Assembly: GCA_038064895.1 (NCBI GenBank)
Contig: JBBTSA010000002.1
Coordinates: 8,942 to 72,941, forward strand
Length of the DNA stretch: 64,000 nt
Reading direction: 5' to 3'
Source of the DNA: Patescibacteria group bacterium
GTDB taxonomy: Bacteria > Patescibacteriota > Microgenomatia > Daviesbacterales > UBA10151
The stretch's first letter is position 1; the number at the start of each line of letters is the position of its first letter. This document shows positions 1 through 64,000 of this stretch, piece after piece. The position numbers and the translations under genes were made by a program. A model generated the notes under the pieces. That model made no database searches and had not been told where the DNA came from. It saw nothing but the letters and a program-made list of their open reading frames with translations.

Positions 1-475
1 TTCTTGAGGCTTCATAATAGAAAACATTTTGGTATTCACCTGCTGTTCCTCCAAGCTCAATAATAACAATATCTGCTTTTTTTACTCTGCCAACATTGTT
101 AATTCTATCTGTAATTTCATTTGTTAAATGTGGAATTGCTTCTACATCTTCACCATCATATTCAAACCTTCTTTCCCTATCAATTACAGTCTGATAAATT
201 TGACCCATGGTAACAAAATTATCCTTGCCCATATCCTCATTTAAAAACTTTTCATAGGTACCAATATCCATATCAGCTTCTGTTCCATCTTCACAAAGAA
301 ATGGATCACCATGCTCAATAGGATTAATTGTTCCTGCATCTAAATTAAGGTAATTTTCAAATTTTATAGGGGCAACTTTATATCCTGCGGATTTTAAAAG
401 GAAGCCAATAGAGGCAGCTGTTGTACCCTTTCCAATACCACTAATAACTCCACCACTAACAAAAATATATTTCAC
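1..475 (-). CDS. pyrG: CTP synthase, N-terminal part (gene continues past window start)
   Basis: Reverse-complement translation from GTG at 475-473 reads MKYIFVSGGVISGIGKGTTAASIG...GDPFLCEDGTEADMDIGTYEKF, the canonical CTP synthase N-terminus. GGAGG RBS lies ~8 nt upstream at 485-489. Confidence 0.85.
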   Translation of the reverse strand, partial: MKYIFVSGGVISGIGKGTTAASIGFLLKSAGYKVAPIKFENYLNLDAGTINPIEHGDPFLCEDGTEADMDIGTYEKFLNEDMGKDNFVTMGQIYQTVIDRERRFEYDGEDVEAIPHLTNEITDRINNVGRVKKADIVIIELGGTAGEYQNVFYYEASR

Positions 476-519
476 GTTTTTAATTCCTCCTTAGAAATAT
501 AACTTCTAAGAATTAAAAA

Positions 520-579
520 GGCAAGGTTCTGATGTACGAGCAGTATAATTTTACAAACTGCGAGAACATCAGGTCCTTA
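520..579. other. Conserved ~60-nt element (copy A), candidate structured RNA or protein-binding site. Homologous copy at 50986-51046.
   Basis: Shares blocks GGCAAGGTTCTGA / GAGCAGTA / ACTGCGA / GGTCCTTA with 50986-51046. An internal inverted repeat (ctgatgt...acatcag) is replaced by tgaca...tgtca in the other copy, which looks like covariation. Confidence 0.35.
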
Positions 580-764
580 TTTTATTTGGGGGACCTGCTC
601 TTTTGAACCCAGAGGAATCCTTCGACTCGCTTTGCTCGCTCAGGACAAGTTTTAGGGCCCTCATAATAATACTAAAACTATAGACACATTTCAAGTGGGC
701 ATTTTAAAATTCGTCGTTACCCACACCAGGTGTGTGCTAGGTAGACACATCGGGTTTTGCAGCC

Positions 765-1205
765 TTAGTTCTTAAGTTCTGATGCCAGTTTAAACCCTAA
801 TTTTGGATACCATTCATCAAAAGAAAATATGGCATCTGCTTTTAAGTTTTGGGCGCAAGCTGCAACAATTGCATCAAAAAAGGTGTTTTTCTTCGAATCA
901 GCCCTGTCAAAGTAGTAAGTTGCCCTTGCTAAAATTTCTTTATCCAGGTATTGCACGCTATATGCCCCCTTTTGTAGCTGGTGATTTATTTTGTGAGCTT
1001 TCTCTGTTTGATTAAGAGCCCTTTTTAAAAAAGTGCTGGCTTCAGGGAAAACAGTGACAGGAAAAACAACAATTAAACTCCTGCTCTCCAGTAATCTGCT
1101 TATTTCAACTGCCTTTTTGTGAAGTGGATCACCCTCCAAAGTCAATGCAACTAAAGCATCTGCATCCGCAACAACTAATCCACTCAACGTTTTTCTCCTC
1201 CCCAC
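765..1205 (-). CDS. PIN-domain toxin (VapC-like)
   Basis: 146-aa ORF. N-terminal LVVADADALVAL plus acidic residues are typical of the PIN fold. Overlaps upstream RHH gene by 22 nt (TA architecture). Confidence 0.65.
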   Translation of the reverse strand: MGRRKTLSGLVVADADALVALTLEGDPLHKKAVEISRLLESRSLIVVFPVTVFPEASTFLKRALNQTEKAHKINHQLQKGAYSVQYLDKEILARATYYFDRADSKKNTFFDAIVAACAQNLKADAIFSFDEWYPKLGFKLASELKN

Positions 1206-1444
1206 ATATAATAGTCCATATTTTTAACAGCATCCTTTGGAACTTTCCCTTTAGTTGGAATTTTCTCCATCATTTTAGCTAAATCCAATAATGCCTTAGC
1301 AGAACTGGAGGCTGGATGGACAACTTCTAAACCCTCCTCCAGGGCATCTCTTATTATTTCGGATTGAGGCTTACTCTTAGCTTTGGCCGCAAGACTAATT
1401 CTCCTTCTTGTATCTTCAGGTATATAGACACTAATTCTTTGCAT
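1184..1444 (-). CDS. Ribbon-helix-helix (CopG/VapB-like) antitoxin
   Basis: 86 aa. N-terminal MQRISVYIPEDTRRRISLAAKAK matches an RHH beta-strand plus helices. Sits immediately upstream of and overlaps the PIN gene. Confidence 0.6.
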   Translation of the reverse strand: MQRISVYIPEDTRRRISLAAKAKSKPQSEIIRDALEEGLEVVHPASSSAKALLDLAKMMEKIPTKGKVPKDAVKNMDYYMWGGEKR

Positions 1445-1457
1445 ACTACCATTATAT

Positions 1458-1475
1458 CATACGTATGACGTATGT
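1458..1475. promoter_or_regulatory. Palindromic operator-like site upstream of RHH antitoxin gene
   Basis: Perfect 12-bp palindrome TCATACGTATGA followed by direct repeat ACGTATG, 14 nt upstream of the RHH gene start (minus strand). Confidence 0.35.
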
Positions 1476-1524
1476 CAATTCTGAAAATTAGTTAACAGGT
1501 TTTAGGGTACAGGTTATAGAAGAA

Positions 1525-1791
1525 TCAGGTTAACTTTTTTCCAGTAACTTCCTCAACTTCCCTTTTTAATTTCTGCAAATTGTTAGCTGATTTCTTCCTG
1601 AAGTACATTTTCGCTAAAATCAGATAGCTCAAAATAACAACAGCATATAAACCAATGAATAGACCTATATTCATTCCTTCCTTAACTAGACCCATTTTTT
1701 GTATAATCCAAAACACTCCGTTGAGCATTAAGTACAGAGGGAAGGTTGCTATAAAACTATTCCTCAGTCCTTTCCAGAAACCCTTATTCAT
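1525..1791 (-). CDS. Small membrane protein, unknown function
   Basis: 88-aa ORF with two predicted hydrophobic helices (FIATFPLYLMLNGVFWII, IGLFIGLYAVVILSYLILA). No recognisable domain. Confidence 0.4.
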   Translation of the reverse strand: MNKGFWKGLRNSFIATFPLYLMLNGVFWIIQKMGLVKEGMNIGLFIGLYAVVILSYLILAKMYFRKKSANNLQKLKREVEEVTGKKLT

Positions 1792-1826
1792 ACTTAAACT
1801 ATAACAAAACTCCTCTGGTATTACAT

Positions 1827-2180
1827 CTATCTCTTTAAAGAAGATATTAATGCATAAAGCATTTTTAGGATTTCTTCTAAAAGCAAAGCTGCTTTTTGAA
1901 TTTGGGTTTTTACATCTGGATAAAGTTTTTCAGCTAATATAAGTTGTGTTTCCAATTCGGCAGCTGATCCATTGGCAACTCTCAGGAATTGTATGTATTC
2001 TAGTTTATGTCCTCTTTTTGCTCCTTCAGCAATATTAGAAGGAATAGCGATTGCAGCTCTCTGCATTTGAGAAGATAAACCAAAAATTTCAGACTTGGGT
2101 AACTTATTAGTTATCTTGTATACCAGTTCCACAAGGTCCATTGATTTCTTCCATACCGTTAGATCTTTATGAGACTGCAT
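1827..2180 (-). CDS. Four-helix-bundle protein (TIGR02436 family, the family also found in 23S rRNA intervening sequences)
   Basis: 117 aa. The QMQRAAIAIPSNIAEGAKRGHKLEYIQFLRVANGSAAELETQL motif is characteristic of this family. Confidence 0.7.
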   Translation of the reverse strand: MQSHKDLTVWKKSMDLVELVYKITNKLPKSEIFGLSSQMQRAAIAIPSNIAEGAKRGHKLEYIQFLRVANGSAAELETQLILAEKLYPDVKTQIQKAALLLEEILKMLYALISSLKR

Positions 2181-2215
2181 TATGTCTTCACTGTACCCTG
2201 TAACCTGTTTACTGT

Positions 2216-4216
2216 CTACTGTGTTTTACTGTCCCCTGTAACCTGATCACTGTTAACTCCTTTAGGCTTGGTCCAGCTGGCATATTTACATCCCGGCCAG
2301 TTTTTGCAGCCATAAAATGTTTTGCCACGCCTTGTATGCCTAACTACTATATCCCCCCCATCATCTGAACATTTGGCATTTATAAGTTCCTCAATTGCCT
2401 CTGTATGCTTGCAATCAGGAAAGCCAGAACAAGCTAAGAATTTCCCAAATCTTCCAATCCTAACAATTAAATCTTTTCCACACTTAGGGCATTTTTTTCC
2501 TGAATATTCTACAGCCATCTTAACTTTTTCAGCAACTTTTTCAGTTTCATTAAGTTTCTTTTCAAATGGAGTGTAAAAATCCCTTATTGTTGACTTCCAA
2601 TCCCTTGCTCCATTTGCAATATCATCAAGCTCATCTTCCAAGCTTGCTGTAAATGTATAATCAATAATGTCTGGGAAGTATTTTAAAACAAAATCACAAA
2701 CAGCAAAGCCCAAAGTTGTAGGGATAAACTTTCTATCAGTCTTTTCAACATAAAATCTCTCCTGTATTGTGGAAATAATTGGAGCATAAGTTGAAGGTCT
2801 ACCTATTCCTAACTCTTCCAGCTTCTTAATTAAAGATGCCTCATTATATCTAGGTGGAGGTTCAGTGAAGTGTTGGGAAGGCAGAAGCTGAAGTAATTTC
2901 AAAACCTCATTCTCTGAAAGAGGTGGCAATACTTGTTTTTTCTCATTATCAGATTCATCTACATCTTTACCATACAGTTTAAGCCAGCCTTCAAACTTTA
3001 TAACCGATCCAGTTGCTCGAAGCAAATATTCATCAGCTTTCACATCAATTGTGGCCTGATCCATCACCGCCTCATTCATCTGGCAAGCCACAAACCTTTT
3101 CCAAATCAGATCATAAAGTCTGGCGTGATCCCTGTTTAACCCGCCTTGCTCTCTGATATCTGAAGACTGACGACTGATGACTGTTGGTCTAACCGCTTCA
3201 TGAGCCTCCTGAACATTTTTGGATCTGGATTTATAAAACTTAGGTGAAGCCGGAAGGTATGGCTTACCTATTGCATCAGCAATATATGCACGGACCATGC
3301 CTATTGCTTGCGGAGCTATATTAAATGAATCTGTTCTCATATAAGTTATTAATCCATGTTCATACAAGTTCTGTGCAAGCATCATGGTTTTTTTAGCTGT
3401 AAAATGCAGAACATTTGCACCAGCTTGTTGCATTGTTGAAGTTGTAAAAGGAGGGTATGGATATCTCCTAACCTCCTTTTGGGTAATTTTAGCCACAGCG
3501 TATTTCGCTTTTTCCAGATTTTTAACATGCTCATCAGCTTCTTTTTGATTTGTAACTACCAGTTTATTTCCTTCTTTTTCAATTACAACTGCTAAGAATT
3601 TCCCTTTTTCAGCCTCTAACTCAGCTTCAATATTCCAATATTCCTCTGCTTTAAAAGCTGAAACCTCTCTTTCCCTCTCAACAATTAGCCTTAAAGCTAC
3701 AGATTGTACTCTTCCTGCTGATAAACCTCTTTTTACTTTTTGCCAAAGTAGTGGGGACAATTTGTATCCAACAAGTCTATCTAGGACTCTTCTGGCTTGC
3801 TGTGCATCTACGAGTTTTAGGTTAATTTCTCTTGGGTTTTTAAAGGCTTCTTTTATAGCCTCTTCTGTTATTTCATGAAAAACAACTCTTTGAATTTCCG
3901 GACTTTTCCCTTTCCCCTTATCCCTTATCACTTGCCCTAGATGCCATGCTATTGCCTCCCCTTCCCTGTCAGGATCAGTTGCAAGCCACAAAGTTTTTGC
4001 TTCTTTTGCTATTTTTTTTAGTTGGTTTACATTTTTAACTTTATCTCTTGGAATTACATATTGAGGTTCAAAATCATGCTCCAAATCTATCCCAAAATCA
4101 GACTTTGGCAAATCCCTAACATGGCCCATCGAGGCCTCTATCTGATATTTATCCCCCAAAAACTTTGCAAGTGTTTTTGCTTTTGTTGGACTTTCCACCA
4201 CAACAAGATTTTGCAT
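2216..4216 (-). CDS. topA: DNA topoisomerase I
   Basis: 666 aa. N-terminal Toprim LVVVESPTKAKTLAKFLG, conserved core, and C-terminal Zn-ribbon CPKCGKDLIVRIGRFGKFLACSGFPDCKHT. Confidence 0.9.
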   Translation of the reverse strand: MQNLVVVESPTKAKTLAKFLGDKYQIEASMGHVRDLPKSDFGIDLEHDFEPQYVIPRDKVKNVNQLKKIAKEAKTLWLATDPDREGEAIAWHLGQVIRDKGKGKSPEIQRVVFHEITEEAIKEAFKNPREINLKLVDAQQARRVLDRLVGYKLSPLLWQKVKRGLSAGRVQSVALRLIVEREREVSAFKAEEYWNIEAELEAEKGKFLAVVIEKEGNKLVVTNQKEADEHVKNLEKAKYAVAKITQKEVRRYPYPPFTTSTMQQAGANVLHFTAKKTMMLAQNLYEHGLITYMRTDSFNIAPQAIGMVRAYIADAIGKPYLPASPKFYKSRSKNVQEAHEAVRPTVISRQSSDIREQGGLNRDHARLYDLIWKRFVACQMNEAVMDQATIDVKADEYLLRATGSVIKFEGWLKLYGKDVDESDNEKKQVLPPLSENEVLKLLQLLPSQHFTEPPPRYNEASLIKKLEELGIGRPSTYAPIISTIQERFYVEKTDRKFIPTTLGFAVCDFVLKYFPDIIDYTFTASLEDELDDIANGARDWKSTIRDFYTPFEKKLNETEKVAEKVKMAVEYSGKKCPKCGKDLIVRIGRFGKFLACSGFPDCKHTEAIEELINAKCSDDGGDIVVRHTRRGKTFYGCKNWPGCKYASWTKPKGVNSDQVTGDSKTQ

Positions 4217-4276
4217 CTAAATCACCTTAATGGGATTTTACACTAGTTGTCAAGCATTAAACATGAAAAAATAAAT

Positions 4277-4297
4277 ATCTGGCAGAAGGTGGAATAA
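4277..4297 (+). repeat. 21-bp direct repeat ATCTGGCAGAAGGTGGAATAA (copy 1)
   Basis: Identical 21-mer recurs at 5338-5358, where it encodes the last codons and stop of ORF 4357-5358. Confidence 0.8.
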
Positions 4298-4356
4298 GCA
4301 GGCAAACTTTTACACAGGGTGGAATAAAATCGTTCTAAAGTTGTATAATCCTACCT

Positions 4357-5358
4357 ATGATAGAACGTTTCTTGAGAAGAGTGCTGTTTATTAGGAGAAA
4401 TTCAGCCGAGCCTCCTCTTACTAAGAATTTAGTATTGCCTTCAGTTCCGACTCCAGCAGCACCATTTGCAGAGGACTCATCGAAACAATTTCCAGAAGTT
4501 GCAGATCGCGGTTTACGAAATATATTGGCAAACATGAATACCCGTTGTGAATTAGAAATCTATGATTGGCCTATCAGAATAAGAGAATTTTCTAGGGGAT
4601 TGGAACCGGGAGTTGCCTTGAAGCAAATAAAAGCAGAAGAAACTATCAGGTATTTCGCTTCTCACCATTTGGTTGAAACCAGTACGGCGCCTGTTTGGTA
4701 TAAAGGCCAACGAGCATATTGGTTTACAAATGACCAAGTGCTGGCAGCTACTGCGCTATATTACTTTCGGAGAATAGGATTGCCAATGGAAAGGGTGGCA
4801 GAAACAGCGAAGGAAGCCTTAGGTGCCGATCCGCTTGCTGCTCAGATTTATCCAGAAAGTAATGCTCCGATAGTTACTTTCCAGGAACCAGAAGCGCAGA
4901 AGACTGATCCGGACTTTCCTCACTTTATGAACGGTGCCAGGGAGGCATTTGGAAACGTAGAATCCTGGCCTTTATTCAGAAGAGAGCTTGCAATTATCAT
5001 TAGTCAGGTAAGCAGAAGTATGTACGATCGAAGAAGATTTATATTTAATAACCCTTTTGACGCTTTCCATATACATTATCAGCTTGAGCGTTATGCAAAA
5101 TTTGGAGTTATTGTTTTGTCAAAAGCAGAATACCCTGAATGGAAAGGTAGAGATGGAAAACCCCTCCAGGGAGATGTATTTGCTAAAGATGAGGTATTGG
5201 TATCCTGTGCCTTAATTTACTCCTGGTTGAGGATGAGAAATACAGTGCCCCTTGAGGGGATAATTTACAAGGCAAGAAAACTTTTGCAGGATGATCCTAT
5301 CGTACTTTTGATTCATGATCTTCAAAGAGAAAAGCAAATCTGGCAGAAGGTGGAATAA
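4357..5358 (+). CDS. Hypothetical protein (333 aa), visibly GC-richer than flanks
   Basis: Long ORF with coding-like composition and no recognisable motifs. Bracketed by identical 21-bp direct repeats. Confidence 0.5.
   Translation: MIERFLRRVLFIRRNSAEPPLTKNLVLPSVPTPAAPFAEDSSKQFPEVADRGLRNILANMNTRCELEIYDWPIRIREFSRGLEPGVALKQIKAEETIRYFASHHLVETSTAPVWYKGQRAYWFTNDQVLAATALYYFRRIGLPMERVAETAKEALGADPLAAQIYPESNAPIVTFQEPEAQKTDPDFPHFMNGAREAFGNVESWPLFRRELAIIISQVSRSMYDRRRFIFNNPFDAFHIHYQLERYAKFGVIVLSKAEYPEWKGRDGKPLQGDVFAKDEVLVSCALIYSWLRMRNTVPLEGIIYKARKLLQDDPIVLLIHDLQREKQIWQKVE
5338..5358 (+). repeat. 21-bp direct repeat ATCTGGCAGAAGGTGGAATAA (copy 2)
   Basis: Identical to 4277-4297. Overlaps the 3' end of ORF 4357-5358. 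Confidence 0.8.
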
Positions 5359-5440
5359 ATAACTACTCCTTAGTGTTGACATCCCACAATATCTTGTACA
5401 CTTCTGTCCTTGAGTTTTCTCCTTATGTAACAAGTCCGGA

Positions 5441-5476
5441 GAGGATGGCCAAAATGGGCGAGAAATTGGCCAAGAA
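5441..5476. repeat. ~35-bp GGATGGCCAAAATGG...AAATTGGCCAA repeat (copy 1) at a convergent gene junction
   Basis: gaggatggccaaaatgggcgagaaattggccaagaag, similar to 6646-6680. Contains the palindrome TTGGCCAA. Lies between convergent genes. Confidence 0.5.
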
Positions 5477-5477
5477 G

Positions 5478-5726
5478 TTACTCAAAATCCGAATCCAAAA
5501 CCTCCGGATTTATTTTTTCAAGTTCTGCTTCTAGATCAGTAGAGGCATCAAACTGAAAAGTCTTTGGAGCAACTGGAGCAGGTGGAGTTGGATCCGGGAT
5601 TTGTTCACCCAAAGTCTGGGAAAATCCGGGCCCGGTTAATTTTTGTCCAAAACTGCTTCTGGAAACATACCAGATAAGGACAACTACAGACAAAAGCAGA
5701 ATTGTCATTATTATTTTCTTATTCAT
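5478..5726 (-). CDS. Membrane-anchored hypothetical protein
   Basis: 82 aa. N-terminal TM IIMTILLLSVVVLIWYV. ATGA overlap with the upstream gene suggests an operon. Confidence 0.45.
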   Translation of the reverse strand: MNKKIIMTILLLSVVVLIWYVSRSSFGQKLTGPGFSQTLGEQIPDPTPPAPVAPKTFQFDASTDLEAELEKINPEVLDSDFE

Positions 5727-6084
5727 TTAATGCCTTTTTTACTTCATTTTTTGCTCTAAGAACCTTTCCTGCTAAAGTATTTAATTGAGCTTTAAGAGTG
5801 GTTTGTGAGTCAGTCTTTTTAGACCTTTGAAATGCTATTGCTTCAGCTGCATATGTTATCCAATAATCAGCAGCCTCAATTTGGCTGTCCACTCCTCCAA
5901 AAGCAACCCTTGTTTCTGTTATCCCCTTTCTTTCCCTTAACTCCTCCATTATTGCTGCAAGTCTTGCAGCATCCTCCTCAAACCTGTTACAAACCTTTTG
6001 GTTTACCTCATCCAAAGAAGGGGCAGCAAAAGCTGTAAATGGTAAAAACAAAAATATAATCCCCACCAAAACCCGCTTTTTCAT
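5719..6084 (-). CDS. Secreted hypothetical protein
   Basis: 121 aa. Signal peptide MKKRVLVGIIFLFLPFTAFAAPS. Confidence 0.5.
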   Translation of the reverse strand: MKKRVLVGIIFLFLPFTAFAAPSLDEVNQKVCNRFEEDAARLAAIMEELRERKGITETRVAFGGVDSQIEAADYWITYAAEAIAFQRSKKTDSQTTLKAQLNTLAGKVLRAKNEVKKALNE

Positions 6085-6114
6085 ATTTTTCTATCATACA
6101 CTATCTATCAGTAC

Positions 6115-6642
6115 TTGAAGAGTAACACAGGATCTGATATGCTAACGTTCCTTTTGGCTATTGAAATCTTACAAAAAGAAATGCGACAGCAGTTTCCATA
6201 TTGGGCCTGGTATGGAGAACCCCGCAGTGAGGATGCATCTACTTACCTTGAGAGGGCATGGGAATATGCTGAAGACGGAAATACCGGTAACATGGACGCT
6301 ATGGTTGCTATGGCACTAAGAACAAGTAATGCACCCTATCTGAATGCGGAGGAAATTAAGACAATGAGAGTTCACGGATACGGTATTTTTATACATAATA
6401 CATTAGGAATGCTTTTTGAGCTTGAGGATACATATGATGAAAGGTGTAATGACAAAGTGAATATTGTAGTAATGCTCCTTATAGATCCTAAGTCAGGCGG
6501 AACTACAGTAACACCGGAGGAGCGTGCTGAAACTATGGTAAATACTTCTAAACAATTTTCATTAGATCATCTTACTTTACTTAACCATCTTTATCCGCAA
6601 GTTGAAACAGCGGAACATAAATTAGACGAGCTGTTAAGCTAA
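6115..6642 (+). CDS. Hypothetical protein
   Basis: 175-aa ORF with no recognisable motif. Confidence 0.4.
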   Translation: MKSNTGSDMLTFLLAIEILQKEMRQQFPYWAWYGEPRSEDASTYLERAWEYAEDGNTGNMDAMVAMALRTSNAPYLNAEEIKTMRVHGYGIFIHNTLGMLFELEDTYDERCNDKVNIVVMLLIDPKSGGTTVTPEERAETMVNTSKQFSLDHLTLLNHLYPQVETAEHKLDELLS

Positions 6643-6645
6643 CAG

Positions 6646-6680
6646 CGGATGGCCAAAATGGCCCAAATTGGCCAAAACGG
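6646..6680. repeat. ~35-bp GGATGGCCAAAATGG...AAATTGGCCAA repeat (copy 2) at a convergent gene junction
   Basis: gcggatggccaaaatggcccaaattggccaaaacgg, matching copy 1 at 5441-5476. Again located between convergent genes. Confidence 0.5.
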
Positions 6681-6688
6681 TGGGACGT

Positions 6689-9211
6689 TTACAGTAAATC
6701 AACCCCAGCCTTAAAAGTATTTCCTTTAACCAATTTATTTTCCAAAATTAGTCTGGATAAGTTTGCCTCCAAGCTGTCTTGAATTAGTCTTCTTAAAGGT
6801 CTTGCTCCCAGGACAGGATCAAAACCTCTTTTGGCAAGCTCTACCACCAAATAGGCATCAAATTCCAAAATATAGCCTTTTTCCTTCATCTGATTTTGTA
6901 AGGTAGTGAGTTTAATAGTAACAATTTTTTGCAGATCATCCTGTGACAGCAGTTTAAACAAAACCACATCATCAAATCTATTTATTAGCTCGGGCTTAAA
7001 AGTTCTCAAAAGCTCATCATTAACTTCTTTATCTATATCATCCATACTTTTTCCAGAACCCAAACCTTGTGCTATAAGCAATGATCCTGCATTTGATGTA
7101 GCAATAATTATGGTATTTGTAAAATCTACTGTTCGCCCCATTCCATCAGTTAACCTTCCGTCATCCAAAACCTGCAAAAATAAAGTTAAAATTTTAGGAT
7201 CTGCTTTTTCAAACTCATCCAAAAGAAGCAAACAATACGGATTATTCCTGATAGCTTCAGTGAGCTGTCCTCCTTCTCCGGAGGAACCTATCAGTCGATT
7301 TACCGATTCTGCCGACTGATATTCAGACATATCAAAACGGATGAAGGAACTTCCTGCTGACGCAGTAAATGCTCCTTCATTTTTGAAATATACCAAAGAT
7401 AATGTTTTAGCAAGTTCTGTTTTCCCTACCCCTGTTGGGCCAACAAATAAAAATGAGCCTATTGGTCTTGTTTCTTCCCGCATTCCTGTTGCAGATCTTC
7501 TTAAGCTGTCACAAACTGCTTTCACGGCTTGAGACTGGTCAATCAATTTCCTGTGTATTTCATCTTCCAAATTAAGAAGTTTTCCTTTATCCAACTCTCC
7601 TACCTCAATCACCGGGATTTTAGATCTTTGAGAAACAACTTCTCTGACAACTTTTTTTGTTACCCAGCTATCGACAGCTCTAGTTTGAGCTTCCTTTAAA
7701 ACAGAAATGGCGCAGTCCGGCAAAACCCGATCATGTATAAGTTTTGATGAAAGCTCTACTGCTTCTTTTAGGGCAAGATATGTAATTCTTACTTTATGCT
7801 TTCTCTCCAAAACTATGCTTCGGTCAATTAAAATTTTCAAGCTGTCCCCAAAAGATGCAGGAGGAAGCTCAACTTTTCTAAAAAGTCTTGCAAATGCTCC
7901 GTTTTTTTCTATAATTTTTGAATAATTTTCTGTTTCTGTTGTGCCAATGAATTGAAATGCGTCGGATTCCAAATACGGCTGCATTAGCGAATATAAATTA
8001 AATGTGGCTCCTGCTTCTCCTAATCCTAAATCCGCAATTTCCTCAACCACGACTATAACATTTTGAGCATATCCCACTTCTTCAAAAATATTTTTTATTC
8101 TCTCTGCAAGCTCTCCTTGGGTTTTAATGCCTGAAAGAAGCTTTGTTAAGTCTAAAAGTACTAATCTTTTGGTTGCCAGTGCGGAAGGAGCATCTCCTGC
8201 AACAACTTTTTTAGCAAGATTTCTAATCAAGGCGCTTTTGCCGGATCCGGCAGGTCCTACAATAATTACATTCCTCCCTGTTTCTTGAGACAGGATATTT
8301 ATAATCTCTTCAACTACCCCGCTTCCTCTGATAAAGTCCGCATACCCAACCCTTGCAGCCTCTCTTGTCAAATCCTCTCCTATTAAATCCAGGCTTGGTG
8401 TAGGAACGCCAAGCCAGCCTCTATTTACTCCTTTTAAATGATGGACGGCAAAATCATCGTCCCAAATATACACTCTTCTCCACTTATTTTTCTTTTGCTC
8501 CAAGTAAGATAAGACGCTATCAAAATCTTCCAATTTAAGGTCAAATTTTAGAAGAGTCTTGTCGATATCGGGTATTTCCCCAAGCGCTGCCACAAAGAAG
8601 TGAACGGAAGATAGATATTGACTTGAGCGTTGTTTTGCAAGCTCTAAAGCTTTGATACTTACTGCATCAACGTTTGCAATTTTAAAATCAGGGAAATGCT
8701 CCGGCTTAAGCTCTAAATTTATAAGAAGTGAGTTAACCTCCCCTGCTTTCAAAAGGGATAAAAAATCTAAATCTTTCTTTTTGATTAAAGAGGCTTCAAA
8801 TAAGTTTTCTTTAGATACTTGCCAAACCTTTTTATGGGGGTGTGTGAAAGTATGAATTAAAAAAAGTCCTACTCCGGTGAATGTAACCACCGCCCCAAAT
8901 CCGGGAAAACCCAGGATTGCAGCAGGAGGTAAGTAGAACCAATAAATTGCTATAATAGCTAAAACAGTGGTAGCCAAAACATAAGCAAATATCCCTATAA
9001 AAAGCCTTACTGTGCGGAAAAGAAAACTTAAAATTCTCCCGACGATTGTGGCATCATGAAAAAGCGGGACAAAAAGAAGTTTCCACATCAACCCTACTGC
9101 CAGATCCTCTTCCAAAAATAGAATCAAATTTTTCCAGGTTCTAAAAAAGACCTCAATTGACTCTATATACCAGAATTTAAACAGGTGTATTGGCAGTGTT
9201 ATATATTTCAT
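6689..9211 (-). CDS. Clp-family double AAA+ ATPase (ClpA/ClpC-like) with N-terminal transmembrane domain
   Basis: 840 aa. Two Walker A sites (GPAGSGKS and GPTGVGKTELAK). D1/D2 architecture without a long coiled-coil M-domain. First ~130 aa contain 3-4 hydrophobic helices instead of a Clp N domain. Confidence 0.8.
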   Translation of the reverse strand: MKYITLPIHLFKFWYIESIEVFFRTWKNLILFLEEDLAVGLMWKLLFVPLFHDATIVGRILSFLFRTVRLFIGIFAYVLATTVLAIIAIYWFYLPPAAILGFPGFGAVVTFTGVGLFLIHTFTHPHKKVWQVSKENLFEASLIKKKDLDFLSLLKAGEVNSLLINLELKPEHFPDFKIANVDAVSIKALELAKQRSSQYLSSVHFFVAALGEIPDIDKTLLKFDLKLEDFDSVLSYLEQKKNKWRRVYIWDDDFAVHHLKGVNRGWLGVPTPSLDLIGEDLTREAARVGYADFIRGSGVVEEIINILSQETGRNVIIVGPAGSGKSALIRNLAKKVVAGDAPSALATKRLVLLDLTKLLSGIKTQGELAERIKNIFEEVGYAQNVIVVVEEIADLGLGEAGATFNLYSLMQPYLESDAFQFIGTTETENYSKIIEKNGAFARLFRKVELPPASFGDSLKILIDRSIVLERKHKVRITYLALKEAVELSSKLIHDRVLPDCAISVLKEAQTRAVDSWVTKKVVREVVSQRSKIPVIEVGELDKGKLLNLEDEIHRKLIDQSQAVKAVCDSLRRSATGMREETRPIGSFLFVGPTGVGKTELAKTLSLVYFKNEGAFTASAGSSFIRFDMSEYQSAESVNRLIGSSGEGGQLTEAIRNNPYCLLLLDEFEKADPKILTLFLQVLDDGRLTDGMGRTVDFTNTIIIATSNAGSLLIAQGLGSGKSMDDIDKEVNDELLRTFKPELINRFDDVVLFKLLSQDDLQKIVTIKLTTLQNQMKEKGYILEFDAYLVVELAKRGFDPVLGARPLRRLIQDSLEANLSRLILENKLVKGNTFKAGVDLL

Positions 9212-9546
9212 CTTGCGCGTATCAAGTTTCCCTCGGTATCAAGTTCCACAAAATGCCTTGCTCTACCCTCTATGTATGCGGGGCATTGGTTCTCCTGCAA
9301 ATCATCTGTCAAAATCCTGGGATTATGGACAATATCTAAAACCCAATCAGGCATTAAAGCATTGGATAAACAGGGGCCATTTGAAAAATCCATACCCTTG
9401 AGTCTAATTTCAGCATAAATATGCGTAGCTTTATTTATGGCAGAATCCAACTCCGAGCGTGAAGGACCGGTATCAGAAATAATAACCAGAAATGATGTAA
9501 AAATTATTACGGACAATGAAAGAGCAAGCAGTAACTCTTTTTGCAT
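9208..9546 (-). CDS. Secreted hypothetical protein
   Basis: 112 aa with N-terminal signal/TM segment LLLALSLSVIIFTSFLVII. 4-nt overlap with the Clp ATPase gene start. Confidence 0.45.
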   Translation of the reverse strand: MQKELLLALSLSVIIFTSFLVIISDTGPSRSELDSAINKATHIYAEIRLKGMDFSNGPCLSNALMPDWVLDIVHNPRILTDDLQENQCPAYIEGRARHFVELDTEGNLIRAR

Positions 9547-9562
9547 AAAAACATTATCTCAT

Positions 9563-10651
9563 CTACTCTTTGGTCACACAATAGGTTCCGCTACCCAGGT
9601 TTTGTACAAAACCTGTTATTTCCATCTTAAGTAATGTTGCTGAAACCACACCTGGCTGCAAAGTAGTCTTTCTACAAATCTCATCAATATGCATAGATTC
9701 ATTTTCCAAACATCCTAGGATTTTTCTTTCATCCTCTGTTAATTTTTCTCTTGATCCATGATCTATGACCCTTGGCACATTCCCAACTCCTAAATCATCC
9801 AATATATCCTTTGCATCAAAGACTGGCCTTGCACCTTCTTTTATAAGATCAATAGGACCCTTGGATAAGGATGAGGTTATAGGACCTGGAACTGCATAAA
9901 CATCTCTTCCTTGTTCCAATGCAAGCCTTGCTGTAATTAAGGATCCGGAATCTTCTGCTGCTTCGGTTACTAAAACTGCTTTTGAAAGTCCTGATATAAT
10001 TCTGTTTCTTGCAGGAAAGTTGCCTGCGAGAGATGGATAATCCGGAGGAAATTCAGAAATTACTGCTCCATGACCTTCGGTAATTTGATGAGCGAGTTCG
10101 GTATTTTCTGGAGGAAAGATTCTACTTACACCTCCACCTAAAATAGCTAGCGTTCTACCACTCTCTTCCAAGGCTATCTTATGGGCCTCCGTATCTACCC
10201 CACGGGCAAGACCGGAAATTATTGTCATCCCTGCCAAAATTAGTCCTCTTGTTAAATCATCTGTAACAACTTTCCCATAACCGGACATTTTTCTTGTACC
10301 AACCACAGCAATTGCTTTTTCATCTTGTGGCAAAATTTCACCTTTGTAGTATAAAACTATTGGCGGATCATAGATTTGAGCTAAAAGTTTAGGATAATCT
10401 TCATTAAAAACAGTAACCCAAGAAATTCCTGAATTTTTAATAGTTTCTGCATATTCTAATGGCTCCAGTTTTTTCCTAGTTTCTGCCAAAAGATCAACCA
10501 CTTGTTGTGGTATTCCAATTTTCCTGATTTCATTAACATTAGCTTCCCAGGCAAGTTTTGGATCCTTAAAATAATCCAAAATTGCCTTAAGCCTAATAGG
10601 CCCCAAACCGTCTATGGAATGTAGTGCTAAAAGATATGGGATATTTTTCAT
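9563..10651 (-). CDS. dprA: DNA processing protein DprA (Smf)
   Basis: 362 aa. Rossmann-like core GTRKMSGYGKVVTDDL...ISGLARGVDTEAHKIALE...GRTLAILGGGV is typical of DprA. Confidence 0.85.
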   Translation of the reverse strand: MKNIPYLLALHSIDGLGPIRLKAILDYFKDPKLAWEANVNEIRKIGIPQQVVDLLAETRKKLEPLEYAETIKNSGISWVTVFNEDYPKLLAQIYDPPIVLYYKGEILPQDEKAIAVVGTRKMSGYGKVVTDDLTRGLILAGMTIISGLARGVDTEAHKIALEESGRTLAILGGGVSRIFPPENTELAHQITEGHGAVISEFPPDYPSLAGNFPARNRIISGLSKAVLVTEAAEDSGSLITARLALEQGRDVYAVPGPITSSLSKGPIDLIKEGARPVFDAKDILDDLGVGNVPRVIDHGSREKLTEDERKILGCLENESMHIDEICRKTTLQPGVVSATLLKMEITGFVQNLGSGTYCVTKE

Positions 10652-10675
10652 ATTAAGATCTTAACATTTAAAGTG

Positions 10676-10764
10676 ACATCATTACGAGGAGCGTTAGCGA
10701 CGAAGCAATCTCATCATTCAGGAGATTGCTTCCCCCGATTTCCATCGGGGTCGCAATGACGGGA
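10676..10764. repeat. Composite palindromic element (GTCATTGCGAG/CGAAGCAATC family), intergenic copy
   Basis: tcattacgagg...cgaagcaatctc[loop]gagattgcttc...ccccgatttccatcgggg...tcgcaatgacg. Terminal inverted arms plus two internal hairpins. Confidence 0.7.
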
Positions 10765-10767
10765 GGA

Positions 10768-12588
10768 TTACTCCCCCAAAGTTCTTGCTGATTCTGTGGC
10801 AATTGGATAAACATCTTTAATCAAATTATTTTTATCAGGGGAGAAGTACCACCTGTAAGCTTCTTTTGCAATTGGGGAAGCAACAGATGAACCCTCTCCT
10901 CCTCCTTCTATTAAAATAGTTAAAGCAATTTTTGGATCAGAGACCGGAGCATATGAAGTATACCAGGCATGAGTCCGGCCTTTGGGATCACCATATTCTG
11001 CTGTTCCTGTTTTACCTGCAGTTTCAATAGGAAAGCTAAAAAATGGCCAGGCTGTTCCTCCTTGCTTTGGAACCTTTTTAAGACCTTCCGCAATTTTTTC
11101 GATTTTCTGCTTTAACTGCAACTCTGATACTAATAAGTCTTCCTTAAACTGTTTTGTTATCACATTATCTCTTGTTACTTTGCTTAAAAGTTGAGGTCGC
11201 AGTATCTTCCCGTCTGATGCAATAAAAGAGGTTATACCTAAAATCTGAAGTGGTGTTGTAAGTATAAAACCCTGGCCAATCCCCATATGCAGTGTATCCC
11301 CAGGATACCAAACCTCCCCCAGCTTTTCTCTTTTCCACTTATCATCCGGAACAAGTCCTGCTTCTTCACCGGGAATGTCAATATTTAGTTTGGATCCAAG
11401 CTTAAGCCTTCTTGCCCAATCTGCTATGGCTTGCTCACCTATAGTTTGACTAACCCGGTAAAAATAGGTGTCGTTGGAGCGCTGTATAGCTTTCACTAAA
11501 TCCAAGGAGCCTTCTTTCTTACCGTATTGGTTAAAATACCAATTGGAAAATCTAAAAGTCCCCAGGTAAAATTCTCCGCTATCTTCGATTATGGTATCAG
11601 CACTGACTCCGGAGGAAAGTGCAGCCAGCGCAGTTACTACTTTAAAAGTTGAACCCGGTGGGTAAGTTCCGGCTATTACTCGATTTAAAATAGGAAAGGA
11701 AGGATCGGAAAGAGTTTCAAGGATTGTACCCTCATCGAAACCCAGTGTAAATATGTTTGGGTCAAATGATGGAAAAGAGAGTAGAGCCAAAATCTCACCA
11801 TTTTTCGGATCCATGGCAACAGCTGCTCCGCAACAAGCCCCTACTTTACTTATGGTATCTACAATAAGTTCATACAGCTTTTTTGAAAGATCCGAATCTA
11901 TTGTTAAGTAAATACTTTGTCCAGGTTTTGGCCCGTTGCGACGGAGTACCCTCACCTTTACTCCTTTGGAGTCGACTTCTATAACTTCGCCGCCATCTAC
12001 CCCTTTAAGCAAACTTTCATACTGTGCTTCAATACCCATCTTACCAATTCCATCTCCTCCAACATAACCTAAAACATGTGCAAGAATTTGACTCATTGGG
12101 TATGTCCTTATATTATCTACTTCTAAATCTTTTGCGCGGGGATCGTTTTTAACCTCAAGTTCCAAAGCCTCCTCCCTTGTAATCAGTCTTGTTTTTTTAA
12201 TCTCACTATCATTTAATCTGAAGGCAGGCGAAGAAGTTGCCAATATTTTTCCGTTTCTGTCATAAATTACCCCACGGGGTGCGTGAATAACTTTTATTTG
12301 AATTCTATTACTGTCTGCTAATTCTCTTGAGACTCCTCCTTCAACTATTTGGAGATGAAATATGCGTATGAAAATGATAAAAAATGCAATCAGGGTAACT
12401 GTTAAAAATATTGTTATTCTCCAAATGCTTACTTTGGATTCTTGTGGGCTTAAAGCATCAAAATTGGGTACAAGCAGGTCTTTCCAATCTTCCCAAAGGG
12501 CATTGTTTCTAAGCTTTGGGCCTTTAAAAGTTGCCTTTATAACTTCATCAGGAAAACCATATCCCATCCGACGCCTTGTCTTTACCAT
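10768..12588 (-). CDS. mrdA: Penicillin-binding protein 2 (peptidoglycan D,D-transpeptidase)
   Basis: 606 aa. N-terminal TM, STFK (PPGSTFKVV), SND and KTGTAE motifs. Located downstream of mreC-mreD. Confidence 0.85.
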   Translation of the reverse strand: MVKTRRRMGYGFPDEVIKATFKGPKLRNNALWEDWKDLLVPNFDALSPQESKVSIWRITIFLTVTLIAFFIIFIRIFHLQIVEGGVSRELADSNRIQIKVIHAPRGVIYDRNGKILATSSPAFRLNDSEIKKTRLITREEALELEVKNDPRAKDLEVDNIRTYPMSQILAHVLGYVGGDGIGKMGIEAQYESLLKGVDGGEVIEVDSKGVKVRVLRRNGPKPGQSIYLTIDSDLSKKLYELIVDTISKVGACCGAAVAMDPKNGEILALLSFPSFDPNIFTLGFDEGTILETLSDPSFPILNRVIAGTYPPGSTFKVVTALAALSSGVSADTIIEDSGEFYLGTFRFSNWYFNQYGKKEGSLDLVKAIQRSNDTYFYRVSQTIGEQAIADWARRLKLGSKLNIDIPGEEAGLVPDDKWKREKLGEVWYPGDTLHMGIGQGFILTTPLQILGITSFIASDGKILRPQLLSKVTRDNVITKQFKEDLLVSELQLKQKIEKIAEGLKKVPKQGGTAWPFFSFPIETAGKTGTAEYGDPKGRTHAWYTSYAPVSDPKIALTILIEGGGEGSSVASPIAKEAYRWYFSPDKNNLIKDVYPIATESARTLGE

Positions 12589-13028
12589 TAAATTTTAAGC
12601 TTTATCTCCTTTCTCACTATAAACCGTTCCTCCCAAAATCTAACCAAATAAAAAATAGCCAGTGAGAGAAAACCTCCGTAAATTTTTGGTACAAACTGTA
12701 TGGATCCGTAAATCATCCAAACTATGATTTGGTTTAGGGCTATTGCAACAAAACATATAGATACTAAAGATATTGGGTTTATGGAAAGACGTGACCTGGA
12801 CAAACTTTGGGTTATTTGAACAAGAACCAAAAAGCCAATACTTTGTAAACCCAGTGGAATTAGCGTAAGGTGGGAAATAAGTAAGCCGAAAGCAAATGCA
12901 AGATATAAATTAGCTTTCCCTATCTTTAGAAAAGCGCGACAAATTAAAATAATTAATACCAAATCCAAAGGAAGGATGGTTGATTGAAGGAAAGCACATA
13001 TGATTAGTACAACAATTAACGTTCTCAT
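12588..13028 (-). CDS. mreD: Rod shape-determining protein MreD (polytopic membrane protein)
   Basis: 146 aa, about 5 hydrophobic helices, positioned between mreC and PBP2. Confidence 0.55.
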   Translation of the reverse strand: MRTLIVVLIICAFLQSTILPLDLVLIILICRAFLKIGKANLYLAFAFGLLISHLTLIPLGLQSIGFLVLVQITQSLSRSRLSINPISLVSICFVAIALNQIIVWMIYGSIQFVPKIYGGFLSLAIFYLVRFWEERFIVRKEIKLKI

Positions 13029-13037
13029 AATTTTAAA

Positions 13038-13838
13038 TTATTCCTTTATCACAAATACCAGCTCCAAGTCTCTAATATCAAAAACCTGCTCAATTTTAGC
13101 CTGTTTAAATAATTCATCCGCCAACTGGCGGACTTCTGTTACTTCTCCAAGTATCAACCCCCTTGGTAAAAAGCCTTCTGTCCCTTCCGAATAAACAAGA
13201 TCCCCTTTGGAAATTTTTTCTTCATGCAAAATTTTATCCATAAGAAGCTCTGTTCCAAATTGTCCCAGAAGTACCCCTTTTGCTCTACCCGAAGTACCCT
13301 GGGAAAAAGCAGCTACTTTTGACTGGGGATCTGCAAGAACTTGTATATTTGCTGACTTTGGTGATGTTGCAACGATACGTCCGATGAAATTATCTTTAAA
13401 TACAACTGCCTCGCCTACTTTAACACCATCATCCTCCCCTTTATCTATCTTTAAATACCTTAAAAGTCCTATTGGGCGAGCAGCTATTAAGTTGTAAGTT
13501 TTGGGATCAAGAAAATCTTTTTGTGAAACTTGTACTTCCAACTCTGCAAGGTGCTGTCTTAACTTTGCATTCTCCGCAAAAAGCTCCCCAATTTGTTCTT
13601 TTAGGGCTCTATTTTCCTGTGCGGATAATCTTGCCGCATATATAAAATAAAGCTGCCTTGAAAGGTTTTGGTAGTTTTTGTAAATACCAAAAGATATAGG
13701 ATTTGTTATATAAAAACTTGCCCTTTTTGCAAAATCTAAAAAATGAAAATTATCTAAAAGTAAAATAATAAGGCTTAAAAAAAGTAAAGATAAAAAAAGT
13801 TGAAGGTTAGGAATTACCCTGGACATTATGGGAAACAA
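13038..13838 (-). CDS. mreC: Rod shape-determining protein MreC
   Basis: 266 aa. N-terminal TM, coiled-coil ENRALKEQIGELFAENAKLRQHLAELE, C-terminal beta-rich domain. Confidence 0.7.
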   Translation of the reverse strand: MFPIMSRVIPNLQLFLSLLFLSLIILLLDNFHFLDFAKRASFYITNPISFGIYKNYQNLSRQLYFIYAARLSAQENRALKEQIGELFAENAKLRQHLAELEVQVSQKDFLDPKTYNLIAARPIGLLRYLKIDKGEDDGVKVGEAVVFKDNFIGRIVATSPKSANIQVLADPQSKVAAFSQGTSGRAKGVLLGQFGTELLMDKILHEEKISKGDLVYSEGTEGFLPRGLILGEVTEVRQLADELFKQAKIEQVFDIRDLELVFVIKE

Positions 13839-13898
13839 TATAGCATAGCTTTACTTCTTTGACAAAAGGGTTATAAGAAGGTATATTTATGGGAATTT

Positions 13899-14657
13899 AT
13901 GCCCACATTTTTAGATAAACTAAAAGCAAAATGGGATGAGGGTAAATTTGTTTGTGTAGGCCTGGATAAAGCCTCCTTCGAATTTAATAAATCCATTATT
14001 GATCAAACTGCTGATATTGTTTGTGCCTACAAACTGAATTCTGCCTTTTATGAGGCTGAAGGATTAGAAGGAATAGAGGGATTAGAGGAAACAGTAAAAT
14101 ACATTCATGAGAAGCACCCTGATATATTGATAATCCTGGATGCCAAAAGAGGAGATATAGGCGCCACAAATGAGGCATATGTTAAGGCTATTTTTGATGA
14201 TTTAGGAGTTGACGGGGTTACAGTTCACCCATATTTAGGCAGGGAATCTTTAGAACCATTTCTTAAAAGATCCGAAAAAGGAATTATTGTTCTAGTTAAA
14301 ACCTCCAATCCGGGTGCAGGAGAATTTCAGGACCTTAAAACTGATGATAAACCACTCTACCAAGTTATAGCAGAACATGTAGTTTCTTGGAACACAAATG
14401 GAAACTGTGTAGTTGTTTGTGGTGCAACATATCCGGAGGAACTGGGCAAAGTAAGAGCAATTGTTGGTGATATGCCAATACTAGTTCCGGGAATTGGAGC
14501 ACAAGGCGGAGACTTAAGAACCACCATAAAAAATGGGCTGGATTCTAATAGACAGGGCTTAATTATTTCCTCATCCAGAGGTATAATTTTTGCAGAAGAT
14601 CCAAAGAAAGCAGCAGAAGATTTAAATAATCAAATTAAGGAGATCATAAATGGATAA
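13899..14657 (+). CDS. pyrF: Orotidine 5'-phosphate decarboxylase
   Basis: 252 aa. ILDAKRGDIGATNEAY motif (Lys-Asp-Lys-Asp catalytic array region). Confidence 0.8.
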   Translation: MPTFLDKLKAKWDEGKFVCVGLDKASFEFNKSIIDQTADIVCAYKLNSAFYEAEGLEGIEGLEETVKYIHEKHPDILIILDAKRGDIGATNEAYVKAIFDDLGVDGVTVHPYLGRESLEPFLKRSEKGIIVLVKTSNPGAGEFQDLKTDDKPLYQVIAEHVVSWNTNGNCVVVCGATYPEELGKVRAIVGDMPILVPGIGAQGGDLRTTIKNGLDSNRQGLIISSSRGIIFAEDPKKAAEDLNNQIKEIING

Positions 14658-15270
14658 TGTATCAGAAAAAGTTGCCAAAATACTTTTAGGATTAAATGCA
14701 GTTTCTTTAAATACCAAAAAACTTTTTAAGTTTGCCTCAGGAATTTTATCTCCTGTTTATACAGATTGCAGAGTTTTGATGGCTTACCCCAATTTTAGAA
14801 GAGAAATTAGGGATTATTATATCCAAGCAATACAAAATTCAAATGTTGATTTTGAGGTTGTTGCTGGAACAGCAACGGCTGGAATTCCCCATGCTGCCTG
14901 GATTGCAGATAAATTAAATCTTCCAATGGTTTATGTCAGAGGTAAAGCCAAAGATCACGGAAAAGAAAATTTAATGGAAGGAATTATTAAAAAAGGACAA
15001 AAAGCCATTGTTATTGAAGACTTAATCTCAACCGGTGACAGTGCAATAAACAGTGTGGCTGCAGTCAGAGCGGCTGGAGGGGAAATTACCCATGTTTTCT
15101 CAATTATCACTTACGGACTTAAAAAAGCTGATGAGAATTTTAAAGAAAATAATCTCAAATTAGTATCACTTACCAGTTTTTCAGTACTTGTCCAGTTAGC
15201 TGAAAAATTAAACTATATCAGAAGTAAGGATGTAAAAGTTATTTTAGACTGGATCTCCCAAAATGGTTAA
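14650..15270 (+). CDS. pyrE: Orotate phosphoribosyltransferase
   Basis: 206 aa. PRPP-binding motif AIVIEDLISTGDS. Overlaps pyrF and pyrC, suggesting an operon. Confidence 0.8.
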   Translation: MDNVSEKVAKILLGLNAVSLNTKKLFKFASGILSPVYTDCRVLMAYPNFRREIRDYYIQAIQNSNVDFEVVAGTATAGIPHAAWIADKLNLPMVYVRGKAKDHGKENLMEGIIKKGQKAIVIEDLISTGDSAINSVAAVRAAGGEITHVFSIITYGLKKADENFKENNLKLVSLTSFSVLVQLAEKLNYIRSKDVKVILDWISQNG

Positions 15271-16315
15271 GCTTCCAGGCCTTATTGACAGCCATGTTCA
15301 CTTAAGAGAGCCCGGAGCCACCCAAAAAGAAGATTTTGAAACAGGCACCAAAGCTGCTATTGCTGGAGGCTATACTTTAGTCTTAGACATGCCTAATAAT
15401 CCGGAACCCACAGTTACTCCAGAGTCCGTGGACAAGAAAATTCAGCTGGCAAAAGGAAGGATTTATACTGATTTAGGTTTTCATTTTGGAGCAAGTGCAG
15501 AATCCGCAAAGTATTTTAACAGGGTAAGAAACAAAGTATTCGGCTTAAAAGTATATATGAACCACACTACAGGCACACTTCTACAGGAAGATCCTAAAAT
15601 TCTGCAAGCCATTTTTGAAGCCTGGCCTAAAGATAAAGTTTTAATGGTTCATGCAGAAGGAAAAACCTTGGAAATAGCTATTCAGTTAGCCAGGAAAAAT
15701 GGCAATAAATTACATGTTTGTCATGTTAGTGTAACAAATCAAATTAATCTGATAAGACAAGCTAAACAAAATGGTTTGAGTATAACTTGTGAGGTAACTT
15801 GTCATCATTTATTTTTAACTCAGGATGATCTTAAAAAACTAGGACCATATGGAATAATGAGACCTCCACTAACTACCAAGGAAGATCAGGAAGCTTTGTG
15901 GACAGGCATCCAGGATGGCATTGTGGATACCATAGCATCTGACCATGCACCACACACAAAGGAAGAAAAAAATTCCCCTAACCCCCCTAACGGCGTCCCG
16001 GGATTAGAAACCACTCTGCCCTTACTTCTGACTGCAGTTAATGACGGTAAATTAACCATAGATAATCTCATCAGGCTTTGTCACACCAATCCCAAAAGAA
16101 TCTTTGATATTCCTGACCAGCCCGAAACTTTTGTGGAAGTTGACCCTATACCCTACACCCTAAACCCTAAACCCTTATATACCAAATGCGGTTGGACTCC
16201 TTTTGATGGATGGAAGGTTAAAGGTAGGGTTAAAAAAGTGGTGTTAAGGGGCAAAATTGTGTATGATAATGGGCAATTTGTGGGAGTTCCACAAGGTAAA
16301 GTAATAATGCCGTGA
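15263..16315 (+). CDS. pyrC: Dihydroorotase
   Basis: 350 aa. GLIDSHVHLREPG metal-binding start, DHAPH motif. Amidohydrolase superfamily. Confidence 0.8.
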   Translation: MVKLPGLIDSHVHLREPGATQKEDFETGTKAAIAGGYTLVLDMPNNPEPTVTPESVDKKIQLAKGRIYTDLGFHFGASAESAKYFNRVRNKVFGLKVYMNHTTGTLLQEDPKILQAIFEAWPKDKVLMVHAEGKTLEIAIQLARKNGNKLHVCHVSVTNQINLIRQAKQNGLSITCEVTCHHLFLTQDDLKKLGPYGIMRPPLTTKEDQEALWTGIQDGIVDTIASDHAPHTKEEKNSPNPPNGVPGLETTLPLLLTAVNDGKLTIDNLIRLCHTNPKRIFDIPDQPETFVEVDPIPYTLNPKPLYTKCGWTPFDGWKVKGRVKKVVLRGKIVYDNGQFVGVPQGKVIMP

Positions 16316-17400
16316 AACAACCGCTTTTTGTTTATGATATTACAAAGAAATGGGAAGAAGTTGTTAAAAAAGGGCCTATTTGGCTTTCAAATAAATTTCC
16401 ACCTCTACCAAAGGATAAAAAATATTCTTTTTTGGGTTATAAATTAATTTCTCCTGTTGCTATTTCAGCAGGACCTGCATCCAGAAAAATCTGGACTGAC
16501 TTTTATTTAAGAATGGGTTATGGATTTGTCTTAGAAAAAACCAGGAGAACTATTGAAAGAAAAGCACACAAAGAACCTAATGTTGCCATAATTGAAAAGA
16601 AGGGACAAGTTAAAAGATCTAATATTAATAAAACCCTAGTTGCTACCAATAATCAATCAGGATGGGAAAAATACAAAAGTATTACCAACTCATTTGGTAA
16701 TCCCTCTCCCTCCATTGAAATTTGGTCAGCTGAATTAAAAAAACAAATAAAGTCTACAAAAAATGGTCAGATTCTCGGATGTTCTGTCACAGCTACTTTT
16801 TTTGGTGGGGAGACAACCTCTGATATTGTAGCTGACTTACTTAAAGCAGCCACAGCTGCAGCTAAAGCAGGTATTAAGGTAATTGAATTTAACCTGGCTT
16901 GCCCAAATGTAACAGATAATAAAGAGGAGGGAGAAATGTTTCAGGATGCAGCGCTGGTATCTTATACCTTAAAAGCATTTAAAAAGAAATTTCCAAAAGT
17001 TAAGGCTGGAATCAAATTTGGTCTTTATAAAAATAAAGCACAGATGAAAAAAGTATTTAAGGATGCAGGAAAAAACTTGGATTATGTTTCGGGAATAAAT
17101 GCAATAGCTATGACCGTTTTGAGGCAAGATGGAAAAGAAATTCTACCCGGAAGGACTAAATCTGGTGTCTGTGGGAAATTGATCCAAGACATTGCCCTGG
17201 AATCTATTGAATGGGCAAATCAGATTAGAAAAGAAGAAAAGCTAAAGTATGAAATTTTAGGTGGAGGAGGAATTGTAGAAGTTTCAGATGTTGATAAATT
17301 CTTAAAAGCTGGAGCAGATATGGTTCAGGTAGCCACTATTGTCATGGTTGATCCATTATTTGCTTATAAATATAGATTATTCAAAGACGGCTTACTTTAA
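16312..17400 (+). CDS. pyrD: Dihydroorotate dehydrogenase-like (class 1) protein
   Basis: 362 aa. NLACPNV and GGGGIVEVSDVDKFLKAGADMVQVAT motifs of DHOD. N-terminus is divergent. Operon position right after pyrC. Confidence 0.65.
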   Translation: MKQPLFVYDITKKWEEVVKKGPIWLSNKFPPLPKDKKYSFLGYKLISPVAISAGPASRKIWTDFYLRMGYGFVLEKTRRTIERKAHKEPNVAIIEKKGQVKRSNINKTLVATNNQSGWEKYKSITNSFGNPSPSIEIWSAELKKQIKSTKNGQILGCSVTATFFGGETTSDIVADLLKAATAAAKAGIKVIEFNLACPNVTDNKEEGEMFQDAALVSYTLKAFKKKFPKVKAGIKFGLYKNKAQMKKVFKDAGKNLDYVSGINAIAMTVLRQDGKEILPGRTKSGVCGKLIQDIALESIEWANQIRKEEKLKYEILGGGGIVEVSDVDKFLKAGADMVQVATIVMVDPLFAYKYRLFKDGLL

Positions 17401-18461
17401 CGAAGCCCCCCTGTTACCTTAACTTTAGATAATAAATCCAAATTTTCCAAAACTTCCCCACAACCTCTAACAACTGTAGTTAGTGGATCATCTGCAACAT
17501 ATACCGGCAGTTTTGTTTCTTCCGCAATTTTTTTATCCAAACCCCTCAAGCATGCTCCCCCTCCTGCCAAATAAATTCCTCTGTCAACTATATCTGTCAA
17601 AAGCTCCGGGGGTGTTTCTTCCAAAACTTCTTGAACTGCTTGTACAATTTGTGTGACAGTGGGAGTTAAAGCTTCTCTTATTTCTGAAGCTCCTATTTTT
17701 AAAGATTTTGGCAAACCTGTACTTAAATCTCTGCCTCTAATAACAGTTGCTCCATCATCTTTATCATTTAAGGGCTGTGCAGATCCTATTTCTATTTTTA
17801 CCTCTTCAGCAGTCCTTTCCCCAATCAACATTCCATATCTGGTCCTCATGTAAGAAATAATTGCTTCATCCATTTCATCTCCTGCAACTCTTAAAGATTT
17901 GTTTATAACCATCCCACCAAGTGAGATAATGGCAATTTCGGTTGTACCTCCACCAATATCCACAATCATTACTCCTTCGGGTTCTTCAATAGGAAGCTTT
18001 GCCCCAATTGCAGCTGCCATAGGTTCTTCTATAAGGTAAGCTTGTCTTGCACCTGCTGAAAGACAGGCATCCTGGACAGCTCTTCTTTCAACTTCTGTTA
18101 CACCTGACGGGATACCAACAACAATTCTGGGTTTTGGAATTTTCGGCAGCCTAAAGCCGGGAGAGACAGGCGTTTGATGAACTTTATGTATAAAATATCT
18201 AAGCATGGCTTCAGTTGTTTCAAAATCGGAGATAACTCCATCCCGAAGCGGCCTTACAGCTTCAATTGCAGCAGGAGTTCTACCAAGCATTCTTTTTGCC
18301 TCTCCTCCTATTGCCAAAATCTGTCTTGATTTTTTATGAAGTGCAACAACAGTGGGCTCTCTGATAACAATACCCTTGCCTTTTACTAAAACTAAAGTAT
18401 TAACAGTACCTAAATCTATACCTAAATCTAGTGCAAAATATTGCCAAATCTTTCCTAACAT
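17397..18461 (-). CDS. mreB: Rod shape-determining protein MreB (actin homologue)
   Basis: 354 aa. LGIDLGTVNTLV phosphate-1 motif, DIGGGTTEIA, actin fold motifs. Confidence 0.9.
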   Translation of the reverse strand: MLGKIWQYFALDLGIDLGTVNTLVLVKGKGIVIREPTVVALHKKSRQILAIGGEAKRMLGRTPAAIEAVRPLRDGVISDFETTEAMLRYFIHKVHQTPVSPGFRLPKIPKPRIVVGIPSGVTEVERRAVQDACLSAGARQAYLIEEPMAAAIGAKLPIEEPEGVMIVDIGGGTTEIAIISLGGMVINKSLRVAGDEMDEAIISYMRTRYGMLIGERTAEEVKIEIGSAQPLNDKDDGATVIRGRDLSTGLPKSLKIGASEIREALTPTVTQIVQAVQEVLEETPPELLTDIVDRGIYLAGGGACLRGLDKKIAEETKLPVYVADDPLTTVVRGCGEVLENLDLLSKVKVTGGLR

Positions 18462-18478
18462 GAGGGGAGTTTAACATA

Positions 18479-18988
18479 TTGACACATAGTTTAAAAAGGG
18501 AGTATAAAGAACTTATGGGAAATCCAATTGAAACTGGCAGAACTGTTCTCCATTCTGCAAAGGAAAGAACAGAAAGGGTCAGATCTTTGATAGGAGACTC
18601 TTATGCTGGGCATCTTCTAATAGAATTTTCAGGTATTGGTAACTACAGAAGACTTGTGAAATGGAATTCTATGAATGAGGGTGCTATTGGTACAACATTT
18701 GCTTTCTTATCATTAATATTGCCTTTAGCAATTAGAGGAGTAACATCTGAACCGGATTCTGAATTTTTCGGAACTATGAAAGCATTTGGGGGAGGACTTA
18801 TCGATGCTAGTGCAGGTGGTCTAATAGGTTTTATGGCTGCTAATGGCCATGGCAGTTTACCGGAACTCTTAGCCTACAAAACTATTGCTAACCTTGCAAG
18901 TCATGCTCTAGTTGATGCCCTCCGCTCAGGAGTCGATTATCTCAAGGGATTCAGACCCCCATCTTCTCCTGCCACTTTAACTGTTTAA
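18479..18988 (+). CDS. Hypothetical protein
   Basis: 169-aa ORF with one hydrophobic segment and no recognisable domain. Confidence 0.4.
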   Translation: MTHSLKREYKELMGNPIETGRTVLHSAKERTERVRSLIGDSYAGHLLIEFSGIGNYRRLVKWNSMNEGAIGTTFAFLSLILPLAIRGVTSEPDSEFFGTMKAFGGGLIDASAGGLIGFMAANGHGSLPELLAYKTIANLASHALVDALRSGVDYLKGFRPPSSPATLTV

Positions 18989-18998
18989 ACATTTTTGT

Positions 18999-19020
18999 GA
19001 CGGCCGTCGCCTTTTTGTTT
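18999..19020 (+). terminator. Palindrome GACGGCCGTC followed by GCCTTTTTGTTT (intrinsic terminator-like)
   Basis: GC palindrome followed by a T-run immediately after the stop of ORF 18479-18988. Same palindrome recurs at 19531-19540. Confidence 0.45.
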
Positions 19021-19516
19021 ATCTTACTACATTATCCGACTCTATTACCAAAACCCAATCCTCTATCCCAACACTTTTTATAAAATTCCTTAAAGCCTGT
19101 GTACAATTTTTCTTGGTAGCCCAAACACTCTGCTGCCACTTGGTAAATCCCCATTTTTTAAGATTGTCTCTTAACATATTTCTTGCTCCTCTTCTTTTCT
19201 CAGGAACATCAAATATTACTATTCTCCACTTTCCATCCCATTCCCTCTCCTCTATTCCAATGGTTTCCAAAATAGCTTTCTGTTTTCCATGATCTGTAAG
19301 CTTATATGCCAATTTTTCATCATCCACAAAATCAATTAGCCCTCTTTCTCTAAGTCTCTTTAGAGCTTGTGCAAGCTCTGCCTTCTTTAAAGGTTTACCC
19401 CAGCCAAAAGCATAGTGTTTTGGATTATTAATAAAATCATCTACTCTAACATAACCATCTATAGTCTTTTCCAAAACAAGAAGTATAAGATTTGTCAAAC
19501 TCTTTTTTGTTCCCAC
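19019..19516 (-). CDS. PaaX-family-like transcriptional regulator (wHTH + PaaX-type C-terminal domain)
   Basis: 165 aa. C-terminal WDGKWRIVIFDVPEKRRGARNMLRDNLKKWGFTKWQQSVWA resembles the PaaX core (WDGRWLLVSFSVPESQRERRD...LGFG...SVY). N-terminal winged-helix-like region. Confidence 0.55.
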   Translation of the reverse strand: MGTKKSLTNLILLVLEKTIDGYVRVDDFINNPKHYAFGWGKPLKKAELAQALKRLRERGLIDFVDDEKLAYKLTDHGKQKAILETIGIEEREWDGKWRIVIFDVPEKRRGARNMLRDNLKKWGFTKWQQSVWATKKNCTQALRNFIKSVGIEDWVLVIESDNVVR

Positions 19517-19530
19517 AAAAACATTTATAC

Positions 19531-19540
19531 GACGGCCGTC
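19531..19540. promoter_or_regulatory. Second copy of palindrome GACGGCCGTC, upstream of the PaaX-like regulator gene (candidate operator)
   Basis: ACATTTATACGACGGCCGTCGG parallels ACATTTTTGTGACGGCCGTCGC at 18991-19010. The two copies flank the regulator gene. Confidence 0.35.
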
Positions 19541-19599
19541 GGTATATTGTCAATACTTAGCTCTTGCTCTTAAAAGACATATTCTGTTAGCATTACTTT

Positions 19600-21678
19600 A
19601 TGCTGGATAGGATAATAATCTACTCCTTTTATCTACTTTTTTCCTTAACTCCCCTTTTTTGGACATCATTAAATTTTGAGCTTTTTGAATATAACAAGAT
19701 GCTTTTAGTTTATGGATTAACTGTTGTCATTGTAGGTGCATGGGTTATTAAATCCATAAATCAGAAATCATTCATTATAAATCGAACGCCGCTAGATATC
19801 CCTTTGCTACTTTTTCTTGGAGCAAATATATTATCCACAATATTTTCCATAGATACCCATACCTCAATTTGGGGATATTATTCGCGCTCTAATGGGGGTT
19901 TATTATCCATTATCTCCTACCTTTTATTATACTTTGCTTTTGTTTCAAATTTCCCAAAAGATAAGCTTAAAACCTTATTTAAATTTGCATTAGCATCAGG
20001 CCTAATTATTTCTATATGGGGGATTTTTGAACATTTCGGAGTATCACCATCATGCGTGATTTTAAGGGGTGAGGTTAATGCTTCTTGTTGGGTTCAGGAT
20101 GTCCAAGCAAGGGTCTTTGCAACACTGGGCCAGCCCAATTGGATGGCAGCCTACCTTTCCATGCTTATCTTCCCGGCTCTTTACTTTTTCTTAACTGAAA
20201 AAAACAAACTTCCTTATTACATACTACTTATTACATACTACTTAGCATTTACTTTCACCTATTCTAGGGGGCCTACACTAGGGTTGATAGGTGGGATGGT
20301 TGTTTCCATTCTACTGTCATCCCGACGAATGTCGGGATCCAATTCCGACTCATACATTTTTAATTGGATTCCTGCATTCGCAGGAATGACAAAACAAATG
20401 GTTGTTGTATTAATCTCATTCTTATTTGTCAATGTCCTTTTTGGTTCTGCTCTAACATCCTTCAGGCTTGTTTCCAAATTTGCTACTCCTGCAAGACCCT
20501 CTATTTCTCTCCCAGCTACACCTCAATCAGGTACCCAACTTGAGACCGGGGGCACAGAGTCCGGCCAAATTAGGTTTATTGTTTGGAGAGGAGCCTTGGA
20601 TATATTTAAACACTACCCAATTTTTGGTTCAGGTTTGGAAACCTTTGCCTACTCCTATTATCAATTCAGACTAGCTGCCCACAATTTGGTGTCAGAATGG
20701 GATTTTTTATACAACAAAGCCCATAATGAGTATCTTAATTACCTGGCAACAACTGGAGTTGTGGGATTTGGAACTTATACGTTGGTGATTGGAACCTTTT
20801 TGGTATGGAGCATGAAATATCTCGTCATTGCGAGGAACGAAGTGACGAAGCAATCTGTTTCATTAGCAAGATCGCCACGCCATGTACCAGAGCGGTACAT
20901 GGCTCGCGATGACGTTTTGTTTGTTGTTGCACTTCTTGCCTCCTACATCTCCTACCTTATCTATAACTTCTTCCTCTTTTCAGTTGTCATAATTGCACTC
21001 TTTTTCTATCTTTTCCCTGCTCTTGCCTTTGTTGCAACAGAATCTTTAAAAGTTTTCAGGGTACAGGGCAGCGTTTTGAGTTGGATATATAGAAGACCAA
21101 TGTATACAAGAATTACTAAAGGGCTAATCATACTTATTACCATATACTTACTATTTACTGTCTTTAAAATCTGGTATGCAGATACTTTATTTGCCAAGGG
21201 TGAAAAAGCATCAGATTCAGGAAATCCAGGAAGAGCATATAACTTATTATCTTTGGCAACATCAATAAATCCTTCTGAACCCTTTTTTAGATCCGAGCTT
21301 GCTTATTCTGCTGCTCAAGCTGCTGCAGCCTTAAAAGATGAGGATGCTTCTCGTTCTGCAAGCTTAAAAGATGAAGCAGAGGTAGAAATGTTAAAAGTTC
21401 TAAAATCCAATCCTAATAATGTCTCGTTCTTAAGAAGTGCAATAAGAACCTATTTTGAGTTGTCAGTTTTTGGTAAGGCATATACACAAAAAACGCTTGA
21501 GGCTATAAATAGGGCAACTGGACTTGCACCAACTGATCCAAAGCTTTACTACAACAAGGCTCTGGTTTTGGAATCTGCAGATAAAAAGGATGAATCTTTA
21601 GAGGCTTTAAAAAAGGCATTGGAGCTTAAACCTAATTATTTGGAAGCCAAGGAGCATCTGGATGAAATCAATCGCTAA
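19600..21678 (+). CDS. O-antigen ligase-like polytopic membrane protein with C-terminal TPR repeats, containing two in-frame palindromic-element insertions
   Basis: 692 aa, more than 10 TM helices. AHNEYLNYLATTGVVGF (Wzy_C-type motif). C-terminal TPR-like repeats (KALELKPNYLEAKEHL). Segments SSRRMSGS...IPAFAGMT and VIARNEVTKQS are encoded by repeat elements. Confidence 0.65.
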   Translation: MLDRIIIYSFYLLFSLTPLFWTSLNFELFEYNKMLLVYGLTVVIVGAWVIKSINQKSFIINRTPLDIPLLLFLGANILSTIFSIDTHTSIWGYYSRSNGGLLSIISYLLLYFAFVSNFPKDKLKTLFKFALASGLIISIWGIFEHFGVSPSCVILRGEVNASCWVQDVQARVFATLGQPNWMAAYLSMLIFPALYFFLTEKNKLPYYILLITYYLAFTFTYSRGPTLGLIGGMVVSILLSSRRMSGSNSDSYIFNWIPAFAGMTKQMVVVLISFLFVNVLFGSALTSFRLVSKFATPARPSISLPATPQSGTQLETGGTESGQIRFIVWRGALDIFKHYPIFGSGLETFAYSYYQFRLAAHNLVSEWDFLYNKAHNEYLNYLATTGVVGFGTYTLVIGTFLVWSMKYLVIARNEVTKQSVSLARSPRHVPERYMARDDVLFVVALLASYISYLIYNFFLFSVVIIALFFYLFPALAFVATESLKVFRVQGSVLSWIYRRPMYTRITKGLIILITIYLLFTVFKIWYADTLFAKGEKASDSGNPGRAYNLLSLATSINPSEPFFRSELAYSAAQAAAALKDEDASRSASLKDEAEVEMLKVLKSNPNNVSFLRSAIRTYFELSVFGKAYTQKTLEAINRATGLAPTDPKLYYNKALVLESADKKDESLEALKKALELKPNYLEAKEHLDEINR
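20316..20390. repeat. Palindromic element with terminal inverted repeats GTCATCCC/GGAATGAC, in-frame inside the O-antigen ligase-like CDS
   Basis: gtcatcccgacgaatgtcgggatcc...tcctgcattcgcaggaatgac, with two internal hairpins. Translates to SSRRMSGS...IPAFAGMT inside the ORF. Confidence 0.7.
20824..20911. repeat. Composite palindromic element (GTCATTGCGAG...CGAAGCAATC...CTCGCGATGAC), in-frame inside the same CDS
   Basis: gtcattgcgaggaacgaagtgacgaagcaatc...ccatgtaccagagcggtacatgg...ctcgcgatgac. Encodes LVIARNEVTKQSVSLARSPRHVPERYMARDD. Confidence 0.7.
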
Positions 21679-21925
21679 AGCCATTGCAGAGGTCAAATAC
21701 AAAGATAGGCCCAAAAATATAGCTTATGAGTTCCAGGAATATGGAGTATATTTAGCAGAATCCTTGGATGATACTAAGCATTACTCCCTTTATATAAAGC
21801 TGGCAAAAGAAGTTGACAGAAAGCTTTTAGAAGAAGCCCTAAATTTCACAAAAGGATATTATGGAGCAAAATCAAAAGCAAGAGTATTTATGTGGAGATT
21901 AACCCAACTGCGCAAAGTTAAGTAA
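21662..21925 (+). CDS. Hypothetical protein
   Basis: 87-aa ORF overlapping the preceding gene by 17 nt. No motif. Confidence 0.3.
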   Translation: MKSIAKAIAEVKYKDRPKNIAYEFQEYGVYLAESLDDTKHYSLYIKLAKEVDRKLLEEALNFTKGYYGAKSKARVFMWRLTQLRKVK

Positions 21926-21942
21926 TCTGTTAAAATTGCCTC

Positions 21943-22263
21943 ATGGATATTGTAAAAGCACCTAATCCAGCTTTAAAGGTTCAAACCAAATTGGTTAAAA
22001 AGATCACACCGGGTTTGATTCAAACTCTCAATAATATGATTAAGCTTACCAAAACTTTTAAGGATCCTGAGGGAGTAGGTTTGGCAGCTACTCAGGTGGG
22101 TTTGGATCAATGCTTCTTCGTAGCCAGGCTGCATGATTCAAAACATTCTCCTCCATCAGAACCTGGACAACGTCAAAAAAGATGGAAAAATTACAAAAAA
22201 GATTTTATATCTATTATAAATCCACAAATTTTATCTTTTTCCAAGAAAACCAAAATTACCTAA
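21943..22263 (+). pseudogene. Truncated 5' duplicate of peptide deformylase gene (first ~100 codons only)
   Basis: Translation MDIVKAPNPALKVQTKLVKK...GVGLAATQVGLDQCFFVARLHDSK is ~75% identical to residues 1-100 of def at 23183. Lacks the EGCLS and HEXXH motifs and ends after SFSKKTKIT. Confidence 0.7.
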
Positions 22264-22274
22264 GGGAGATTAAA

Positions 22275-23090
22275 CTAGATACCGCAAACAAGAACTCTAC
22301 CACTGGCATCAAAAAAAGAATCATCTCCATACCCACTAGCTTCAGAATACAAGCTATCGCCAGAATAAAAGTATGGTTGTTCTTGTTCTTTCCCCATTTC
22401 CAAGAGGAGAGCACAACCATTAGATTGATGCAGACCGCTTGTCGCATCACTACCAATTAAGAAAAAATGGTGAAATTCACTGGTCTTAAGATCTGGTCTT
22501 GTAATTGACAAGCCCAAGCCATCCCAATGATTTCCTAATCGCAGATGATCTCCTAAGTATCCACCCCAAATCAATTTTCTTAAGGCTAGGCAATTGACAT
22601 ACCTAGATAAATACCTCCCTTCGAGCAAATCTGTCACATACTCAGGTTCATGATGTTCACCGCGAGCCTGCAATTGTAGTGTTAAAAGACGTTCTTTATT
22701 ATCCCTAATTTCAGTATTGTATTTATCACCTACATGTAACCAGGTACCATATGATTGTTCTGGAAGATTGATACCCCTAGGATCCTGCAATTCTTCTATA
22801 TCTATAGTGGCAAAGGGATAAAGCGGAGGTCGATTAATCTTAAAACCTACAGCCTCAGCTAGTTGCCAAACAGTAACTTGTTCAAATTTTGGAACAAGAA
22901 TAGGTGTATCAACTCCAAGTTCATCAAACTCAGGTTTTCTAGTTGGGAAACCAGCCGGTAAGACTTTAAAACAATCATCCTTATTCATCCCTAAGACTCT
23001 GGTGACACCTTCAAATATCAATTCCCTTTGTATATCAAATTCTTCATTAAGAGGAATATTAGGGTATCTATTTTCTGCATCAATAACCAT
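22275..23090 (-). CDS. Hypothetical protein (271 aa), GC-richer than flanks, inserted between def fragment and intact def
   Basis: Long ORF with His/Glu-rich segments (GEHHEPEY, FHHFFLIGSD) and no family recognised. Composition visibly differs from neighbours. Confidence 0.5.
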   Translation of the reverse strand: MVIDAENRYPNIPLNEEFDIQRELIFEGVTRVLGMNKDDCFKVLPAGFPTRKPEFDELGVDTPILVPKFEQVTVWQLAEAVGFKINRPPLYPFATIDIEELQDPRGINLPEQSYGTWLHVGDKYNTEIRDNKERLLTLQLQARGEHHEPEYVTDLLEGRYLSRYVNCLALRKLIWGGYLGDHLRLGNHWDGLGLSITRPDLKTSEFHHFFLIGSDATSGLHQSNGCALLLEMGKEQEQPYFYSGDSLYSEASGYGDDSFFDASGRVLVCGI

Positions 23091-23182
23091 AGTGGTATTG
23101 ATTCTAGCATATTATAGGACTTTTGTCAAACACCGGAGTTTTTGAAAATGCGAATAGGTAAATTTTTTGTTACAATTCCATC

Positions 23183-23764
23183 ATGTTACAAGTAATCCAT
23201 GCACCTGATCCAAGACTTAAAATTCAAACAAAGTTTGTAAAGAAAATAAATGGCGGTCTTTTAGCTACCTTAAAGGACATGATCAAACTTACTAAAACCT
23301 TTAAAGATCCGGAGGGAGTTGGTTTGGCAGCAACACAGGTTGGGCTTGATGAACGCTTTTTTGTAGCCAGATTACATGATTCTAAACAAATCCCTCCATC
23401 AAATCCAACCCAGCGAAGGGAAAGGTGGAAAAACTATAAAAAAGACTTTGTTGCAATTATCAATCCTAAAATTTTGTCATATTCTAAGCGTATCAAGCCT
23501 TATTTTGAGGGATGTTTATCCATTCCGACAATATGGGGTCAGGTTAAACGTCATACATCCGTAAAAGTATCTTATCAGGATGAAAAGGGTAATAATATTA
23601 AAAAAACCTTAAAAGGTATTCCTGCTTGGATATTTCAACATGAAGTTGATCATCTGGATGGGATACTGTTCACAGAAAGAGTCTTGCAGCAAAAAGGGGA
23701 GTTTTATAAATTCAAAGGCAAAGATAAAACAGGAACGGATGTATTTGAAGAAATTACATTATGA
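23183..23764 (+). CDS. def: Peptide deformylase
   Basis: 193 aa. GVGLAATQVG, EGCLSIP and QHEVDHLDG motifs. Confidence 0.9.
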   Translation: MLQVIHAPDPRLKIQTKFVKKINGGLLATLKDMIKLTKTFKDPEGVGLAATQVGLDERFFVARLHDSKQIPPSNPTQRRERWKNYKKDFVAIINPKILSYSKRIKPYFEGCLSIPTIWGQVKRHTSVKVSYQDEKGNNIKKTLKGIPAWIFQHEVDHLDGILFTERVLQQKGEFYKFKGKDKTGTDVFEEITL

Positions 23765-24687
23765 AAACACAACATCCACAAATTATTCATCCCGGTCAGA
23801 CTGTTTTCTTAAGAGAAGACTTAGATGTCAAAAAGTATCTGGTGAAAATACCTAGGCAGAATATAGAGATTGTATTTTTTGGATCAGATAGCTGGTCTAT
23901 CCATGTTCTTAAAACATTAGAAGATAATTTTGATGTTAAAGCTGTAGTTACTGCACCAGATTCTGCTGTAGCTAACCATTTTAAAGGCCCTGTACTCACT
24001 CCAGACACACTTGATGAGGCTTTTCTTACTACCAACTACCAACTACTAACTACTAACTTATTTATAGTAGCATCATATGGGAAAATCATACCAAAAGCCA
24101 TCTTAAATATTCCAAAATACGGTGCCCTAAATGTCCATCCATCTCTTTTACCCAAATATAGAGGTCCATCCCCCGTGCCTGCAACTATTTTAAATGGAGA
24201 CAAAGTTACAGGGGTAACTATTATTAAAATGGATGAGAAAATGGACCATGGACCTATTGTTGCAGTAAAGAAGATTAGATTAACAGGACGGGAAATTTTC
24301 CCGGATTTGATCAATAAATTGTTTCAACTTGGAGGAGAACTTCTAGTTAAAATTATCCCAGATTATATTACGGGAAAAATAAAACCTCTTGGACAAAATC
24401 AAGCAATGGCTGTATTTTGTCCAAGACTTAGCAGAAAAAGTGGCTATTTTGATATTGAAAAACCTCCATCCCCTGAAATGTTGGACAGGATGATTCGGGC
24501 CTACTATCCTTGGCCGGGAGTTTGGACCCGCTTTCGCCCTTCGGGTTCCAGTGGGCAAGCCCGCATTGTAAAATTCTTACCTGGAGGAATGCTACAAATG
24601 GAAGGCAAAAAGCCAATATCTTTTAAAGACTTCCTAAACGGCTACCCGGATTTTCTTTTAAAAAGTATTACTCTTGACAAAAAGTAA
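23761..24687 (+). CDS. fmt: Methionyl-tRNA formyltransferase
   Basis: 308 aa. Formyltransferase N-domain (NVHPSLLPKYRGPSPV) plus C-terminal domain. Overlaps def stop (ATGA). Confidence 0.9.
   Translation: MKTQHPQIIHPGQTVFLREDLDVKKYLVKIPRQNIEIVFFGSDSWSIHVLKTLEDNFDVKAVVTAPDSAVANHFKGPVLTPDTLDEAFLTTNYQLLTTNLFIVASYGKIIPKAILNIPKYGALNVHPSLLPKYRGPSPVPATILNGDKVTGVTIIKMDEKMDHGPIVAVKKIRLTGREIFPDLINKLFQLGGELLVKIIPDYITGKIKPLGQNQAMAVFCPRLSRKSGYFDIEKPPSPEMLDRMIRAYYPWPGVWTRFRPSGSSGQARIVKFLPGGMLQMEGKKPISFKDFLNGYPDFLLKSITLDKK
24625..24655 (+). repeat. 31-bp direct repeat AAAGACTTCCTAAACGGCTACCCGGATTTTC (copy 1, inside fmt 3' end)
   Basis: Perfect 31-mer repeated at 25344-25374. The two copies bracket the AbrB/PIN cassette. 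Confidence 0.85.
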
Positions 24688-24702
24688 TACTTATGGTATC
24701 TT
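24664..24702 (+). promoter_or_regulatory. Promoter-like TTGACA-17-TATCTT embedded in a 9-bp inverted repeat AGTATTACT/AGTAATACT upstream of the AbrB-type antitoxin
   Basis: ttgaca at 24674-79 and tatctt at 24697-702. The perfect inverted repeat flanking the -35 box suggests an autoregulatory operator. Confidence 0.4.
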
Positions 24703-24711
24703 GGTATTACT

Positions 24712-24972
24712 ATGTATAATGTATACACTTCCACTTTAACTTCTAAAGGTCAGGCTACAATTCCAGCTCCTGTTAGACGTAGGCTTGGCTTTAGACCAGG
24801 GCAAAAAATTATCTTTGCCGAAAAAGGTGGTAACATCTACATAAGCTCAGCTGTGGATTTATCAGAACTTAGGGGCTCTTTAAAACCTAAAGTTAAAACT
24901 AAATATAGCGATAAAAAGGCTGATGAAACTATTGGTAGAATGTTTGCTGCTGAATATGCCAAAACTCGTTGA
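24712..24972 (+). CDS. AbrB/SpoVT/MazE-type antitoxin
   Basis: 86 aa. TSKGQATIPAPVRRRLGFRPGQKI is the swapped-hairpin AbrB-type signature. Overlaps the downstream PIN gene. Confidence 0.6.
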   Translation: MYNVYTSTLTSKGQATIPAPVRRRLGFRPGQKIIFAEKGGNIYISSAVDLSELRGSLKPKVKTKYSDKKADETIGRMFAAEYAKTR

Positions 24973-25345
24973 CACGAATTTAATAGTCCGTTTTCTACTT
25001 AATGATAATCCGCAACAAGCCTTAGCTTCCGAAAAAGTTTTTAAACAGTCTTCCGATTTGGTTATTACTGATATTGCTGTCGCAGAAACAGTTTGGACTC
25101 TTCAATCCTTCTACGGCTTCTCAAGACAAGAAATCGTTGAAAAAATTTTTAAATTTCTCCAGTCTAAAAACTTCATTTGTAATCAAGAACTCCTCTTTAA
25201 CAGTCTTTTCTTATACCTAAACCATAATATTTCTTTTGTAGATGCTTATTTTGCAGCTTACGCGGAAATTGAAAAATTAGAAGGTATTTATTCTTTTGAT
25301 GAGGGGTTGGATAAAATTAAAACTATAAAAAGATTCAAACCCTAA
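24956..25345 (+). CDS. PIN-domain toxin (VapC-like)
   Basis: Starts MPKLVDTNLIVRFLLND (PIN N-terminal Asp motif). The track ORF 24923 is an upstream extension. Overlaps the antitoxin gene by 17 nt. Confidence 0.65.
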   Translation: MPKLVDTNLIVRFLLNDNPQQALASEKVFKQSSDLVITDIAVAETVWTLQSFYGFSRQEIVEKIFKFLQSKNFICNQELLFNSLFLYLNHNISFVDAYFAAYAEIEKLEGIYSFDEGLDKIKTIKRFKP

Positions 25346-26601
25346 AGACTTCCTAAACGGCTACCCGGATTTTCCAATACAACACATCGCCTAGAAGCTC
25401 TTGCTCTTTCTATCTCCCCAGCAGCAATTAAACGCTGTCTAGACTTTTTAACCTTATCTTCTGTCGCATCAAGCAAATCTGCAATTTGTACATTAGAAAG
25501 TTTTTCACCTGGGTTCATTAACGCAGCTACTTTTGTATCACGCTCATTAATCACCTCAGGCAGAGGTTGTCTCCTTTCCACTTTCTTTTTAGGTAGTAAA
25601 CGTCTACTGATAGAATTTTTAACAGAAGATTCTAAGACGTCAAGCAAATCTGCAATTTGAGGTACGGAATATGTACCTGATCTTCTCAAACTTTCTACTT
25701 CCACATCAAGTACAAGGTTGGCGGTACTAACTGGTCTGCCTGCTGTTCTCCTTTCTACTCTCCCCTCAGCAATTAGGTGCTGCAGAGAATATCTGACAGA
25801 CCCTAAATTCCTACTGACTTTTACTGCAATCTGCGGGTTAGAATAACCTTCTCTCCTTAAATCTATTATATTCCTATCATTTGGTATGATTCCAAAATAA
25901 TGCTCAAGTTCTGTTGCTTCAGATGTATCAAAATAGTAATAATGCCCCAGATTTCTTCTCCTGTGGTGCACATTAAATCCGTAGTCACGTAAATGCTGAA
26001 AAAGCTCTGCCAGAGATTTTGGGGATTTTCTCCCCAAATCATGAAGTACTAAACGAAGTGGCTTAAACGGAGGACTCCAAAGTTTTGGCCAGGACGGCTC
26101 TCTATCAGTCTCCTGGACTGGAATTTCGGGCAATTCAGGAATGGGGAACCCTGCTGCCATTAAAGCTCTGCGTCTTGGCGACATTAAATATGGCTTATGC
26201 CCAAATTTGATTGCTACTTCCTTTGAAGTGGCTCCTGCTAAAAAATCACGCACTATCAGAATAACCGAATCCATTCTCCATCCATGTTCAGGAAAAATTT
26301 TTCTCACAACAGCTACTAAAGGTGCCCTCTCAACTTGCCTTACTCTCAAACCAACTGATTGTCTAATATTTCCTGTTGCTCTAGCAATTTCACTTAAGCT
26401 ATACCCATTAGCATACAAAAAACTCTCTGTCTCTCTTGTAGTAACGCAGGCTGTTCTTAAACGCATTAGCTTCTCATGCAATGGCATCCAACCACTAATA
26501 GTAGTATTAATACCCAAGTGGGCACCTAGCTTTGCATAAGGAGACTCGCCTATTAGGTCAAGTCTAAATGAGTTAGCGTCTACTTGTTCTGCTTGAACCA
26601 T
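25342..26601 (-). CDS. Protein with four tandem sigma-70 region-4/LuxR-like HTH repeats, GC-richer
   Basis: 419 aa. Repeated motifs YSLSEIARATGNIRQSVGLR, YSNPQIAVKVSRNLGSVRYSL, YSVPQIADLLDVLESSVKNSI, LSNVQIADLLDATEDKVKKSR. The 3' end lies inside the 31-bp repeat copy 2. Confidence 0.5.
   Translation of the reverse strand: MVQAEQVDANSFRLDLIGESPYAKLGAHLGINTTISGWMPLHEKLMRLRTACVTTRETESFLYANGYSLSEIARATGNIRQSVGLRVRQVERAPLVAVVRKIFPEHGWRMDSVILIVRDFLAGATSKEVAIKFGHKPYLMSPRRRALMAAGFPIPELPEIPVQETDREPSWPKLWSPPFKPLRLVLHDLGRKSPKSLAELFQHLRDYGFNVHHRRRNLGHYYYFDTSEATELEHYFGIIPNDRNIIDLRREGYSNPQIAVKVSRNLGSVRYSLQHLIAEGRVERRTAGRPVSTANLVLDVEVESLRRSGTYSVPQIADLLDVLESSVKNSISRRLLPKKKVERRQPLPEVINERDTKVAALMNPGEKLSNVQIADLLDATEDKVKKSRQRLIAAGEIERARASRRCVVLENPGSRLGSL
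25344..25374 (+). repeat. 31-bp direct repeat AAAGACTTCCTAAACGGCTACCCGGATTTTC (copy 2)
   Basis: Identical to 24625-24655. Encodes the C-terminus (ENPGSRLGSL) of the minus-strand HTH-repeat gene. Confidence 0.85.
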
Positions 26602-26605
26602 AGTC

Positions 26606-26833
26606 TTAAGCTGATACAGCAGCCTGGCTTGAAACTGAAAAAGGAACTTTTACCATCCTTAAACATTTAGTACAGTATTTTTCTCCTTTATACATATGAA
26701 GGTTGGGTTTTTGGAATCTTTTGTGAATTGGGGCCCTAAGAGCCCAGACACCTCCTGCTCCTGAAGAACCTTTTTTATGCCTTGAAAAAGATATTTTATT
26801 TTTACCTTTGCCACACCTAAAACATACTGTCAT
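26606..26833 (-). CDS. rpmB: 50S ribosomal protein L28
   Basis: 75-aa translation MTVCFRCGKGKNKISFSRHKK...HKRFQKPNLH fits the L28 pattern C..TGK..GN.SH...KR.F.PNL. The longer 188-aa track ORF overlaps the M50 gene and is rejected. Confidence 0.55.
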   Translation of the reverse strand: MTVCFRCGKGKNKISFSRHKKGSSGAGGVWALRAPIHKRFQKPNLHMYKGEKYCTKCLRMVKVPFSVSSQAAVSA

Positions 26834-26852
26834 ATTGTGGTAATATAACATA

Positions 26853-27491
26853 ATGAACCCGGAGTTTCTAGCCCTATCCATAGTCATTTTGTTATTCTCT
26901 GTTATTGTCCATGAGGTTATGCATGGGTATGTTGCCAAAAAATTTGGTGACCATACAGCAGAAAAAGCTGGCAGGTTAACCCTAAATCCAATACCCCATA
27001 TTGATCTTTTTGGAACAATTCTACTTCCGGGGCTTTTAATTTTTACCGGCTCCCCAATTCTTTTTGGATGGGCAAAACCGGTTCCTGTTAATCCTTTGAA
27101 CTTTACAAGTTTAAGAAAAGGAGAGCTTATGGTTTCTGCAGCAGGAATACTCTCCAACTTTGGTTTAGCCATAGCTGCAGCTTTAATTTATCATATCCTA
27201 AATGCCTTACCACAAACTTTTCCATTTTTACTGGGGGCACTTTTAAGATTCACAGTTACCATAAATTTGGTTTTGGGAGTATTTAATTTATTTCCTATTC
27301 CTCCTCTGGATGGATCAAAAGTGCTTTTATCTCAACTTCCTTATCATTTGGCAAAATCCTATCAAAGACTTGAGCCATATGGCATCTTGATACTTCTAAT
27401 TTTTCTTATGGTTCCATTTGGCCAAAGTTCACTCCTACATACAGTTTTGGGCTTTTTTGTAAGACTCTTATCCAGCTTTCTTGGATTTTAA
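26853..27491 (+). CDS. Site-2 protease family (M50) zinc metalloprotease
   Basis: 212 aa polytopic. HEVMHGYVAKKFGD (HExxH) and NLFPIPPLDGSKV (LDG motif). Confidence 0.8.
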   Translation: MNPEFLALSIVILLFSVIVHEVMHGYVAKKFGDHTAEKAGRLTLNPIPHIDLFGTILLPGLLIFTGSPILFGWAKPVPVNPLNFTSLRKGELMVSAAGILSNFGLAIAAALIYHILNALPQTFPFLLGALLRFTVTINLVLGVFNLFPIPPLDGSKVLLSQLPYHLAKSYQRLEPYGILILLIFLMVPFGQSSLLHTVLGFFVRLLSSFLGF

Positions 27492-27574
27492 TTTCTTACT
27501 TGACATTTTTTTATCTTAATATTACTATTAAATTATCCTAAAGGACATTTTGTAGATGGCCTAAAGGATTGATC

Positions 27575-27615
27575 CTGAGCGATCCCGAGCTTGTCGAGGG
27601 AGAGCGAAGGACTGC
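27575..27615. repeat. Degenerate copy of the palindromic element core (CCCGAGCTTGTCGAGGG)
   Basis: gagcgatcccgagcttgtcgagggagagcgaag shares the CCCGAGCTTGTCGAGGG palindrome with the element at 38358-38445. Confidence 0.5.
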
Positions 27616-27848
27616 CCTACATAGCACGTTTAAAGCCAGAATATTTTTCTTCATTGTTTTGTAACTATACGGGGGTTTGGAAGTTGGCGGATCGTAAAGA
27701 TACACCACAGAACACCCACCTCAAATTACTTGAGGGAAAAATTTGGCTAAACGACTGTAGTAGGGAGAAATTATATTTTGTTTAAACCATTCTCATATTT
27801 CAATTTCTTTCCCAATTTATTTGGTGTGTGTTAAAATTTAATACGTTT

Positions 27849-27920
27849 GCCTCCTTAGCTTAGTGGTAAAGCAGCGGTTTTGTAAACCGTCGACGGCAGT
27901 CCGATCCTGCCAGGAGGCTC
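27849..27920 (+). tRNA. tRNA-Thr (anticodon UGU)
   Basis: Manual fold. Acceptor gcctcct/aggaggc, D stem gctt/aagc, anticodon stem gcggt/accgt with loop tttgtaa (U33, UGU, A37), T stem ggcag/ctgcc. Confidence 0.65.
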
Positions 27921-27928
27921 AAACTTAA

Positions 27929-28000
27929 GCCGACGTAGCTCAGTAGCAGAGCAACTCCATGGTAAGGAGTAGGTCGTGGGTGCAGTCCCCACCGTCGGCT
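27929..28000 (+). tRNA. tRNA-Thr (anticodon GGU)
   Basis: Manual fold. Acceptor gccgacg/cgtcggc, D stem gctc/gagc, anticodon stem actcc/ggagt with loop atggtaa (GGU), T stem gtggg/cccac. Confidence 0.65.
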
Positions 28001-28024
28001 CCCATATGATATACTAATCCCTCT

Positions 28025-28195
28025 ATGGCTAAAGGTAACAGAATTTTAATAGGTCTTGTTTGTTCTGTTTGCAAAAACAGGAATTATATAACTGAAAAGA
28101 ATAAGCTGGAACAAAAAGAAAAGCTTGTTTTGAGTAAATTTTGTAAACACTGTAGAAAATCAACGGAGCACCAAGAAACCTCCAAATTGGACTAA
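28025..28195 (+). CDS. rpmG: 50S ribosomal protein L33
   Basis: 56-aa translation MAKGNRILIGLVCSVCKNRNYITEKNK...KFCKHCRK with four Zn-ribbon cysteines. Below the 60-aa track cutoff. Confidence 0.8.
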   Translation: MAKGNRILIGLVCSVCKNRNYITEKNKLEQKEKLVLSKFCKHCRKSTEHQETSKLD

Positions 28196-28243
28196 TTATC
28201 TAATTTGCTACGATTTTTGCTTTCGGGTACAATTGAAAAGTCT

Positions 28244-28317
28244 AGGGGCGTCGGTCAGTGGTAGGCCCTTGCTCTCCAAAAGCAATGACAGAGGTTCAAT
28301 TCCTCTCGCCCCTGCCA
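28244..28317 (+). tRNA. tRNA-Trp (anticodon CCA)
   Basis: Manual fold. Acceptor aggggcg/cgcccct, D stem ggtc/ggcc, anticodon stem ttgct/agcaa with loop ctccaaa (CCA), T stem agagg/cctct with loop ttcaatt. 3' CCA encoded. Confidence 0.8.
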
Positions 28318-28493
28318 GTTAAGACTTAATATTGTCTGTATTTATCATGTTTTCCTATATCAATAAAAAGTACTTGTGATTCATCAATCCAGCTGCAGCC
28401 TTTCCAAAAGATCAAGGCCAATAATTGCCCCTATCGGTTAGTCTATGTCAATATGACATACATAAGATACAAGGCCTGCAGGTCTTGGATTTT

Positions 28494-29588
28494 CTAAATT
28501 TGGACTGGGAAGCGATCAAGAGGCTGTCCACTCCTTCTGAAAGTTATATCCTCCTTCCACTGGTTTAACTCAAAAACCGCATCAGTTAAGACTTTTTGGG
28601 CCCTTTGAGGCCCTTGGGTCCCCAAAATTTGCTCAAAGTAAGTTAAGGGTAAAAGTCTTTTAGCCCTTTCTTTAAAAGGATTGGCCAAAAGTTCCAAAAT
28701 CTGCATTTTCGCATCTTGAGATAACTTCAAAGCTAACTGACTACGAGCCTCCAAATCTGTAGCATCATCCCAACTCTTTTTAGTTTTGAATGCCTGAGAG
28801 TGCAAATTTATAACCCTATCTTCAGAGTAATTCCTGTGGGCTTCCAATCTTCTGTAACGAACCATAAGTGAAATGGCGATTTCATCAATTTCTCTCATTC
28901 TATCCAAAATGCTTCCGCCTGCCCTTTGTAAAGCAGCAAAGCGTTTGAATCTGTCATCTTCAGTAAACATCTCTTCCAAAGCCTGACCTGCCCCTTTTAA
29001 ATATGGATTGGTCGAACGATTCAGTCTGCTGGAAAGTGTGCGAAGAGGATCTATCCTAAAACCTAGAGAAATTGAGGGCGTAGGTTGTAAAAGGCCTCTT
29101 GTAGCCTCATCAATTAGCCTTCTTACATCAAAAACCCAATCTTTGTGGCCCCCAATTACCACAGTTTGCACAGTTTGGTCAAGTCCTTGGGCAAATTCCC
29201 TAAGGCCTAAAGGGGGCATAACTTCCTCTTCACCTGTTTCTTTTTCTTCTTCAACTACCTCCTCAATACCTAGGTAGCGTTTTATAATTCGTACATACTG
29301 ACGCATTGGGCGTTCAATGTCATCAAAGCCAGAGGGACCCCCTTGATGTGACAATACCCTGACCAATCTTTGGCCCTCTTCACTGCGCTGGGTCTTCCAA
29401 CGATGCAAAAAGCTTCTGATATTACCCTCCTCATCAATCCCTATGTACCCTCGGCCATAATTTGGATGGCCCTGTCTTTCAATAGGATCGATAATCCTCA
29501 TTATCAAAGAGGGTTTTGTATTTGGCCAATTAAGCACTTGGAGAGGCTCTAATGGAGGTCTTTCAAATCTTGGTCTTTCTTCCTGCAT
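28494..29588 (-). CDS. Hypothetical protein (364 aa), GC-richer, divergent from cNMP-binding gene
   Basis: Long ORF with an acidic stretch EEVVEEEKETGEEE and no recognisable domain. Composition differs from core genes. Confidence 0.5.
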   Translation of the reverse strand: MQEERPRFERPPLEPLQVLNWPNTKPSLIMRIIDPIERQGHPNYGRGYIGIDEEGNIRSFLHRWKTQRSEEGQRLVRVLSHQGGPSGFDDIERPMRQYVRIIKRYLGIEEVVEEEKETGEEEVMPPLGLREFAQGLDQTVQTVVIGGHKDWVFDVRRLIDEATRGLLQPTPSISLGFRIDPLRTLSSRLNRSTNPYLKGAGQALEEMFTEDDRFKRFAALQRAGGSILDRMREIDEIAISLMVRYRRLEAHRNYSEDRVINLHSQAFKTKKSWDDATDLEARSQLALKLSQDAKMQILELLANPFKERAKRLLPLTYFEQILGTQGPQRAQKVLTDAVFELNQWKEDITFRRSGQPLDRFPVQI

Positions 29589-29617
29589 GTTGTCATTATT
29601 TTACCAGAAAATAGAAT

Positions 29618-30883
29618 TTGCATCGTGGATTCAATTGTTTTAGAATTGGCATGAATATGAGTAATCCAGAATCCAAAGCAAACAGGTGGCGTGTGGCAGG
29701 AAACAGTATCAGCGAAAAAATACCTCTTAGCCCGGAAGGAATGATGCTGCAACCCGGTGAACCGAATAGATCTATTACTTATTTGTTGTATGTTAAAGAG
29801 CAAACAGTCTGTATTGCCCACCTTATACCCCCGTCTTTGCAACCAACCCATCTCCAAAGAGTCTCTTTAGGCCGTTTTTCTCCTTCTATCACCTCTTGGG
29901 TAGAACGGGATCTTGGAGGATACCGAGCAAGGTATCAAGTTTTGGTTGAACAAGCAAAGGGAGAATACTTCCTTGAGGTAAACAATTTAGGCACTGAACC
30001 TATTTCAGTTTATCCGGCTGAAGCAACTGTACAAACACCTAAGCAGCCGACATCTGAAACCGAATTAACCACTAATACGGCAAAATCCGCGCTTTCCAGG
30101 ACTTGGCCATTTTTAACTGACAGGCAAATTGAGATTTTCTCAGGAGAGCTTAAGGCAGAACACTACAAACGTGGTGAAGTAATCCTTCAGGAAGGTGATT
30201 CAGCCGAGCCCCCGAAAGATAAGATGTTTCTTGTTGCAAAAGGCAAGGTTGATGTTACTGTGGGAGGTAGTCATGAATCTTCAATAACTCCCCAAAGTCC
30301 GGCTCCATATTTTGGTGAGAGAGCACTAATAACTAAAGAGCCCAGAAATGCAACAGTAATGGTAAGTGAAGAGAATGAAGAAGTACTCCTCTTTTCATTT
30401 AGTGGTGATAGCCTAAATAAGTTGAAACAATTATCGCCAGATTTAAAAAGCTTAATAGACTTAGTTATAAAAATCCGAGACGGCCAGAGAGTAACTGCAT
30501 ATGATTTGGCAGAAGCCATCAGGCTTCCAATAGCAATTCAAACTTCCTTTAAGTATGCACATAATTTTCTTTCTCGATTCTTAGATCTAGAAGGTTCATC
30601 TGACTACTATATCCAAGCGGCAAATAATGCTGGTCAGCAAACCGCTGCTGCAGAAAATTTGTTAATTGCCTGTGGCTATCTTGTAAGCGAATACCCTGGA
30701 CAAGGCAAATTCCCAGAAGTTATTGGTGAGGTTAAACGTCTTATTAGATTGGCAACCCAGCATTATGAACGGGCTAACAAACTACATGAGGCCGATACTT
30801 TAAGAGTTATTGAAGAGGAGTCAAACCTGGTTAAAATTGTAACTGTTTTAGCAGCTCAATATGTAGCCCAGCAAACTAATTAG
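29618..30883 (+). CDS. Cyclic-nucleotide-binding (CAP-family) domain protein with FHA-like N-terminal region
   Basis: 421 aa. cNMP-binding signature ...GEVILQEGDSAEP...FLVAKGKVDV...YFGERALITKEPRNATV. N-terminal GRFSPS...EVNNLGTEPISVY is FHA-like (tentative). Start codon uncertain. Confidence 0.55.
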   Translation: MHRGFNCFRIGMNMSNPESKANRWRVAGNSISEKIPLSPEGMMLQPGEPNRSITYLLYVKEQTVCIAHLIPPSLQPTHLQRVSLGRFSPSITSWVERDLGGYRARYQVLVEQAKGEYFLEVNNLGTEPISVYPAEATVQTPKQPTSETELTTNTAKSALSRTWPFLTDRQIEIFSGELKAEHYKRGEVILQEGDSAEPPKDKMFLVAKGKVDVTVGGSHESSITPQSPAPYFGERALITKEPRNATVMVSEENEEVLLFSFSGDSLNKLKQLSPDLKSLIDLVIKIRDGQRVTAYDLAEAIRLPIAIQTSFKYAHNFLSRFLDLEGSSDYYIQAANNAGQQTAAAENLLIACGYLVSEYPGQGKFPEVIGEVKRLIRLATQHYERANKLHEADTLRVIEEESNLVKIVTVLAAQYVAQQTN

Positions 30884-31035
30884 AAATTCACCTTAATTCT
30901 TGCAGACTAATACCTTCCAACCCTTCAATAGATTCAGGGTAAACATAGTGGTTCGACAGGGATTTTCTGGAATCGGCATACGTACAAGATACTACACTGG
31001 GGTATTGAATTCAAACGCTTTGTAATTGTAATACT

Positions 31036-31075
31036 CTGAATTCTTTCTGTAATAATTTCCAACATAGTTTACACT
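31036..31075. repeat. ~40-bp direct repeat (copy 1) flanking two tiny membrane-peptide genes
   Basis: ctgaattctttctgtaataatttccaacatagtttacac resembles 31517-31556 (cgaattttctctataataacttctaacaaagtttacta). Confidence 0.45.
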
Positions 31076-31171
31076 TCGACTACTTCGACTTCGCTCAGTA
31101 CAGGTTCGCTCAGTGCAAGCCAGGGCCTGCAAGGTATTACCTTTCGGCACCATGTAGGCCAATAGAAGAAT

Positions 31172-31282
31172 TTAATGTTTAGATTTACTTGGTTTGGAGA
31201 AAACAGAATAAACAACAGCAAAAGCAATTACTACTAAGGCAAAAGCAATTAGAGCTAAACTATTGACTTCCCAGAAATTCAT
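31172..31282 (-). CDS. 36-aa hydrophobic peptide (small membrane protein)
   Basis: rc translation MNFWEVNSLALIAFALVVIAFAVVYSVFSKPSKSKH. ATGA overlap with the upstream small membrane protein gene. Confidence 0.35.
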   Translation of the reverse strand: MNFWEVNSLALIAFALVVIAFAVVYSVFSKPSKSKH

Positions 31283-31482
31283 TGTAATTCCTTTCTTAAC
31301 CTATATCCAAAGTATAAAGAAAGTATACCAGCCAGGGTATCTGCTGTCAATACGACCACTTTAGAAGAAGAATCTATACCTGGAAAGATCGGTGCAACCA
31401 ATGCCAAACCGAACCAAAATACGGAAAAATTAATAAAGAAATCCGCCAAGACTGAAATTAAATCTGAATCAATTTGTTTCAC
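31279..31482 (-). CDS. Small membrane protein (67 aa)
   Basis: Two hydrophobic helices (FFINFSVFWFGLALVAPIF, LAGILSLYFGY). Confidence 0.4.
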   Translation of the reverse strand: MKQIDSDLISVLADFFINFSVFWFGLALVAPIFPGIDSSSKVVVLTADTLAGILSLYFGYRLRKELQ

Positions 31483-31516
31483 TAACCATTAATTTACCAT
31501 ATTGCTTAAAATAGTT

Positions 31517-31556
31517 CGAATTTTCTCTATAATAACTTCTAACAAAGTTTACTAAT
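31517..31556. repeat. ~40-bp direct repeat (copy 2)
   Basis: See 31036-31075. Confidence 0.45.
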
Positions 31557-31579
31557 CCCTGCTAGAAAATATGAATATT

Positions 31580-32251
31580 TTAAAAATTAACTCTTATTCT
31601 TGCAGTATCCAGAAATCCTAATGTTCCATCCGATGTTTTTGCCTGCAAAATATAAGTTTTACTGCCTGAAGAAAGGGTAAAAGTTTGGGATGAAGAAGTA
31701 GCAGAGGTTGTAGAAGTTGTTGTTGCTTCTGAAGAAACTGCAGATCCCGAGCTGTATAAACGTGCATAAAGTGTACCCCCCGGCTGATTTAGCCTCATGT
31801 TAACCTCAAGCTGCATGTTTTTGTAACCCGGATACTGGGATGGATCCAAACTGATCTGAAATGTATTTAAGCTTACCCAGTTTGTGTCAGAAATCTGCCC
31901 CCCTGAACCCAAAGGGATATAGACTGTGGAACTGGATGTTGTAGAAGCGGGAGCAGGAGTTGCATCTTCCAGGCTTGTCACTCTTTCTTTAAGTTCGGTT
32001 AAAGAAGCCTCCAGTGTTTTTATTCTTGAATCCAAAGATGCATCGGCAGTTGGCTTTGGAACTTTATCCTCAGGACGCTTGACTTTATCCTCTAAAGATG
32101 GTCCGGGCAAGCTTTGAGGCACTTCAACAGGCTCCTCCACACTTTGAGTTTGAGAAGTTTCCAGGCTCTTTTTTGCTGCAAAAAACCGGAAATATCCCAA
32201 AGCTCCAAGTATTAAAAGAGCAACCAGTATAAAAGGCATAAATTTTAGCAT
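31580..32251 (-). CDS. Membrane-anchored Ser/Thr-rich hypothetical protein
   Basis: 223 aa. N-terminal TM, coiled-coil (IKTLEASLTELKERVTSLE), C-terminal Ser/Thr-rich beta region. Confidence 0.45.
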   Translation of the reverse strand: MLKFMPFILVALLILGALGYFRFFAAKKSLETSQTQSVEEPVEVPQSLPGPSLEDKVKRPEDKVPKPTADASLDSRIKTLEASLTELKERVTSLEDATPAPASTTSSSTVYIPLGSGGQISDTNWVSLNTFQISLDPSQYPGYKNMQLEVNMRLNQPGGTLYARLYSSGSAVSSEATTTSTTSATSSSQTFTLSSGSKTYILQAKTSDGTLGFLDTARIRVNF

Positions 32252-32252
32252 G

Positions 32253-32861
32253 TTAGTTAAATTTAAAACTCTCTATGATTTTATCTCCTCCCTCCATTAT
32301 TTTAAATAGAAACATCCTGCCGTCTTTTGGGATTAATATAAGTTTTGGCTTGCCCGGAGAATAAGATACAATTGCTGATTTGGTTAATTGGCCGCTTATG
32401 GTTGCATCCAGGCTAGGTTCTATTTGGCTTTTTCGGATGTCATATACTCCCCAGAAAAACGGGTAATACCAAAAGTCTTTATACCATTTTTGCGCTTCCG
32501 TTTTTTCAGGATTCTCAAATACCCATAACATAAAAGGGACTGCTTGGAACTGGTCTTCTGTTAAATCCGCATTTTTGGGTTTTACAAGTACTCCTTTTAC
32601 AAATTTAGGAGGCTCATAAGTTACATAATATTTAAAGTTTTTCCTGTACTGTGTTTTTGTCCGTTTTGAATACTCCTCTTCAGATTCAAATACAGCCTCA
32701 AAATCTTCAGGATACCTAAAAGAGAATTTAAGCTTGGAATCCTCATAAGTTGAATCCGTTTTGAAGCTTTTGGGTGAAGAAAGTGGAGCCTGTTTAGGCT
32801 GGCTAAAATACCAGAATCCACCCAGAATAACCACCAGGATTAGAACAGCCTTGAGCAGCAT
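32253..32861 (-). CDS. Membrane-anchored hypothetical protein
   Basis: 202 aa. N-terminal TM LLKAVLILVVILGGFWYF. Aromatic-rich extracytoplasmic domain. Confidence 0.45.
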   Translation of the reverse strand: MLLKAVLILVVILGGFWYFSQPKQAPLSSPKSFKTDSTYEDSKLKFSFRYPEDFEAVFESEEEYSKRTKTQYRKNFKYYVTYEPPKFVKGVLVKPKNADLTEDQFQAVPFMLWVFENPEKTEAQKWYKDFWYYPFFWGVYDIRKSQIEPSLDATISGQLTKSAIVSYSPGKPKLILIPKDGRMFLFKIMEGGDKIIESFKFN

Positions 32862-32893
32862 ATATTAATCATATCATAATTTGATTCGGACTG

Positions 32894-32922
32894 TTGACAG
32901 AATTACCGAAATTCTGTAAAAT
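32894..32922 (+). promoter_or_regulatory. Sigma-70-like promoter TTGACA-17-TAAAAT for the AbrB/PIN pair
   Basis: ttgaca 32894-99, 17-nt spacer, taaaat 32917-22, about 10 nt before the ATG at 32933. Confidence 0.5.
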
Positions 32923-32932
32923 AGAAAATAAT

Positions 32933-33187
32933 ATGCAAACTACTTTTGAAGAAATTATTAAAATCCAACCAAGAGGAGTTTTTACCATACCTAAAAAGCT
33001 GCGGATAAATTTAGGGATCTCTGATAATAGTCTGGTTAGACTTAAGGAGGAAAGAGGCAGGCTGCTTATAGAACCTGTTAGGACCTTACCATACCCTGTA
33101 CGAAGTTATACCAAACAGGATATAGATGAGTTTATAGAATTTGACCAAAAACTTACTAAAACTTTGAAAGCAAAAGGAATATTGTAA
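32933..33187 (+). CDS. AbrB/SpoVT-type antitoxin
   Basis: MQTTFEEIIKIQPRGVFTIPKKLRINLGI is the AbrB-type swapped-hairpin signature. The upstream track start at 32894 lies inside the promoter. Confidence 0.6.
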   Translation: MQTTFEEIIKIQPRGVFTIPKKLRINLGISDNSLVRLKEERGRLLIEPVRTLPYPVRSYTKQDIDEFIEFDQKLTKTLKAKGIL

Positions 33188-33622
33188 GTGCCAAAGGATC
33201 CTCCCCTAATACTATTTAATGCCTCAGTGATTTTGGCAGGGATAAAATCTCCTCTAGGTGGTTCTGCTAAGCTGTTATCTTGGAGCAAGCAGGGAAAAGT
33301 AATTGGTTTAGTAAGTGAGATTATTGTTGATGAAGCGCTAAGGAATGCAACTAGGATTCATGTAAAACCTCAACATATCAATAGGCATTTAAAAAGTTTG
33401 AAAGTATGTTACTCTCCTAAAGCTCAAACAGTGGCTAAATTTGAAAAAATTGTAAAAGATTTGGGAGATGCTCATGTTTTAGCATCAGCAGAGGAAGAAA
33501 AAGCCCAATTTTTGGTAACTTTGGATAAAAAGCATCTTTTGATATTGCAAGGTGAAATTAAAAAGTTTAAAATTGTTTCTCCGGGCCAGTTAATTGAAGT
33601 CTTATCAAGTATCCAAAACTAG
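33188..33622 (+). CDS. PIN-domain toxin
   Basis: 144 aa, GTG start directly after the antitoxin stop. C-terminal DAHVLASAEEEKAQFLVTLDKKH is PIN-like. Confidence 0.55.
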   Translation: MPKDPPLILFNASVILAGIKSPLGGSAKLLSWSKQGKVIGLVSEIIVDEALRNATRIHVKPQHINRHLKSLKVCYSPKAQTVAKFEKIVKDLGDAHVLASAEEEKAQFLVTLDKKHLLILQGEIKKFKIVSPGQLIEVLSSIQN

Positions 33623-33654
33623 CTGCAAAGGTAAGGTTTGTGAAGCTAAATTAT

Positions 33655-35124
33655 TTATCTGACCGCAGCGAAGTTTAGCTCAAGGAAATCCCTTGCACGC
33701 AACGCTTTTATAGCTGCAGCTGCTGTCACACTGTCAAACTGTCCATAGGCAATTGCTCTTAATGCTTCAAACGGATATAAAAGTCTGACATTTTGCAAAT
33801 CAACTTTTGTGCTTCTTTTGAAAACTTCCCAGTCTGTAGCTCCATACATCACCTCAGGCATCATTCGGGCAACTCCTGTGTTAACAAACAACCTTCCTAG
33901 GTGATAATCAACTGGCAGGCCATTATCTTTTCCGCTACGAATAGCTTCAGTCATAAATCTTCCATGCTGGAAGCGATATCCTTCAGCAAAAACCATTTGT
34001 TCTCCTTCGTTTTGTGCTGCCATACCAATTCTACTGATTCTTAAAATATCATTTGCAAGAAGGTGCCTTGCTATGGCAGTTAAAGTAAAAGGGTCATTTA
34101 TGTCTGGAATCCTTGAGAAGAATTCTCCCAAACTTAAAAATGCAAGTCGCATCTTTTCTGAAACTTCCAAATCTTGTGGTCCAAATGCATCTGAGGTAGT
34201 ATCCAGGCTAAAATAGCTTGCCTCTGATGCCTCAAAGGTTGGATCTTGAGGAATTTTTCCCATATCTTTAATATTTTCAGCTCTAAGCAATCCTGTTTCA
34301 TCTGATGCTTCTTCAACTGCTCTTTTTAAAACCGGCACATCAGTGAATTTCGCCTGAAAACCTCTTTTCTCTCCACCAAGTCTTGGGCTATAGAAACCTC
34401 TTGAAGTTTCCAGCAACCACCCTCCCACATTTGGCCTATATGTTTGCGCCAGTAAAAGTCTTGGTTCCATACCAAACTGCGGTGCTCTTACAGTTACATC
34501 AAAAACAGTACCGTCAAACCCACTGTCTGAGTTTGCATTGAAGACCATAGGCTTTTGCACTGTTTCACCATTCGGTTCTAGCACATTAAAGATAACTACT
34601 GTAAAAAATCTTTCGTTTACGGAAACTATATCAGCAATATCTACAACTCTTTCTGCCTCTGCATTAACGGTGGGCGGCAATGGCTTTAAATGTAATTCTG
34701 CTAATTTCTGATTGATGCTTTGTACGGTAGTATCCGCTCGGAGAATATCACGAGGTACGGGAAAATTACTTTGCGCTCCCCTTACAAATGGAACATAGAT
34801 GTTATTCATTGCAGCAGCTTCTCTTGTCTGGAAAAAGGTCCAAAAAGCACCCCTGGCGCCTGGTTTTACCTCACCTGTATCTGGATCTTGAGTATCTGGG
34901 CTAAATTGTGCTGGTAGCCTAACTAAGTGAAGTCCTTCGCTCCCTAACACTACAACCTCTTCCGCACCAAGTATTCCAATCTCCCCTTGTGTTACATCAC
35001 CAAGTCCCTCAAGGGTATAAGGATGAGCTAAATTATGGCGTGCGAGCACGCTATTTATCGGATCAAGTCTCTCTCTTGTTTCTTGAGCTTGAAGAACATC
35101 TCTTTCTATACCATTTCCAGTCAT
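33655..35124 (-). CDS. Hypothetical protein (489 aa), GC-richer orphan
   Basis: Long ORF with no recognisable motif. Composition resembles the 28.5-30.9 kb pair. Confidence 0.5.
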   Translation of the reverse strand: MTGNGIERDVLQAQETRERLDPINSVLARHNLAHPYTLEGLGDVTQGEIGILGAEEVVVLGSEGLHLVRLPAQFSPDTQDPDTGEVKPGARGAFWTFFQTREAAAMNNIYVPFVRGAQSNFPVPRDILRADTTVQSINQKLAELHLKPLPPTVNAEAERVVDIADIVSVNERFFTVVIFNVLEPNGETVQKPMVFNANSDSGFDGTVFDVTVRAPQFGMEPRLLLAQTYRPNVGGWLLETSRGFYSPRLGGEKRGFQAKFTDVPVLKRAVEEASDETGLLRAENIKDMGKIPQDPTFEASEASYFSLDTTSDAFGPQDLEVSEKMRLAFLSLGEFFSRIPDINDPFTLTAIARHLLANDILRISRIGMAAQNEGEQMVFAEGYRFQHGRFMTEAIRSGKDNGLPVDYHLGRLFVNTGVARMMPEVMYGATDWEVFKRSTKVDLQNVRLLYPFEALRAIAYGQFDSVTAAAAIKALRARDFLELNFAAVR

Positions 35125-35213
35125 AAGTTAATTTTTGGATATTATCAAAATTTATAGTGCCTGTCAACCCTCTCTTTACACCTTGCATAAAAATATTCTA
35201 CTATATTTATACA

Positions 35214-43674: not shown

Positions 43675-46017
43675 ATGAAAAAACTGCTTTTCTTATTTCT
43701 ACTTATGGTATTCCCCTTTTTGATGAGTCCGTCTTTCGCATATGGGCAAAGGCAAGAAGTTGACTGTACTATTGCGCAGTCAGCAGTAGGTACTGTTTCG
43801 GACTTATACCAGTGTTCAGGCGGTATTGCCTGCTATAACGACTTCGATTTTATTGTAGAAGGCAACAAATGTTTTAAAGAACCACGGCAAGGAGACTTTG
43901 ATGGTGGACGTTACCATTGTGATACCCAAGCTGATGCTCCTTTTATTGATCCAAGGAATGGTTCTAGAACTACAGTAGGTGCAATTTGCACAGGTGCAGG
44001 GCTTAATTTATCAGCTTCAAGTAAAGCTCTTGAGAATTGCCACATTGAGTACGATAAAGAAAAACAGGAAGGCACGTTTTTTGCAAAGGCCAGTTCTTTT
44101 AGTGGTCCGGTAATCTTTGAACGATTCGAAACACTACCAAACGGACAGGAGGTTGAAATTGCAAAAGATCTTGCAAAATTGAGTTTTACAAATAATGAAT
44201 TGCGTCGCTCCTTCAACCCAGCCCCTGATATCCTCAGAACAAGAGTGGTACTCTATCCTGTGGAAACCAATACTGCTCCGGATGCTGAGCTTTGTACAGC
44301 AAAACATGAGTTTGTTGTGGATAATAGTACTCAAGCAGAAGGTCCTTCTGAACCCGAACCAGCTGCTCCAAGACCTGTTGTTGCCCTACCTTCTGTTATT
44401 GAAATGGTAATTGATAGGTTGGATACTCAAGGAGCTGATAAAGTTGAGGAAAGGGTGGTAGAAGGATTTGAATATAGAGGTGGTGAAGAAGTAAATATCA
44501 CTGCATTTTTGTATGGCAAAGCAGATGAAGCAAAAATTTATGCAGACCCCGCAAAATTAGCTGCAGGCAGATGTATACCAACAGATACTTCTTTAATCTG
44601 GAAGCTTGATGGAAAAGAAATTACAAATGACCAGGTAGTTAGTAATGAATTTGGAGGCAAATCAGTCCTAAAACAAGCCTGTCAACACTTTATTCTAAAA
44701 ATGCCTACAGAATCGGGAGCTCACAACCTATCTGTTGCTCTACCCAATGATGAAAATTATTTGAAAGCTGCAGAACACATACACAGATTCCGAATTAAAG
44801 CTCCTGAACAAACCAGGTCAACAGTGGAGGTTACAGGCTCACCTAATGTATCATCCAGTAGTGTACGGGGTGTAGCCACTTCTTCTGCCAAGCTTAAGAA
44901 AAACAGCATTAAACGTTTGTCTCTTTCAAAAATACTTGAAAAAGATGTAGCAGGAGTTTCTGTTGAGAATTTAGGGGAAAACAGATACTCTGTTCAATCC
45001 ACACCAGTTGGAGATAATTTAATTTATGTTAATCCCTGTACTACTTCTTTAGAATCATCTGATAAGCCTGACTTTACCTTTTTAACACTAAGAAAAGTTG
45101 ATGAGGATAGATCTTCTGAAATTTTGCCCCAGAGCGGAAAAGTTGATAATTGTGAGATACAACCAATAGATTTAGGAGATATTGATGATATGAAGTATCT
45201 GGCAATTGATGTTCACTTTGATCCAGAAGGCTCTTACGAATTTGCTCCATCCAAATCAGAAGATGTAATTATTTATACAGAAGATGAAGAACTTAATTTA
45301 GCAAATGAACCGCTCTTTGTTAAGTTAAAAACAGATCCGGAAATTATTGGTGCTGATGATCGTGAAGTTGAAATCATTGCAATCAGTAACAGACCAATTG
45401 ATGACCCTACTTTTTATGTTAATAGTGGGGGTAGATCTGCAGAATATATTGATTCTGATTGCACAGAAGGAGGAAATTGCGAATACCATATAACTGTTAT
45501 TACTGAATCTAATACAAACTATAATATTGAATTTGCATCTAAATCAATTAGATTCTCAACCGGAGAACTAGAAATTCCAGATGAATCTCAGCCAGAAGAA
45601 CCCCAATCTGGGGAACGTAACGTAACTAATGTTTCAGTATTTATCAATGGTGATGAAATACCCATTTCTGATCCTAACATTACTGTTCAAAGCCCTGGAA
45701 CAGTTCTTATTAGGGTTACCTTTAGTGATGGAGATACGGAATCCATACTTTTGAATCTACAAAGAGGTTCAGGGGAACCAGGGCCTACAGAAGAACCTGG
45801 ACCCACAGAAGAACCCCAGCCTACGGATGAACCACAACCTACAGAGGAACCTTCCCCTACACCATTTCCAACAACTCAATGCCCTGCAGATTGTAATGCT
45901 TATGGAGATGAATGCTGGAGAGGACCAGTAGGGAAAGTTGATGATGAGTGTCCAGAAGATTATACTGATCTTGATGATCCTGGTACAGGATGCTGGGGAA
46001 GATGTGAAGTATTATGA
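43675..46017 (+). CDS. Large secreted protein (780 aa) with Pro/Glu/Thr linker and Cys-rich C-terminal module
   Basis: Signal peptide MKKLLFLFLLMVFPFLMSPSFAYGQ. EPGPTEEPGPTEEPQPTDEPQPTEEPSPTP linker. C-terminal CPADCNAYGDECWRGPVGKVDDECPEDYTDLDDPGTGCWGRCEVL. Confidence 0.55.
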   Translation: MKKLLFLFLLMVFPFLMSPSFAYGQRQEVDCTIAQSAVGTVSDLYQCSGGIACYNDFDFIVEGNKCFKEPRQGDFDGGRYHCDTQADAPFIDPRNGSRTTVGAICTGAGLNLSASSKALENCHIEYDKEKQEGTFFAKASSFSGPVIFERFETLPNGQEVEIAKDLAKLSFTNNELRRSFNPAPDILRTRVVLYPVETNTAPDAELCTAKHEFVVDNSTQAEGPSEPEPAAPRPVVALPSVIEMVIDRLDTQGADKVEERVVEGFEYRGGEEVNITAFLYGKADEAKIYADPAKLAAGRCIPTDTSLIWKLDGKEITNDQVVSNEFGGKSVLKQACQHFILKMPTESGAHNLSVALPNDENYLKAAEHIHRFRIKAPEQTRSTVEVTGSPNVSSSSVRGVATSSAKLKKNSIKRLSLSKILEKDVAGVSVENLGENRYSVQSTPVGDNLIYVNPCTTSLESSDKPDFTFLTLRKVDEDRSSEILPQSGKVDNCEIQPIDLGDIDDMKYLAIDVHFDPEGSYEFAPSKSEDVIIYTEDEELNLANEPLFVKLKTDPEIIGADDREVEIIAISNRPIDDPTFYVNSGGRSAEYIDSDCTEGGNCEYHITVITESNTNYNIEFASKSIRFSTGELEIPDESQPEEPQSGERNVTNVSVFINGDEIPISDPNITVQSPGTVLIRVTFSDGDTESILLNLQRGSGEPGPTEEPGPTEEPQPTDEPQPTEEPSPTPFPTTQCPADCNAYGDECWRGPVGKVDDECPEDYTDLDDPGTGCWGRCEVL

Positions 46018-46256
46018 ATATAGCAGGTTATCAAATTAGCAAAATACAAGCTTTTACAATAGGATTTTTACTAGTAGGCATTATTATCGGAGTCTTTTTA
46101 GTACAAAGACAACAAACTTTAAAAAGTAAAGCCAGTGAAGAGCTCTACAATAAAATTAATGTCCGGGATGCAGAGTGTTTTGGTGAAGGTAGCTCTTATA
46201 CCTGCCGGACTCAATCTGATCAAGTTGAAATAGATATAAGCAATCTACTCCCTTAA
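46014..46256 (+). CDS. Small single-pass membrane protein with conserved LVQ(R/K)xQ juxtamembrane motif and Cys pair (paralogue of 50651-50923)
   Basis: 80 aa. ISKIQAFTIGFLLVGIIIGVFLVQRQQTLKSKA is ~60% identical to ISKKQAIITLILLLGIVFGVILVQKPQIFKGRA of the other copy. ATGA overlap with the preceding giant gene. Confidence 0.55.
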   Translation: MNIAGYQISKIQAFTIGFLLVGIIIGVFLVQRQQTLKSKASEELYNKINVRDAECFGEGSSYTCRTQSDQVEIDISNLLP

Positions 46257-46273
46257 TCCAATACCACCCAGCC

Positions 46274-46302
46274 TCAGCCACAAAAAATACAACAACAAAT
46301 TA
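46274..46302 (+). repeat. att-like copy 3 (CAGCCACAAAAAATACAACAACAAATTAG)
   Basis: In-frame SATKNTTTN* again. Preceded by ACCACCCAGCCTC, a 13-mer that recurs at 51786-51798. Confidence 0.65.
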
Positions 46303-46327
46303 GCCAAGTTTAAGTCCTGCCAATTTT

Positions 46328-46960
46328 TTAGATCTTAAATTTAACCTTTGCTAGCTTTATAGTCTGCTCTTGAAAGAATTTTTTAACCTCATCCCAGGAA
46401 ACAGAAATTAACATTTTGGGAGGTTCCTGAGAATCTGCATCTGCAAAGTAATCCAGACTCCTCATAATATGGACAATATTGTTGGAAAGTTTACCGTATT
46501 TTTGTTCATAAAACTTTAAAATTTGTTCCAGGGAAAATTTTTTAACCAAAAAATAAAGGTCAATAAAATCTCTTTTTGTGCCTCGGCTTGAGATAGCATC
46601 AATTTTCATAGCAGCAATATCTTCCAGAGATGCCAGATTAATCTTAGAAAAGACAGATGTTTTTTTAATTAGTGGATATCTGTAATAAAAATAGCTGAAC
46701 TTAACTTTTGGGAAACTACCCAAAATAGTCCATTTTGCTGTTTCATCTAATTTAAATCCAGGTAACTTTTCGAGCTGTTCTAAAACATCTTCTGTATTGA
46801 ATTCAATGTTCGTAAAAAAATCAAGGTCTAAAGATATGCGGTGTCCAATCTGAAGCGCGCAAGATGTGCCTCCGGCAAGGTATGTATCTTTAAGAATCCC
46901 TGACTCTCCTAATAAGGCCAAAGCTCCTGCCGCATTTTTAGATAAGGTTTTTGTAAACAT
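46328..46960 (-). CDS. Nucleotidyltransferase AbiEii/AbiGii-family toxin (type IV TA / abortive infection)
   Basis: 210 aa. YLAGGTSCALQIGHRISLDLDFF matches the AbiEii GGTAL...R.S.DLDF signature. Confidence 0.7.
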   Translation of the reverse strand: MFTKTLSKNAAGALALLGESGILKDTYLAGGTSCALQIGHRISLDLDFFTNIEFNTEDVLEQLEKLPGFKLDETAKWTILGSFPKVKFSYFYYRYPLIKKTSVFSKINLASLEDIAAMKIDAISSRGTKRDFIDLYFLVKKFSLEQILKFYEQKYGKLSNNIVHIMRSLDYFADADSQEPPKMLISVSWDEVKKFFQEQTIKLAKVKFKI

Positions 46961-47211
46961 ATCACCTTTCTTTTATTAATATCTAAAAGATCCGCCCAGA
47001 AATTGGCAGTTCTGGCAGAAAACCCCCTCCTTTTTGTAACTACCTCTCTAATTAAGTCTCTGCTGTAGGTTTTAAACATCCATCTGATTGCTTTATCATG
47101 CCCCTTATCCAAAAGCCTGTGTATAATGTAAGGCCCACTTTGCTCCTTATCAAGCTCATTAAAATCTACATCCCAAAAGTATTGTTTTAAAAAGGTAGGA
47201 AGCTTTTTCAT
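46909..47211 (-). CDS. Putative partner (antitoxin?) of the AbiEii-like gene
   Basis: 100-aa ORF overlapping the AbiEii gene start by 52 nt. No confident motif. Confidence 0.3.
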   Translation of the reverse strand: MKKLPTFLKQYFWDVDFNELDKEQSGPYIIHRLLDKGHDKAIRWMFKTYSRDLIREVVTKRRGFSARTANFWADLLDINKRKVICLQKPYLKMRQELWPY

Positions 47212-47372
47212 ATAGGTCCTTATACATATATTTTACCATAATTGATACCTAGAAGGTATATTTTTTTCTGTTTATTTCTATAGCCATAACCTTAATATCC
47301 CTAAGCAGAAAACCAGCTTTTTGGGATATCTGTTTATCGGCCTGAATAAACTCAAAGCTATCTAATAGATCT

Positions 47373-47597
47373 TCAATTAATCTCTTCTTCTGTTCTATCC
47401 GACCATATTCCTCTGGTTTCGTCAACTAATTTTTTGATCTTTTCCTTTTTATCTGCTTCATCGCTAATAGGTTGAAGTTTCACTTTTACTTCTCTATCTT
47501 TTTTTATATACACAGGTTCACCAGTAGAAACCACCATATCGACAAGGTTAAAGAAATTGTTTCTTACCTCAGTTGCTGTAATAATATTTTTAGCCAT
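47373..47597 (-). CDS. Phd/YefM-family antitoxin (apparently orphan)
   Basis: 74 aa. ITATEVRNNFFNLVDMVVSTGEPVYIKKDRE is Phd/YefM-like. Downstream lies only a 42-codon start-less remnant (EDLLDSFEFIQADKQISQKAGFLLRDIKVMAIEINRKKYTF). Confidence 0.6.
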   Translation of the reverse strand: MAKNIITATEVRNNFFNLVDMVVSTGEPVYIKKDREVKVKLQPISDEADKKEKIKKLVDETRGIWSDRTEEEIN

Positions 47598-47688
47598 GAC
47601 CCTATTTTACAAAAGTATGTACACAATATCAATACTTCTACTTAGACTACAGATTGACTTCAATCTAATTTTATGACCACAATAAATT

Positions 47689-48186
47689 GTGAGACAAAAA
47701 CTGCTTATAGTAGGTTACATTACTTTGCTCATCACCATTCCTATTACTTTTTATTTATTTAAAGATCAAATCAGATCTAGCTTTCTTAAACCTAAAGTTT
47801 CAATCCAGCCAAAACTTATTAGAGAAACTACAATCGCTGAGGTTGCAGCAAAGTCCCACCCCAGCCTCTTTTATGCAGATTTGGAATATGATCCGAATAC
47901 AGAAGCAGTAGCGTTAAGAGAAACATCTGTAGGTCGCGGTGACCCTCCATCACTTTTTCCTGATAAACCACCCGATGATAATAATCGTTTATCTTTCAAG
48001 GTGGAAGTTGTGTCAAAGGAAAATATTGTCCTTCAAAGCGGCTGGTATTCTGATTATAAACAAAAAGTAAAGCCAAAAGAGGGTTTGCTTAGATTCTCTG
48101 TGGTAACAGGGTATGAACCCGGAGCTATTGTAAAACTCTATTATCCTAATGAGAGTAAGCTTATCTGGCTTGGGAAAATACAATGA
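47689..48186 (+). CDS. Membrane-anchored hypothetical protein (165 aa), first gene of the second surface-protein cassette
   Basis: N-terminal TM LLIVGYITLLITIPITFYLF. Overlaps the downstream giant gene (ATGA). Confidence 0.45.
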   Translation: MRQKLLIVGYITLLITIPITFYLFKDQIRSSFLKPKVSIQPKLIRETTIAEVAAKSHPSLFYADLEYDPNTEAVALRETSVGRGDPPSLFPDKPPDDNNRLSFKVEVVSKENIVLQSGWYSDYKQKVKPKEGLLRFSVVTGYEPGAIVKLYYPNESKLIWLGKIQ

Positions 48187-50663
48187 TTAAAATTTTAATT
48201 TTTTGTTTTGCATTTCTACTTGCAACTTTTGCGTTTACTGGGTCCATTGCTGCACAACAAACAACTAGGCAATATATTGTAAGACCATATTTAGTAATCC
48301 CTTCTGACTGGAATACACCGGAAACTCTTGAACAAATCCCAACCTTTAAACAAGATATCTTACAAGCTTTAGAAGAAGTACAAACTTGGTATGCAGAAAA
48401 CGCAAATGGTAAAACTTTTAATCTTGATGAAGAAGTTCGGGTTGTTTTCCCTCAAACAGCAGTTGTAGAAAGGCGTTTAGGAAATAGTAATATTGAGGAT
48501 TTAGTGCCTAACGAGGAAAATGGAGTAGTAAACACTAATTGGATTGTAGGTTTATGGTCAGGAAGTGCTTTGGGAACTGGAGCTGGAAACCAACTTTCTT
48601 CCATAGGCAATGCCCGTTTAAGCTTTGATCAATTATTGGATTTGCATAATGTTGAAATTAAGGAAGGAATAAGTTATAGAGAAAATGCTATAAAAATACT
48701 TACCCATGAGTTAGGTCATGCTTTTGGTCTAGTTAATGCAGGATATGCCCTTAGTCATCCTTGCACTCAAATAAGTAAAAACGAATGTAGAGATGGTGCT
48801 CCACAACCCTTACCCCAACCTGAAGAATGGAATGGTAGTGTAATGGGGCAAGCTTTTACGAGCTTTTCCAGAGTGAAATTTAATAACTCAATACACAATC
48901 CTGAATTATGGAAATTATATGGAAGTGCATTTGTTAATCCTCAACGCGAGCCTGCTCCTTCTCCTTTCGGCGCAGCAAAACCGCCATTTCGACCCACTAT
49001 TTTTTATGTTAACCCTCAACCAGTAGAAGTTGGGTCTGTTTTGGAAATACACGGGAACAGTTTTGGTGAAAATAAAGGAGAAGTAAATTTATTCCAACGC
49101 TTTTATTCTACTCGAGAAAATAAAGTAGAACAGATAGTTGAATGGTCAGACCAACTTATCAAGTTTGTGGTAGAAAAACCAGCAGATATGATATGCATTA
49201 TCGTTCCTAGCCCAACCGAACCAAATACAACAATCGGTGAATGCGCAAACATTAAAATAGAAGGGGTACCACTTCCCCCAATCCTTACTATAAATTTATC
49301 AACCACCTGTGGAGAGCCGAAAAGGCCTTTACCTATATTTTCGGATTACAAAAAACTTCTAGGTGTCGAACTTAATAAACTTGAAGATAATGGCCAAGAA
49401 ACTCAAAAAATGAACTGGAGTATAAATGCCACTGCCAAACTACAAGCACTTTTCCTCATTGGGTCAGAATCCCCAGTTGCATTAACAGAAGGAAATCATG
49501 TGCTTAGGGCACCGGTATTGGAAGATGTATCTCCTACGCCGGAGATTGTGCCTATTGAAATAACAGATATCACAAAGTCACAAGAATTGACAGCTAATTT
49601 CCATTATCCAGAGTGTCCTGTGCAACCTAGTCCTACGCCGACTCCTACTTCCACTGCTACCCCTTCAGCTACTCCTATAGGAACCTTTGTTACTGGTTCT
49701 GCCTCATGCACAAAACCTCATAACCATTTAACTAAGGATCACTTTGATGTATCCATTGATATGAATATCCCTCCCCAAAAATCAGACCTAAGCGTCTGGA
49801 CAACGATTACTGATGATCGAAGTGGATCCACAGGACTTCTATCATCTGGTGGGGCCGGAAAAAGTCATACCGAACTTCATGACTCTTTCAGTTCAATAAG
49901 AGGACCAGGCACTACCATGAGTTTTACACCTAATACTAAATATACTGTTAAAGTCTGGGCTGCTCCTTATACTACTGAAAACCCCAAGTTTGATAATCTT
50001 ATTACCCAAACTACATTTATAACTGGTGAGTGCGGAGAACTAGAACAAGTTATTATTTCAAATTATCCTGATTTTAGAGAGAATAATACTCCAATTGATG
50101 AAGGAAGTGAGACAAAAGTTATTGAAAATCCTAGTGAAAATCAGGAAATTAAATGGCAAGATTCAACCTTAAGTGAAGATCAACCAGTATATGTGAGGGA
50201 AGTGTATGAAGACGAAACAGTCAAGGATTATCAGGCTGATTTAGATAATGGAGAAAAAACCCTAGTTGGAAATGTACAAATTGAAGAAGTTGAGCAGCCT
50301 GTACAAGAGAAAAGGGTTACAAAAATATCTATAGAAGATTCTGTTATCTGGTCAAAAGAAGAAGGAAGCTTTCCTGTTAACTTAAATTTAAATGACCAGC
50401 AGGTTTACACTATCTGGGTATATTATTCAGATGATACATCAAAACCTTTCAGTTTAACTTTTCAAAAATCTGTCCAGGAAGAACCGTCTACCCAAGAGCC
50501 CGAATCCACAGATTGTCTTACTTCATGCGGGATAGAAAACGGCCTTAACTGTACTGACCAGGAAAAAGCAGATAAAGAGTGTGCAGATTCCTGGGAGGAT
50601 GATTCTACCTGCAGTTTTACTGATTATGGTCCACCCGAGAGAGGAGACGGATGTATACCATGA
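48183..50663 (+). CDS. Large secreted protein (826 aa) with HEXXH zinc-metalloprotease-like motif, Ig-like/IPT-like domain, Thr/Pro linker and Cys-rich C-terminal module
   Basis: Signal peptide MIKILIFCFAFLLATFAFTGSIAAQQ. ILTHELGHAFGL (HEXXH). TIFYVNPQPVEVGSVLEIHGNSFG (IPT-like, tentative). PSPTPTPTSTATPSATP. C-terminal CLTSCGIENGLNCTDQEKADKECADSWEDDSTCSFTDYGPPERGDGCIP. Confidence 0.6.
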   Translation: MIKILIFCFAFLLATFAFTGSIAAQQTTRQYIVRPYLVIPSDWNTPETLEQIPTFKQDILQALEEVQTWYAENANGKTFNLDEEVRVVFPQTAVVERRLGNSNIEDLVPNEENGVVNTNWIVGLWSGSALGTGAGNQLSSIGNARLSFDQLLDLHNVEIKEGISYRENAIKILTHELGHAFGLVNAGYALSHPCTQISKNECRDGAPQPLPQPEEWNGSVMGQAFTSFSRVKFNNSIHNPELWKLYGSAFVNPQREPAPSPFGAAKPPFRPTIFYVNPQPVEVGSVLEIHGNSFGENKGEVNLFQRFYSTRENKVEQIVEWSDQLIKFVVEKPADMICIIVPSPTEPNTTIGECANIKIEGVPLPPILTINLSTTCGEPKRPLPIFSDYKKLLGVELNKLEDNGQETQKMNWSINATAKLQALFLIGSESPVALTEGNHVLRAPVLEDVSPTPEIVPIEITDITKSQELTANFHYPECPVQPSPTPTPTSTATPSATPIGTFVTGSASCTKPHNHLTKDHFDVSIDMNIPPQKSDLSVWTTITDDRSGSTGLLSSGGAGKSHTELHDSFSSIRGPGTTMSFTPNTKYTVKVWAAPYTTENPKFDNLITQTTFITGECGELEQVIISNYPDFRENNTPIDEGSETKVIENPSENQEIKWQDSTLSEDQPVYVREVYEDETVKDYQADLDNGEKTLVGNVQIEEVEQPVQEKRVTKISIEDSVIWSKEEGSFPVNLNLNDQQVYTIWVYYSDDTSKPFSLTFQKSVQEEPSTQEPESTDCLTSCGIENGLNCTDQEKADKECADSWEDDSTCSFTDYGPPERGDGCIP

Positions 50664-50923
50664 AAGAATATATTAAAAATTTAAGGATCAGCAAAAAACA
50701 AGCTATTATTACTTTGATTCTGCTTTTGGGTATTGTCTTTGGTGTGATTTTAGTGCAAAAACCCCAGATTTTTAAAGGAAGGGCAGATGTTGATATATCT
50801 TCTGCTCTAAATATCCAAGGAACAGGTGGTGAGGCGGTTAAGTGTGTACAACAGACCTGTACTACCAAAGCAGAAGAAGTAACTATTGAAGTCAAAGATC
50901 CTGATATATTCCTTAAGGATTAA
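50651..50923 (+). CDS. Small single-pass membrane protein, paralogue of 46014-46256
   Basis: 90 aa. ...GIVFGVILVQKPQIFKGRADV then a Cys pair (KCVQQTC). Overlaps the end of the giant gene by 13 nt. Confidence 0.55.
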   Translation: MYTMKEYIKNLRISKKQAIITLILLLGIVFGVILVQKPQIFKGRADVDISSALNIQGTGGEAVKCVQQTCTTKAEEVTIEVKDPDIFLKD

Positions 50924-50985
50924 CCGGTACAACCGAAGCCTCTAATATTTATGGAGATATAATTTTTACGTTCGCCATAGGCGAA

Positions 50986-51046
50986 GGCAAGGTTCTGACA
51001 ACTGAGCAGTAGAATCTCTAATACTGCGAAGGTGTCATGGTCCTTA
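50986..51046. other. Conserved ~60-nt element (copy B), homologous to 520-579. Overlaps the 3' end of a PIN gene.
   Basis: ggcaaggttctgacaactgagcagtagaatctctaatactgcgaaggtgtcatggtcctta. Preceded by the perfect hairpin ttcgccataggcgaa. Confidence 0.35.
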
Positions 51047-51398
51047 TATCCTTCATTGGAAAATCGGAAGTGTTGTTTGTGACAAGGGTCAAATGGTTAA
51101 GTTTTGCCTGGGCAGCAAGGAAATAGTCTAAAAGCTGTGTTCTTTTGGTTCTCAAAAACTTTTTTCTATATGCTGCTGCTAGTTTAGCAGTGTCAAGGTC
51201 TATAGGCAAAATTGGAAAGCTATCTATTAACTTTTGGAATTGTTTCTCTTCCTTTTCTGTGGCTTGAGACAAAAATTCGCCGACAACTACTACAGATAAA
51301 TAAAGCTCCTTCTCTGCTACTGCTTTTTTAAAAAAGCTTTGACTCGGTTCTTCTCCTATTAATGCTCTAATAATAACATTGGTATCTAAAAGATACAT
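51018..51398 (-). CDS. PIN-domain toxin (VapC)
   Basis: 126 aa. MYLLDTNVIIRAL N-terminus, ...TLVTNNTSDF C-terminal motif. 1-nt-adjacent to the upstream RHH gene. Confidence 0.7.
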   Translation of the reverse strand: MYLLDTNVIIRALIGEEPSQSFFKKAVAEKELYLSVVVVGEFLSQATEKEEKQFQKLIDSFPILPIDLDTAKLAAAYRKKFLRTKRTQLLDYFLAAQAKLNHLTLVTNNTSDFPMKDIRTMTPSQY

Positions 51399-51668
51399 CT
51401 AAAGAATTTTCCTGTCGCGCCTTATTTCCCTTTGCCACTTATTAATATCTACTCCTGCCCAGCCACTTTCCTTAGGGTCTATTGAGCCGCCAAGCTCATC
51501 GGCTAATTTTTTAAGCTCTTCTTTTTCTTTTCTCTCCTCCTCTAGTCTTTTTCTAGCAGCTTTTCTTAAATACTCAGCAAGGGATTCACCACTGGAAGCT
51601 CTTTGACGGTCTATTTCAGCTCTTAAATCTTTTGGTAAATAAATTTGAGTTCTTATAGCTTGATGCAT
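51399..51668 (-). CDS. RHH-type antitoxin (VapB-like)
   Basis: 89 aa. TQIYLPKDLRAEIDRQRASSGESLAEYLRKAARKRLEE (beta-strand plus two helices), charged C-terminal tail. Confidence 0.6.
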   Translation of the reverse strand: MHQAIRTQIYLPKDLRAEIDRQRASSGESLAEYLRKAARKRLEEERKEKEELKKLADELGGSIDPKESGWAGVDINKWQREIRRDRKIL

Positions 51669-51675
51669 ACATCAT

Positions 51676-51705
51676 TAATATACATCACTAGAGTTATTTT
51701 GTCAA
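51676..51705 (-). promoter_or_regulatory. Promoter TTGACA-17-TATATT for vapB-like gene, overlapping inverted repeat CAATAGT...ACTATTG
   Basis: On the minus strand: ttgacaaaataactctagtgatgtatatt then ~10 nt to the ATG. The inverted repeat at 51702-51730 is a likely operator. Confidence 0.5.
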
Positions 51706-51774
51706 TAGTTCGATTTCACTCACTATTGATACTGAGCATACTTGAGGTGAGCGTAGTCGAACCAGTCGAATGTA

Positions 51775-52164
51775 TCAAGATAGCACCACCCAGCCTCTTA
51801 GGTCTTTTTTTGGAATCTTTATAGGAGTGGTTAAAAATTGGTCAACTTCCCCTATAAAGATTAAAGTGCCATATTTTGCATTAGATTTAGCTTCCCAATA
51901 CTCTTTACTTTGGGCAATTCTCTTTCCATATCTTTTTCTTAAGTCATTCATATCAACCTCCTCAAGCCCATCATAAAAGACTACCTTTTTTACAAGAAAT
52001 TGACCAACAGGATCCTGACCAGATGGTTTTATATAAACCAAATCCCCGGAAGAAATTTGACCAAAAGGAGGATCTTTCCTTCTTGAAAACCTGCTTTCTA
52101 TGGTCTTTTGACCGGTAAGTATCTTCTCTCCCCCATCCCCCTTAAAAATAGCCAGGTGTTTCAT
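51775..52164 (-). CDS. ASCH (PUA-like) domain protein
   Basis: 129 aa. MKHLAIFKG...EKILTGQKTIESRF N-terminus resembles the ASCH beta-barrel start. Tentative. Confidence 0.45.
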   Translation of the reverse strand: MKHLAIFKGDGGEKILTGQKTIESRFSRRKDPPFGQISSGDLVYIKPSGQDPVGQFLVKKVVFYDGLEEVDMNDLRKRYGKRIAQSKEYWEAKSNAKYGTLIFIGEVDQFLTTPIKIPKKDLRGWVVLS

Positions 52165-52170
52165 GAAATA

Positions 52171-53205
52171 TTATCCACCTATCCTGCAGGCAGCTATGCT
52201 TCCTAAAAGTCCTCTGCCTGCCCCAAAACCTAAAAGCAGGGTGATTTTCCCAGGATCCAGTCTATCCTCCTGGATCAATTTCACCAGGGCCTTTGGAATT
52301 GAGGCAGAGGAAAAATTGCCGTCCTTAAAATCTTCAACTACCTGACCTGCTTTAAAACTTGGGGTCAGTCTTTCCGCGAGTGCTCTCACCATTCTACCTG
52401 AACCCTGGTGAGGCACAATATACCCAACCTCATTTGGATCTATCCCATACTTTGCCATAAACTCCCCTAATGCTTGCGGTATCCTTTCCAAAACTTGTCT
52501 GTACACTGCCGGCCCTTCCTGTCTAAATTTACCATCATGAGATCTATCCACAGGCTCATTAATGAAGGGTTCTCTGACCAATTGCCAGTTAATTGGCATT
52601 CTGATCAGGTTGGTAACTTTATCAATCATCCTACTTTCTGCTGCCAGAATATTAAAATTTACCCCCAGTATAAAACTTAAACCTGCTGCCCCATCAGAAA
52701 AAATAGTTTGAGATAAAGAAGGATCTCTCTTAATTGCTTCCTCCTCTCTTAAATCAACCAGTTTGTCTGAATATTTTTCTGATGCTAAAAAAAATACTCT
52801 CCTGCCCCGGAAAGTGTCCTCGTTTTGTTTCAAAAATACTAGGCCTCTGACAAAACCGGAGCAGGCAGCATATATATCTAATCTTCCTCCTGTCAGATGA
52901 AGTTTTCTTAATACTTCTGTTGCTACATTCACACCGATTGGGAAACTAGTGGAAACTAAAATTAAATCCACCTGATTTTCTGCTAAAACATCTTCAGCCA
53001 CTTTTAAGGCCATATCCACCACTGTCTCATCTTCTGCGGCATGAAACCGGCGCTCAATCCCGGTCTTTTGCAAAATAGATTGGGCTGTTAAAAACTGGCC
53101 GGAACTTACTTCTACCCTCCAGCTTTCAATTGTTTCGTTGGTTAAAACTAAAGCAGGCTTATAAACACCGTAGCTAACAGATGGTCTGGATTCAGCTAAA
53201 ACCAT
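52171..53205 (-). CDS. 3-oxoacyl-ACP synthase III (FabH)-like / thiolase-fold condensing enzyme
   Basis: 344 aa. Catalytic triad contexts DIYAACSGFVRGL (Cys), VPHQGSGRM (His) and GNFSSASIPKAL (Asn). Confidence 0.65.
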   Translation of the reverse strand: MVLAESRPSVSYGVYKPALVLTNETIESWRVEVSSGQFLTAQSILQKTGIERRFHAAEDETVVDMALKVAEDVLAENQVDLILVSTSFPIGVNVATEVLRKLHLTGGRLDIYAACSGFVRGLVFLKQNEDTFRGRRVFFLASEKYSDKLVDLREEEAIKRDPSLSQTIFSDGAAGLSFILGVNFNILAAESRMIDKVTNLIRMPINWQLVREPFINEPVDRSHDGKFRQEGPAVYRQVLERIPQALGEFMAKYGIDPNEVGYIVPHQGSGRMVRALAERLTPSFKAGQVVEDFKDGNFSSASIPKALVKLIQEDRLDPGKITLLLGFGAGRGLLGSIAACRIGG

Positions 53206-53275
53206 ATACTTGTTGCAATTATATCACCTACTCTGTTATACTTGACAAAAGGCCTCAAAATATGAGGCTTTTTTA

Positions 53276-53476
53276 GTGCAAATGCCCAATGTAATTGATT
53301 TTTTAAAAGAAGTTAGAGAGGAACTTACTAAAGTTGCGTGGCCCTCTCGTGATCAAATAATAAGGTATACTATTTTAGTAATAATTGTGGCTATAGTTGT
53401 AGGAATATTTTTAGGAGGTCTGGATTATATTTTGACTTTAGTTACAGCATTTATATTGGAAAACTATGGAAGATGA
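53276..53476 (+). CDS. secE: Preprotein translocase subunit SecE
   Basis: 66 aa. KEVREELTKVAWPSRDQ followed by a single TM. Position directly upstream of nusG. Confidence 0.7.
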   Translation: MQMPNVIDFLKEVREELTKVAWPSRDQIIRYTILVIIVAIVVGIFLGGLDYILTLVTAFILENYGR

Positions 53477-54245
53477 TGATCAAAAACAATTAAATACACC
53501 AACTCAGGAACCAGAACAGCCTAGTGAGGAGGCACCGAAGTCAAGTGAGCCAGAAGCAGTTGGTGAAGCTCCACAGTCCGAAGAGGTAGGAGTTTCAGAA
53601 GATACTGGTGTGGAGCAAACCCACAGCGAGGCTCAAGACACTACCCAAGAATCAGAATCTAGTGAGCCGAGTGGTGCTTCTGCCACTGACGAGGTGCCGA
53701 CTGTGAAAAAAAATGATAACCCTAATGCCAAATGGTATGTTGTGCATACCTACTCCGGCCATGAAAACAGGGTTGCTGCTGCTTTAAAACAAAGAGTTGA
53801 ATCCGAAGGTCTTGCAAGCAAAATTTTGGATATTTTGGTTCCTATGCAGGATAAAATAGAAATAAGATCGGGTAAAAAACAAACTATAAAAGAAAAAATC
53901 TTTCCGGGATATATTTTGGTTAAAATGGTATTGGATGATACCTCCTGGCTTGCTGTCAGAACCACCCAGGGTGTAACCTCATTTGTGGGGATTGGCAACA
54001 AACCTACACCTATTTCGGATGCGGAGGTTCAAACCATAGTTAAATTCACCCAGGAAGAAGCTCCTGTTTATAAACAGGTATTTGCTGTTTCGGATACTGT
54101 TAAAATAATTGACGGTCCTTTTGCGGACTTTATTGGAAAAGTAGACTCCCTTGATGAAGAAAAAGGTAAACTGCGGATTTTGGTTTCTATTTTTGGAAGG
54201 GAAACACCAGTAGAATTGGATTTCCTGCAGGTACAAAAGATATGA
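53466..54245 (+). CDS. nusG: Transcription termination/antitermination factor NusG with acidic N-terminal extension
   Basis: NGN domain KWYVVHTYSGHENRV. KOW domain VKIIDGPFADFIGKVDSLDEEKGKLRILVSIFGRETPVEL. About 85 aa of acidic low-complexity N-terminal extension. Confidence 0.85.
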   Translation: MEDDDQKQLNTPTQEPEQPSEEAPKSSEPEAVGEAPQSEEVGVSEDTGVEQTHSEAQDTTQESESSEPSGASATDEVPTVKKNDNPNAKWYVVHTYSGHENRVAAALKQRVESEGLASKILDILVPMQDKIEIRSGKKQTIKEKIFPGYILVKMVLDDTSWLAVRTTQGVTSFVGIGNKPTPISDAEVQTIVKFTQEEAPVYKQVFAVSDTVKIIDGPFADFIGKVDSLDEEKGKLRILVSIFGRETPVELDFLQVQKI

Positions 54246-54251
54246 GAATTG

Positions 54252-54359
54252 ACCTAATTGATCTAATTAACCTAATTTCTAAACAAATCCCAATGACTAA
54301 TTTTGGAAATTGGTGCTTAAGTCATTGTTTAGGTCAATTAGAAATTAGAAATTAGAAAT
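54252..54359 (+). repeat. ~110-bp AT-rich repeat element (copy 1), ends 22 nt before rplK start. Inverted partner at 62041-62157.
   Basis: ~85% identical to the reverse complement of 62041-62157. Contains the internal inverted repeat CAATGAC...GTCATTG and tandem AATTAGAAATT units. Confidence 0.75.
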
Positions 54360-54380
54360 TCAAGATTAAATGGAATAAAT

Positions 54381-54809
54381 ATGGCTCAGAAGAAAATAAA
54401 GACTTATATAAAACTTAATATCCCTGCAGCTACAGCCACGGCTGCTCCTCCTGTTGGACCTGCTTTGGGCCAGCATGGACTCCCTATAATGGAGTTTGTT
54501 AAAGCTTTTAATGAAAAGACAAAAGACAAACAGGGAAATATCTTGCCTGTAGTTATTACTGTTTATGAGGACAGAACCTTTTCTTTTATTACTAAAGAGC
54601 CTCCTGTGGCAGAGATGGTTAAAAAAACTCTTTCTCTGGAAAAAGGATCCGGTAGGGCTTTGAAAGAACCTGTGGGATCACTTAGTCAGGCCCAGGTCAG
54701 ACAAATAGCGGAAGCAAAGTTACCTGATTTAAATACTAAAGATCTGGAAGCAGCTGTAAAGATTGTTGAAGGAACAGCCAAAAGTATGGGGGTAAAGATA
54801 CAAGTATAA
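54381..54809 (+). CDS. rplK: 50S ribosomal protein L11
   Basis: 142 aa. PPVGPALGQHGLPIMEFVKAFNEKT signature. Confidence 0.9.
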   Translation: MAQKKIKTYIKLNIPAATATAAPPVGPALGQHGLPIMEFVKAFNEKTKDKQGNILPVVITVYEDRTFSFITKEPPVAEMVKKTLSLEKGSGRALKEPVGSLSQAQVRQIAEAKLPDLNTKDLEAAVKIVEGTAKSMGVKIQV

Positions 54810-54943
54810 GTACCAAGTATCCAAATAACAAGTACCAAACAATGACCAAATTCTAAAATTTTAAATTTAAATATTGGTTATTAGAATTTGTTTGGATACT
54901 TGGAAAACTTGGATCTTGGAATTTACGACTGAAAGGAGTAATT

Positions 54944-55882
54944 GTGGGTAAAACAAAGATTAAAACAATTGATGATTCTGCTCCAGTGGAGGGAGAAAAG
55001 GAAAAAACTTCTAATAAACCAAGAAAGACTGCGAAGTCTGAAGTCGACAAAGTAATCGGTGAAGTTGAGAGTGCTCCAAAGGAAGTCTCTGATGCCGATG
55101 AAGCGAGGGGTGACAGCGAGGAGGGTTCCCGACGCGTAGCCGCAGCGAGTGAAACGAGCGAGGATGCACGGCGGGACACCGAGCTGGCAGGACCCCGAGC
55201 GCAGAAGAAATCTCAGAAGCCAGGCAAAGCCAAGCCAAGATCCAAGAAATACCAGGAAGTTTTCAAAGATTTGGACCGCACAAAATCCTATCCCCTGGAT
55301 GAAGCAGTTGACATGGTTAAAAAATTATCCTATGCTAAATTTAATGCCACCATAGAGGCTCACATAAACACGGTGCAAACAGGGCTTCGCGGTTTTGTCT
55401 CCTTACCTTATGCATCGGGTAAAAAAATTCGCATCCTAGCCTTCGGAAAAGGCGCTGAGCAATCTGGCGCGGATAAAGTTGGTACTGATGAGGTAATTGA
55501 GGATATTATTAAAGGTAAAGTTGATTTTGATTTAGTTGTAACTACCCCAGAATGGATGGCAAAGCTTGCCAAACTAGCCAAAGTTTTAGGCCCAAAAGGT
55601 CTTATGCCAAATCCTAAAAGTGGAACTATAACTGCTGATATTAAAAAGGCAGTTGAGAGTTTCCAGGCAGGAAAAACTGAATATGGATTTAAACAAGTTT
55701 ATAAAACAGAAGCCAAAACACCTGTTATTCATCTTGCCTTAGGCAAAATAAACCAACCTACAGATGAGCTGACACAGAATATTAAAGTCTTATTATCCAC
55801 CTTGGGAAAAACCAAAATCAAAAGAGTCTCCCTATCTCCTACCATGGGCCCATCAGTGAAACTGGATTTGAATTCAATTTAA
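54944..55882 (+). CDS. rplA: 50S ribosomal protein L1 with ~90-aa charged N-terminal extension
   Basis: GTG start with AAAGGAG RBS. Core KPRSKKYQEVFKDLDRTKSYPLDEAV...VLGPKGLMPNPKSGT matches L1. Extension contains a GC-rich segment (55110-55200). Confidence 0.85.
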   Translation: MGKTKIKTIDDSAPVEGEKEKTSNKPRKTAKSEVDKVIGEVESAPKEVSDADEARGDSEEGSRRVAAASETSEDARRDTELAGPRAQKKSQKPGKAKPRSKKYQEVFKDLDRTKSYPLDEAVDMVKKLSYAKFNATIEAHINTVQTGLRGFVSLPYASGKKIRILAFGKGAEQSGADKVGTDEVIEDIIKGKVDFDLVVTTPEWMAKLAKLAKVLGPKGLMPNPKSGTITADIKKAVESFQAGKTEYGFKQVYKTEAKTPVIHLALGKINQPTDELTQNIKVLLSTLGKTKIKRVSLSPTMGPSVKLDLNSI

Positions 55883-55888
55883 TATCCC

Positions 55889-56923
55889 CTAATTCCCTTT
55901 TCTTAAAGCCTTTTTGAGAATTAACCCCAGATCTATTTTTAGGAAGAACGCTGAAACTATTCCAAAAATTAATATAAAAACGGCTGAAAGGATATGAAAA
56001 AGTACAGTCATGGCTGAAGCTAAATTAGCTCCTATTCCAAATACTCCTGATAGAATCAGCAGACCGGAAGCCTCTGCAGATCCTACATATCCCGGTGCAG
56101 CAGGAATAAGATAAGTTAGTGCGGATAAAAGCTGGCCTAAGTACATTTTTAAAAAGTTTTGAGGAAATCCCAAAGCTATAAAAGTAAAATACCAGATATA
56201 AGCATCCGCAATGTATCCTAAAACTGTAAATAAAGAAAGCAAAAATAAATCCCTGGGATGCCTTTTAAGTATACTAAAGGATTCTAAAATGAAAATACTA
56301 AATCTATCAAAATATATCTTAATATCATTAAATATTAATAGATGCTTCAAAAAACCGATCATTTTTCTCGTAAAAGTTATCTGAAATATAGCAAAATAGG
56401 TTAAAACTAAAGCTGTTGCAAATATAATTGTTATGAAAATTATAATATTTATATCCAAGGCTGTTGGAATAAGCAGTAAAAGTACTGCTGCTAAAAGTAA
56501 GACTACTAAAAAATCAACAAATCTGTCCAAAAAAACCCAGATAACTGACTTTGCAAGAGGTAGGCCAAAACGGGTATTTAAATAAATACCTTTTGCTATT
56601 TCTCCTGCCCTGATTGGAATATAAAAGTTTAGCATCATTGCCACTCCATTTAGAAATATTAGATCCTTAAGAGCAATATCTTTAATATTTTTTAAAAAAA
56701 TTTTTAACCGAATCGCCCGAATTACAGGTGACGCTAACATAAACAGGAAGACTGGTATCAAATTTAAAAATTTAAGATTTGAAAGGGTTGAAAAAATTTC
56801 TTCCAAATCAACAAACTGAAACCAAATTAGGATTAAAATCAAGCCTATTGCACTGTTTATAAAAATCCCTCTTAATGTTTTCATTGAAAATATGGCATCT
56901 ATTAATATACACTTAATATACAC
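55889..56923 (-). CDS. Polytopic membrane protein, flippase-like / UPF0104 (LPG-synthase TM domain) family (tentative)
   Basis: 344 aa, ~8 TM helices. RAIRLKIFL and IPIRAGEIAKG motifs reminiscent of PF03706. Confidence 0.45.
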   Translation of the reverse strand: MYIKCILIDAIFSMKTLRGIFINSAIGLILILIWFQFVDLEEIFSTLSNLKFLNLIPVFLFMLASPVIRAIRLKIFLKNIKDIALKDLIFLNGVAMMLNFYIPIRAGEIAKGIYLNTRFGLPLAKSVIWVFLDRFVDFLVVLLLAAVLLLLIPTALDINIIIFITIIFATALVLTYFAIFQITFTRKMIGFLKHLLIFNDIKIYFDRFSIFILESFSILKRHPRDLFLLSLFTVLGYIADAYIWYFTFIALGFPQNFLKMYLGQLLSALTYLIPAAPGYVGSAEASGLLILSGVFGIGANLASAMTVLFHILSAVFILIFGIVSAFFLKIDLGLILKKALRKGN

Positions 56924-56930
56924 TATTTAT

Positions 56931-57743
56931 ATGTTTTCATCTTTGAGAATGCGAATTATTTTGGGAATATATATATTTATCATTATCTCCATTCCAATTG
57001 GGGCATACCTTGCATCAGAGCAAACTATCTTCAAAGGCAAAGCCCAGGAGAAAAAAACTATAACAAAACCCCCTTCCAGTCCTAAAGCATCGCCCGCAAA
57101 GAATTTAAATGATCTTTCGGAAGGTACAGAAGATAAAGAAAGCATAGCTACCTCTTTTGGCCCAACGCTAAGTTTAAAAGTAGCCCTTGAAGGAAGACCC
57201 AAGGATAAACAGTCAGGCAAATTATTTGTTGGTATCATAGAGGGTTTGGTAAGTTTGAACCCAAAATTCTTACTTAGCTTCACTATAGATGTTCCTGCAG
57301 GAGGAGAATACAGCGGTTTATCCCTGGCAGGATTAACCCCGGGGACACGCTATTCTGCTTTACTTAAGGGTCCTGCGCAAATTGCATCAGCATCAGCATT
57401 TATTATGACCCCGACAGTAAGTAATTTAAATTCGGGCGATACTATAGCTTTGCTAACTGGCGATTTAAATGAGGATAACACAATAAATTCCCAGGACTAT
57501 TCCATTGCCCAAAAAGCGCAAGGCTCGACTTCTAAATCTTCAAACTGGAATGAAAATGCGGATTTTAATAAGGATGGCACAGTAAATGCATTTGATTTAG
57601 CAATCATTACTAAAAACTTCGGCAAAATTGGGGATTCGGGACCTTGGACTTCTCCTATACCAACAAAAGAAGCTTCAAAGTCGGCAGGCTTAGTTACTCC
57701 CCCAAACTCAGGCGGCTACTGGTTCTGGTTGCCAAGTTTTTAA
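56931..57743 (+). CDS. Secreted/anchored protein with C-terminal dockerin-type Ca-binding repeats
   Basis: N-terminal anchor then ASEQTIFKGKAQE (same QxIFKG[KR]A motif as the small TM proteins). Dockerin-like DLNEDNTINSQD and DFNKDGTVNAFDLAII. Confidence 0.55.
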   Translation: MFSSLRMRIILGIYIFIIISIPIGAYLASEQTIFKGKAQEKKTITKPPSSPKASPAKNLNDLSEGTEDKESIATSFGPTLSLKVALEGRPKDKQSGKLFVGIIEGLVSLNPKFLLSFTIDVPAGGEYSGLSLAGLTPGTRYSALLKGPAQIASASAFIMTPTVSNLNSGDTIALLTGDLNEDNTINSQDYSIAQKAQGSTSKSSNWNENADFNKDGTVNAFDLAIITKNFGKIGDSGPWTSPIPTKEASKSAGLVTPPNSGGYWFWLPSF

Positions 57744-57806
57744 CACGAACTTGACCACGAACTTGACCACTTGACAAATGCAAAAAAATAGGTTTAGACT
57801 AAAGAT

Positions 57807-58100
57807 ATGGATGTAAAAAGTTTGGTTTTGATGATTGATATACTAGGGATTGGTGTGGGACTTACCTCTCTTTGGGTAATAATCTCTACTTCTACTAAGG
57901 TTGGAGGTCAGGTAGGCAGCTCCTTTAACTTTGTACTTTTGGGAATTCTTTTTCAGATGGCTGCCATTATTTATACAATAATTTTTACGAGGCTTAAGCT
58001 TTTATCGGCACCTGCACTTGATATCCATCACGCCTTAATGGTCATTGGACTAATCCTTTTTGTGGTTGCTGCGAAAAAATTTTCCGATTTGTCAAGATAA
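57807..58100 (+). CDS. Small 3-TM membrane protein, immediately upstream of the soluble histidine kinase (possible sensing partner)
   Basis: 97 aa with three hydrophobic helices. 4-nt gap to the HK gene. Confidence 0.4.
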   Translation: MDVKSLVLMIDILGIGVGLTSLWVIISTSTKVGGQVGSSFNFVLLGILFQMAAIIYTIIFTRLKLLSAPALDIHHALMVIGLILFVVAAKKFSDLSR

Positions 58101-58103
58101 TGT

Positions 58104-59708
58104 ATGTTCCTGCCCTCATTTCTACGAAGGAAAGGCCCAAATAATGGGCTCGAAGAAAAGTCCAATCAACAAGACTTGCTCCCTCCACTTGTAGAATTTG
58201 CCTATAAATTGGGGCAGGAAAAAATTGGGGTCAAAATCAATACCTTAGGCTCAAAGCCAAGCAGTCAATCCTCAAGAGAGGCTCTCCCGCAATACATTAA
58301 GCATGTTTATGACCTTTTGGCAATAAGTCTTGGACCGCAAGTTGCAAGAGAGTTATTTGAATCTCAACTGACACTTTTTAAAAAGACATACGGAGTAAAT
58401 CAGAAGTATTTTGAGCTCCTTAAAGAGTTGCCAATTCCGGTCATGGGAGCAGAAAGACTTGCTGTTTTAAATAGGGCTGAACTTGAAAATGAACTTAAGC
58501 TTCGTATCAAAGAGTTAGAAGAAATTAAGGCCAATCTTGAAAAAACCGTTTTGGAGCGAACCAAAACAATAACCGCTGAAAGAAATAAATTATCCCTTAT
58601 TCTCTCCGGCATTACAGATGCAGTAATAGCTTTGGATCTAAACCGAAGCGTTGTTACGTTCAACAGGGGTGCAGAGCGCCTAATCGGTATTTCTCAGCAA
58701 GATGCCTTGGGCAAACCAATAAGTAACCTGATCAAGTTTTTTTCCAAAGACAGAGAGATGTTTACTCAAGAATATACCCCTTTTAGAGGAGACGGTTTTG
58801 AAGGAGAAACACTAAATCTTGAAGGCTTAAAAATAAAAAGTTTCAATGGGAAGGAAGTCTTTGTTAATTTAAGAGTAGGACAAATCAGGGAAGGTCCATT
58901 TGTAAATTTGGGTTGTATTTTAACTTTACATGATGTAACGCAAGAAAAGAAGCTTGAGGAAATGAAACTTGATTTTGTATCCATGGCTGCTCACGAGTTG
59001 CGTACTCCCTTAACTGCACTTAAAGGATACATATATGTTTTTTCAAAAAATCTTATCAACGTTTTAAATGAGCAACAAAAAACCTACCTTTTAAGGATGA
59101 ATATTGCAAGCCAAAGGCTTATTGCATTGGTTGAAAATCTTTTAAATGTTTCAAGAATTGAAAGGGGAAGTTTAACGCTTCATTTGGAGGAAGTTGATTG
59201 GGTTGGAAATGTAAAAGCAACTGTTTCAGAACTTTTAGATGAAGTCAGAGAGAAAAATCAGGAGCTTGCAATAATTGAGCCTACAAAACCTTTGCCGAAA
59301 GTGAAAGTTGATAAATTCAGAATGAACGAGGTATTATCAAACCTTCTTTCAAATGCCATATCATATACCCCAACAGGTGGTAAAATTAAAGTATGGTTTG
59401 ACTGCTCTCCTGATGAGGTTATAACTTATGTTGAAGATAATGGCCAGGGTATTCCAAAAGAAGCTCTGCCTCATCTTTTTACAAAATTCTTTAGGGTTTC
59501 AGGAGTGTTGGAACAGGGCTCAAAAGGCACGGGACTGGGGCTTTATATTGCAAAATCTATTGTTGATCTGCACAAAGGCAAAATACGGGCTACCTCTGAA
59601 GGGTTAGGCAAAGGTTCAACTTTCAGCTTCTCAATACCTATAAAGGAGCAAGTGGTAAGTCAGATAAAAAGTATTCCTGATGGTAAAATATACATAGGAC
59701 GTATCTAA
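58104..59708 (+). CDS. Sensor histidine kinase (PAS + HisKA + HATPase_c), no TM segment
   Basis: H-box FVSMAAHELRTPLTAL, N-box LLSNAISYT, G-boxes DNGQGIP and GTGLGLYIAKSIV. PAS-like region ITDAVIALDLNRSVVTFNRGAERLIGIS. Confidence 0.85.
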   Translation: MFLPSFLRRKGPNNGLEEKSNQQDLLPPLVEFAYKLGQEKIGVKINTLGSKPSSQSSREALPQYIKHVYDLLAISLGPQVARELFESQLTLFKKTYGVNQKYFELLKELPIPVMGAERLAVLNRAELENELKLRIKELEEIKANLEKTVLERTKTITAERNKLSLILSGITDAVIALDLNRSVVTFNRGAERLIGISQQDALGKPISNLIKFFSKDREMFTQEYTPFRGDGFEGETLNLEGLKIKSFNGKEVFVNLRVGQIREGPFVNLGCILTLHDVTQEKKLEEMKLDFVSMAAHELRTPLTALKGYIYVFSKNLINVLNEQQKTYLLRMNIASQRLIALVENLLNVSRIERGSLTLHLEEVDWVGNVKATVSELLDEVREKNQELAIIEPTKPLPKVKVDKFRMNEVLSNLLSNAISYTPTGGKIKVWFDCSPDEVITYVEDNGQGIPKEALPHLFTKFFRVSGVLEQGSKGTGLGLYIAKSIVDLHKGKIRATSEGLGKGSTFSFSIPIKEQVVSQIKSIPDGKIYIGRI

Positions 59709-59714
59709 AATAAA

Positions 59715-60131
59715 ATGAACAATGGTAAAAAGGTACTGCTTATTGAAGATGAATTCTTCATAAGTGACTTATACAAACATATTTTATCCGATGCAGGAAT
59801 TAGGGTAGAAGTAGCAGAAGATGGTGAGCAGGCTTTACAAAAATCAAAGGCTGATAATATTGGTTTAATACTGTTGGATATCATGCTGCCAGGGCTTAAT
59901 GGCATTGAAGTTTTAAAAAAATTAAAAGAAGATCCCCTGTACCGAACAATTCCTGTTGTGCTTCTTACAAATTTAGTACAATCATCTGTTGTGAAACTTG
60001 CTTATAACCTAGGAGCTTCCGGATATCTTTTAAAGGTCAGTTTAAAACCAGAGGACCTTGTAAGATGTGTTCAAGATTATTTCAAAAACCCAAATCTCAA
60101 GATGAGGTATGAGACTTTGGATTTGGATTAG
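59715..60131 (+). CDS. Single-domain response regulator (CheY-like receiver only)
   Basis: 138 aa. LLIEDEF...D(57) in LILLDIMLPGLNG...KVSLK. No output domain. Confidence 0.8.
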   Translation: MNNGKKVLLIEDEFFISDLYKHILSDAGIRVEVAEDGEQALQKSKADNIGLILLDIMLPGLNGIEVLKKLKEDPLYRTIPVVLLTNLVQSSVVKLAYNLGASGYLLKVSLKPEDLVRCVQDYFKNPNLKMRYETLDLD

Positions 60132-60137
60132 CCAATC

Positions 60138-60545
60138 ATGGATAAAAAAATACTTTTGATTGAGGATGATGATTTAATAAGACAGCTTTATGCGGATCAG
60201 ATGAGGGCAGCTGGCTTAGAAGTTTTTGATTTCCCTGATGGAAAATCAGGGCTTGCGGCCTTAAGACAGCAAAAGTATGACCTTATACTTTTGGATATAA
60301 TGCTTCCTGACATCAATGGTTTGGAAATTTTAAAGCAAATTAAACAAGATAATGGATTAAAATCCATCCCTGTTGTGCTTCTTACAAATTTAGGACAGGA
60401 TACTATTATAAAGGAAGGATTTAAACTGGGAGCTGATGCATATCTTATAAAGCTTGCTTATAATACTGACCAGATTATAACAGAGGTTAAAAATATATTA
60501 GCAGGCCAAATGCCCCAAAAACCCCAAGAGTTGACCCCGATTTAA
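60138..60545 (+). CDS. Single-domain response regulator (receiver only), paralogue of previous
   Basis: 135 aa. ILLIEDDD...LILLDIMLPDINGLEILKQIK...PVVLLTNLGQD. Confidence 0.8.
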   Translation: MDKKILLIEDDDLIRQLYADQMRAAGLEVFDFPDGKSGLAALRQQKYDLILLDIMLPDINGLEILKQIKQDNGLKSIPVVLLTNLGQDTIIKEGFKLGADAYLIKLAYNTDQIITEVKNILAGQMPQKPQELTPI

Positions 60546-60630
60546 TCGTGGTTGACAAACCAGTAAGTTTTGGATAGAATAGTTTTGCTTAAGACAGTAG
60601 GTGCCTAACTAAGTCCTACCGAGGCAAAAA

Positions 60631-61161
60631 ATGCCAAAAACAAGACAACAAAAAGAGAAAGAGGTTAAATCTTTATCAGATAAGCTTTCTAGAGCCAAGT
60701 CTGTTGTTTTTGCTGACTTTCGAGGCTTAAGTATGAAATATTTATCAGCGCTTCGTAATCAGCTGCGTGACCAGCAAGCAGAGTTTACCATCACTAAAAA
60801 TACTCTACTTAAACGTGCCCTTCCAGCATCCAACTTCCAACTTCCAACTTCCAGCCTAGAGGGTCCTACAGCAGCGCTCTTTGCTTATGATGATGAAATC
60901 TCTCCAATTAAAATTTTGGTTAAAACCTTAAAAGATACAGGGTTTGGTAAGGTCAAAATGGGTTTTTTAGGTCCAGATTCACTTGATGAAGCCAAAATCT
61001 TACAGCTTGCCACCCTACCTACAAAGATTGAATTAAGAGGTCAGACAGTAGGAGTTTTAGCTGCTCCACTACAAGGAATGGTAGGAGTACTTATGGGGAA
61101 TATACGTAATCTAGCATATGCATTAGATCAGATTCGTTTACAGAAAGGGGGTGTTTCGTAA
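60631..61161 (+). CDS. rplJ: 50S ribosomal protein L10
   Basis: 176 aa. [42 protein letters not shown] matches L10. Contains a (TCCAACT)x3 heptamer tract. Confidence 0.85.
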
Positions 61162-61682
61162 TGGCAGACGATCAACAAAAACAAGATCAACCACAAGTCA
61201 AAGACACTAACCAAAGTGGAAGTGCTGAAGAGCCTAAACTTGAAGAAAAACCGGTTCCAAAACCAGTCAAAGATACTGAGCAAAGTCGAAGTATATCAGC
61301 CAGTTTAGAAAAGATAATTGAACAAATAGAAAAATTATCAGTTCTTGAACTAGCTGATTTAGTACATGCTTTGGAAGACAGGTTTGGTGTTAGCGCATCA
61401 GCACCAGTAGCTGTTGCAACATCAGGAGCAGAAGGTGGACCCGCAGCAGGCGAACCGGAGGAAGAAAAAACTACATTTAATGTTATTCTTTCAGCATCTG
61501 GTGCTAATAAAATTGCAGTTATTAAAGCTGTAAGAGAACTTGTTCCAACTTTAGGGCTTAAAGAAGCTAAAGATTTGGTAGAAGCAGCTCCAAAACCAGT
61601 ACTTGAGAGTGTCAACAAGCAAACAGCAGAAGAGGCTAAGACAAAATTAACAGCCACAGGAGCTACAGTTGAATTACAATAA
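61161..61682 (+). CDS. rplL: 50S ribosomal protein L7/L12 with ~45-aa N-terminal extension
   Basis: C-terminal domain [56 protein letters not shown]. Start overlaps the rplJ stop. Confidence 0.85.
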
Positions 61683-61721
61683 CAGGATAAGAGTATATAG
61701 TTTCTAGTTACTCATTACCTA

Positions 61722-61750
61722 TTGACATCCTCTGAAACCATGTGATATAT
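61722..61750 (+). promoter_or_regulatory. Sigma-70-like promoter TTGACA-17-ATATAT upstream of the excisionase-family gene
   Basis: ttgaca 61722-27, spacer tcctctgaaaccatgtg, atatat 61745-50 (TGn-extended). Confidence 0.45.
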
Positions 61751-61805
61751 ATTGAGACAGAATGGCTGATGAAGATCATAAATGATCTTCTCTGACCATA
61801 TAAAT

Positions 61806-62042
61806 ATGGCAGATAAATTATCACTTGAGAATCTCCCTGACCTTTTAACTGTTAGAGAAGTTGCTGAAGTTTTAAGGGTCTCCCCTTTAACCATCAAGAG
61901 ATGGGGTAAAAGAGGAAAACTCCCTGCAATAAGAATAAATTCCAGAGGAGATAGAAGATATAAGAAAGAAGCCGTGCTATGGTTACTAGGAATAACTCAG
62001 AAAAACACCGGAACTGAATCAAGTACACCAACCACCTATTAA
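61806..62042 (+). CDS. Excisionase-family / MerR-like HTH DNA-binding protein
   Basis: LLTVREVAEVLRVSPLTIKRWGKRGKLPAIRINSRGDRRYKKEAV matches the excisionase-family HTH pattern. Preferred start is MADKLS at 61806. Confidence 0.55.
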   Translation: MADKLSLENLPDLLTVREVAEVLRVSPLTIKRWGKRGKLPAIRINSRGDRRYKKEAVLWLLGITQKNTGTESSTPTTY

Positions 62043-62157
62043 ATTTCTAATTACTAATTTCTAATTGACCTAAATAATGACTTAATGTCTAATGTCCCAA
62101 TTTAGTCATTTGGTCATTGGGATTTGATTAGAAATTAGGTTAATTAGGTTAATTAGG
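62041..62157 (-). repeat. ~110-bp AT-rich repeat element (copy 2, inverted relative to 54252-54359)
   Basis: Reverse complement aligns at ~85% identity with copy 1, including the CAATGAC/GTCATTG hairpin and AATTAGAAATT units. Confidence 0.75.
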
Positions 62158-62236
62158 GCAATTTAGCACTTTACTACTCTATTCTGCTAATTACCGATGA
62201 ATATGTTGTCCTAAAGCCAAATCCGCCAGCAGCGGA

Positions 62237-62743
62237 TCATTCAGTAGCTATTTGTGGACGAACCGAATAGTTTGGATTTTGTTCAAAACTAATTTCTCCC
62301 TTTTTCTCAATAATATAGTAAGCAAAACCCTGCTTTTCTAAAATAGGCTTTAAATCTTCCAAAGCAGAATCAAGAAAACCAATCCTTAAAACTGCTAAAA
62401 AGCTACTGCCTGTATTCACAATGCACATTCCCCATCCTGCCGGCAGCAAAACCTGTTTTCCGGGATTTAAACTTACCACCTTAAATTCCTTTGCCTCTCC
62501 TTTCTCATCATTCCTTTGTATAATAAATATTCCCTTCCCATATAAACACTGATAGGTCTGCAGTCCGGGAAAATTACTAAAATAGCCCAGGGTTTTATTA
62601 AATTCTATTCCATTCTTTCCGGGAGATAGCACAATTATAGCTTGTTCGTTATCCGAAATTATATAGTATGGAGTTTTTATAGCTCCTCTTACGCCTTTCA
62701 TCAGTACAGGTTTTAAATCTTTTTTTGTTTTGGAAATTACCAT
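62237..62743 (-). CDS. Cupin-fold protein (possibly cupin-type sugar-phosphate isomerase)
   Basis: 168 aa. GKGIFIIQRNDEKGEAKEFKVVSLNPGKQVLLPAGWGMCIVNTG is a beta-barrel cupin-like segment. Tentative. Confidence 0.4.
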   Translation of the reverse strand: MVISKTKKDLKPVLMKGVRGAIKTPYYIISDNEQAIIVLSPGKNGIEFNKTLGYFSNFPGLQTYQCLYGKGIFIIQRNDEKGEAKEFKVVSLNPGKQVLLPAGWGMCIVNTGSSFLAVLRIGFLDSALEDLKPILEKQGFAYYIIEKKGEISFEQNPNYSVRPQIATE

Positions 62744-62758
62744 ATATTTTTAAGAATA

Positions 62759-63520
62759 TCACACTTTGTCATCTCCATGAAAGTCTTTCGAATTCCTTAT
62801 CAAATACCACACATATTTTAGAAGGGCAAATTGTCTTTTTATTCTCCAGGGCTGCAATATTAGCCTGAACAACCATTCAAATCCTAAATTCCTTATCCAG
62901 ATTGGTGCTCTTTGCACTCTACCTGATAGATAATCAAATGCCCCGCCAACACCCATGGCTACCTTAACATCCAAGTTTGGTAAATTTTTTGCAATCCATT
63001 TTTCCTGTTTTGGTGGACCAAAAGCTACAAAAAGAATATCTACCTCATCGTCATTGCGATCCCGCACCATATGGTGCGGGAGTGGCAATCTTTTATTAAC
63101 AATGACATTCCCATTGTTATCAACCTCTCCACCATTTTCAGCGAAAACAATGTTAAGTTTTGGGTATTTTCGCAACAAGCACTTAGCACACCTTTCTGCT
63201 ACCCCGTCCCTAGCTCCTAAAAGGCCTATTGTGAAGCCCTTTTCGGAAGACAGCTTAATTAGCTCCTCCATAAAGTCTATCCCGGGAATATGACAAACTA
63301 TATCACCTGTTAATCTTAATCCCTTTCCATCAGGAATAGCCAGATCTGCTTTATTGATAATATCCAGAATCCTCTTATCACTCCGTGCCATCATTACAAT
63401 CTCGGGATTAGGGGTAACAATGTAGTGCTTTTTGCCATTTTCCAACCATTTCTCCACCACTTTTATAGCCTGTTCCATATTTACATCATCAATTTTTACT
63501 CCAAGAACATACTTTTTCAT
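62759..63520 (-). CDS. WecB/TagA/CpsF-family glycosyltransferase with in-frame palindromic-element insertion
   Basis: MKKYVLGVKIDDVNMEQAIKVV...HYIVTPNPEIVMMA...GFEWLFRLILQPWRIKRQF are TagA/WecG motifs. The PLPHHMVRDRND segment is encoded by the repeat at 63050-63090. Confidence 0.7.
   Translation of the reverse strand: MKKYVLGVKIDDVNMEQAIKVVEKWLENGKKHYIVTPNPEIVMMARSDKRILDIINKADLAIPDGKGLRLTGDIVCHIPGIDFMEELIKLSSEKGFTIGLLGARDGVAERCAKCLLRKYPKLNIVFAENGGEVDNNGNVIVNKRLPLPHHMVRDRNDDEVDILFVAFGPPKQEKWIAKNLPNLDVKVAMGVGGAFDYLSGRVQRAPIWIRNLGFEWLFRLILQPWRIKRQFALLKYVWYLIRNSKDFHGDDKV
63050..63090. repeat. Short-form palindromic element GTCATTGCGA-[CCCGCACCATATGGTGCGGG]-AGTGGCAATC inside the TagA-like CDS
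   Basis: Family arms plus a perfect 20-bp GC palindrome. In-frame in the CDS. Confidence 0.7.
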
Positions 63521-64000
63521 TTTGCTGCTTCCTCCAAAATTTTTAGGGTTTCTTTCGCAGTTTTCTCCCAAGAGAATCTTTTTACATTCTCAAATCCGGC
63601 TTTAACGATTTGAGATTTGACATTTGAGATTTGACATTTTCCCATACCTTTAACTATATCATCTACAGAATACGGATTTACATATATTGCCCCTTTCCCG
63701 GCCACTTCAGGCATGGAGGATATGTTAGAAGTAACAACCGGACATCCACAGGCTTGAGCTTCCAAAATAGGCAGGCCAAAACCTTCAAAAAGGGAGGGAA
63801 ATGTTAAAGCTATGGCCCCCGAATACAAAGCCGGCAGATCTTTATCAGGCACATAGCCTAAGAACTTCACTTTATCCTCTATTCCAAGCTCCTTTGGCAA
63901 TCTATATATTTCATCTGCTAGCCAGCCTTTGGAACCTGCTATGACTAAATGAATGTCATTGCGAGGGTTCGAAAAACCCGAAGCAATCTTTTTTTGAGAG
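63517..64000 (-). CDS. Glycosyltransferase family 1 (GT4-like), C-terminal part (N-terminus beyond window end), with in-frame palindromic element
   Basis: EGFGLPILEAQACGCPVVTSNISSMPEV (EX7E region) and HLVIAGSKGW. The frame stays open to the window edge and passes through the repeat at 63955-63988 (…IASGFSNPRNDIH…). Confidence 0.7.
   Translation of the reverse strand, partial: SQKKIASGFSNPRNDIHLVIAGSKGWLADEIYRLPKELGIEDKVKFLGYVPDKDLPALYSGAIALTFPSLFEGFGLPILEAQACGCPVVTSNISSMPEVAGKGAIYVNPYSVDDIVKGMGKCQISNVKSQIVKAGFENVKRFSWEKTAKETLKILEEAAK
63955..63988. repeat. Short-form palindromic element GTCATTGCGAG-GGTTCGAAAAACCCG-AAGCAATC inside the GT1 CDS
   Basis: Canonical arms of the family with a small GC hairpin core. 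In-frame. Confidence 0.7.

What the first reader, a model, noticed from the sequence alone, without database searches (positions are those of the whole stretch)
46014..46256. Conserved juxtamembrane motif Q-x-[IL]-[FL]-K-[GS]-[KR]-A after an N-terminal signal-anchor in three otherwise unrelated proteins
Three proteins carry the same short motif immediately after their N-terminal hydrophobic anchor: 46014-46256 (VFLVQRQQTLKSKASE), 50651-50923 (VILVQKPQIFKGRADV) and the dockerin-containing protein at 56931 (AYLASEQTIFKGKAQE).

Placement right after the membrane anchor suggests a dedicated processing or sorting signal. The analogy is signals recognised by specialised peptidases or sortase-like enzymes, rather than a functional domain. 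This is not a classic type IV prepilin (G|FTLIE) motif.
Basis: seen in the sequence. Interest (0 to 1): 0.6.

Follow-up and report, generated by a model that had tools for sequence, protein, structure and literature searches.

The report
Conserved export signal of Daviesbacteria proteins
The short motif is the end of a roughly 40-residue N-terminal membrane-export signal that hundreds of unrelated surface and secreted proteins of the uncultured Daviesbacteria share almost letter for letter, and no curated signal model or searchable paper describes it.

Summary
The literal regex fits only one of the three proteins. The aligned form, [TI][LF]K[SG][KR]A, fits all three (3 observed against 0.03 expected). 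Two of the three "unrelated" proteins are paralogues.

The motif is the 3' end of a 38-40-residue N-terminal module:
- a basic n-region;
- an 18-residue helix carrying GxxxG;
- then Y-L-V-Q-x-x-Q-I-F-K-[S/P/G]-[K/R]-A.

The window comes from a Candidatus Daviesbacteria (Patescibacteria) MAG. An exhaustive profile search found 556 protein clusters with the module. In the 150 listed, it always lies at the N-terminus, on proteins of 49-4375 aa. Carriers include subtilases, M64 peptidases, lyases, glycosidases, CBM and dockerin proteins, and a large family of 70-100-aa mini-proteins.

Conservation stops abruptly after an invariant Ala. Pro is absent at +1 and +2 and common from +3. Ordinary AXA signal peptides coexist in the same genomes. 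No Pfam or NCBIfam model and no searchable paper covers the module.

The best reading is a lineage-specific, dedicated Sec-type export signal, probably cut at the Ala. A permanent membrane anchor is the main rival. Neither cleavage nor a cognate enzyme has been shown.

The parts
46014..46133 (+). N-terminal module of the 80-aa mini-protein: n-region MNIAGYQISKIQ, helix AFTIGFLLVGIIIGVFLV (GxxxG), then QRQQTLKSKA. The invariant Ala codon is 46131-46133.
   Evidence: PSSM score 53.6 bits. It is a seed of alignments A3 and A4.
46014..46256 (+). ORF of the 80-aa mini-protein: the module plus a ~40-aa Cys-containing tail. It overlaps the stop of the upstream 780-aa gene by 4 nt.
   Evidence: called gene of 80 aa. 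Paralogue of the 87-aa protein. Family members P0122-P0127, P0129 onward.
50660..50785 (+). N-terminal module of the 87-aa mini-protein: MKEYIKNLRISKKQ, helix AIITLILLLGIVFGVILV, then QKPQIFKGRA. An alternative start lies at 50651.
   Evidence: PSSM score 51.0 bits. The AF2 helix 12-41 ends just before Ala42.
50660..50923 (+). ORF of the 87-aa mini-protein, overlapping the end of the upstream 826-aa gene.
56931..57044 (+). N-terminal module of the dockerin protein: MFSSLRMR, helix IILGIYIFIIISIPIGAYLA, then SEQTIFKGKA. It is followed by a hypervariable P/S/T/K linker.
   Evidence: The module is conserved in about 115 orthologues while the linker is not.
56931..57743 (+). ORF of the 270-aa dockerin type I protein. 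The longest ORF starts at 56892.
   Evidence: Pfam Dockerin_1, E 6e-12. Gene call of 270 aa. 692 homologues.
47689..47799 (+). Possible degenerate copy of the module at the start of the 165-aa ORF: LLITIPITFYLFKDQIRSSFLKPKV. It ends in Val rather than Ala and has an insertion.
   Evidence: Seen in sequence. It falls below the PSSM threshold, so confidence is low.
43675..46017 (+). 780-aa secreted protein with an ordinary signal peptide (…FLMSPSFAYG) and a Cys-rich C-terminus. It is the upstream partner of the 80-aa mini-protein.
   Evidence: The same pairing of a large protein with a mini-protein occurs in L011, L024, L043 and L073.
48183..50663 (+). 826-aa secreted protein with an ordinary signal peptide (…FAFTGSIAAQ) and a Cys-rich C-terminus. 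It is the upstream partner of the 87-aa mini-protein.

Best explanation
The motif is the C-terminal end of a dedicated, lineage-specific N-terminal export signal of Candidatus Daviesbacteria. The signal has the n-h-c layout of a monoderm Sec signal peptide:
- one to three Lys/Arg in the n-region;
- an 18-residue hydrophobic helix with a GxxxG pair, ending in V-Y-L-V;
- a 10-residue polar/basic c-region, Q-x-x-Q-I-F-K-[S/P/G]-[K/R]-A.

Shown: the signal sits at the N-terminus of dozens of unrelated families of extracytoplasmic proteins, and its conservation ends exactly at the invariant Ala.

Inferred: the helix inserts N-in/C-out through Sec. The juxtamembrane segment then lies at the outer membrane face, where a signal-peptidase-like enzyme cuts at the Ala (…[S/P/G]-[K/R]-A|[S/A/D/T]-[E/S]) and releases the passenger. 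The residue-specific conservation of the helix and c-region is far beyond what general signal peptidase I needs. It implies recognition by a specific partner: a dedicated peptidase paralogue or a sorting factor.
For: 1. The module is a discrete entity. A PSSM scan of 1364 ORFs from about 1.14 Mb of Daviesbacteria DNA is bimodal. 63 proteins score 12 bits or more. 59 of these matches start within the first 75 residues; for the other 4 the longest-ORF start appears to lie upstream of the true one. The rest of the proteome lies below 12 bits, nearly all below 0.

2. The exhaustive HMMER search with a 38-column profile gave 556 clusters at E<=1e-3. All 150 listed matches lie within the first ~95 residues of proteins 49-4375 aa long.

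3. The logo shows more than 3 bits at many positions: L-21, G-18, G-14, Y-12, L-11 (97%), V-10, Q-9, Q-6, I-5, F-4, K-3, [S67/P27/G6]-2, [K/R]-1 and A0 (100%). Information falls to about 1 bit at +1 and below 0.6 bit from +4. In dockerin orthologues it drops in the same way into a hypervariable linker.

4. Pro is found 0/149 times at +1 and 1/149 at +2, against 13% at +3. In the dockerin family the figures are 0/115, 0/115 and 23%. Exclusion of Pro at +1 is the established rule for signal peptidase I substrates.

5. Variant forms keep the small-x-Ala ending: FFSKA, IFLSKA, LFPKPPSQA, LYPKPSSKA.

6. The passengers are typical exoproteins: Peptidase_S8 with an Inhibitor_I9 or fervidolysin N-terminal prodomain, trypsin-like peptidase, M64, heparinase II/III, glycoside hydrolases, CBM60, dockerin, cohesin neighbours, fn3, TIG. 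The top-150 mature parts fall into 54 BLASTP clusters.

7. Ordinary short signal peptides with AXA-type ends coexist in the same genomes and operons. The module is therefore a second class of signal, not merely the lineage's general style.

8. The module DNAs in the window are only 44-62% identical, so selection acts on the protein.
Against: - No cleavage has been observed.
- Pro at -3 relative to the proposed site occurs in 27% of carriers, and Ala, Val and Thr are completely absent there. This violates the canonical (-3,-1) rule. The set S/P/G looks more like a helix-break or turn requirement.
- A 10-residue c-region carrying two to four basic residues is long and unusually charged for a signal peptidase I substrate.
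- The dockerin family has a ~50-residue P/S/T/K linker right after the Ala. That linker makes more sense as a wall-spanning stalk of an anchored protein.
- AF2 models one continuous helix through the motif, at low confidence.
- No S26 peptidase or other candidate enzyme was found near carrier genes.
- Every named carrier is Daviesbacteria. Breadth beyond this lineage is untested.
Confidence: 0.5

Rival explanations
1. The module is an uncleaved signal-anchor. It holds passengers permanently on the cell membrane. The GxxxG helix mediates helix-helix packing, either self-association or docking to a common membrane partner. The segment Q-I-F-K-[SPG]-[KR]-A is an interfacial helix end or turn that fixes the exit geometry. 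The mini-proteins would be small membrane-tethered subunits that partner the large secreted proteins encoded next to them.
For: - The hydrophobic stretch of 18-21 residues with GxxxG is conserved residue by residue, which is unusual for a disposable signal peptide.
- The -3 position accepts only the helix breakers S/P/G, never A/V/T.
- A long P/S/T/K stalk follows the module in the dockerin family.
- The mini-proteins would be only ~40 aa if cleaved, and they are consistently paired with large secreted proteins.
- A cohesin protein in L212 has a similar TM plus KSKSA start, as expected of an anchored scaffold.
- AF2 predicts an uninterrupted helix to residue 41.
Against: - An invariant Ala, a basic residue at -2 and exclusion of Pro at +1/+2, followed by an immediate loss of all conservation, fit a scissile site better than a helix cap.
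- Several basic residues on the trans side oppose the positive-inside rule for a stable N-in anchor.
- Subtilases with an I9 prodomain usually follow a cleaved signal peptide.
Confidence: 0.3
2. The module is an ordinary Sec signal peptide with no dedicated machinery. Its similarity across proteins would reflect common descent and shuffling of one N-terminal exon-like module during lineage-specific expansion of secreted-protein genes. Processing would be by the general signal peptidase I.
For: - The n-h-c architecture and the small-x-Ala ending are generic.
- Sub-classes of the n-region track protein families: MFSTFKQR with dockerin proteins, ISKKQ with mini-proteins, NQKG[FI]AH with large enzymes. 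This indicates vertical inheritance within families.
- No dedicated enzyme was found.
Against: - Column-specific conservation (L-11 at 97%, Q-6 at 90%, K-3 at 90%, A at 100%) persists across 54 or more unrelated mature families and across module DNAs only 44-62% identical. That requires purifying selection on individual residues, which a generic signal peptide does not experience.
- Ordinary, non-conserved signal peptides exist side by side with the module.
- Pro at -3 in 27% of carriers is atypical for general signal peptidase I.
Confidence: 0.12
3. The module is a divergent type IV pilin-like (class III) signal. A prepilin peptidase would cut after the Gly of the n-region motif x-Q-K-G|[FI]-A-H. 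The helix would be retained for assembly into a pilus-like or bindosome-like surface structure.
For: - About 39 of the 150 top carriers have [KRQS]-G-[FIV]-x-[HQ] immediately before the helix.
- One such carrier, P0133, lies 5 bp downstream of a type IV pilin gene.
- From my own knowledge, there is an archaeal precedent: Sulfolobus sugar-binding proteins carry class III signals.
Against: - The three window proteins and most carriers lack the Gly.
- No carrier has Glu at +5.
- Pfam N_methyl and TIGR02532 give no hit even at E<=10.
- hhalign of the KG-class module against Daviesbacteria pilin N-termini gives probability 0.7%.
- The universally conserved part lies after the helix, not before it.
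Confidence: 0.05
4. The match is a chance resemblance in Lys-rich, low-complexity sequence.
For: The core is short, and its literal regex matched only one of the three proteins.
Against: - 3 observed against 0.03 expected.
- A gap-free alignment of 16 N-termini.
- A bimodal PSSM scan.
- 556 clusters at E<=1e-3.
- All four membrane-context hits of the DNA-pattern scan also carry an unrequested V-Y-L at fixed spacing.
Confidence: 0.01

Closest known systems
YSIRK-G/S signal peptides of Gram-positive surface proteins (TIGR01168)
   Same: Both are lineage-restricted, sequence-conserved variants of the Sec signal peptide. Both are carried by many unrelated surface proteins alongside ordinary signal peptides. 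Both imply a special secretion or sorting route.
   Different: The YSIRK motif lies in the n/h region and the cleavage region is ordinary. Here the strongest conservation is in the late h-region and the c-region (GxxxG, YLVQ, QIFK[SP][KR]A). No YSIRK motif is present and no NCBIfam model hit was obtained. YSIRK proteins are usually LPXTG sortase substrates. Of the 58 carriers longer than 130 aa, only one (P0229) has an LPxSG-type C-terminus.
SipW-cognate signal peptides of TasA/TapA-like proteins (TIGR04088) with the dedicated signal peptidase SipW
   Same: Both involve a distinct signal-peptide class with a conserved post-helix motif. In the SipW case it is recognised by a dedicated type I signal peptidase paralogue. 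This is the closest mechanistic analogy for the best explanation.
   Different: The motif sequence is different. There was no hit to TIGR04088. No SipW-like or any other S26 gene was found in the held loci. The number and diversity of carriers is much larger here.
KxYKxGKxW signal peptide of serine-rich glycoproteins (TIGR03715)
   Same: It is another conserved, long N-terminal signal tied to a specialised export route.
   Different: Its motif lies in an extended n-region and it is associated with the accessory Sec system. There is no sequence similarity and no model hit.
General signal peptidase I (S26) substrates, following the von Heijne (-3,-1) rule
   Same: The shared features are the n-h-c layout, Ala at -1, a small residue at -3 in 73% of carriers, no Pro at +1, and a total length (~40 aa) like long monoderm signal peptides.
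   Different: Pro at -3 occurs in 27% of carriers and Ala/Val/Thr never occur there. The basic residues at -2 and -4 are nearly invariant. The c-region is 10 residues long. The h-region is conserved residue by residue. None of these is a feature of general substrates.
Type IV prepilin / class III signal peptides (PF07963 N_methyl, TIGR02532)
   Same: Both have a conserved N-terminal hydrophobic helix, and a sub-class here has a K-G-F/I junction.
   Different: In prepilins the processing motif precedes the helix and Glu5 is present. Here the universal motif follows the helix. There were no model hits, and hhalign probability is 0.7%.

Membership tests
Sec-type signal peptide cleaved by signal peptidase I | Positively charged n-region followed by a hydrophobic h-region at the extreme N-terminus | tested here: met
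   K/R is enriched at -33 to -29. There are 18 hydrophobic residues from -27 to -10. The invariant Ala has a median position of residue 40. The window proteins fit this layout.
Sec-type signal peptide cleaved by signal peptidase I | Small uncharged residues at -1 and -3, with no Pro from -3 to +1 | tested here: inconclusive
   Position -1 is Ala in 150/150. Position -3 is Ser 67% and Gly 6%, which fit, but Pro 27% does not. Ala, Val and Thr are absent at -3. Pro is 0/149 at +1.
Sec-type signal peptide cleaved by signal peptidase I | Demonstrated cleavage yielding a mature N-terminus at +1 | not testable with these tools
   This needs N-terminal proteomics or an expression experiment.
Type IV prepilin (class III) signal | G|F-T-L-I-E junction before the helix, and a match to N_methyl / TIGR02532 | tested here: not met
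   There is no Gly junction in the three window proteins. Pfam and NCBIfam give no hit at E<=10. hhalign probability is 0.7% against the lineage's pilins.
Bacterial lipoprotein signal (Lgt/Lsp) | Lipobox L-[AS]-[GA]-C with an invariant Cys at +1 | tested here: not met
   No Cys occurs at or near the boundary. Position +1 is S/A/D/T/Y/N.
Twin-arginine (Tat) signal | S/T-R-R-x-F-L-K motif in the n-region | tested here: not met
   No RR motif appears in the window proteins or in the logo. There was no TIGR01409 hit.
YSIRK, KxYKxGKxW and SipW-cognate signal-peptide classes | A match to the curated NCBIfam/TIGRFAM signal models | tested here: not met
   NCBIfam scans of full proteins at E<=0.1 and of six consensus-like N-termini at E<=10 gave no such hits.
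Sortase (LPXTG) substrates | C-terminal LPXTG-like motif, then a hydrophobic helix and a basic tail | tested here: not met
   The window proteins have no such C-terminus. Only 1 of the 58 carriers longer than 130 aa (P0229, LPVSG) has one. None was found in the related loci.

The most novel reading that the evidence does not exclude
The module is the recognition tag of a previously unrecognised, dedicated N-terminal protein-sorting system of Daviesbacteria, and possibly of wider Microgenomates. The system would pair the signal with a cognate membrane peptidase or sorting factor not yet identified. It would process and position essentially the whole hydrolase, dockerin-cohesin and mini-protein exoproteome of these ultra-small bacteria. 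It would be an N-terminal counterpart of the exosortase, archaeosortase and rhombosortase systems.
Probability: 0.3. Interest if true: 0.8.

Novelty: new variant of a known kind. Interest (0 to 1): 0.65.

Why it matters
Daviesbacteria and other Patescibacteria are uncultured, reduced-genome bacteria thought to live off other cells or polymers. Their surface and secreted proteins are the key to that lifestyle.

A 40-residue signal that marks those proteins gives three things:
- a direct way to enumerate the exoproteome from sequence, including proteins that general predictors may score as membrane anchors;
- a handle for finding the processing or sorting enzyme by phylogenetic profiling, the approach that uncovered the exosortase, rhombosortase and SipW-type systems;
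- a testable explanation for the abundant 70-100-aa mini-proteins and for the cohesin-dockerin gene clusters seen here.

If the signal is instead only an unusually conserved ordinary signal peptide, it is still a useful annotation model that Pfam and NCBIfam currently lack.

Tried and rejected
1. A word-indexed homology search with a 3-sequence N-terminal alignment found only the query itself. With a 16-sequence alignment it found only six mini-proteins. The index and the E-value threshold are too harsh for a 40-residue hydrophobic query. The exhaustive search solved this.

Only four were true module starts (L092, L132, L164, L208). The viral control gave 12 hits and none of that type. This was useful as a background rate only.

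3. I searched the held Daviesbacteria loci for a signal peptidase I or SipW homologue, by regex and by phmmer. Nothing was found.

4. A search for LPXTG-type sortase substrates in the same loci found none.

5. The idea that mini-protein plus large neighbour is a split version of the fused proteins was rejected. The large parts share no similarity.

6. The pilin-like reading was rejected by the model scans and by hhalign.

7. The AF2 model of the 87-aa protein has mean pLDDT 65 and an unreliable C-terminal domain. No fold search was attempted.

8. Three cluster look-ups meant to widen the taxonomy returned only Daviesbacteria names, in four clusters. Most carriers come from unnamed assemblies.

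9. Literature searches found nothing on the motif.
Full report
**Source and setting**

The window is low-GC DNA (about 38% G+C). It matches contig CAYISO010000003.1 of MAG GCA_964366195.1, and a near-identical contig from Hainich groundwater. Homologues of its dockerin protein, and 72 related genomic loci, are almost all labelled Candidatus Daviesbacteria, Microgenomates or Patescibacteria.

The surrounding genes are housekeeping: topoisomerase I, MreB/MreC, PBP2, PBP1A, def/fmt, SecE-NusG-L11-L1 and a small M50 peptidase. Toxin-antitoxin pairs are also present. No signal peptidase or sortase gene was identified among the window genes examined.

**Checking the observation**

The written consensus matches only the dockerin protein. 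Column by column the shared core is [TI][LF]K[SG][KR]A, preceded by Gln residues.

The 80-aa (46014-46256) and 87-aa (50660-50923) proteins are paralogues over their full length (33% identity, E 4e-8). Each overlaps the end of a large secreted protein (780 aa and 826 aa) that carries an ordinary signal peptide. "Three otherwise unrelated proteins" is therefore really two families. A weak fourth copy may open ORF 47689-48186.

The core occurs 3 times in the window proteome against 0.03 expected, and no shuffle out of 2000 reached 3. The three module DNAs are only 44-62% identical to one another, so the similarity is maintained at the protein level.

**The motif is the end of a larger module**

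In about 115 orthologues of the dockerin protein, the N-terminus reads MFSTFKQRLLLGVYIF.LLSIPVGAYL[AV]SQ.QT.KS[KSR]A[SQK]E. It is conserved, whereas the P/S/T/K linker that follows is hypervariable.

In about 1.14 Mb of Daviesbacteria loci the same N-terminus appears on unrelated proteins. Sixteen such N-termini align without a single internal gap except one two-residue insertion.

A PSSM scan of all 1364 ORFs is cleanly bimodal. Sixty-three proteins score 12 bits or more, all with the match at the N-terminus once over-long ORF calls are allowed for. Everything else lies below that, nearly all below 0. Excluding the dockerin orthologues that anchored the sampling, that is about 15 carriers per Mb.

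**Breadth**

An exhaustive HMMER search of 1.84 billion representative proteins used a 38-column profile built from window and homologue N-termini. It returned 556 clusters at E<=1e-3.

Every one of the 150 listed matches lies in the first ~95 residues of its protein. The proteins are 49 to 4375 aa long: 92 are 130 aa or shorter, and 35 are longer than 400 aa.

The mature parts of these 150 fall into 54 BLASTP clusters. Pfam finds the following on the larger ones:
- Dockerin_1;
- Peptidase_S8 with Inhibitor_I9 or fervidolysin N-terminal prodomains;
- a trypsin-like peptidase and M64 peptidases;
- heparinase II/III and glycoside hydrolases;
- CBM60, FG-GAP, Kelch, BNR, Hint, fn3 and TIG domains.

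One locus, L212, has five or six consecutive genes with the module or variants of it, next to two cohesin genes.

All four carrier clusters that have a source name are Daviesbacteria. Distribution beyond that lineage could not be tested.

**Anatomy**

Positions are numbered with the invariant Ala as 0:
- basic residues around -33 to -29;
- Q/H/S at -28;
- hydrophobic residues from -27 to -10, including L-21, L-20, G-18 (75%) and G-14 (76%), which together form a GxxxG pair;
- V-13, Y-12 (80%), L-11 (97%), V-10 and Q-9 (81%);
- two variable positions;
- Q-6 (90%), I-5 (86%), F-4 (77%), K-3 (90%);
- S 67% / P 27% / G 6% at -2;
- K/R 97% at -1;
- A 100% at 0.

Information content is above 3 bits at most of these columns. 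It drops to about 1 bit at +1 and below 0.6 bit from +4. Pro is absent at +1 (0/149) and almost absent at +2 (1/149), but reaches 13% at +3. In the dockerin family the figures are 0/115, 0/115 and 23%.

Variant forms keep the small-x-Ala ending: FFSKA, IFLSKA, LFPKPPS[QH]A and LYPKPSSKA.

**How it most likely works**

Shown: the module is a discrete, selected, N-terminal element. It sits where a signal peptide normally sits, on proteins that are normally exported. It coexists with ordinary short signal peptides with AXA-type ends, both in the same operons and in the window's own 780-aa and 826-aa proteins.

Inferred: it is a Sec-type signal whose juxtamembrane end is a processing site. The evidence for this inference:
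- The conservation boundary falls exactly after an invariant Ala.
- Pro is excluded just after that Ala.
- The small-x-Ala ending is retained in the variants.
- The residues alternate as F-K-S-K-A. In an extended strand this puts F, S and A on one face and the two basic residues on the other.
- All of these fit a signal-peptidase-type cleavage at …[S/P/G]-[K/R]-A|.

The evidence against canonical signal peptidase I:
- Pro occurs at -3 in 27% of carriers, and Ala, Val and Thr never occur there.
- The c-region is 10 residues long and basic.
- The helix is conserved residue by residue, including GxxxG.
- Together these point to a specific partner, either a dedicated peptidase or a sorting factor, rather than the general enzyme.

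The main rival is that the module is never cut and serves as a membrane anchor. This reading is favoured by the wall-spanning-type linker of the dockerin family, by the tiny size of the mini-proteins if they were cleaved, and by the helix-breaker set S/P/G. I put cleavage at about 0.5, a permanent anchor at about 0.3, and a generic signal peptide conserved only by descent at about 0.12.

A cut after the Lys/Arg (P1 basic, P1' Ala) by a trypsin- or subtilisin-like surface protease is a variant of the processing model that the data cannot separate from a cut after the Ala.

**Rejected readings**

- Prepilin-like signal. A sub-class of about 39 of 150 carriers has an x-Q-K-G-[FI]-A-H junction before the helix, and one such gene follows a pilin gene. 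However, the window proteins lack the Gly and there is no Glu5. Pfam N_methyl and TIGR02532 do not hit even at E<=10. hhalign against the lineage's own pilin N-termini gives probability 0.7%.
- Lipobox, Tat, YSIRK, KxYKxGKxW and SipW-cognate models do not match.
- Sortase signals are C-terminal and are absent from nearly all carriers. A sortase gene is nonetheless a conserved neighbour about 7 kb from the dockerin gene in related loci.
- Chance is excluded.

**Comparison with known systems and novelty**

Functionally the module resembles the lineage-specific conserved signal-peptide classes of monoderm bacteria. These are YSIRK-G/S, KxYKxGKxW and, most closely in logic, the SipW-cognate signal with its dedicated signal peptidase.

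It belongs to none of these families by sequence. It also differs in where the conservation lies (late h-region plus c-region) and in the size and diversity of its clientele.

No Pfam or NCBIfam model covers it. Full-text searches for the lineage plus signal-peptide terms, and for the heptapeptides themselves, found nothing relevant. I therefore rate it a new variant of a known kind. It would count as more than that only if a dedicated enzyme exists.

**Limits**

- No cleavage data exist.
- No partner enzyme has been identified.
- The taxonomic range beyond Daviesbacteria is unknown.
- The related loci were sampled around one gene family.
- The AF2 model of the mini-protein has low confidence (mean pLDDT 65). 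It only weakly suggests a helix running to the residue before the Ala.

Noticed in passing
window 43675-46256 and 47689-50923: There are two paralogous cassettes. Each has a large secreted protein (780 aa or 826 aa) with an ordinary signal peptide, followed by an overlapping module-bearing mini-protein of 80-87 aa. The second cassette is also preceded by a 165-aa protein with a degenerate module. The same pairing of a large protein with a mini-protein recurs in L011, L024, L043 and L073.
   Followed up: partly
window 45880-46014 and 50510-50660 (C-termini of the 780- and 826-aa proteins); also P0199, P0203, P0216, P0274: The two window proteins each end in a Cys-rich C-terminal segment of ~45 aa, preceded by a Pro/Glu/Thr-rich linker. 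Several module carriers from other genomes share a conserved Cys-rich C-terminus of their own, for example C.SG..(V/I)CTGHTDD.QC..K.PEEC.N(L/I)V.C.YD...GS.C.CSQ. No Pfam match was found. I did not test whether the window ends and that motif are related. It may be a second, C-terminal sorting or attachment element.
   Followed up: no
window 55889-56923 (-) next to 56931-57743 (+): A divergently transcribed LPG_synthase_TM (PF03706) membrane protein is the immediate upstream neighbour of the dockerin gene. It holds this position in nearly all of the related loci whose ORF lists I inspected (several dozen). The dockerin family also ends in a conserved GYW.W[ILV]P C-terminus.
   Followed up: partly
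L005:16310-18180 and the equivalent positions in L006, L008, L011, L014 and others: A sortase gene (PF04203, E 5e-21) lies next to a conserved protein with a TM start and a 'SEPDAASV…DG' motif that looks PEGA-like (not checked against Pfam). The pair sits ~6-7 kb downstream of the dockerin gene in many Daviesbacteria loci. No LPXTG-type substrate was detected in the same loci.
   Followed up: partly
L212:8973-21485 (GCA_964390595.1): An operon-like run of five or six large proteins carries the module or close variants (VYSTQRQQTIRSRA, IYEVGLQQKLKSGA, VRLAQTQKVFKSQA). It includes CBM60 and dockerin domains and is followed by two cohesin-domain proteins. This is a cellulosome-like system in Daviesbacteria.
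   Followed up: partly
L213/L214:9462-11110: A module carrier of the 'NQKG[FI]xQ/H' sub-class (P0133, 369 aa) starts 5 bp after a type IV pilin gene (N_methyl/T2SSG). About a quarter of the top carriers have this pilin-like G-[FIV] junction before the helix, but none has Glu5.
   Followed up: partly
L040:78-3764; P0163, P0194, P0202, P0221: The ~40-aa domain of the mini-proteins (…YNAF.V….G….C.G..C.T.SL.V.I.V.DL) also occurs fused, right after the module, at the N-terminus of proteins of 157-1245 aa. The downstream parts are not related to the large neighbours of the free mini-proteins.
   Followed up: yes
window 46328-47597 and 51018-51668: Toxin-antitoxin genes sit between the secreted-protein cassettes. 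They are AbiEii with DUF6922, a PhdYeFM-like antitoxin, and a PIN toxin with an 89-aa upstream gene on the same strand that may be its antitoxin.
   Followed up: no
locus titles (for example L009, L010, L014, L016): Many public MAG records titled 'uncultured Gammaproteobacteria bacterium isolate binchicken_…' encode close orthologues of this Daviesbacteria dockerin protein (43-59% identity). Those whose ORFs I listed also have the same flanking genes. Their organism label is evidently wrong.
   Followed up: no
window 51775-52164 (-) and orthologues in L020, L023, L026, L031, L035: A cytoplasmic-looking 129-130-aa protein family starts M(K)KHLAIFKG[KND]A. This accounts for most non-membrane matches to the loose core regex. 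It is a coincidental look-alike with no hydrophobic segment.
   Followed up: yes
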